From IMG/VR virus record IMGVR_UViG_3300043772_002964, positions 1 through 25,434 of that record: a stretch of DNA of 25,434 nucleotides; one strand, given 5' to 3'. This DNA comes from a virus. Its lineage: Duplodnaviria; Caudoviricetes. Shown here in pieces: positions 1 to 25,434 of the stretch (the stretch's first letter is position 1; the number at the start of each line of letters is the position of its first letter). The translations under genes were made by a program, and so were the position numbers. The notes beneath the pieces were generated by a model, which saw only the letters and a program-made list of their open reading frames with translations, ran no database searches and was not told the DNA's origin.

Positions 1-1
1 A

Positions 2-151
2 ATGGCTCAGGGTATAAGAGATAATGATCCTAAATATTTTCTTGAATGGAGACAGGCGACAGATAATGCTTATAAGAAAGAAACCGATAGTAAGAAAAAA
101 AGTGCCATATCAGGATATAAGATATGTGTCCTCGCAAGTTTTGGAAGATAA
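2..151 (+). CDS. 3' end of a hypothetical protein, probably truncated by the window start
   Basis: Frame 2 is open from the edge (MAQGIRDNDPKYFLEWRQ...VLASFGR*) to TAA at 149-151; read by hand, not in the ORF track. Confidence 0.55.
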   Translation: MAQGIRDNDPKYFLEWRQATDNAYKKETDSKKKSAISGYKICVLASFGR

Positions 152-217
152 TATCCCCATTTTTATTTTACAATCCCATTTTTTTCATCTATTAATTTCA
201 CATAAAATTTATATCTT

Positions 218-745
218 ATGAAAAAAATGATTATCGACCAATTCCATTCTGAAATTGGGTTTAAAGTAAAACATCTTATGATCTCCTCGGTGAGAGGAAA
301 CTTTGGGGTTTTTAATGGTGAAATTAGTGAAGACGGGGACCTAACATTCTCTATTGATACTAATTCGATTAATACCAATAGCGTTGACCGTGACAACCAC
401 CTTAAAGGTGGTGACTTCTTCGATGTGGAAAATCACCCACGTATTACTTTCACCGCCAAGAACGTTGATGTTAAATCAAATAATGTAACCGGCGAACTTA
501 CAATTAAAGGTGTTACAAAAGAAGTAACGATGAACTCCGAATATAATGGGGTTAGCGTTGATCCTTGGGGAAATACAAAACACGGTTTGGAAGTTTCAGG
601 AAAAGTAAATCGTTCAGATTTTGGTTTAACTTGGAATACCACTTTGGAAACTGGTGGTGTATTGGTTTCTGATGAGGTTACCATCACTTTGGATTTGCAA
701 CTTTTGGAATCAGTTGAAGATTTGGTTTCCGAATCGGCCAATTAA
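218..745 (+). CDS. yceI: YceI-family lipid/polyisoprenoid-binding protein, no signal peptide
   Basis: Family motifs IDxxHSEIGFKVKHLMISSVRGxF, RDNHLK..DFFDVENHPxITF, GELTIKGVTK, DPWG, NRSDFGLTWN. Confidence 0.93.
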   Translation: MKKMIIDQFHSEIGFKVKHLMISSVRGNFGVFNGEISEDGDLTFSIDTNSINTNSVDRDNHLKGGDFFDVENHPRITFTAKNVDVKSNNVTGELTIKGVTKEVTMNSEYNGVSVDPWGNTKHGLEVSGKVNRSDFGLTWNTTLETGGVLVSDEVTITLDLQLLESVEDLVSESAN

Positions 746-753
746 ATTTAAAC

Positions 754-781
754 AAACCCCTCCCATAAAGAGGGGTTTTTT
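754..781 (+). terminator. Rho-independent terminator after yceI
   Basis: AAACCCCTC (754-762) pairs with GAGGGGTTT (770-778), followed by a T tract. Confidence 0.85.
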
Positions 782-823
782 ATTTGAGAAAGATTTTGTA
801 TCTTTGAATTTTACTAACAAATA

Positions 824-1174
824 ATGATAGATAAAGAAAAATTGATAATAGGTATTGTATTTGGTGTTATGGGTCAGGTCCTAACCTTTTTCCAATTACA
901 AGGTCAAATAAAATATGAATGGTTGAGAAACCATTATTATTTGCTTTTATTGTTGGGGATCCCGATATCAGCTTTATTTATGTATTCGGTTAAGAATATG
1001 GTAATTGCCTATGGTGGGGAAATGTGGCCATCGAGATTAATAGGGTTTTCTTTGGGAACGATTGTGTTTTCTTATTTTAGCGTTACGTTGTTTGGGGAAC
1101 CCCTGACTTTAAAAACAATAATTTGTTTGGCGTTGTCCATATTGATATTAATGGTTCAGTTGTTTATGAAATAA
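824..1174 (+). CDS. Small 4-TM membrane protein, DMT/SMR-like
   Basis: 116 aa with four hydrophobic stretches; LFGEPLTLKTIICLAL resembles the C-terminal motif of DMT/EamA repeats. Confidence 0.6.
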   Translation: MIDKEKLIIGIVFGVMGQVLTFFQLQGQIKYEWLRNHYYLLLLLGIPISALFMYSVKNMVIAYGGEMWPSRLIGFSLGTIVFSYFSVTLFGEPLTLKTIICLALSILILMVQLFMK

Positions 1175-1246
1175 AGTAGTTTTTTTTCTTCTTTTTATAA
1201 AATTTTTTTAACAAAATACCCCCTACCCCCTTTTTTTAAAAAAACA

Positions 1247-1278
1247 TTTGGTTATGTCAAAATATATCATTACCTTTG
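1247..1278 (+). promoter_or_regulatory. Bacteroidota-type housekeeping promoter (-33/-7)
   Basis: TTTG (1247-1250), 20-nt spacer, TACCTTTG (1271-1278), upstream of ATG 1297. Confidence 0.8.
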
Positions 1279-1296
1279 TTGTCATAATTCTGAATC

Positions 1297-1527
1297 ATGA
1301 AATTCTTTAGAAGGAAAATAGAAATACCAAAAGACAACGCTCAGACCGTTGAGGTTGTCCAATCTTTTACCGTGTCTTGGCGGATAAAGACCGGATGGAG
1401 TGGAGATTTTGAAACTTACCATAAGGTCTTCGTTTCGAAAATCGAGGCTAATGAGTTTAAGAAACAACTTGAGGAAAGCGCAAAGTTTATTAAATGTTGG
1501 ATTAACACTAAATTAATTGAAAATTAA
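1297..1527 (+). CDS. Hypothetical protein
   Basis: 76-aa ORF directly after a promoter, abutting the next ORF. Confidence 0.75.
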   Translation: MKFFRRKIEIPKDNAQTVEVVQSFTVSWRIKTGWSGDFETYHKVFVSKIEANEFKKQLEESAKFIKCWINTKLIEN

Positions 1528-1659
1528 ATGGACCCACTACAGAGACTTAAAGAGTTTGAACTGTTTCTAACGTTGGTTCTTTATCCTACCTTGGCAATAT
1601 TTGCCACCCTTTCTTTATATGTGATTGCCGTGAGTTTGGAAAGAATAACAAAAAAGTAA
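1528..1659 (+). CDS. Small single-TM protein (43 aa)
   Basis: Hand translation MDPLQRLKEFELFLTLVLYPTLAIFATLSLYVIAVSLERITKK; TAAATG junction with the upstream gene. Confidence 0.65.
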   Translation: MDPLQRLKEFELFLTLVLYPTLAIFATLSLYVIAVSLERITKK

Positions 1660-1660
1660 T

Positions 1661-1837
1661 ATGGTCGAGATAAAATATGTAATATTTGGGGCGATATTGA
1701 TGTTCTTTATCGTTAGAATATATAAATCGTCAAGCACACGATTTTATGGGGATTATTCTTTTGATATTGAAACCCCTTTTTGGGTTATATTATTAATAAT
1801 CTTTTTATTGATATGGGGAGGTATCTTTTGGTGGTAA
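1661..1837 (+). CDS. Small 2-TM protein (58 aa)
   Basis: Hand translation MVEIKYVIFGAILMFFIVRIY...FWVILLIIFLLIWGGIFWW; tightly packed. Confidence 0.7.
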   Translation: MVEIKYVIFGAILMFFIVRIYKSSSTRFYGDYSFDIETPFWVILLIIFLLIWGGIFWW

Positions 1838-1846
1838 AATAAAAAT

Positions 1847-2022
1847 GAACAATCATCTGATTTATAATTAAACAATATGTTAATCCGTAGGGTTAGTATC
1901 AACACAATCCAAAGTGTTTGGTTTAATGTAAATGTACAAGCCTATAATTATATACTGAAAGGCGTTTGATAGTCTGTTGATTATTAAGAAGTATTACTAT
2001 TGGAGAGTACGGATGATTGTTT
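1847..2022 (+). ncRNA. Candidate structured non-coding RNA
   Basis: AACAATCATCTG (1848-1859) pairs with CGGATGATTGTT (2010-2021), with one G-U pair on the + strand; nested ATCAACA/TGTTGAT and GCCT/AGGC helices; no ORF. Confidence 0.45.
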
Positions 2023-2030
2023 TATATTTG
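2000..2030 (+). promoter_or_regulatory. Bacteroidota-type promoter in front of tRNA-like element 1
   Basis: TTG (2000-2002), 20-nt spacer, TATATTTG (2023-2030); the element starts at 2040. Confidence 0.55.
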
Positions 2031-2039
2031 TAAACATAT

Positions 2040-2166
2040 AGTCAGGTGGCGTATGGGATTACGTTGTCGGGTCACAAATGTCGGTAATCAAGACGGGTGT
2101 ATAGCATGGAACAAGCCCTGAGAGAAAAACATACCAAACATACAGGTTCAAGTCCTGTCCTGACTA
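2040..2166 (+). ncRNA. tRNA-like element 1 (acceptor, D-like and T arms; about 76-nt non-canonical interior)
   Basis: AGTCAGG/CCTGACT acceptor stem plus A discriminator; GCGTA-tgggat-TACGT hairpin; ACAGG-TTCAAGT-CCTGT T arm; no 5-7-5 anticodon arm found; 3' CTA instead of CCA. Confidence 0.75.
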
Positions 2167-2181
2167 CTAACAATTAATAAT

Positions 2182-2379
2182 ATGGTTATAGTAAAAGTAA
2201 AAAATTGCAAACATCAAGGTAGGAATAATCAAAACACAACTTTTTTCTTTTCTGAAAGAAATTTTGGATTTGTTAAAGATGAAATAGTTACTCCTGAATG
2301 GGTTTTGCAAAATCTAAGTATTATTAAAAAAGATATTGAAAAACAAAATAACACAAAAATAGAAATAGAACAAAAATAG
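2182..2379 (+). CDS. Hypothetical protein
   Basis: 65-aa ORF 15 nt after tRNA-like element 1. Confidence 0.65.
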   Translation: MVIVKVKNCKHQGRNNQNTTFFFSERNFGFVKDEIVTPEWVLQNLSIIKKDIEKQNNTKIEIEQK

Positions 2380-2417
2380 TTGAACGAAAACTTGAAGAGA
2401 TAAGTAAAATACAAACT

Positions 2418-2840
2418 ATGGAAATAACAAAAAATAACATATGTCAAAAAATTGAGGATTACCTTAAAGAAAAAAAACTTAATTTTAATATCCTAGAACA
2501 GAATGATCAGGGTCTTAATTATGAAATTTATTTGGGTTCATCCGAAGCTCATATTCAAGTTGAGTACGATTTGACTAACGATGATGATAACTCTGTTTAC
2601 CTTCAGTTATATACAAAGTTAGACGAATATGGTAACTCATTTTATCATCAAGATTGGGATAGTGGTGACATCGATGCCGATTCTGTGGAAGGTGAGATTG
2701 ATAATTTGGTAGACTCGACAATCTCTTTAACAAAAGCGTATTCAAAAATAAATTCTAAAATAGATCAAATTAGAGATCTTTGTATTGAATACAATATAGA
2801 TTTTGACGAAATAATTACCATTCACGTTGATTTAGAATAA
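2418..2840 (+). CDS. Acidic hypothetical protein
   Basis: 140 aa; hand count about 32 D/E versus about 10 K/R. Confidence 0.8.
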   Translation: MEITKNNICQKIEDYLKEKKLNFNILEQNDQGLNYEIYLGSSEAHIQVEYDLTNDDDNSVYLQLYTKLDEYGNSFYHQDWDSGDIDADSVEGEIDNLVDSTISLTKAYSKINSKIDQIRDLCIEYNIDFDEIITIHVDLE

Positions 2841-2846
2841 AAATAC

Positions 2847-2953
2847 AGTCAGGTGGCGGAATGGTAGACGCTAGAAGTGAATAGATAAGTAAGTGTATTG
2901 TCACTTAAACAACTTCGCTACTTATCATACAGGTTCAAGTCCTGTCCTGACTA
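2847..2953 (+). ncRNA. tRNA-like element 2 (Leu-type D arm; anticodon arm absent, enlarged helix before the T arm)
   Basis: Same acceptor and T arm as element 1; D arm GCGGAATGGTAGACGC typical of class II tRNA-Leu; interior helix GATAAGTA (2884-2891)/TACTTATC (2919-2926). Confidence 0.8.
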
Positions 2954-2975
2954 CTAACAATTTAAACTAAACAAA

Positions 2976-3170
2976 ATGATAACAATTATAAAAAATACAC
3001 CTAATCATATTGTTTTTGAAAAAGACAATAAACAAGAACCTTGGTTTAATAATAACTGTTCAAATGAAGAGTTATTAAAACATTCTAATAGACCTAGTGA
3101 TACTATTAAGAATGTAAAATGGGAAGATGGTAAATATACTGCTTCATTACTTAATGTTTATTTTAAATAA
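2976..3170 (+). CDS. Hypothetical protein
   Basis: 64-aa ORF following element 2, with an A-rich leader. Confidence 0.7.
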   Translation: MITIIKNTPNHIVFEKDNKQEPWFNNNCSNEELLKHSNRPSDTIKNVKWEDGKYTASLLNVYFK

Positions 3171-3186
3171 CTAAAAACTAAACAAA

Positions 3187-3450
3187 ATGATACTAACAAT
3201 CTTAATAACGATTTACATACTTTCTTTTTTAAGAATGTACAGATGGACTAAAAATGCATATAGTAAAGATGGTATAATGTATGAGTTTGCGCCTGAATTT
3301 TCAGATTTTTTAGCCACAATATTTCCTGGTGTCAATACATTATTTTCTTTTATTGTAATTAAATATAGTTGGACAGGAAAACTAAACTCAAAAGGTTTTA
3401 AAATCGATCTTTCCAAGTTTCTCTCTAAATTTTTTAATATTAAAAAATGA
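3187..3450 (+). CDS. Small membrane protein
   Basis: 87 aa with two hydrophobic segments; ATGA overlap with the next gene. Confidence 0.75.
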   Translation: MILTILITIYILSFLRMYRWTKNAYSKDGIMYEFAPEFSDFLATIFPGVNTLFSFIVIKYSWTGKLNSKGFKIDLSKFLSKFFNIKK

Positions 3451-4259
3451 AACCACTTCAAATCAACAATAAACATTACCAAGAGTGTGATGTTGTTATG
3501 TTGCAAACCGACAAGGCTGAAAATTCTTTATATGCTTCTTACGATAAGATTTTAAATTATTATAGCGGTCATTTAACTCAAGACTATTTAAAGAATGTTC
3601 TTTTAGCTAAGTCTTATCATCTTTACATTCTATCAAATGATGAAATAAAAAAAGGTGATTGGTTTTTTAGTTCTGAAAACACTATTGAAAAATATATTGG
3701 TTCAATAATGCCTATTTATTTAGATAAAAAAATCATTGCTACTACTGATAGTTCTTTGAAACAAGATTTAGAATATATTAATGGCGGTAAATGCGGAGAA
3801 GTTTGTTTACTACAAATCCCTAAATCATTTATTGAAAAATATATTACCGAACACAACAAAGGTAATGTGATTAGTAACGTGTTGGTTGAAATTGAAGATG
3901 ATTATTCTTCTGTTCCTGAAAATGAAGAAGATATAATATTTCCTTGGAGAGCTTACGTTACTTCTAAAATCAAAGTTAATCAGTCCTATGAAATCTCTAT
4001 TTTAACTAAAAAAAAGACTTTACTATCAAATTTACAATCTGAACTACAAAAATATATTGATAAAAGACACAATCAAGATGAGTGTAGTGGATTTGTTGAT
4101 GGTTTTGAAAGAGCTTGTGAATTAGATAAAGAAAGTTATAGTAGAGAAGAAGTTGTTGCATTACTTGAAAAAATGTTTTATTATGGTGCTGATTGTCAAA
4201 GACAAGGTAATGCACACATAGAATTTTGTGATAGTTGGATTGAACAAAACCTAAAATAA
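3447..4259 (+). CDS. Mosaic family A phage protein (divergent member)
   Basis: Blocks HLYILSNDEIKKGDWFF, KKIIATTD and YSREEV are shared with ORFs 4441 and/or 6094. Confidence 0.85.
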   Translation: MKPLQINNKHYQECDVVMLQTDKAENSLYASYDKILNYYSGHLTQDYLKNVLLAKSYHLYILSNDEIKKGDWFFSSENTIEKYIGSIMPIYLDKKIIATTDSSLKQDLEYINGGKCGEVCLLQIPKSFIEKYITEHNKGNVISNVLVEIEDDYSSVPENEEDIIFPWRAYVTSKIKVNQSYEISILTKKKTLLSNLQSELQKYIDKRHNQDECSGFVDGFERACELDKESYSREEVVALLEKMFYYGADCQRQGNAHIEFCDSWIEQNLK

Positions 4260-4260
4260 A

Positions 4261-4292
4261 TTTGGCGGTTTCATAAATAACCGATATCTTTG
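4261..4292 (+). promoter_or_regulatory. Bacteroidota-type promoter
   Basis: TTTG (4261-4264), 20-nt spacer, TATCTTTG (4285-4292). Confidence 0.8.
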
Positions 4293-4300
4293 ATTTTGTT

Positions 4301-4444
4301 ATGAGAGAATATAATACAACAGATGATTTCACATTTGAAACACCTTTTGGTAAATTAACTTGTAAAGTTCATTTTGATAAAGGTTATTGGTGGACAACAA
4401 CTAAACTGAGTTACAAATGTGATTCTTTAAAACTTATATTATGA
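4301..4444 (+). CDS. Small hypothetical protein (47 aa)
   Basis: Hand translation MREYNTTDDFTFETPFGKLTCKVHFDKGYWW...; follows a promoter; ATGA overlap with 4441. Confidence 0.6.
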   Translation: MREYNTTDDFTFETPFGKLTCKVHFDKGYWWTTTKLSYKCDSLKLIL

Positions 4445-5088
4445 AAAACTTACATTTATTACCAACAGATAAACCAAGTAGAATATGGGTAAATAATCTT
4501 AGAAGAAGACTTGAGTTAGAAAATGAAAATTTGATAGGTAGTAATACTGCTAAACACATCTACATTACTTCTGATAAAAAAATTAAAAGAGGGGATTATT
4601 TTCTTTCTTTAAATGAGGACGAATCTTATTTAGAAGTAACCTTGAATGATAAAGTAGATGATTTTAATGAATATGCTGATGAAGATTGGGTAGAAAATTG
4701 TAAAAAAATAATCCTAACAACAGACAAAGAACTTATTGCTGATGGTGTACAAGCGATTGATGATGAGTTTTTAGAATGGTTTGTTAATAATTCAAGTTGT
4801 GAGGAGGTTAAGATTGAAGATTATGGGAATTTATATAATTTTAGATATTTAATCCTCATTCCACAAGAAGAACCTAAACAAGAAACACTTGAAGAAGCTG
4901 CAAAACAGTATTCAGAATTAATCCCATATGTTAGTGATATTGTAACTGATAATTCAAGATTAGATTTTATAGCAGGTGCTAAATGGCAAGCCGATGAAAT
5001 CTTCAAATGGTTAGAAAGTAAAGACTACCTAACAGACTCCAAAGATACGATACGAGAAGAATATGACAAAAAACAAAAGTCAAGGTAA
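4441..5088 (+). CDS. Mosaic family A phage protein
   Basis: MKNLHLLPTDKPSR, HIYITSD, CKKIILTTD, DEFLEWFVNN, EPKQETLEEAA, FIAGAKWQ. Confidence 0.9.
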   Translation: MKNLHLLPTDKPSRIWVNNLRRRLELENENLIGSNTAKHIYITSDKKIKRGDYFLSLNEDESYLEVTLNDKVDDFNEYADEDWVENCKKIILTTDKELIADGVQAIDDEFLEWFVNNSSCEEVKIEDYGNLYNFRYLILIPQEEPKQETLEEAAKQYSELIPYVSDIVTDNSRLDFIAGAKWQADEIFKWLESKDYLTDSKDTIREEYDKKQKSR

Positions 5089-5138
5089 ATGTCCATATTG
5101 TGAATTAATAACTAAATAATTGATTAAACTTTTGAAAA

Positions 5139-5534
5139 GTGGAGAAATCTTTATTTGACGTTAAAAAAGAAAAATTACTTAGGAAATTTTTGATTGGAAG
5201 GAAAGTTTGTTATAACATACCTGGTATTCATGAACGATTTGTTACCGCAACTATAACTAAAATTGATGTTGTTAATCGTGTTATATATTATGAATTTTTT
5301 GAGGATTTACATGGTAATTACATTTACAATAGTAATTTAGGGAAAAACCTATATGAATATAGTTCTAATTTGATTGAAGGAATTATTATTCGTAAATATC
5401 TTGATCTCTTTAAACTTTTAGATATTAGATGTGATCAATCCCCACCAAAAAGTAAGGATTTTTACCCTTTCCTTAGATCAGTTGACGATATATCGACCGA
5501 ACTAATACCGTATGAGGAATACCTTAATTTATGA
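5139..5534 (+). CDS. Hypothetical protein
   Basis: 131-aa ORF with GTG start. Confidence 0.65.
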   Translation: MEKSLFDVKKEKLLRKFLIGRKVCYNIPGIHERFVTATITKIDVVNRVIYYEFFEDLHGNYIYNSNLGKNLYEYSSNLIEGIIIRKYLDLFKLLDIRCDQSPPKSKDFYPFLRSVDDISTELIPYEEYLNL

Positions 5535-5591
5535 TTTTCCATACAAACCATGAATTATGGAACCGTCACACTATTTATTAGTAAAAGTCGC

Positions 5592-5939
5592 ATGAAAAAG
5601 TTTGACATCCTACTATCACAACTTAAAGAGTTTTCATTACCGAAAGGAAAATTTGCCGTGTTCGGCTCAGCTCCTCTTGTTATTGTGGGAATGATTAACG
5701 ATGTAAATGACCTCGACGTAATCATAAGTCCTTCTATATGGGGTGAAGGTGAAACCAAAGAACTTAAAGGAGGTAATATCGAGTTCTTCAATTGGTGGCC
5801 GGATGAAGATGTTGATGATTTAATTGACAATCACACATTTGAATATCAAGATATCCTATTTGTTAACCCGAAAAAAGTTTTGGAGTATAAAAAAAAGATG
5901 TCAAGAAGTAAGGATTCTGATGTGTGGGACAATCTTTAA
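5592..5939 (+). CDS. Minimal nucleotidyltransferase (Pol-beta superfamily)-like protein
   Basis: FAVFGS...NDLDVII fits hG[GS]..DhD; ATG 5592 preferred over 5550 because TATTTAT (5572-5578) lies just upstream. Confidence 0.65.
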   Translation: MKKFDILLSQLKEFSLPKGKFAVFGSAPLVIVGMINDVNDLDVIISPSIWGEGETKELKGGNIEFFNWWPDEDVDDLIDNHTFEYQDILFVNPKKVLEYKKKMSRSKDSDVWDNL

Positions 5940-5973
5940 GACCACTATACTAACTGAATATCAAGTAATTAAC

Positions 5974-6010
5974 AAATGTTTCCCTCATTAATAAGGGAAA
6001 CATTTTTTTT
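5974..6010 (+). terminator. Rho-independent terminator
   Basis: AAATGTTTCCCT (5974-5985)/AGGGAAACATTT (5994-6005) plus T tract. Confidence 0.85.
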
Positions 6011-6020
6011 GTTAAATAAT

Positions 6021-6052
6021 TTTGGTCATGTTAAAAGATATTTTTATCTTTG
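6021..6052 (+). promoter_or_regulatory. Bacteroidota-type promoter
   Basis: TTTG (6021-6024), 20-nt spacer, TATCTTTG (6045-6052). Confidence 0.8.
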
Positions 6053-6093
6053 TTGTGGTGAATTACTCAACACGAACATAATTTTAGAATCCT

Positions 6094-6963
6094 ATGAAAA
6101 ACTTACATTTATTACCAACAGATAAACCAAGCAGATTACATTATTATTCTGTTTTAAATTTTGGGGTATCTAAAGAAAATTTAAATTGGAAACAAGGTAG
6201 ACACATCTACATCACTTCTGATGAAGAAATTAAAGAAGGTGATTGGTTTTTTAATGGTGAACATATATTACAATGTTCAGATGTTACTGACATTATTATA
6301 GATACAGAAGGTCAATGGAGTACTATTGAAGACTGTAAAAAAATCATCCTAACAACAGACCCAGACCTAATCAAAGATGGTGTACAATCGATTAATGATG
6401 AGTTTTTAGAATGGTTTGTTAATAACCCTACTTGTAATAGTGTTGAAGTTAAATGGGTAAAAACACCTGATGGTATATTTTATCATAAAGACAATGTTCC
6501 TTACGGTTATTATAAAATCATCATTCCACAAGAAGATAAGATTAATCTTAGTGAATCCTTAATGGAACTTAAAGAAGATAACATCCTTGAGATGTTTATA
6601 AACGAACAGGGATATCCTGATGGACCGACACAGGAAGTTTGGTCGAATGGTGTTAGGGAGGGAATAGAATGGTATAGGAAAAAAGATCAAAAAATCATTC
6701 CTAACGATGCCACAGATGTTGAGGTATTTGCAATTAAGGAAGATGCGGATGGTAAACCATTTGCTTATATTGGATACAAAATAAGTAATGGTAATTTCCA
6801 TTTCACTACGGTTCCATTTACTGAACCTAAACAAGAAAAAATGTATACTGAGTCAGAGGTTTTGAAATTATTGGTATCTTGTAAAGATAGATTCGGTGGT
6901 TCTGAGTTATATGACTATACATCCGATAAAGAAGTTATTAATTGGTTTAAAAGACTTAAATAA
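6094..6963 (+). CDS. Mosaic family A phage protein
   Basis: First 38 nt identical to ORF 4441; same conserved blocks; different C-terminal modules. Confidence 0.9.
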   Translation: MKNLHLLPTDKPSRLHYYSVLNFGVSKENLNWKQGRHIYITSDEEIKEGDWFFNGEHILQCSDVTDIIIDTEGQWSTIEDCKKIILTTDPDLIKDGVQSINDEFLEWFVNNPTCNSVEVKWVKTPDGIFYHKDNVPYGYYKIIIPQEDKINLSESLMELKEDNILEMFINEQGYPDGPTQEVWSNGVREGIEWYRKKDQKIIPNDATDVEVFAIKEDADGKPFAYIGYKISNGNFHFTTVPFTEPKQEKMYTESEVLKLLVSCKDRFGGSELYDYTSDKEVINWFKRLK

Positions 6964-6966
6964 CAA

Positions 6967-7341
6967 ATGGAAAATGCACACATCCCTTACGAAGAGTCTT
7001 TGATTCTGAAAGATTTAGGTTTTAATGAACCTTGTCTTTGTTGGTATAATGCCAATGCTCCGCTTATTTTAGAATATGGGTATTCTAAAAATACAGAAGA
7101 ATGGTTATTGGGAAAACATTGCACGGCACCACTTTATCAACAAGTATTTGATTTTTTTAGAGAAAAATACAATTTAGAAGGTCAAGTAAAATCTTGGAAA
7201 GAAAAGGGTAATATTGTTTTCCATTATTCAGTACAACCATTAGGTGAGCCTTCGATTTTCAGAAGTATTGATTGTTCTACAACTGATTATTATGAAGCAA
7301 GATTATTGTGTTTACAACAACTTATTAAAACAGTAAAATAA
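6967..7341 (+). CDS. Family B phage protein (divergent member)
   Basis: LKDLGFNEPC and APLYQQVFDFFREKY align with ORFs 8409 and 8786. Confidence 0.85.
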   Translation: MENAHIPYEESLILKDLGFNEPCLCWYNANAPLILEYGYSKNTEEWLLGKHCTAPLYQQVFDFFREKYNLEGQVKSWKEKGNIVFHYSVQPLGEPSIFRSIDCSTTDYYEARLLCLQQLIKTVK

Positions 7342-7342
7342 A

Positions 7343-7663
7343 ATGATGACCGCAGAAGAATACATTAAATCTAAATTAGGGTTTAATAGTGATGTTAAAA
7401 TACATCAGTTAGATGTTTCCACCTCGGGGTGGATTTCCATGATGGAAGAATATTCAATCCAAAAGGCTAAATACCACTGTGAAGCCCAACTAAAATCCAT
7501 TCTTGAAGATGTTAATTTAGTTGGTGACAATGCACATAATTCTGATAGACCATTAACCTATGCGGATAGTGCTTATGTGGTAGATCAAAATGGACCCGAC
7601 TATATCTATACTGTGAATAGAGAATCAATTATAAACGCATATCCGCTTGAAAACATTAAATAA
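7343..7663 (+). CDS. Family C phage protein
   Basis: MMTAEE...SIINAYPLENIK; paralog of 8192. Confidence 0.85.
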   Translation: MMTAEEYIKSKLGFNSDVKIHQLDVSTSGWISMMEEYSIQKAKYHCEAQLKSILEDVNLVGDNAHNSDRPLTYADSAYVVDQNGPDYIYTVNRESIINAYPLENIK

Positions 7664-7874
7664 CCATCCGTATATTGAATTTGTTGATGGGTACGCCGCG
7701 ACGGTTCATTATGACCCTGTTGATCGTGTTTATGTATTAAGTAATGCCGGGTATGAACAAACTGGTATAGGTGTAATATGTCAACATGAAAACATAGAGC
7801 AAGCCCGTGAAAAGTTTAAGAAAATGATGATAATTGGTTGTTTTGTTAAGGATATGGAAAATAACATTAAATAA
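7647..7874 (+). CDS. Hypothetical protein, weakly HicB-N-terminal-like
   Basis: TTG start overlapping the upstream gene (start uncertain); YAATVHYDPVDRVY...QHENIEQAREKF pattern. Confidence 0.5.
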   Translation: MKTLNNHPYIEFVDGYAATVHYDPVDRVYVLSNAGYEQTGIGVICQHENIEQAREKFKKMMIIGCFVKDMENNIK

Positions 7875-7880
7875 AGGAAT

Positions 7881-8195
7881 ATGAACCAACATGATCGTAG
7901 TTTAGGTGAAAAAATATTTTATATTTTATCTAAATATCTAGAAAAACAACAATCCGAAGAAATTTCTCTTGATATATTGGAATTGATAATTGAATTGAAC
8001 AATCAAACATATAAAGAAGTTATTGAAATTTGTTACGGATATGATAAACTTTTATTTGAAAAATATAATGATATGCCTGACATTTTCAAAAATGGTGTTA
8101 CAAGTACAACAAAAATGATGAGATATCGAATGAATTCCAATATTAACTCCAATAAAGATAGACTAATATCAATCCTAAAAACTAAAGTAAGATGA
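7881..8195 (+). CDS. Hypothetical protein
   Basis: 104-aa ORF; ATGA overlap with 8192. Confidence 0.75.
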   Translation: MNQHDRSLGEKIFYILSKYLEKQQSEEISLDILELIIELNNQTYKEVIEICYGYDKLLFEKYNDMPDIFKNGVTSTTKMMRYRMNSNINSNKDRLISILKTKVR

Positions 8196-8407
8196 TGACC
8201 GCAGAAGAATTTAGAAAAACTCTATTAAAGGAAAAAGGTAGAGTTAGTGAAGAAGAATTTATGATTGAATTTGCTAAACTTAAAGTAACTGAAGCATTAA
8301 AAGCTGCTAGTGAAAATGCTGATACAATACGTGTTAGATATACTAACGATTATGAAATTGATAAACAATCAATACTAACAGCTTATCCACTAAATTTAAT
8401 TAAATAA
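8192..8407 (+). CDS. Family C phage protein
   Basis: MMTAEE...SILTAYPLNLIK; first 19 nt identical to 7343. Confidence 0.85.
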   Translation: MMTAEEFRKTLLKEKGRVSEEEFMIEFAKLKVTEALKAASENADTIRVRYTNDYEIDKQSILTAYPLNLIK

Positions 8408-8408
8408 A

Positions 8409-8780
8409 ATGGAACCTAAACACATAACATTAGAACAATCTAAATGGTTTAAAGAAAAAGGATTTGATGAAAAAGTGAAAAGATTTTTTGATTTAATATC
8501 AAATACAGAAATAGGTGACGCATCATTAGGTAATTATAATTTGACTAAGCAATCTGTTTCTATACCGGAACAACATGAAATAGTTGATTGGTTAAGAGTA
8601 AAACATGATATTTGGATTGGTGTAATGCCTGATGTTGGTATGGATTTAATTTATACCTACAAAATATATTCTGTAGAAGTTGGTGTTGAGAGAGGTTTAG
8701 CAAATGGTAATAATTATGATACACCACAAGAAGCTTACTCAGCTGCGTTTGATTACATTAAAAACAATAATTTGATATAA
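8409..8780 (+). CDS. Family B phage protein
   Basis: MEPKHIT...PEQHEIVDWLRV...AYSAAFDYIKNNNLI. Confidence 0.88.
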   Translation: MEPKHITLEQSKWFKEKGFDEKVKRFFDLISNTEIGDASLGNYNLTKQSVSIPEQHEIVDWLRVKHDIWIGVMPDVGMDLIYTYKIYSVEVGVERGLANGNNYDTPQEAYSAAFDYIKNNNLI

Positions 8781-8785
8781 CACAA

Positions 8786-9181
8786 ATGGAACCTAAATAC
8801 ATAACATTTGAACAAGCTAAATGGCTTAAAGAGAAAGGATTTAACGAACCTTGCGATAGCATTTATAAAGAAGATGGTGAATTTCAATCTTATAAAAATG
8901 TCGGTGATATTAGAACTCATTTTAATAATAGTGAACCAATTAACCCTAAAACTTGGCATAGATATGATACCTCAGCACCAGAACAACATCAAGTAGTAGA
9001 TTGGTTAAGAGTTAATCATGATATTTGGGTTAGTGTTGCTGTAGAAGATGATAAATGGTTTTATGGAATTAAAAAAATCTTTAATCAATATGGAGTTATA
9101 AGTAACGAAATTCCATATAATTCTCCACAAGATGCTTATTCAGCAGCATTTGATTACATTAAAAACAATGATTTGATATGA
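8786..9181 (+). CDS. Family B phage protein (tandem paralog)
   Basis: MEPKYIT...PEQHQVVDWLRV...AYSAAFDYIKNNDLI. Confidence 0.88.
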   Translation: MEPKYITFEQAKWLKEKGFNEPCDSIYKEDGEFQSYKNVGDIRTHFNNSEPINPKTWHRYDTSAPEQHQVVDWLRVNHDIWVSVAVEDDKWFYGIKKIFNQYGVISNEIPYNSPQDAYSAAFDYIKNNDLI

Positions 9182-9285
9182 AAGTACTATACACCATAAA
9201 ATTTGGATGTCTATGTATTCTAGCAATAATATTTGGTTTGTTCGGTTATAAAAAAGGATTAGACTATTTAAAATCTAAAATATGA
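9178..9285 (+). CDS. Small single-TM protein (35 aa)
   Basis: MKVLYTIKFGCLCILAIIFGLFGYKKGLDYLKSKI; ATGA overlaps at both ends. Confidence 0.55.
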   Translation: MKVLYTIKFGCLCILAIIFGLFGYKKGLDYLKSKI

Positions 9286-9314
9286 CACAACAAGAAAAAA
9301 ATAATTTGATATGA
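9282..9314 (+). other. Chimeric 10-codon mini-ORF (MTQQEKNNLI*), probable recombination junction
   Basis: First 16 nt equal the start of ORF 9430; 9300-9312 equals the end of ORF 8409 (8766-8778). Confidence 0.7.
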
Positions 9315-9433
9315 AAAAAGTTTTTTGGTGGATACTTTGTATCCTTTGGGCAACACCTGAATTTATATATATGTTCTTTACTAAGAAAGTAAGTAAAGTT
9401 GCACAATTTTTATTCAATAAAGTGATGAAATGA
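9311..9433 (+). CDS. Small hydrophobic protein (40 aa)
   Basis: MKKVFWWILCILWATPEFIYMFFTKKVSKVAQFLFNKVMK; ATGA overlaps at both ends. Confidence 0.55.
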   Translation: MKKVFWWILCILWATPEFIYMFFTKKVSKVAQFLFNKVMK

Positions 9434-9855
9434 CACAACAAGAAATAGTACACAGAAACAAAAATATAGCGTTAATGTTAGGGTGGACCTATTTACCTTG
9501 GCAAGAAACTAATAAAGAAATTTCTGGTTATAGCATGAATCCGGGTTGGTGGTCAACGTTTCCGAAACACTACCATATCAAAATTCATCGAGACGCATAT
9601 AAAGGAAGAAGTCATAACGAATTACGATTTAATAAAGATTGGAATTGGCTTATGGAAGCTGTTGTGTTTATTGAAAATTTAAAAGACGAACACGGGTCAT
9701 ATCTATATTTTATGGACATAAAAAGAGATTATTGCGTCATAAGAAATAACGATATTATGCAAGATATGGTAATTTTATCATCGGAATTTGATAACAAAAT
9801 CCTGTCCGTGTTTAAATGTGTCTCCGATTTTGCCGAACAATTTAATAATAAATAA
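9430..9855 (+). CDS. Hypothetical phage protein
   Basis: 141 aa; NKNIALMLGW and LRFNKDWNWLMEAV motifs; function unknown. Confidence 0.8.
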   Translation: MTQQEIVHRNKNIALMLGWTYLPWQETNKEISGYSMNPGWWSTFPKHYHIKIHRDAYKGRSHNELRFNKDWNWLMEAVVFIENLKDEHGSYLYFMDIKRDYCVIRNNDIMQDMVILSSEFDNKILSVFKCVSDFAEQFNNK

Positions 9856-9857
9856 TT

Positions 9858-9968
9858 GTGAAACTTAAAGACAGAATAAAAATTTCCATTTTTGGATGGA
9901 ATCCTATTATTTGGATGATGGGTTTATATTGTGCTTTTTTTCACCCTGAAAGATACAAAAATTTATGA
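9858..9968 (+). CDS. Small hydrophobic protein (36 aa)
   Basis: GTG start, KLKDRIKISIFGWNPIIWMMGLYCAFFHPERYKNL; ATGA overlap with 9965. Confidence 0.5.
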   Translation: MKLKDRIKISIFGWNPIIWMMGLYCAFFHPERYKNL

Positions 9969-10231
9969 AAGGAATATATCTTACACCAGAAGGTAAACAA
10001 GAGATTGAAGCTAAGATAGCTGAACTTGAGGAATATAAAGATAGTGACTCTTGTAAAGACTCAAGAGATTGGTCTTTCATTTCGGGTAAACAATCTATTT
10101 TAAAAGAAATTCTATCATCAGCAACAATACTACCTGTTGAAACGAATATGAGTTATGTTAAATCTCAAGATTTTGGTGATGAATTTACTATTGAATATCC
10201 TAACGGAGTAATCATACAACCTAAACAATAA
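9965..10231 (+). CDS. Family D protein with shortened Gre-like coiled coil
   Basis: IYLTPEGKQEIEAKIAEL and FISGK...LSSATIL recall the two helices of the GreA N-terminal domain; the Gre link is tentative. Confidence 0.65.
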   Translation: MKGIYLTPEGKQEIEAKIAELEEYKDSDSCKDSRDWSFISGKQSILKEILSSATILPVETNMSYVKSQDFGDEFTIEYPNGVIIQPKQ

Positions 10232-10239
10232 ATGCAAAT

Positions 10240-10515
10240 ATGAAAGGAATATATCTAACCGAAGAAGGTAAACAAGAGATTGAAGCTCAAATAGCTGAAC
10301 TGCAAGCCACTTACCGTCACTATGCCGATTGGGAAGGTAAACTTGGAGAGTTAAAGGTTTACAAGGAACTTTTGGTATCAGCAACAATACTACCTGTTGA
10401 GGAAAACTGGGTTGACCTTGATAATAAAGCATTTGAAGAAGAATTCAAATTTCATCAGTATCTTTACAATAGCAGAAAATACCCTAACGGAGTAATCATA
10501 CAACCTAAACAATAA
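10240..10515 (+). CDS. Family D protein (tandem paralog)
   Basis: Shares identical 25-, 24- and 34-nt blocks with 9965. Confidence 0.65.
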   Translation: MKGIYLTEEGKQEIEAQIAELQATYRHYADWEGKLGELKVYKELLVSATILPVEENWVDLDNKAFEEEFKFHQYLYNSRKYPNGVIIQPKQ

Positions 10516-10519
10516 AATT

Positions 10520-10846
10520 ATGGAAGCAACAGTTACAATCACTTTACGTGAAATTGAAAGTATGAAATCTGAAATTAGAGTACTCAAAAAGGAAATATCA
10601 GATTTAAAATCTCAGAAAGATTTTAGAGTATCGATTGACGGTGATTTATACAATTGGAAAGACGGAAATAGAGTATTTACGTCCAGAATATTGACTTTCG
10701 GTCATTTAGAAGAAGTAACCGATAAAAGTTACAAAGAAGTTAAGATTGAAATGGAAACACTATTTAATAAACTAATAGACAGCTCATCTTATCTTAGGTT
10801 TTATCAAAAATTCCCCAAATGGGTTCATAGATTATTTAAATGTTAA
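10520..10846 (+). CDS. Hypothetical protein with N-terminal coiled coil
   Basis: 108-aa ORF with heptad-like N terminus. Confidence 0.75.
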   Translation: MEATVTITLREIESMKSEIRVLKKEISDLKSQKDFRVSIDGDLYNWKDGNRVFTSRILTFGHLEEVTDKSYKEVKIEMETLFNKLIDSSSYLRFYQKFPKWVHRLFKC

Positions 10847-10890
10847 TGATAATGTGTTTTTTATGTTAAAAAAATAATTTTTACACATTA

Positions 10891-10922
10891 TTTGGTATTC
10901 TAAAAAAGTATTCGTAGTTTTG
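10891..10922 (+). promoter_or_regulatory. Bacteroidota-type promoter of the lemA operon
   Basis: TTTG (10891-10894), 20-nt spacer, TAGTTTTG (10915-10922). Confidence 0.8.
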
Positions 10923-10949
10923 TCAACATAAACTAAACAATAAAAACAC

Positions 10950-11561
10950 ATGCAAATTGTAACAGACTTTTTAAAAACTTACCGAGGTTGGATTTTCGGT
11001 TTTATTCTAATTATTATCGGAATGAATGGGTGTTCTTCCTATAATACACTCGTCCAAATGAACGAGACAGTTAATTCGAAATGGTCCCAAGTTGAAAACG
11101 TATATCAACGTCGTATGGACCTAATCCCAAATCTTGTCGAGGTTGTCCAAGGGTATGCCGAACACGAGAAATCAACTCTTACCGATGTAATCAACGCAAG
11201 AGCAAAGGCAACCGCGATTACTATTGACGCATCAAAATTGGATGCCAATACCCTTAAACAATTTGAACAAGCCCAAAGTGGTCTAACACAGGCTTTATCA
11301 AAATTGATGGTTGTATCCGAGCGTTATCCCGAACTCAAAGCAAATGAGAATTACCAACAACTAATGTCCGAAGTATCAGGATCCGAAAATCGTATTTCGA
11401 TTGAACGGAAATCATTTAACGATGCCGTTATGGGATACAATAAGAAATTGATGGTTATGCCACGAAAATTATGGGCCAATCTTTTTGGATTCACACCACG
11501 AGAATATTTCAAAGCGGATGCTTCCGCACATGTCGCACCAAAAATCAAAATGACCAAGTAA
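10950..11561 (+). CDS. lemA: LemA family protein
   Basis: N-terminal anchor, YNTLV, WSQVENVYQRRMDLIPNLV, ERYPELKANENY, ENRISIER. Confidence 0.96.
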   Translation: MQIVTDFLKTYRGWIFGFILIIIGMNGCSSYNTLVQMNETVNSKWSQVENVYQRRMDLIPNLVEVVQGYAEHEKSTLTDVINARAKATAITIDASKLDANTLKQFEQAQSGLTQALSKLMVVSERYPELKANENYQQLMSEVSGSENRISIERKSFNDAVMGYNKKLMVMPRKLWANLFGFTPREYFKADASAHVAPKIKMTK

Positions 11562-11562
11562 T

Positions 11563-13377
11563 ATGAAACGTTTAATGTTCTTGTTGGTTTTTTTACCACA
11601 ACTTTTATTCGGACAAACTGATCTCACCCCAAATGAGTGGGTTAACGATTACGCATCAATCCTGAATCAGGACGAAATTCAAAAACTTAATTCCAAGATT
11701 TCAAGTTTTGAAAAACAAACCGATATTGAAATTGCGGTTGCGATTGTATCAACTCTGAATGATAAAGATATTGAGACCTTCTCAAATGAACTATTTAAAA
11801 AATGGGGAGTTGGTAAAAAAGACAGGAACAATGGTTTATTGGTTGTAATTGCTCCTAATGAAAGAAAATGGAGAATTGAGATTGGTTATGGATTGGAACC
11901 TTATTTATCCGACGGTGAATCCCACGAAATGGGAGAGTCCAATTTCAAACCCAACTTTAAGGAAAAACAATACTTCAAAGGTATTGATGGATTTTTAACA
12001 AGTCTGATTTCACATTTGGGAACCTCAACGTGGGATGATAGGGTTGCTTATCAGGAAAAATTAAAGGCCGAGCGCGCGGAAAGTATATCATCATTTTTTT
12101 CAGGACTTTTTTACGTTATCATATCTATCGTAATTTTAATCATCTCAATCGTTACCTTTAAAAGGTTTCGTGAAAAACGTGAACGTGAATTAAAACTGAA
12201 AAAACAGAAGTTAGATTACGTTGGGAAGTATAAGTCGTTATTCGATGGTATTAATGTTAACCGAGCGTTATATAATTTCTCTCCTTTGGTGTATGATCCT
12301 GAAAATGAAAAACTTTTAATGGATTCTAAGGATGAGTATTGGTTGCGTGTAAATTTTGACAAAATTAAATCAACTTTTAATAAAGAACATGAATTGATTT
12401 CGGCAGCATCTAACGTTAATATGTCATTATCATTAGCATTTAATGTTTATGATAAAGTAAAAAAGTTAGAGGAAAAATTTAAACTACCAATTACGGAATT
12501 TCCTGTTGATCTTCTTAAACTTAAAGAAGGTGATAGGAACGATAAGTATAGTGGTGGAGTTAGAGAGATCAATAATCGTACTAAGTTGATTAACGAACAA
12601 ACCAATAAATTCACCGACAGATACCTTGTATTACAAGAATTTAATGATATACTCAATTTAGGTCAATTGAAGATTTCAAAATATGATACTAAAATACTGT
12701 CATTAAGAAATGAAAAGAGATTTACAGACGTTCCATATGGACTTGATGACATTAATGTATATTATGATAATATAAAAGTCGCATATGATAAATTCAACAA
12801 TTCAGAGAAGTCTTTTGTTGATTTGTCAAAACTTAAATCCTTATTAAAGGAGGTCCATACTTCGGAAAATTCTTTTGATAACTACGTTAATTCAGTTGAT
12901 GATAAAAACAGAAACCATGCAAAGATGGTTGAAAAGGTAAATAATTCATCTTCAGAGATTAAAACTCAACACGATAAACTTAAAGGTTATCTAAATAATT
13001 CTGATGTTAGTAGCTCAACAAAATCATTAATTAATTCTTTTGTTGTTACGTTATTGGCTTATCAAGTTACCTCGGATTTAGTGGGGTCATTTAATGGTTT
13101 AAAATCTTTAACTGACAAGACAAATGAATTAATTAATAAGTCAAAAGCTGATATTGAACGGGAAGAGTCAATTAGACGAAAAAAAAGGGAAGAAGAGGAA
13201 CGTAAACGTAGAGAGAAGAAACGTCGGGAAGAAGAGGAAGAGGACAGAAGACGTAGTAGTTACTACTCATCATCTCCATCTTGGGGATCATCGAGTTCGT
13301 CAAGTGACTCATCATCATCTTGGAGTGATTTTGGTGGTGGAGACTCCGGTGGTGGTGGTTCATCAGGTGATTGGTAA
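11563..13377 (+). CDS. TPM-domain (YgcG-like) membrane protein with a long helical insertion
   Basis: Signal peptide; VNDYASIL, WGVGKKDRNNGLL, RIEIGYGLE; one TM; terminal FGGGDSGGGGSSGDW. Confidence 0.92.
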   Translation: MKRLMFLLVFLPQLLFGQTDLTPNEWVNDYASILNQDEIQKLNSKISSFEKQTDIEIAVAIVSTLNDKDIETFSNELFKKWGVGKKDRNNGLLVVIAPNERKWRIEIGYGLEPYLSDGESHEMGESNFKPNFKEKQYFKGIDGFLTSLISHLGTSTWDDRVAYQEKLKAERAESISSFFSGLFYVIISIVILIISIVTFKRFREKRERELKLKKQKLDYVGKYKSLFDGINVNRALYNFSPLVYDPENEKLLMDSKDEYWLRVNFDKIKSTFNKEHELISAASNVNMSLSLAFNVYDKVKKLEEKFKLPITEFPVDLLKLKEGDRNDKYSGGVREINNRTKLINEQTNKFTDRYLVLQEFNDILNLGQLKISKYDTKILSLRNEKRFTDVPYGLDDINVYYDNIKVAYDKFNNSEKSFVDLSKLKSLLKEVHTSENSFDNYVNSVDDKNRNHAKMVEKVNNSSSEIKTQHDKLKGYLNNSDVSSSTKSLINSFVVTLLAYQVTSDLVGSFNGLKSLTDKTNELINKSKADIEREESIRRKKREEEERKRREKKRREEEEEDRRRSSYYSSSPSWGSSSSSSDSSSSWSDFGGGDSGGGGSSGDW

Positions 13378-13380
13378 TAT

Positions 13381-13413
13381 AAAAATCCCCATCTTTAATA
13401 GGTGGGGTTTTTT
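13381..13413. terminator. Probably bidirectional terminator between convergent genes
   Basis: AAAAATCCCCATCT/AGGTGGGGTTTTT stem flanked by A and T tracts. Confidence 0.8.
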
Positions 13414-13714
13414 ATTTAAACCATCGTCTATTTTTTTTACCACTACATTTATTTTGGTAAATCTCATTTAAGTAACTACCAAAATTATCAACCATATAAA
13501 AATATATTAGGTCCTTTGATTTCGGGCTTACTTCAATATTAGTATAATCTATTACAGTATCTTTTAGTATGTCACAATATTCGGCAATGAAATCACCAGA
13601 ATTACTATACCCACAAGGTTCGGATTCCTCCAATAAATAATCTAATTCATTCTTTAATACATCAACATTTAATCTTCTACGAAGTTGAATTCGCATAATT
13701 TGTTCATTATCCAT
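13412..13714 (-). CDS. Hypothetical protein (QLRRR family)
   Basis: ATATTTAT 4 nt before ATG; QLRRR shared with ORF 15278. Confidence 0.8.
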   Translation of the reverse strand: MDNEQIMRIQLRRRLNVDVLKNELDYLLEESEPCGYSNSGDFIAEYCDILKDTVIDYTNIEVSPKSKDLIYFYMVDNFGSYLNEIYQNKCSGKKNRRWFK

Positions 13715-13718
13715 AACG

Positions 13719-13744
13719 ATAAATATATATCATATAATATTTAT
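13719..13744. promoter_or_regulatory. Back-to-back ATATTTAT motifs, putative phage-specific (late) promoters
   Basis: Minus-strand copy 13719-13726 and plus-strand copy 13737-13744, each 4-5 nt from an ATG. Confidence 0.6.
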
Positions 13745-13749
13745 TTCAT

Positions 13750-14103
13750 ATGAAAGTTGTTATTAGTGAAAACCAAAGAGATAAATTAAACAACATAATT
13801 TATCAAAAAATAGACTATATGTTCGATATAGATGAAATGATTCCTGTTGATATGGAAGTTCATAGATACGATGTTATTTCACCTAACTATGATATCTTTT
13901 TTAAGGTTTATTTACCTCAATACTGGTCTGATGATACTTTTGAAGGTAATGAGATGAAAAAACGTTCTCCCGTATTAGATTTAGAAAAAGAATATGAAGA
14001 TAAATTAAATTCTCTTTTTGGGCCATTATGGCACGACCAAATGATAAAGTGGGTTGAAAATAATTTTCCATTTTTACCATTAATTAAATCCGTAGGTCTT
14101 TAG
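13750..14103 (+). CDS. Hypothetical protein with MKVVISENQ N terminus
   Basis: N-terminal motif shared with 15278, 15609 and 23541. Confidence 0.8.
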   Translation: MKVVISENQRDKLNNIIYQKIDYMFDIDEMIPVDMEVHRYDVISPNYDIFFKVYLPQYWSDDTFEGNEMKKRSPVLDLEKEYEDKLNSLFGPLWHDQMIKWVENNFPFLPLIKSVGL

Positions 14104-14105
14104 AT

Positions 14106-14453
14106 ATGAAATTAGAAGCGGCGTTAAAATTAGAAAAAGTTGTTGAGCGTATTGTTGAGAGTTATATTAAAGATTATAACAATATAAGTGATAATTTTTA
14201 TAAGGTTAAATGTGATATTTACCCATCAAATTATGGTTTGAATTGTCATATAACACTTTTATTTGAAAAACCATTTAGTAGGAATGAGTCTGATTTTATC
14301 CATACTATTATGTCAACAAGTGGTATTAAAAAACGTGTTGACAACAGCTTAGGAAATATATTTGATGGAGGGGTACATCATTCTCAATCAACTATCGACA
14401 GTTATGAGGGGACGAGTCAGTGGTATGATTTACAAAAACAACGACTTCAATAG
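14106..14453 (+). CDS. Hypothetical protein
   Basis: 115-aa ORF, tightly packed. Confidence 0.78.
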   Translation: MKLEAALKLEKVVERIVESYIKDYNNISDNFYKVKCDIYPSNYGLNCHITLLFEKPFSRNESDFIHTIMSTSGIKKRVDNSLGNIFDGGVHHSQSTIDSYEGTSQWYDLQKQRLQ

Positions 14454-14497
14454 GGTATTCTTTTGAATAATTTTTATTATATTTTAAATAAAAAATT

Positions 14498-14683
14498 ATG
14501 ACAACAGAACAAAAAGCGGTAAAATACGGTGAACTACTAAATTTACACACAAGAATTCAAAATAAAGTTGCCGAAATCAAAGGACAAGACATAGAACTTA
14601 ACCAACAACAACTTTCTGAAATCAGAAAATACGAAAATCAGTTAATCCAAATCACAAACGAAATCAAAAAAATAATGGTATGA
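14498..14683 (+). CDS. Small coiled-coil protein
   Basis: 61 aa, helical-hairpin pattern, ATGA overlap. Confidence 0.75.
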   Translation: MTTEQKAVKYGELLNLHTRIQNKVAEIKGQDIELNQQQLSEIRKYENQLIQITNEIKKIMV

Positions 14684-14946
14684 AACTATCAGTTTCGGTA
14701 GATGTGGAAATCAAAGACGGTAGGTCTTATATCTCAATCGGTTTTCCAAAAAATCAACAACAAATCACCGTACAAGATACTTCTCACATATTGGCTGGGG
14801 CAATATCACTTCTTATAAAATCATCGTCTCAGGGTGATACAATCAAGGATTATGAATTGATTAAAGAAGTGATTGATCATTTGAATTCGGAATTCGTTAA
14901 TATTGATTCATATGCTGATGCATATGTATCCAAAAATATGGTATAA
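14680..14946 (+). CDS. Hypothetical protein
   Basis: 88-aa ORF. Confidence 0.75.
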   Translation: MKLSVSVDVEIKDGRSYISIGFPKNQQQITVQDTSHILAGAISLLIKSSSQGDTIKDYELIKEVIDHLNSEFVNIDSYADAYVSKNMV

Positions 14947-14972
14947 GATATATTTATAACATATGAAAATTA

Positions 14973-15281
14973 GTGAATAATATGATTTCGGAAAAAATGA
15001 CTATCTTTTTGTTTAAATACTTGGATACTATATTCAAGAAAGAATATTTTGATCCCGAAGAATTTAACGAGGAACCGTCCTTGTATGTAATTTACGGTGA
15101 TGGTTATACATTTGAAATTAGTAAACTCTTACAAAGAATTAATGTAACAGCAAAATTATTCCATAAAATGCATTCTCTTTTTGGAGTGTCTTATGGTGAT
15201 TTGTCTGATTTAATACGATATTATTTAAGTGATAAATTAAAATATGATTTTAAGTTTTACCCGACATTACCATCTTTATGA
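14973..15281 (+). CDS. Hypothetical protein (start uncertain)
   Basis: FKYLD...MHSLFG pattern resembles 13750 and 15609; GTG start, in-frame ATG (MISEK) three codons later. Confidence 0.7.
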   Translation: MNNMISEKMTIFLFKYLDTIFKKEYFDPEEFNEEPSLYVIYGDGYTFEISKLLQRINVTAKLFHKMHSLFGVSYGDLSDLIRYYLSDKLKYDFKFYPTLPSL

Positions 15282-15607
15282 AAATAATTTTAAATGAAAA
15301 TCAAAATCAATTAAGAAGGAGGATCTCTAAAATAGATGAGATGGTTTCAGGTTGGTTTACTTTTAAGTATATAAAGACTTTTAATGCGATATTCGACGGA
15401 TTTTACGATATGGTTATCGAAGATGTCGTTGAGAGAATGTATTATCATTATTTTCAGGACTTAGACGATCAGTCCAAAGAGTGGGAGGAAATTTATGAAA
15501 TGATATTACAATACATCGATCTTCGCTGGAAGGATGAGTTAAAGGACTATTTCGATATGAGGCAGAAGGAATATGAAAATAGAGTTAAATTGAAACTTGG
15601 AAAGTGA
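15278..15607 (+). CDS. Hypothetical protein (MKIILNENQ, QLRRR family)
   Basis: 109-aa ORF with both shared motifs. Confidence 0.8.
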   Translation: MKIILNENQNQLRRRISKIDEMVSGWFTFKYIKTFNAIFDGFYDMVIEDVVERMYYHYFQDLDDQSKEWEEIYEMILQYIDLRWKDELKDYFDMRQKEYENRVKLKLGK

Positions 15608-15608
15608 T

Positions 15609-15926
15609 ATGAAGATTATTGTAACTGAAAATAAAATAGAAAGTGTTATGATTCGTTACCTACAAGATATTGCGAAAGTTAATTTTGAGCCGGGAAATCA
15701 CGACGGTAGGTATTTACAATATTTTGACGCTAATGGTGATCTATTTATGGAAATAGATACTTGGACCTCAACAAATAGAGACTGTAAAATTAAATACCGA
15801 TACTATGTTAAAATGTATGAGTTACTAAGTATGGAAGCCGGAAAATATCACGAATTACTTAAATCGGTTTTGGAGAAAATAACAGGATATGATATTCACA
15901 ATATCATTCCTTCAATATACTTATAA
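15609..15926 (+). CDS. Hypothetical protein (MKIIVTENK)
   Basis: ATG 15609 preferred over TTG 15597 because it removes the overlap and gives the shared N-terminal motif. Confidence 0.78.
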   Translation: MKIIVTENKIESVMIRYLQDIAKVNFEPGNHDGRYLQYFDANGDLFMEIDTWTSTNRDCKIKYRYYVKMYELLSMEAGKYHELLKSVLEKITGYDIHNIIPSIYL

Positions 15927-16739
15927 TTATTGAAGTAATTGGTAAAACTCTTTAAAGTGTTTTATACGGTCATTCAACCCGATAGTTCCCCCATTCACTC
16001 TTCTTGTTACTGCCGTCACGGTAGCATCATCAGAACCTTTATCACAAATAGACCAAAGGTTATTACTATTAAAGAAAAACGCTGCAGATGCTAATGGATA
16101 TTTTGATGCAACCAAATCAGGATTTGTAACACAATCTTCACCGATAAATTTAGTGAAGTTTTTATAATTGTCTTTTCCTGTCAATTGTATAAAACCGCGG
16201 CCACGGAATTTAAACCCTTCTTTTGAGGATTCATCGCCATTACCCATTCTACCACCGTAAACTCTTGATGCGATTTTTTCAGGTTGTCTAGCATATGATT
16301 CAGCTAAATTACTTGGAAAGTATTTACCGAAAATCTTTTTAAGACCATCTACCGAATAATTTAAATTCTCATTTACGATTTTAAAGCCTCCACTTTCGTG
16401 AGAACACTGAGCCAAAAAATGAGCCAATCTTAAATTATTTGTTATGTTAAATTTAGAAGCTGTTTCAGGTATTTGAGCCAAAACTGAATCAGGAACATGA
16501 CCTTTAAGTTTTGATATATTCAATCCACTCACAGGTTGAATTACAACATCTTCCTTAATTAGGACCCCAAGTTTCGACAAAGTTGTCGGACCCGCAACTC
16601 CATCAGGAGTTATCCCGTTTTTAGTTTGCCATTCTTTTAATGTTTTTTCTGTTTTAGGACCGAAATCACCATCTGCGGTTAAACCTAATTTTTCTTGTAG
16701 TAATTTTACATCATTACCTTTCATTCCGATTTTTAACAT
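15927..16739 (-). CDS. Modular endolysin: peptidoglycan-binding domain plus GH19 catalytic domain
   Basis: VKLLQEKL..ADGDFGPKT..DGVAGPTT (PG_binding_1); FLAQCSHESGGF, FRGRGFIQLTGKDNY, VNGGTIGLNDR (GH19). Confidence 0.93.
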   Translation of the reverse strand: MLKIGMKGNDVKLLQEKLGLTADGDFGPKTEKTLKEWQTKNGITPDGVAGPTTLSKLGVLIKEDVVIQPVSGLNISKLKGHVPDSVLAQIPETASKFNITNNLRLAHFLAQCSHESGGFKIVNENLNYSVDGLKKIFGKYFPSNLAESYARQPEKIASRVYGGRMGNGDESSKEGFKFRGRGFIQLTGKDNYKNFTKFIGEDCVTNPDLVASKYPLASAAFFFNSNNLWSICDKGSDDATVTAVTRRVNGGTIGLNDRIKHFKEFYQLLQ

Positions 16740-16755
16740 AACTTAAATTTTATTT

Positions 16756-16793
16756 ATAAATATTTCGCCATTATGAAATTTTTAAATATTTAT
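16756..16793. promoter_or_regulatory. Divergent ATATTTAT motifs for the endolysin and the kinase operon
   Basis: Minus copy 16756-16763 (16 nt from endolysin ATG), plus copy 16786-16793 (17 nt from kinase ATG). Confidence 0.55.
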
Positions 16794-16810
16794 TGAAAAA
16801 ATAATACTTA

Positions 16811-18592
16811 ATGACAAAGTTTCAAAGAAGAAGCATTTACTTATCTGCCTTAATTACGATATTATTCCTCTTTTACAAATACTCACTAACGGCGGGTATA
16901 ATTACGCACAATAGATATACTGATTTATTTGAAGTTATTTATTTCCTAACGACATCGGTTATAACATTTAAATTGTTTCACGGCTTAATTACTAGAAATA
17001 GGAAATACGAACAAACCCAACTTAATTCAAAGAAGTTTAATGAGGTGTTATTAAACCAATCATACAACCCTGATTATTATAGTGGAGATATTAATCAGGC
17101 GGCAAAAACTATGACCAGAGAAGCGGTTGATACGTTGGATGCCGATAGATGTTCAGTATGGTTATATAATAAAAGCAGATCGTCGATAACTTGTGTCGAA
17201 TTATATGTGAAATCTGAACTATTATGGTATCAAGATATAAAATTATATAAAAAAGATTATAAACCTTATTTCGATTATATTGAAGTTAACCCAATAATCA
17301 TAGCAAATGATGCGGAGACCCACCCCGCAACAGAATGTTTTACCGAGACATATTTAAAACCTTTAGGTATAAAATCTATGTTGGATGTTCCGATAATATA
17401 CAAGGGTGATGTTTTAGGTGTGGTGTGTATTGAATCATTTGACAAACGTGAATGGACCACCGAGGAACTTAATTTTTCGCAAATGTTATCTTCATTATAC
17501 AGTTTTACACATTCGGTAAATGAGTCAAACAAACTTTCGAATGTTGTTACATCAAAAGAAAATCAAATAATTAACAGGATGAACGCCATAAACCGTTCTA
17601 ATGCGGTTATTGAGTTTGATTTGAATGGTACGGTCCAATTCGCTAATAATATATTTCTAGATTTGATGGGTTATAATTCCGAAGAAATTGTTGGACAACA
17701 CCATAGTATGTTCGTTAGAGATGAAGAAAAAAATTCTAAAGAGTATTCAGATTTTTGGAATAAATTAAAGAAAGGTCAATACTTTTCGGGTGATATTGTT
17801 AGAGTCAAAAAAGATGGTACATTAGTGTATTTAATATCAACATACAATCCTATTGTAAATGAAAACGGTAAAACATATAGGGTAATGAAAATTGCCACAG
17901 ATGTTACATCAAACGTATTACAACAAATAGAAATTGAAAAGAAAAACACTTATTTAGAACATGCGGCAAAAATAATCCGACATGATATGCATTCAGGTAT
18001 TAACACCTATATACCAAGAGGTGTAAGTTCATTAGAAAGACGTTTATCCCCTGATGATATTGAGAAATTGAAGATATCCGCTCCTCTTAAAATGATTAAA
18101 GAAGGATTAATTCATACACAAAAAGTATATAAAGGAGTATACGAATTTACAAATTTAGTTAAAAAAGATGCTATTTTTCATACATCACCTCATGACTTGA
18201 AAGAAATATTAGAAAGTTATTTAACTTCAACATCTTATAAAAGTCAAGTGTTAATTTCTGAACTACCTACGATAGATGTTAATGATTCACTATTTTGTAC
18301 TGCGGTGGATAATTTGATACGTAACGGTCTAAAATATAACGATTCAGACACAAAAGTAATAAAAATATATATGGAATCTGACAACCTATTAATTATTCAA
18401 GATAACGGTAGAGGTATGTCTCAACAAGATTTCGAATATTTATCTAAACCATATGTTAGAAAACAAGATCAAAAAGAAACAGGTACAGGATTGGGGTTAA
18501 ACATTTGTTTAGCCATAATGGAAGAACATGGTTTTAATTTGTATTGTGAGAAAAATGACATAGGTACTAAAATGATAATAAAAATTAAATAA
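16811..18592 (+). CDS. Sensor histidine kinase: 2 TM, GAF, PAS, DHp, HATPase
   Basis: GAF (ADRCSVWLY, GIKSMLDVPI, WTTEE); PAS (AVIEFDLNG, GQHHSMFV, YNPI, ATDVT); H box IIRHDM; N box NLIRNGLKY; G1 DNGRGM; G2 GTGLGL. Confidence 0.95.
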   Translation: MTKFQRRSIYLSALITILFLFYKYSLTAGIITHNRYTDLFEVIYFLTTSVITFKLFHGLITRNRKYEQTQLNSKKFNEVLLNQSYNPDYYSGDINQAAKTMTREAVDTLDADRCSVWLYNKSRSSITCVELYVKSELLWYQDIKLYKKDYKPYFDYIEVNPIIIANDAETHPATECFTETYLKPLGIKSMLDVPIIYKGDVLGVVCIESFDKREWTTEELNFSQMLSSLYSFTHSVNESNKLSNVVTSKENQIINRMNAINRSNAVIEFDLNGTVQFANNIFLDLMGYNSEEIVGQHHSMFVRDEEKNSKEYSDFWNKLKKGQYFSGDIVRVKKDGTLVYLISTYNPIVNENGKTYRVMKIATDVTSNVLQQIEIEKKNTYLEHAAKIIRHDMHSGINTYIPRGVSSLERRLSPDDIEKLKISAPLKMIKEGLIHTQKVYKGVYEFTNLVKKDAIFHTSPHDLKEILESYLTSTSYKSQVLISELPTIDVNDSLFCTAVDNLIRNGLKYNDSDTKVIKIYMESDNLLIIQDNGRGMSQQDFEYLSKPYVRKQDQKETGTGLGLNICLAIMEEHGFNLYCEKNDIGTKMIIKIK

Positions 18593-18603
18593 CCTAACCT
18601 AAA

Positions 18604-19038
18604 ATGATAGAATCAATTTTACTTGTAGACGACGAGGATCTTTTTCACTTAGTTTTTGAAGATGCCTGTTCATTGCTTGAGATAAGTTTATCTCTTAAGT
18701 CAGTTAATAGTTCTGACGAAGCGGCTAAAATGTTTAAACTATGGTATGAAACCAGTAGTAGTGATAAACCTGAATGTGTTTTTGTGGATCTTAATATTAT
18801 AGGTTCTTCTTTTGACGGAATTGAACTTATTAGAAAGATAAATTTTGAGTATGGTAACCACGTTGTTATTGGTATCATATCATCATCTAACGAACCCGAA
18901 GAACAAGCAAAGGCAATACAGGCCGGTGCTCAATTTTGGATTATAAAATCTGACAATATAGAACCGAGATTGGAGGAATTTAAGAAAGATTATGATAATT
19001 ATAAGAATAGAACGGCTCCTTTTAAAATTTACAAATGA
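18604..19038 (+). CDS. Stand-alone response regulator receiver
   Basis: ILLVDDED, phosphoacceptor VFVDLNI, ISSS, AGAQFWIIKS; no output domain. Confidence 0.93.
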   Translation: MIESILLVDDEDLFHLVFEDACSLLEISLSLKSVNSSDEAAKMFKLWYETSSSDKPECVFVDLNIIGSSFDGIELIRKINFEYGNHVVIGIISSSNEPEEQAKAIQAGAQFWIIKSDNIEPRLEEFKKDYDNYKNRTAPFKIYK

Positions 19039-19712
19039 TCTCATTTAATAAACAAACTAAACAACAGTTAATTACCTTATGTAAGACAAGGAATATTTGT
19101 CTTGAGGGGAATATTATTAGGGTTATCGATTATTCCGGTGATACCGAATTTGAACAATATATTAAAACTTGTTTAGATAAAGATAAAGAGGTTAGAAAGA
19201 AGAGATTAGAGATTACCAAACAAGTACAGTCTAAAAATAATGAGTTAATCGATTTAAATAAGGAAAATGAGAGAATAATGCAAGAACTACGAAGTAGTTT
19301 AAAATCTGTCGAAGAGTCTAGGGTAAATTTTGAAGTTCAAAATAAGGAATTAACCTTATGGAAAGAAGAAAATGAAAAGATAAGTTTAGAATTACAACAA
19401 GAAATGTTAAAGTCGGAACAGGCTAGAATAGAAGCGGAAAACGCTAAAAAAACGGCTGAAAACGATTTAGATGTATTGCAAAAAAGAACTCAAACTCAAT
19501 TAATAGAAAGAATAGTTAAAGTTTCATTAGGGGTTATTATGACAGTAGGTGTTATAACAACCTTGATGTATGTGATTGCGTTATTTAATGATAAAGACAC
19601 TCAGATGATAGGTTCTACTTGGTCAAACATGTTAGGTATTTTACTAACAAACGCATTTAGTATTATAGGAACTATTATGGGTGTTAAATACGCATCTAAA
19701 GAAACAGAATGA
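19035..19712 (+). CDS. Coiled-coil protein with two C-terminal TM helices
   Basis: Long E/K/Q-rich heptad region then two hydrophobic segments; ATGA overlap with the receiver gene. Confidence 0.8.
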   Translation: MISFNKQTKQQLITLCKTRNICLEGNIIRVIDYSGDTEFEQYIKTCLDKDKEVRKKRLEITKQVQSKNNELIDLNKENERIMQELRSSLKSVEESRVNFEVQNKELTLWKEENEKISLELQQEMLKSEQARIEAENAKKTAENDLDVLQKRTQTQLIERIVKVSLGVIMTVGVITTLMYVIALFNDKDTQMIGSTWSNMLGILLTNAFSIIGTIMGVKYASKETE

Positions 19713-19713
19713 G

Positions 19714-21345
19714 TTACATGAATTCTGATAATCTATCACTTAAAACATCATTAAAATAACTATTATCAACGTGGGGATAATATCTATCATCAAAATTCCA
19801 TTTTGGTTTATCGAAACCATAATATCCGCGAACTATTTCGTTGAAAATACAACCTGAATCTTCTTCGTCACCACAATTTTCAATTATTTCTTCAAGATCG
19901 CCGTCGGTAAGGTGTTCATCAATAAAAGGTTGCACATCTACTTTAATTTTTGCCCCCTCATCGTTAAGTGATAAAACGGTTCCGTATGTTTCCAGTTTAT
20001 CTTTTAAGTGATCTTGTAATTCGTTAACATAATCCTCAGATTCAGCATCATTTAATGCGGAATATAGTGCCGATTGAACTTCTCCGTCATCATCTAACTC
20101 TTTTATTAGTTCAACTAATTCGTAATCTTCATATTCTGATGGATTATCCGACAAAGATAGTAGATATTCTTTAATTTTACTTTCATTTTCGTTATTAGTA
20201 TGATAATCTATAATTGAATCCAAATCACCACCTTGACTATAATTATCCCATAAAACCCAAGGATCTGTTAATAGAACCTCAAAAAAGTAAATCCTTTTTT
20301 CTCGATTAAAACCTTGGTCGTCTTTCCATCTTCTTGTAGAATAAACAAAATCCCCATTAACATAATCACCAATATCATCAACATCTATCTCTAAAATAAA
20401 TTCACCAAATTTTTTCATTTCAATTAAACCTAACTCTGATAGTTTTTTTCTCAAACTATAAGCGTTAAAAAGTTCAGGTCTGTTTTGGTATAATTCTTTT
20501 ATCGTTTCATTCGGTAAATCAGTTATTTTGAAATCCAAATTTGAGGCGTATTCTGTACCAAAACCTCGTATTAAAAAATCAGGTTGTTCTCTACCACCAC
20601 TTAAATTATAAAATAAAGGTAAAATATATTTATGATATTCTTCTTTTGGTTTTGAATTCTTTGGGCCTTTTAATTGGTATAAAGTACCATCATCATCATT
20701 AATAGATGCAGTTAAATGACTTTTATTGAGGGTGAATTTCCCACCTGGTAGTAATCTAGTTTCTCTTAAAGAATATAAATTATTATCTCTATCAGTTCTA
20801 CCGCAATGACCCATTCTATCACATTCTTCAGGTGAATCATTAGTGTTCAAGTCAACCCAATAGAATCCATACCCATCTTTATCCCTAAAATCTAAAATAA
20901 CACTATTTTTTTCAACATAATTAATGTCACCATCACCGATATCTAATGAGTCGTGCCAGTTTTTCGATACGGCCAGTAACGTGGCAAAAGTATCATCTTT
21001 GTATGTGCCTAAATTACCGTTTAATCCAACTCTAACCCAATCCATTATTGATGTTAGACTCTGTCTATATAAAGAACTAAAACCATTATTTGAATTAATG
21101 TCTCTAATTACATCTTTATCACTAACATTACTCCCATCGACATATCCTCCCTTTAGAAGATCTATTAATTTTTTTAACATTATAACGGATAATCCACCGC
21201 AAGTTCTATCTAAATAATCCGCAATTTCTTCTTTTAAACCTAGTTTATTAACTAAAACATTTTTTTTCGATGCCTCCATTATTAAATTAGGAATACCCAT
21301 AATCTTTTGTATTCTAACTATTTTTGAATCTAAGTTTCTAATCAT
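19714..21345 (-). CDS. Large acidic protein with a PcfJ-like domain
   Basis: WH..L, EC.RMGHCG, LYSLR, HLTA, YQLKGPKNSKP resemble the PcfJ-like E..M.HC / YSLR / Q.KG..N pattern. Confidence 0.6.
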   Translation of the reverse strand: MIRNLDSKIVRIQKIMGIPNLIMEASKKNVLVNKLGLKEEIADYLDRTCGGLSVIMLKKLIDLLKGGYVDGSNVSDKDVIRDINSNNGFSSLYRQSLTSIMDWVRVGLNGNLGTYKDDTFATLLAVSKNWHDSLDIGDGDINYVEKNSVILDFRDKDGYGFYWVDLNTNDSPEECDRMGHCGRTDRDNNLYSLRETRLLPGGKFTLNKSHLTASINDDDGTLYQLKGPKNSKPKEEYHKYILPLFYNLSGGREQPDFLIRGFGTEYASNLDFKITDLPNETIKELYQNRPELFNAYSLRKKLSELGLIEMKKFGEFILEIDVDDIGDYVNGDFVYSTRRWKDDQGFNREKRIYFFEVLLTDPWVLWDNYSQGGDLDSIIDYHTNNENESKIKEYLLSLSDNPSEYEDYELVELIKELDDDGEVQSALYSALNDAESEDYVNELQDHLKDKLETYGTVLSLNDEGAKIKVDVQPFIDEHLTDGDLEEIIENCGDEEDSGCIFNEIVRGYYGFDKPKWNFDDRYYPHVDNSYFNDVLSDRLSEFM

Positions 21346-21661
21346 GTCTAAAATATTCTTTAATTTCTGCGATGTAAAATTTTACATTCCATTTTGCCCC
21401 GTATTTAATAGGTTGAATACTATATACTCTTTCCAATCTATCATAAATATTTTCAGTTAACTCATATTTTTGTGAACGTGTTAAATTATTTTTTAAATTA
21501 TTTATAACAATATTAATCACCGTTATAGTAATGGTTCTCTCTTCTTCAGGTAATTCAGGTGATGACCCTAAATAACTTTGACGTTCAGTAAAGTAAACAT
21601 CCATAATATCAGGATACCTTCTCAAAAAATCAGTTTTAATTACATCTAATATTTTTTTCAT
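21338..21661 (-). CDS. Hypothetical protein
   Basis: 107-aa ORF within the minus-strand operon. Confidence 0.78.
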   Translation of the reverse strand: MKKILDVIKTDFLRRYPDIMDVYFTERQSYLGSSPELPEEERTITITVINIVINNLKNNLTRSQKYELTENIYDRLERVYSIQPIKYGAKWNVKFYIAEIKEYFRHD

Positions 21662-21663
21662 AA

Positions 21664-22815
21664 TTAATACTTAAATTCGCTTTCAATCTGAGTACGCTTA
21701 TTTATTTTTGTATGAAGGTCCCAATCTTTAATTGATTTATTTTTATCATCAATTAATCCAAACACTTTTGATATCTTTTTAATCATCTTTGTTGAGATTT
21801 TTCTCATTCTATCTATCTCATATTCATAGAATTTAATTGGGTCTGATTTGTATTTAGTTACTGTTTTTATAAAATTTTCAAATAACTCTTTTTTATCTCC
21901 TGAAAATCCAAAAAGATTCTCCATGAAATTTTCAGTTAATAACTCATGATATCCTTTTATAATATGATTACCTAAATTAATATATAGTAATTCTAAAACT
22001 CTTTTTATTTTATCCTCATCATTATCATATAAACCCCCCTCACCGACTTCATTTAAAATCTCATTAATTCTTGGCATATGGTTTCTCATATCCTCTATTA
22101 AGTCATCAAATGTTAAATTACTAATACTTTTAAATTTTTTATACACCTCTTGACTTGTAATGAAATCGACAAACTTATCTTTCTCAACGCCAGCTGTTTT
22201 CATTATAGAATGAACCTCACTTGGTCTAACTACATTCTCAACTGCTGTTGTATAGTATAGATTATGTAAAAAAAGATTAATTGGCTGTAACCTAAAGTTA
22301 GTTTTAGTATATCCTACGTACTTAGCTCTTTCTTTAGAACTTTCTGAAGGTTTTTTAGATCCCTCATACCCGTGTTGTAGTTCGTGAGAGAAAGAAGATT
22401 GTATCTCTAATCTATTTTCCACAAGAAATCTATATAAATCAGAGAATTTATTACCCGTTTCCTTTGGTAAGACTATTCTAACCGTTAACTGAATTACATT
22501 AGATTTTTTGGTTATTATATTATATGTCTTAGGATCTAGTGATGAATCATACCCATATGACATACCATAAAAGGTAATGTCATTCACTTCGTTGGTAACA
22601 AATAAGGCTAATGTAATTATTACTTTATCTATTTTAAAATCGGAAATATTCATAGGACCCTTTACAACATAATCGTAATTTTTATTTGGGTCTATTTCCG
22701 TATCTCCCTGATCCTTTACTTGTGAATAAAGGTGATCGGTTATTTTTTTGGATACTATTTCTATGTTTTCAGGTACTCCTAAGGCTTCCTGTATTTTTTG
22801 TTTTCGAATATTCAT
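21664..22815 (-). CDS. HExxH-motif protein, putative zinc metallopeptidase-like
   Basis: FSHELQHGYE plus downstream YYTTAVE; ATATTTAT at 22832-22839 (minus). Confidence 0.55.
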   Translation of the reverse strand: MNIRKQKIQEALGVPENIEIVSKKITDHLYSQVKDQGDTEIDPNKNYDYVVKGPMNISDFKIDKVIITLALFVTNEVNDITFYGMSYGYDSSLDPKTYNIITKKSNVIQLTVRIVLPKETGNKFSDLYRFLVENRLEIQSSFSHELQHGYEGSKKPSESSKERAKYVGYTKTNFRLQPINLFLHNLYYTTAVENVVRPSEVHSIMKTAGVEKDKFVDFITSQEVYKKFKSISNLTFDDLIEDMRNHMPRINEILNEVGEGGLYDNDEDKIKRVLELLYINLGNHIIKGYHELLTENFMENLFGFSGDKKELFENFIKTVTKYKSDPIKFYEYEIDRMRKISTKMIKKISKVFGLIDDKNKSIKDWDLHTKINKRTQIESEFKY

Positions 22816-22841
22816 ATTTTATCTTATTAAGATAAATATTA

Positions 22842-22994
22842 TTATTTCTCCTTTTGTTCTAAATAGGTTTCATCTAAATTTCCTATTTTTTTTAAGTTTT
22901 CGATATCATTATCCGTTATTATCGCAGTTTGACCATCGTCAGACATTGCAATATACGTATTATCATCCAATTTTTCTAAAACTCTAACTTTCAT
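22842..22994 (-). CDS. Small hypothetical protein (50 aa)
   Basis: Hand translation MKVRVLEKLDDNTYIAMSDDGQTAIITDNDIENLKKIGNLDETYLEQKEK fills the gap exactly. Confidence 0.6.
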   Translation of the reverse strand: MKVRVLEKLDDNTYIAMSDDGQTAIITDNDIENLKKIGNLDETYLEQKEK

Positions 22995-23012
22995 ATATAA
23001 TATTTTTTAAAT

Positions 23013-23039
23013 AAAAAACCCCGAATAAATCGGGGTTTT
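23013..23039 (-). terminator. Rho-independent terminator after the PPIase gene
   Basis: AAAACCCCGA (23015-23024)/TCGGGGTTTT (23030-23039). Confidence 0.85.
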
Positions 23040-23042
23040 ATG

Positions 23043-23468
23043 TTACATAACTTCAACGACCTCTAAATCGAAAAATAATTTCTTTCCTGCCAAAGGATGG
23101 TTTGCGTCAAGTACTGCGGTTGTTTCTTTAAGTTCTTTAACTGTAACGTTAAATACCCCTTGAGGTCCGCTGGCTTGCAACATCATACCTTCAAAGATAT
23201 CTTCAGGTAATACTGATTTCTCAACCTCTTGATACATGTCTTCATTTACATCACCATACGCTTCGGTAGGTTCAATTTCAATTGTCTTGGTTTCCCCAAC
23301 TGACATATCAATTAGACCTTTTTCAAAACCAGGAATTAGCTGTCCTTGACCCAAAGTGACAGTTAAAGGTTGTCTACCCTCAACCATAGATGAGTCAAAT
23401 ACTGAACCATCTTCAAATTTACCTGTGTAATTAACTTTTACGGTATCCCCGTTTTCTATTTTTTTCAT
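23043..23468 (-). CDS. FKBP-type peptidyl-prolyl isomerase, SlyD/SlpA-like, no His-rich tail
   Basis: VKVNYTG, GSVFDSS, GQLIPGFE, AYG, DANHPLAGK; ATG 23468 preferred over TTG 23486. Confidence 0.93.
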   Translation of the reverse strand: MKKIENGDTVKVNYTGKFEDGSVFDSSMVEGRQPLTVTLGQGQLIPGFEKGLIDMSVGETKTIEIEPTEAYGDVNEDMYQEVEKSVLPEDIFEGMMLQASGPQGVFNVTVKELKETTAVLDANHPLAGKKLFFDLEVVEVM

Positions 23469-23540
23469 ATTCTTAATTTTTAACAATCATAAAAATAAAA
23501 AATTGTTTTATCAACACATGTTACGATATATTTATTAGTT

Positions 23541-24425
23541 ATGGATATAATAATCAAAGAAAGTCAATTAAATAGGTTGATAGAACAAGTTAAAATTGAC
23601 AAGGTTGAAAAACTTGCCGATGATGTTTATAATGCAACATCAGGAGTTGGTACTGATGAACAAAAAGTATATAACACACTAAGACAAATTAATAATGTTC
23701 GTTTGTTCGTTCAATTTAATACTAAACTCATATCAAAATATAAGGAAAGTTTTTATGAAATCGTAAATGCTACGATGGAATTTACCGAATCTGAAAAAAA
23801 CGAGATCGTTTCAATTTTAAATCAAAATGGTATTCCTCATATAATAAACTCTGAAGGTGATGTTCAATATAACAAACCTAAGATAAATAAACCAAATACA
23901 AATCTACAAAGTGTAAATAACTTATCACCGTCGGAAGAACTTATTAATTTCTTAAAATGTGAAGAAGGTAAGGTGGGATCTAAATGTCAACCTGTGTTAC
24001 AATCATATAGAATACCCGGTGATGTTTGGACCATAGGATGGGGACACACAGGTGAATATGCAAAACCTAAAAGTAAGATTAATCCGACCCAAGCGGAGAA
24101 AATTTTAAGGAGAGATACAAATACCGCTTCGGAATGCGTTAAGAGGATATTTTCAGAATGGCAAAATAAAAATATCAATAGACCCATCACCCAAAGTATG
24201 TTCGACTCATTAACCTCATTAGCATTTAATGCCGGTTGTGGTTCCTTGAGGGGGACTAGTTCTAAAGGAGAACTAATTGATTACGTTAAAGAAGGTAATT
24301 TTGCCGAGGCGGCAAATTTGATAACCAACTTTAACGCAAACAAACCAGGTTTCTCAGGTTTAAAGAAAAGACGAGAGAAGGAAAAACAAATGTTCTGTAA
24401 AGAAGGCGGTTGCCAAAAATCATAA
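23541..24425 (+). CDS. Annexin-like repeat fused to a GH24 phage lysozyme
   Basis: VYNATSGVGTDEQKVY (GxGTDE); EEG..WTIGWGHT, TQSMFDSLTSLAFNAG, GLKKRREKE (GH24); ATATTTAT at 23528-23535. Confidence 0.82.
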   Translation: MDIIIKESQLNRLIEQVKIDKVEKLADDVYNATSGVGTDEQKVYNTLRQINNVRLFVQFNTKLISKYKESFYEIVNATMEFTESEKNEIVSILNQNGIPHIINSEGDVQYNKPKINKPNTNLQSVNNLSPSEELINFLKCEEGKVGSKCQPVLQSYRIPGDVWTIGWGHTGEYAKPKSKINPTQAEKILRRDTNTASECVKRIFSEWQNKNINRPITQSMFDSLTSLAFNAGCGSLRGTSSKGELIDYVKEGNFAEAANLITNFNANKPGFSGLKKRREKEKQMFCKEGGCQKS

Positions 24426-24878
24426 CCATTTAGGTGTATGACCATTTTTCCAAACAAGTAAATCTTTCTTACCTTCCCTGTAATAATTACGATAAGACTC
24501 CACAACATCATCCACTTTATATTCATCAGGCATCGCCTTCGCATATTGAGTCAAACCTATGTCGGGGATATTGGGTTTATTTGACAAACACCATTCTAAT
24601 ACGGATTTACTCTTATGTACTTTACCATATCGTTTTTGGTATTCATCACATAAGGCAAAACCCAAATCATTTAACCATACATAGTTTGAATATGACTCAC
24701 GAGCCCATATTGAACAAGGATGGTTTTTATGACTTAATTTGTAAGGAGCCTCTCCTCCCGAAACCCAATGCACACCACATAAAAGTTGTGACGTTTCCAA
24801 TATCATTTTTACGCAGTGTTTATCGCAATGGTCTTTTGCACACTCGTTCACATCTAAATTTAATACGAAAATATTCAT
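24420..24878 (-). CDS. Pyrimidine-dimer DNA glycosylase / T4 endonuclease V-like protein
   Basis: MNIFVL..A..HCDKH.VKMILE..QLL, HKNHPCSIW, EY..RYGK.H, AMPDEYK, YRNYY; activity not verified. Confidence 0.78.
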   Translation of the reverse strand: MNIFVLNLDVNECAKDHCDKHCVKMILETSQLLCGVHWVSGGEAPYKLSHKNHPCSIWARESYSNYVWLNDLGFALCDEYQKRYGKVHKSKSVLEWCLSNKPNIPDIGLTQYAKAMPDEYKVDDVVESYRNYYREGKKDLLVWKNGHTPKWL

Positions 24879-24882
24879 AGTA

Positions 24883-24914
24883 CAAAGGTATTAATTTAAT
24901 CAATAACTCACAAA
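24883..24914 (-). promoter_or_regulatory. Bacteroidota-type promoter, probably giving a leaderless mRNA
   Basis: Minus strand TTTG, 20-nt spacer, TACCTTTG, then TACT and ATG. Confidence 0.75.
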
Positions 24915-24964
24915 TAAATTTTTATTGGTGTTGATTAATACTAGAAAAAATGATATTTATAGGT

Positions 24965-25434
24965 ATGAAACGCCTAATTCTAATACTTATACTATTTACT
25001 TTTGGATTTTCCTGTTTAGGGCAACAAGGTCAAATGTTGGATATCGATATGATGTCTAATGGACCTATGACCTCGATGTGTGATTCATCTATAGGTCCGA
25101 TTTATCAGTCAACTACTCCCCTACCTAGTTACGGATATTTGGAATCTAATGGGTATTGTTATTTTCTAAATCAACCACAAGTTACATTCACACTTTGTTT
25201 TCACTTCATCGCAATATCTGAAGGTGTTTATTTAAATTCAGGTTTTACCGCCTTGGGATGTTCTAATGTGACGTTCAATATGTTACAATTATGTGATAAA
25301 ACAGATGGAGTAATCGTAGGTGAAGGTCAGTTTTTTGGAACTCTAACCATAGGACATGAATATGTATGGTGTGTCACAGGAACCGCAACAGGTTTGTTTT
25401 GTCAAGGTTTAACGACCATATGTCCGTATTGGGC
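24965..25434 (+). CDS. Secreted cysteine-rich protein, truncated by the window end
   Basis: MKRLILILILFTFGFSCLG-QQ signal peptide; frame open to the end; ATATTTAT at 24953-24960. Confidence 0.8.
   Translation, partial: MKRLILILILFTFGFSCLGQQGQMLDIDMMSNGPMTSMCDSSIGPIYQSTTPLPSYGYLESNGYCYFLNQPQVTFTLCFHFIAISEGVYLNSGFTALGCSNVTFNMLQLCDKTDGVIVGEGQFFGTLTIGHEYVWCVTGTATGLFCQGLTTICPYW

Follow-up and report, generated by a model that had tools for sequence, protein, structure and literature searches.

Putative tRNA-shaped RNA genes with variable inserts in a phage sequence and its relatives

Described tRNA-like RNAs of phages and the setting of the window

In the GenBank entry of phage T5 (AY543070), RNA1 and RNA2, of 144 and 125 nt, are given as misc_RNA with the annotation "tRNA-like stable RNA with unknown functions". 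They sit in the tRNA region among short ORFs, and in both an acceptor stem, a D hairpin and a T arm surround an enlarged, folded and non-decoding interior, as in the elements described here; the T arm of RNA2 agrees with the consensus of the present family at all but one of 17 positions, and the D arm of RNA1 is of the Leu type. In 418 records T5 RNA2 was matched over at least 80% of its length, almost always as a single copy; among the 25 matches listed, this RNA (L134:6960-7084) is mostly unannotated or lies under hypothetical ORFs. For phage T4, species 1 RNA (rnaC) and species 2 RNA (rnaD) are described as stable RNAs cut from the transcript of the tRNA cluster (PMC2330249). Species 1 RNA likewise has a T arm at its end and an enlarged interior. 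Like those of T5, the tRNA-like stable RNAs of T4 are annotated without a known function.

The stretch analysed here (in the following, the window) is a virus record of 25,434 bases with an endolysin, LemA, TPM, a sensor kinase and numerous short genes without known family. With the Bacteroidota promoter consensus and the G-5 numbering taken from PMC6847099, six exact matches to the -33/-7 promoter were counted in the window, compared to 0.98 expected, and for this reason a member of the Bacteroidota is the likely host of the phage. A scan for sigma-70 promoters gave 23 matches versus 32.7 expected, i.e., no excess. From the promoter-like site in front of element 1 (Table 1) a transcription start at about position 2035 is predicted, which would leave a leader of about 5 nt. 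In the family as a whole, 16 of 274 copies have a -7 box whose end lies no more than 10 nt from the shell, and the other 10-nt bins contain 0-4 each.

Other parts of the window are mentioned for completeness. Promoters of the Bacteroidota type, on the same strand, head the short-ORF region at 1247-1278, 4261-4292, 6021-6052 and 10891-10922. Three paralogous ORFs of phrog_15656 are located at 3447-4259, 4441-5088 and 6094-6963, and more paired paralogs at 8409-9181 and 9965-10515. Unrelated short ORFs at 13750-15926 and 23541 share a similar N-terminal peptide (MK/D-I/V-I/V-I-x-E-x-Q). In this virus record the endolysin has as neighbours (16811-19712) a GAF-PAS histidine kinase, a response regulator and a membrane protein with a coiled coil.

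The two elements of the window and their inserts

The sequence-only reading of this region had described two tRNA-shaped frames with a 7-bp acceptor stem, an A discriminator, a D-type hairpin, a T arm and inserts of 76 and 57 nt, followed by ORFs at distances of 15 and 22 nt. All of these features were located (Table 1), and a scan for the T arm yielded these two copies only (at 2142 and 2929). As had been anticipated there, no ordinary tRNA was called: ARAGORN reported 0 tRNAs and 0 tmRNAs in the window, and neither element was matched in Rfam at a threshold of E ≤ 5. An anticodon stem (5 bp with a 7-nt U33 loop) is absent from both elements. Of the two D hairpins, which had been noted as differing from each other, that of element 2 proved to be the standard Leu-type arm of the family, with a 21-nt match to a phage tRNA-Leu.

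Table 1. Features of the region with the two tRNA-shaped elements (positions in the window)
Feature	Position	Strand	Remarks
Promoter-like site, Bacteroidota-type	2000..2030	+	-33 box (1 mismatch), 20-nt spacer, -7 box
Element 1, tRNA shell	2040..2167	+	covariation in 18 relatives
Element 1, acceptor	2040-2046/2159-2165	+	7 bp
Element 1, D-like hairpin	2049-2064	+	
Insert type E1	2066..2141	+	76 nt; aligned relatives
E1 helices	2078-2081/2129-2132 and 2095-2098/2115-2118	+	each 100% paired, one two-sided change each
E1 invariant T-loop-like segment	2118-2124	+	
Element 1, T arm	2142-2158	+	
Element 1, A73; C74	2166; 2167	+	
65-aa ORF	2182..2379	+	15 nt downstream of element 1; no known family; may be a cassette gene
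140-aa ORF between shells	2418..2840	+	no Pfam or PHROG family
Element 2, tRNA shell	2847..2954	+	covariation in 15 relatives
Element 2, acceptor	2847-2853/2946-2952	+	7 bp
Element 2, D arm, Leu-type	2856-2871	+	
Insert type E2	2872..2928	+	57 nt
E2 hairpin, one bulge	2884-2895/2916-2926	+	11 bp; 96.7% of cells paired
E2 candidate pseudoknot	loop 2901-2906 with 2875-2880	+	6 bp
Element 2, T arm	2929-2945	+	
Element 2, A73; C74	2953; 2954	+	
64-aa ORF	2976..3170	+	22 nt downstream of element 2; no known family; may be a cassette gene

A chance origin of these structures can be dismissed, with an estimated 1,800 viral matches to the 23-nt 3' end and none to the reversed pattern in 26 records. 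The folding energy of element 2 (z = -2.37) is in favour of a structure and that of element 1 (z = +0.17; insert alone, +1.10) is not, and the case rests therefore on comparison. Covariation was computed for the two insert families E1 and E2, in which independent changes are few.

The core pattern of E1 matched 22 viral and 64 metagenome stretches, of which 7 and 18, respectively, are true relatives. In every true relative (the 7 viral ones and the 18 of 64 metagenome stretches with the downstream core), E1 is enclosed by the T-arm shell. In 18 aligned elements 98.0% of cells are paired and 8 of 25 pairs show a two-sided change, which none of 500 shuffles equalled; two of these eight pairs fall in helices of the insert. 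The segment CTGAGAG was not part of the search pattern; it is identical in all 18 elements, while the neighbouring loop and the D arm vary. In one locus (L187) the E1 insert is found inside a wholly different shell with G73. The invariant segment, the persistence in a foreign shell and the T-arm shell around each relative indicate that E1 matters independently of the shell and is under selection by itself.

For E2, 14 of 66 pattern matches are relatives. In the alignment of 15 relatives, three sisters among them, 96.2% of cells are paired and 10 of 32 pairs have two-sided changes (0 of 500 shuffles). The 8-bp helix that had been noticed earlier is real but longer (Table 1). The alternative pairings proposed with it are kept in part: across 15 relatives GAAGT/ACTTC is paired in 73% and TAAGTG/CACTTA in 80%. 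A different pairing joins 2875-2880 and 2901-2906. Its six complementary positions are retained in 12 of 12 close relatives, with one-sided changes only; the inner four pairs of TAAGTG/CACTTA, which form a competing 4-bp helix, are also mostly kept. In a sister subfamily (L135, L138, L149) the letters differ and the loop complementarity is the same, as read by eye. Thus, the E2 loop is likely to form a pseudoknot, judging from the retained complementarity.

Extent of the family and exchange of inserts

The viral collection is divided into 64 parts; in five of them 132 stretches with the 23-nt 3' end were found, from which the estimate given above was extrapolated. Among 185,579 prokaryote genomes 28 stretches with this end were found, all in metagenome bins and 14 of them labelled Bacteroidota; they are read as mis-binned phage contigs, and one (L160) holds an ordinary tRNA. 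Element 2 was absent from 50,697 records of cultured phages, and no description of the shell family was found in the open-access literature. In 26 long records 1-12 copies per record were present (reversed-pattern control, 0). In total, 289 distinct elements of 61-191 nt were collected, with 198 insert clusters, 150 of them singletons; the first scan, which was unbiased, contained 143 insert types in 184 copies, corresponding to a Chao1 estimate of about 560. A match to the T4-type Gp23 was obtained in 9 of 22 records and was missing in three of six near-complete ones, and for this reason the shell likely spans several phage lineages.

Samples and scope: Elements were excluded if they contained N or if their 5' strand could not be located, and inserts shorter than 30-40 nt were dropped from the fold and similarity tests. 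The tests comprised 152 of 198 clusters (rRNA), 153 (motifs), 162 (guide matches) and 186 of 264 (folding). Gene searches covered 22-26 long records, and those for CCA-adding enzyme and RtcB five near-complete records. Conservation of the 3' shell and of the insert blocks used as queries follows from the design of the searches and was left out of the evidence.

In the arrays, shells alternate with tRNAs, short ORFs and non-coding spacers; no tRNA is present in the window, and among the relatives many shells sit among tRNAs, others alone. Some arrays also contain GOLLD RNA (L370:2366-2783) or freshwater-1 RNA (L372:214-276), as identified with Rfam, and more anticodon-less tRNA-like elements with other acceptor sequences occur in the same arrays (L373:308-439, L370:1666-1744, and L375, 3070-3174 on the minus-strand map).

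The ends of the elements resemble those of tRNAs. At positions not covered by the search pattern, 292 of 296 elements encode C74, as do 194 of 199 canonical tRNAs of the same loci; for U-1 the numbers are 245 of 296 and 147 of 199, respectively. These similar frequencies suggest the same processing route as for tRNAs, and tRNA-like processing is considered very probable. A complete CCA is encoded in 10 of 296 elements and 19 of 199 canonical tRNAs; a CCA-adding enzyme was detected in one of five near-complete records. Of 264 elements, 248 have the D-loop GG and 110 an exact Leu-type D arm. Among the 222 elements with A15, 200 have U at position 48, and among the 8 with G15, 6 have C there (Fisher p 5e-6, the sequences being related and not independent). 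Searches with inserts alone recovered shells with compensatory acceptor and T stems in L138, L148, L187, L202 and L227. Taken together, the comparative data indicate that the elements are almost certainly real RNA genes under selection. The idea of a natural family of tRNA scaffolds with variable structured cargo has been borne out. A canonical anticodon arm is kept in 4 of 264 elements, which indicates that the shell can arise from, or revert to, a tRNA. Two shells with a canonical Lys(UUU) anticodon arm (L024:2998-3069 and L055:4488-4559) are apparently decoding tRNAs.

Inserts within a locus are almost always different; of 301 copy pairs in 173 locus groups, one shared the insert type. The 11 copies of E2 were found in 11 different upstream and 11 different downstream neighbourhoods, and the 20 copies of E1 in 16 and 19, respectively. 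Of the pairs with homologous upstream flanks of 70 nt (281 copies), 51 differed in the insert and 10 agreed; for downstream flanks (267 copies) the numbers were 42 and 7. The homologous flanks were frequently identical right up to the junction. When both flanks were homologous, 8 pairs had different inserts (four slots, one of them with three insert types) and 3 the same. Since inserts recur with almost always new flanks, while homologous flanks hold different inserts, it may be concluded with good confidence that inserts are exchanged through the shell. The route is likely homologous or microhomology recombination in the 5' and 3' halves of the shell, because the insert is unlinked from both flanks, no reverse transcriptase was found in 22 records and no consistent target-site duplications were seen. 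Runs of identity shared between copies stop at several positions, without a single visible crossover point; RecA-family matches were present in 9 of 22 records. Concerted evolution within loci was not significant (minor shell variants shared, 13 vs 8.2; p 0.11). A SINE-like retro-element was considered and rejected, since target-site duplications were not consistent and reverse transcriptase was missing.

On the whole, the inserts are hardly more stable than shuffled sequences (the median z is -0.56 for 186 inserts and -0.11 for 180 flanks). Certain motifs are in excess in 153 insert types, namely GNRA loops (49 vs 27.7), the T-loop-like GTTCR (23 vs 11.4) and TGAGA (27 vs 14.0); GNRA, GTTCR, TGAGA and GTAA each exceeded all 60 shuffles.

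Possible functions

The explanation preferred here is that exchangeable structured inserts are carried in a tRNA frame, are processed by the host and act in trans on host proteins, plausibly in counter-defence; as a whole this appears plausible, if tentative. Transcription would start from a promoter of the Bacteroidota type, and the tRNA frame would allow host RNase P, 3' trimming and CCA addition to release and stabilise each RNA. The shell would adopt an L-shaped elbow, and its halves would serve as a recombination joint between phages. The inserts could then act in trans as decoys or inhibitors of host proteins, most plausibly in counter-defence. Trans-acting, protein-binding RNAs under host-driven diversification would fit the one-of-each arrays, the high turnover and the conserved tertiary motifs. 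For insert-specific action on host proteins the balance is about even, and the counter-defence role, with its target, is the least supported part of the whole reading. Phage tRNA-rich regions are reported to hold counter-defence functions, and nucleases of the PtuAB type cleave the variable loop of tRNA (PMC11555353, PMC13096335). In a direct test, a phage tRNA is reported to have rescued infection from the OLD nuclease by replacing the host tRNA and not by inhibition (10.64898/2026.07.10.737580); this counts against a decoy role, and a non-decoding RNA cannot replace a host tRNA. Further points against the explanation are the weak folding of the inserts, the one-sided changes in the E2 pseudoknot, the non-significant sharing of minor shell variants and the RecA-family matches in no more than 9 of 22 records; nor does any partner gene recur, the most frequent ORF cluster near shells occurring in 11 of 177 loci. 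An extended version of the explanation is on the doubtful side. It would be an integron-like library of RNA effectors, with one shell as both maturation signal and recombination joint, and with hundreds of aptamer-like inserts, each for a different component of host defence or translation, of which each genome would collect single copies and which unrelated lineages of phages would trade.

Several other explanations have to be weighed. The shell might be mere punctuation, which frees or protects adjacent mRNAs and small RNAs and serves as a joint for gene shuffling, the insert simply folding without a target. The arrays, in which shells alternate with short ORFs and spacers, would agree with this, as would the shuffling of flanks at the shell, the weak folding of inserts and the ORFs which start within 60 nt behind 84 of 264 shells (median distance 18 nt). 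A homolog of the 140-aa ORF, 48% identical, is found in another phage (locus L373), 14 nt behind a shell with a different insert; among 40 candidate viral stretches no relative of this ORF was confirmed, and one was found in G039. A search of the ESM Atlas gave a best value of 0.81 to a hypothetical cluster for the 140-aa ORF and nothing usable for the 65-aa ORF. On the other hand, 157 of 264 copies have neither an ORF nor a tRNA close behind. The role as a processing signal for a particular downstream gene, which the sequence-only reading had suggested, is not supported, in view of the differing downstream neighbours of the same insert (19 of 20 for E1, 11 of 11 for E2). Furthermore, unpaired residues of the insert are invariant while adjoining loop and D-arm residues vary, an insert outlives a full change of shell (L187), and a pure signal needs neither hundreds of types nor one-of-each arrays; punctuation alone is thus regarded as unlikely. 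It is improbable that the elements are selfish cassettes, spreading in phage tRNA regions by recombination of shells without any benefit. The many neighbourhoods of one insert (11 of 11 for E2, 16-19 of 20 for E1), the occurrence in records with Gp23 (9 of 22) and in three near-complete ones without it, and copy numbers from 1 to 12 would be compatible with it, but no mobility gene (reverse transcriptase in 0 of 22) and no consistent target-site duplication was seen, and such cassettes should amplify one type per genome, in conflict with the single same-type pair in 301. Aminoacylation with leucine via A73 and the elbow, or entry of uncharged RNAs into ribosomes, with modulation of translation or stringent signalling and inserts that tune the interaction, is decidedly improbable. 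Bacterial LeuRS does not depend on the anticodon, and A73 (264 of 296), A15:U48 and the exact Leu-type D arms would suit such a role; however, A1-U72 is present in 272 of 296 elements, while 19 of 199 canonical tRNAs of the same loci start with A, 32 of 296 have G or U as discriminator, and E1 occurs in a G73 shell.

Only a very slight probability is assigned to the inserts being fragments or mimics of host rRNA, acting as decoys for rRNA-binding toxins or ribosomal proteins. Alignment scores of at least 30 were reached by 16 of 152 inserts, compared to 8.8 per shuffled set and 7 for reversed sequences; on rRNA profiles 13 of 152 exceeded all 20 shuffles (7.2 expected), although none reached 2 bits. 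A few inserts are colinear with conserved segments of 16S or 23S rRNA (L202:1460-1591, L047, L074, L086, L051, L104), the family-wide excess being weak. Mean scores equalled those of shuffles (p 0.86; p 0.33 against E. coli alone), and Rfam gave no rRNA match in 27 loci. An excess of sense over antisense (129 vs 60) vanished against shuffled and reversed controls and is hence compositional; a weak tail remains, for which the shared GNRA and T-loop motifs can account. That the inserts are base-pairing guides or antisense RNAs on a processing scaffold is very unlikely indeed. Arrays with constant flanks and variable cores look like guide arrays, and the diversity of types is very high. Neither strand of 789 kb of masked phage DNA showed an excess of matches to 162 insert types (seeds of at least about 12 nt). 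For CRISPR- or TIGR-like arrays, lengths of 61-191 nt are not uniform, and target matches and an adjoining effector gene were not seen; the covariation within the molecules also speaks against guides. A comparison of the interiors with host sequences had been proposed; the two window inserts matched 7 and 8 of 301 genomes of the host phylum (E ≤ 0.05), about as by chance, with one exception, a truncated copy of the element itself. Decaying pseudo-tRNAs or intron-bearing tRNAs, for which the four elements with an anticodon arm could be cited, are largely refuted and scarcely credible. The stems do not decay neutrally, as compensatory changes were found in relatives of both E1 and E2; removal of a segment restored an anticodon arm in 1 of 220 elements, compared to 0.8 in shuffles, with a negative result for both window elements, and RtcB was missing in five near-complete records.

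Comparison with known systems

Two further identities were tried and rejected. The elements are not tmRNAs, considering U3-A70 instead of the tmRNA-type G3-U70, the lack of a tag frame and the negative results with ARAGORN and Rfam. For Y RNA (YrlA), TROVE/Ro60 was found in one of 26 records and in none of six near-complete virus records. Both YrlA Y RNA and the tRNA-like domain of tmRNA are cases of tRNA mimicry without an anticodon.

The family has canonical tRNA features, i.e., the 7-bp acceptor stem, the T arm and the D-loop GG, and it resembles class II tRNA-Leu in the D arm (21-nt identity between a Caulobacter phage tRNA-Leu and element 2), A73, A15:U48 and the T loop. It differs from class II tRNA-Leu by the lack of an anticodon arm (four of 264 have one), by A1-U72 and by an interior of up to about 140 nt. 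Shells are overlooked by annotation tools or given arbitrary anticodons, and phage tRNA counts can be distorted in consequence.

In engineered tRNA-scaffold aptamers and tRNA-gRNA polycistrons the anticodon arm is replaced by cargo, and the tRNA ends provide processing and stability. These scaffolds are artificial, whereas the present family is natural, diversified and apparently exchanged. If the inserts bind proteins as effectors, they would constitute a counter-defence repertoire at the RNA level and a natural counterpart of the engineered aptamers. Integron cassette arrays and the PeSL cassettes of T4-type phages have short conserved repeats between exchangeable cassettes of small genes; in the present family the repeat is itself a tRNA-shaped RNA gene with an exchanged interior, and no single crossover point was seen.

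The T4 RNAs rnaC and rnaD are single copies of unrelated sequence without a Leu-type D arm, and are not known to be exchanged. The closest known kind is represented by T5 RNA1 and RNA2. The window elements share the architecture of these and are of the same kind, but they are not their orthologs, as element 2 showed no sequence match to T5 in the 50,697 phage records. T5 has two RNAs with different shells; in the window family a single shell sequence recurs, in as many as 12 copies per record, and holds hundreds of inserts that can be exchanged. The family is set apart by the reused shell, the arrays of several copies, the hundreds of insert types and the exchange. What had been one-off curiosities of T4 and T5 becomes, with the shell family, a set of hundreds of variants that occur in nature and have the frame in common, and because the frame is shared, the role of the shell should be separable from that of the insert by insert swaps.

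Follow-up and report, generated by a model that had tools for sequence, protein, structure and literature searches.

Single-domain receivers that act by protein contact are known from the CheA-CheY pathway and from DivK, and the lysis clocks of phages are known to run on the build-up of holin and, in T4, also on superinfection. In T4 lysis inhibition, which involves holin T as well as antiholins RI and RIII, and which has superinfection as its signal, a lytic myovirus delays endolysin release through a dedicated holin regulator, and no phosphorelay is described in the available part of the account (PMC11413866). In staphylococci, the chromosomal two-component system LytSR is tied to the energy state and activates transcription of lrgAB, with the antiholin-like membrane proteins LrgAB/CidAB encoded nearby (excerpts of PMC2996381). 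Histidine kinase genes in phages are also represented by PHROG 857 and 731 and by the agr3 cassette of the temperate phage phiCDHM1, which places an AgrC histidine kinase just after the lysis genes; according to the sections available, the cassette serves peptide quorum sensing, the phage genome contains no receiver, and signalling is proposed to run through the host (PMC3901668).

The locus analysed here lies in a stretch of 25,434 nucleotides (the window) from a large freshwater phage. As in CheA-CheY and DivK, a histidine kinase with GAF/PAS input is combined with an intact, output-less receiver that likely has a protein target. However, the system is virus-encoded, its kinase has an H-box type of its own without a HisKA match, and the target would be an undescribed protein of head, stalk and hairpin, the gene of which is coupled in translation to that of the receiver. 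The module has no homology to T4 lysis inhibition (PF11031 occurs in none of five relatives), and its input is proposed to come from a kinase-receiver pair whose sensors are cytoplasmic. In contrast to LytSR, the link to the membrane protein, which is unrelated to LrgAB/CidAB, would be direct and post-translational. No description of a kinase-receiver-hairpin module was found in the literature searched.

Gene structure and the sensor kinase

All four ORFs were confirmed, with the endolysin on the minus strand opposed to the genes for kinase, receiver and ORF 19035, all on the plus strand. The endolysin (15927..16739) combines an N-terminal peptidoglycan-binding domain (PF01471, E 1e-11) with a GH19 domain (PF00182, E 2e-9) and matches phrog_181 endolysin with E 9e-68. 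It has no signal, anchor, membrane or hydrophobic segment, so that a holin would be required for its release. A divergent spacer of 71 nt (16740..16810) separates it from the kinase gene (16811..18592; 593 aa), which is followed by the gene for a single-domain receiver (18604..19038; 144 aa) and, through an ATGA overlap, by ORF 19035. Of 128 pairs of receiver and hairpin genes, 125 overlap. The preliminary description had reported an intact GAF-PAS kinase, a receiver without output domain, a coupled coiled-coil protein with two TM helices and the 71-nt spacer, all of which were recovered at the level of ORFs, domains and residues. Strong purifying selection acts on the genes of the locus including the endolysin (dN/dS 0.02-0.09); values for the trio are 0.02-0.07 (kinase 0.057-0.067, receiver 0.017-0.039) versus 0.16-0.38 in three neighbouring hypothetical genes.

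The kinase comprises two weak hydrophobic N-terminal segments (13-31 and ~40-60), a GAF domain (93-229), a PAS domain (265-366), a DHp helix with the phospho-accepting H391 in the motif RHDMHSG, and an ATPase domain (HATPase_c, 496-592; PF02518, E 4e-14) with N, G1, F and G2 boxes, the motifs being located at 501, 531, 544 and 558. The H-box RHDMHSGI is conserved in 100 of 104 distinct kinases, yet HisKA gave no Pfam match in the kinase, indicating a DHp subtype that is not covered by a profile. Among solved structures, the PAS domain is matched best by MmoS, Aer and NifL (E 3e-13 to 2e-10), and W316 falls in the column of the conserved Trp in 8DIK, 2GJ3 and 3EWK. The closest known sensors are thus the FAD-type PAS domains of Aer, NifL, MmoS and AerC, along with the PAS of BdlA/McpS (available parts of PMC10468136 and PMC8694187). 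This Trp on helix F-alpha is described as the primary determinant of FAD binding in PAS domains, with the Asn being secondary and relevant to clusters 4 and 14 (available part of PMC10468136). Here, the column of the flavin-binding Asn of Aer/NifL is occupied by Arg331; the domain is thus not of the Aer/NifL type, while cluster 9 is still compatible, and the protein is a candidate flavin binder by sequence. Hence, the likeness to BdlA/Aer-like redox sensors drawn in the preliminary description holds for the Trp and fails for the Asn, a replacement that also speaks against a redox reading. Related phage kinases have often added an Asn-type PAS domain or use one instead (52 of 79 have one).

The receiver matches Response_reg (PF00072) above cut-off, has no output domain and retains D9, D10, the phospho-acceptor D62, S93 and K115; all four catalytic motifs are present in 80/80 distinct full-length relatives, and 3ILH is the nearest natural solved receiver. 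A single receiver per genome was found in 5/5 large contigs, in line with the earlier view of the cassette as non-transcriptional. In one related lineage, represented by 3 contigs (5-13% complete, the longest 39.6 kb), no kinase lies next to the receiver. As the receiver remains under selection in these relatives, its phosphate may also come from another source, be it a phage kinase encoded at a distance, a kinase of the host or a small phosphodonor.

Modular architecture of ORF 19035

In the AlphaFold model, ORF 19035 consists of a small head, a single long helix (37-184) and a final helix (190-223), with hydrophobic segments at 165-183 and 199-217. Accordingly, the protein divides into a head (~residues 1-66; 19035..19232), a coiled-coil stalk modelled as a continuous helix (19233..19484) and a membrane hairpin of two helices joined by a short loop (19485..19712). 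Searches with ORF 19035 of Pfam, NCBIfam, the PHROGs lysis classes, PDB sequences and Foldseek returned no described holin or antiholin, and Pfam gave no family at all; in fold searches, the PDB gave nothing and BFVD just one uncharacterised phage homologue. A profile of the hairpin matched no solved sequence, and the only matches to the hairpin are uncharacterised phage proteins. Neither ORF 19035 nor the receiver was matched in 50,697 GenBank phage records (annotated isolates). The stalk varies in length by whole heptads: nine lengths occur and 244 of 253 sequences are in register, including 45 of the 54 whose length is not the modal one. Judged from hydropathy and flanking charge alone, the hairpin is predicted to be N-in/C-in. 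Its second helix is near-invariant (mean conservation 0.92) and carries a GxxxG motif and a small/polar face (G201, T205, N206, S209, G212, T213, G216). ORF 19035 thereby has the features of class II holins and pinholins, namely two helices, a predicted N-in/C-in topology and a second helix of small residues. Homology of the hairpin to a two-helix family often encoded behind the cassette was not supported (probability 0.06%, E 0.76, with only four rows on the side of that family).

Head and hairpin also occur in other combinations. In a Bacteroidetes genome bin, L205, the same receiver is followed by a fusion of the head with another kinase (E 3e-20; HisKA + HATPase_c), whereas in other loci a PAS domain is joined to the hairpin and the head is missing (L092-L094, P0249, P0259, P0262, P0336, P0339). 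These swaps suggest that the head is likely the target of the receiver, i.e. its input module, and that the hairpin is likely the output module. A co-fold of the receiver with the head-stalk dimer, as proposed in the preliminary description, scored 0.55 as compared to 0.26 for the best control and lends weak support to binding, in a benchmark in which the mark was reached by 116 of 157 solved pairs as against 2 of 215 mismatched ones and in which, among the pairs that did, just 18 solved ones and both mismatches scored 0.60 or below. Between co-fold runs, at least 91% of contacts agree, and the pLDDT of the partner is at least 85. The earlier proposal that the receiver acts on ORF 19035 is rated as likely, in view of the domain swaps and the weakly supported binding. 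A single GAF-hairpin fusion (P0246) may be an assembly chimera, and long hairpin fusions (SOUL, TsaD, glycosyltransferase, Rpb1, FecCD) were disregarded as they look like assembly chimeras.

Distribution, lysin linkage and possible roles

The trio is present in 117 of 142 non-redundant loci, and carriers, hundreds of relatives of this phage, are for the most part T4-like jumbo phages with Bacteroidota as likely hosts. The three near-complete relatives measure 290-322 kb and encode Gp23; a few kb ahead of the capsid gene, the opposite strand carries bS21, and in this they resemble the freshwater Bacteroidetes jumbo phages with bS21 (PMC9723584). The main text of that study mentions no kinase or two-component system; in its supplement, a single kinase annotation and a single PAS annotation are given with no comment. 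Both marker genes are absent from the window, a 25-kb contig that ends short of that region, and bS21 gave no match in the nearest relative of 95 kb.

In relatives, the trio usually adjoins a cell-wall-cutting enzyme. GH19 lies within 1.5 kb of the cassette in 35 of 56 clusters, in 18 cases divergent upstream, in 16 co-directional downstream and in one co-directional upstream; the next best of the 19 neighbour families tallied reaches 12/56, at one position only. The two common layouts require at least four and at least seven changes on the tree, indicating that the linkage persists through rearrangement. Thus, the linkage to the endolysin noted earlier is real, whereas the divergent arrangement is only one of two common layouts. 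At PAS-hairpin loci, a lysin is found within 0.5 kb in 3/3 cases. None of the three scored lysin types occurs within 1.5 kb in 17 of 56 clusters, and in one complete relative of 322 kb, all three genes are present, yet the only GH19-like gene is a weak one (E 1.6e-6) at a distance of several kb. As to the holin, none of 37 window proteins searched with Pfam or 30 searched with PHROGs matched a holin family, and a Pam3-gp28 search of the whole contig was negative. A separate holin of the Pam3-gp28 type is encoded in 4/5 large relatives, so the missing holin beside the endolysin, from which a holin-like role of ORF 19035 had been argued, no longer provides an argument. A TM-GAF protein near some cassettes was dismissed as a relative of T4 holin T (PF11031 in 0/5 contigs, no PDB match).

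We propose that the kinase likely senses the redox or energy state of the infected cell and would phosphorylate the receiver, which then likely binds the head of ORF 19035; the coiled-coil stalk would pass the signal on to the hairpin, which probably restrains a holin with a separate gene of its own, much as an antiholin does, and would thereby set the time of release of the neighbouring endolysin. To this chain as a whole we assign a probability of roughly 0.4. The more general notion that a phospho-circuit of jumbo phages reads redox or energy and mechanically gates lysis, with transcription unchanged, through a new class of coiled-coil membrane-hairpin effector, simpler phages fusing PAS onto the hairpin, stands at about even odds. 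If true, lytic phages would possess an active, signal-dependent decision when to burst, made by a complete virus-encoded two-component pathway that ends on a membrane protein beside the endolysin. The setting would be abundant lake phages, in waters where oxygen and energy change with depth. Should the target be something other than lysis, the head is still a new candidate module for receiver binding and the hairpin a new family of signal outputs; the parts are all small and amenable to testing in laboratory strains.

A role in lysis is opposed by the hairpin's lack of a match, in family or in fold, to holins and antiholins, by the clusters without a nearby lysin and by the kinase-less lineage; late envelope genes can also cluster without acting jointly. 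It is possible, albeit somewhat doubtful, that the relay is real and the hairpin controls another membrane process (superinfection exclusion, a host transporter or a respiratory complex), with late-gene clustering bringing the endolysin close. Holins diverge fast, unlike the second helix, whose near-invariance suggests a fixed, conserved partner, and the motif in the spacer is common to many genes. However, no other tallied neighbour tracks the cassette in two opposite layouts at similar frequency, and the PAS-hairpin fusions again adjoin lysins in other virus backgrounds. We consider it unlikely that ORF 19035 itself forms the lesion, with the receiver gating oligomerisation of the hairpin into a hole or depolarising pore that leads to lysis. 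The predicted topology and the small/polar, GxxxG-bearing second helix would fit, the latter resembling the TMD2 glycine zipper of pinholin S21-68 (available part of PMC9025707). In the 16 clusters with a co-directional endolysin directly downstream, ORF 19035 also takes the usual position of a holin. Yet pinholins pair with signal-anchor-release endolysins; the enzyme here is not of this type and could therefore not be released through small pinholes. A cytoplasmic stalk of 150 residues is likewise unlike pinholins, and most large relatives encode the separate holin.

Kinase and receiver might instead target host signalling, serving as a donor of phosphate or a sink for it, leaving ORF 19035 a mere co-expressed neighbour, which we regard as very improbable. 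The receiver does persist without an adjacent kinase, a chromosomal copy in a second Bacteroidetes bin, L208, lacks the head protein, and signalling via a host regulator is the role proposed for AgrC of phiCDHM1 (available part of PMC3901668); but in no viral locus with visible flank was the receiver seen without the head behind it, and in a bacterial genome the head again accompanies the receiver, there joined to another output. A recently captured chromosomal module, carried as a passenger or decaying, would agree with L205 and L208, which hold the same kinase-receiver subfamily in host-type surroundings. This origin is already largely refuted: ~650-920 viral stretches matched the pattern as compared to 2-8 loci per scan of 185,579 species genomes, ORF 19035 occurs in 1 of 401 sampled Bacteroidetes genomes, and dN/dS of the trio is low. 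In addition, the bacterial pair forms a separate clade outside the phage clade in an unrooted tree. The cassette is phage-borne, as initially described, and conserved.

The divergent spacer and its motif

Searches for tRNAs and against Rfam gave no match, and sigma-70 and terminator scans remained at chance level. TAnnTTTG is the promoter pattern of Bacteroidota. It is not enriched here (49 versus 41.6 expected; 36 sense versus 41 antisense upstream) and was therefore left out of the host assignment. The spacer contains one copy of ATATTTAT per direction, at 16786-16793 (+) and 16756-16763 (-), as noted before. Window-wide, ATATTTAT is not enriched (11 versus 8.4 +/- 2.9 expected). Its core, TATTTAT, precedes many other genes (332 of 1505 upstream regions versus 26 in-gene controls), which shows that it is not specific to the spacer and fails to support a switch shared by cassette and endolysin. 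Judged by sequence, ATATTTAT is a general promoter-like motif of these phages. In two relatives the core also precedes the gene immediately upstream of the major capsid gene, and the copies in the spacer are likely late-class promoters.

Gene content, constraint and the spacer motif

All four genes of the preliminary description were recovered at their positions. On the minus strand, the endolysin gene (15927-16739) encodes a 270 aa protein with PG_binding_1 and GH19 domains in Pfam and no anchor segment; a 71-nt spacer separates it from the kinase gene (16811-18592, plus strand), whose 593 aa product matches GAF, PAS and HATPase_c. The receiver gene (18604-19038, plus strand; 144 aa; Response_reg) starts 11 nt past the kinase gene, and its stop codon is overlapped (ATGA) by ORF 19035 (19035-19712, plus strand), the 225 aa product of which matched no Pfam family. 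The kinase carries H391 within the motif RHDMHSG as well as intact N, G1, F and G2 boxes, with no HisKA match in Pfam, and the receiver possesses D9, D10, D62, S93 and K115, which together with the Pfam domains bears out the earlier view of an intact kinase and a catalytically complete receiver. In comparisons of the window with four kinase-bearing and two kinase-less relatives, the kinase gave dN/dS values of 0.057-0.067 and the receiver 0.017-0.039 (one comparison saturated); the range was 0.023-0.083 in ORF 19035 and 0.056-0.105 in the endolysin. Three adjacent hypothetical genes gave 0.16-0.38 (one comparison saturated). The four genes are real and under constraint.

The motif ATATTTAT indeed occurs once per direction inside the spacer, as had been described. 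It is present in 11 copies in the window (8.4 +/- 2.9 expected), and at related loci its core TATTTAT was found upstream of genes in 332 of 1505 regions (antisense, 237; in-gene, 26), with position peaks 11-13 and 21-27 nt ahead of the start. In two large relatives the core marks 113 of 445 genes, among them the gene immediately ahead of the one for the major capsid protein; in a third it directly precedes the capsid gene itself. Judged by position and sequence, other marked genes presumably encode terminase, portal and tail sheath. In our reading the motif is a phage promoter of general use, likely of the late class; it does not specially tie the cassette to the endolysin.

Elsewhere in the window, a LemA gene is coupled to a TPM-domain membrane gene (10950-13377, plus strand), that is, a host-type envelope module on a phage. 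Three paralogues (3447-4259, 4441-5088, 6094-6963) match phrog_15656 of unknown function, and two further ones (8409-9181) match phrog_12005. A YceI-like protein (218-745), an FKBP-type isomerase (23043-23486) and a pyrimidine-dimer glycosylase-like gene (24420-24878) are also present; in some relatives the YceI gene is located between endolysin and kinase.

Distribution among phages and hosts

Database searches returned 6025 matches for ORF 19035 and 3860 for the receiver, and the atlas clusters are 96-100% viral. Of ~920 and ~650 viral stretches matching the patterns, the best 80 of each were used; once 32 duplicate contigs had been dropped, the set comprised 142 loci (window included). The three-gene order holds across phages: kinase, receiver and hairpin gene occur together in 117 loci (115 as called plus two with an intact receiver missed by the gene caller). 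The remainder comprises 18 loci cut by a contig end, three PAS-hairpin fusions, one frameshifted locus and three kinase-less loci of one lineage (L009, L013, L014). In this lineage the endolysin diverges directly from the receiver across an 85-nt spacer with two motif copies facing the endolysin; the receiver retains all catalytic residues and is under selection, and no kinase was found elsewhere on the contigs, which are 5-13% complete. Receiver and ORF 19035-type genes share 4 nt or 1 nt in 125 of 128 pairs, the H-box RHDMHSGI is kept in 100 of 104 kinases, and receiver motifs are intact in 80/80.

Kinase input varies among loci (GAF-PAS, PAS-PAS, GAF-PAS-PAS, PAS), and a second membrane kinase is often present. 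This second kinase (L055, L076, L098, L172 and others) has a membrane segment without PAS or GAF and usually follows a 200-aa gene of the uncharacterised family f19, an arrangement that suggests a periplasmic input into the same receiver. Five large contigs carry one or two kinases and exactly one receiver each, and thus no DNA-binding regulator able to take the signal was found in them.

The window contig is ~9% complete as a virus record, and relatives reach 290-322 kb. A T4-type Gp23 capsid is encoded in all five large contigs and bS21 in four, including all three near-complete ones, where it precedes the capsid gene by a few kb on the other strand. These features match freshwater Bacteroidetes jumbo phages as described in the available text of PMC9723584. 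Together with a type IX secretion C-terminal domain encoded next to several cassettes and two Bacteroidetes chromosomal relatives, this match points to Bacteroidetes as likely hosts. A distant cassette (L090:9377-13812), on a phage-like contig binned with Bdellovibrionota, neighbours a PrkA-SpoVR-DUF444 operon.

The cassette is not mainly chromosomal: scans of 185,579 species genomes returned 0, 6, 2 and 8 loci, most of which look like mis-binned phage contigs by their gene content. Two loci, L205 and L208, have Bacteroidetes surroundings; in an unrooted tree they make up a separate clade (support 99) that falls outside the jumbo-phage clade (41 rows, support 97). At L208 the kinase gene is interrupted, a receiver gene is present and the third gene is missing. 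L205 (3756-7137; Bacteroidetes bin) encodes a three-PAS kinase, a receiver and a coupled head-coiled coil-histidine kinase, whose first 118 residues match ORF 19035 (36%, E 3e-20) and which ends in HisKA and HATPase_c; L205 could be a kinase-receiver-kinase cascade operating by protein contact. The cluster of this head-kinase holds eight members from two contigs, and the protein is rare, occurring in one genome among 401 from this phylum and in one among 61 relatives, both being L205 itself.

A modular membrane protein

The ORF 19035 model (pLDDT 85.7, pTM 0.35) comprises a small head, a single helix (37-184) and a return helix (190-223). At 50% identity the hairpin family is covered by 119 representatives, and both head and hairpin are present in 253 of 329 distinct sequences. 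Their spacing is constant modulo 7 in 244 of the 253, across nine lengths (modal length in 199; 45 of the 54 others in register), which shows the stalk to be a continuous coiled coil. PAS domains replace the head at L092-L094 and in five family representatives (P0249, P0259, P0262, P0336, P0339), with the hairpin 49 or 84 residues past the PAS end. Given these fusions and the L205 head-kinase, head and PAS are interchangeable inputs and hairpin and kinase interchangeable outputs, the head going with the receiver. Across 32 rows the second membrane helix hardly varies (mean conservation 0.92), and it has a small/polar face and GxxxG. Another protein with two membrane helices and an acidic tail rich in prolines (family f12; L057:2330-2869 and a further 25 loci) is often encoded directly behind ORF 19035; no homology to the ORF 19035 hairpin was found on testing.

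Binding of the receiver to ORF 19035, as previously anticipated, is weakly favoured by co-folding: with residues 1-120 supplied in two copies, the receiver scored 0.55 versus 0.26 for the best control (contact agreement 91% or more, partner pLDDT 85 or more). Of 157 solved pairs 116 attained the mark, as did two of 215 mismatched pairs, and scores at the mark and up to 0.60 comprise 18 solved pairs and both mismatches.

A putative relay to lysis

Linkage to lysins was assessed in 137 loci forming 71 clusters at 95% identity, 56 of them with 1.5-kb flanks on both sides (15 dropped). A GH19 gene lies within 1.5 kb in 35 of the 56 clusters (18 divergent upstream, as in the window, 16 co-directional downstream, one co-directional upstream) and in 17 of 29 after 80% clustering; the next-best of 19 frequent neighbour families reach 12 of 56, in one position each. 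The two layouts require 4 and 7 tree changes, 3 and 4 of which are forced by well-supported branches. The proposed lysin linkage thus holds in part, in two layouts: another putative lysin takes the place of GH19 in four clusters, and 17 have no lysin within 1.5 kb. Four of the five large contigs have their sole close GH19 gene beside the cassette; the fifth has a weak GH19 match only, several kb away. At each of the three PAS-hairpin loci a lysin gene is located within 0.5 kb, followed at one by a holin-family gene.

Intact relay genes, selection, coupling, modularity and lysin linkage are the observations on which the following scheme builds. The kinase would very probably pass phosphate to the receiver, which would probably act on the ORF 19035 head; the signal would then travel along the coiled-coil stalk, and the hairpin would act on lysis (probability about 0.55). 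An endolysin without an anchor needs a large hole for release, and this applies to the endolysin here, since it has no anchor. The hairpin may, tentatively, be a brake on a separate holin; that it is itself the hole is unlikely. A Pam3-gp28-type holin is encoded in four of the five large contigs, adjacent to the cassette in one and ~20-36 kb off in three, and none of five short contigs of the window's clade showed a holin of this type. Overall, a role of the relay in lysis timing is slightly favoured.

The input signal is the least certain part of the mechanism. The kinase PAS, which we take to be BdlA-type, has MmoS, Aer and NifL as its best solved matches. It keeps the Trp named in the available portion of PMC10468136 as the main FAD determinant, with Arg in place of Asn; FAD is predicted for BdlA-type domains in the excerpted text of PMC8694187.

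The cassette would work like a single-domain-receiver pathway, and may operate like T4 lysis inhibition (PMC11413866, in excerpt) and LytSR-LrgAB (PMC2996381, in excerpt) without belonging to either. Phage phiCDHM1, according to the accessible part of PMC3901668, has a kinase without a receiver, whereas both are present here. The available passages of a jumbo-phage survey (PMC7824862) mention receiver domains only outside kinase systems, and those of a 2026 phage-communication review (PMC13389391) name no such system. Our search of the mostly open-access literature on phage-encoded two-component systems found no description. The cassette is a genuine two-component relay, widespread and borne by phages, whose membrane output is modular and undescribed. 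If it controls lysis, it would be categorically new, and this role is directly testable.

A GAF-like protein with a membrane anchor (family f33, at 18 loci; L018:8692-9303, L187:2589-3197) is encoded directly behind the Pam3-type holin gene in one contig (G002); we presume its architecture to resemble T4 holin T, a relationship for which no profile match was found. The window also encodes a second lytic enzyme (23541-24425, plus strand), a phage lysozyme (PF00959, E 1.5e-22) with an annexin-like N-terminal stretch, whose gene lies 3.8 kb downstream of the cassette, is preceded by ATATTTAT and is kept throughout the window's clade.
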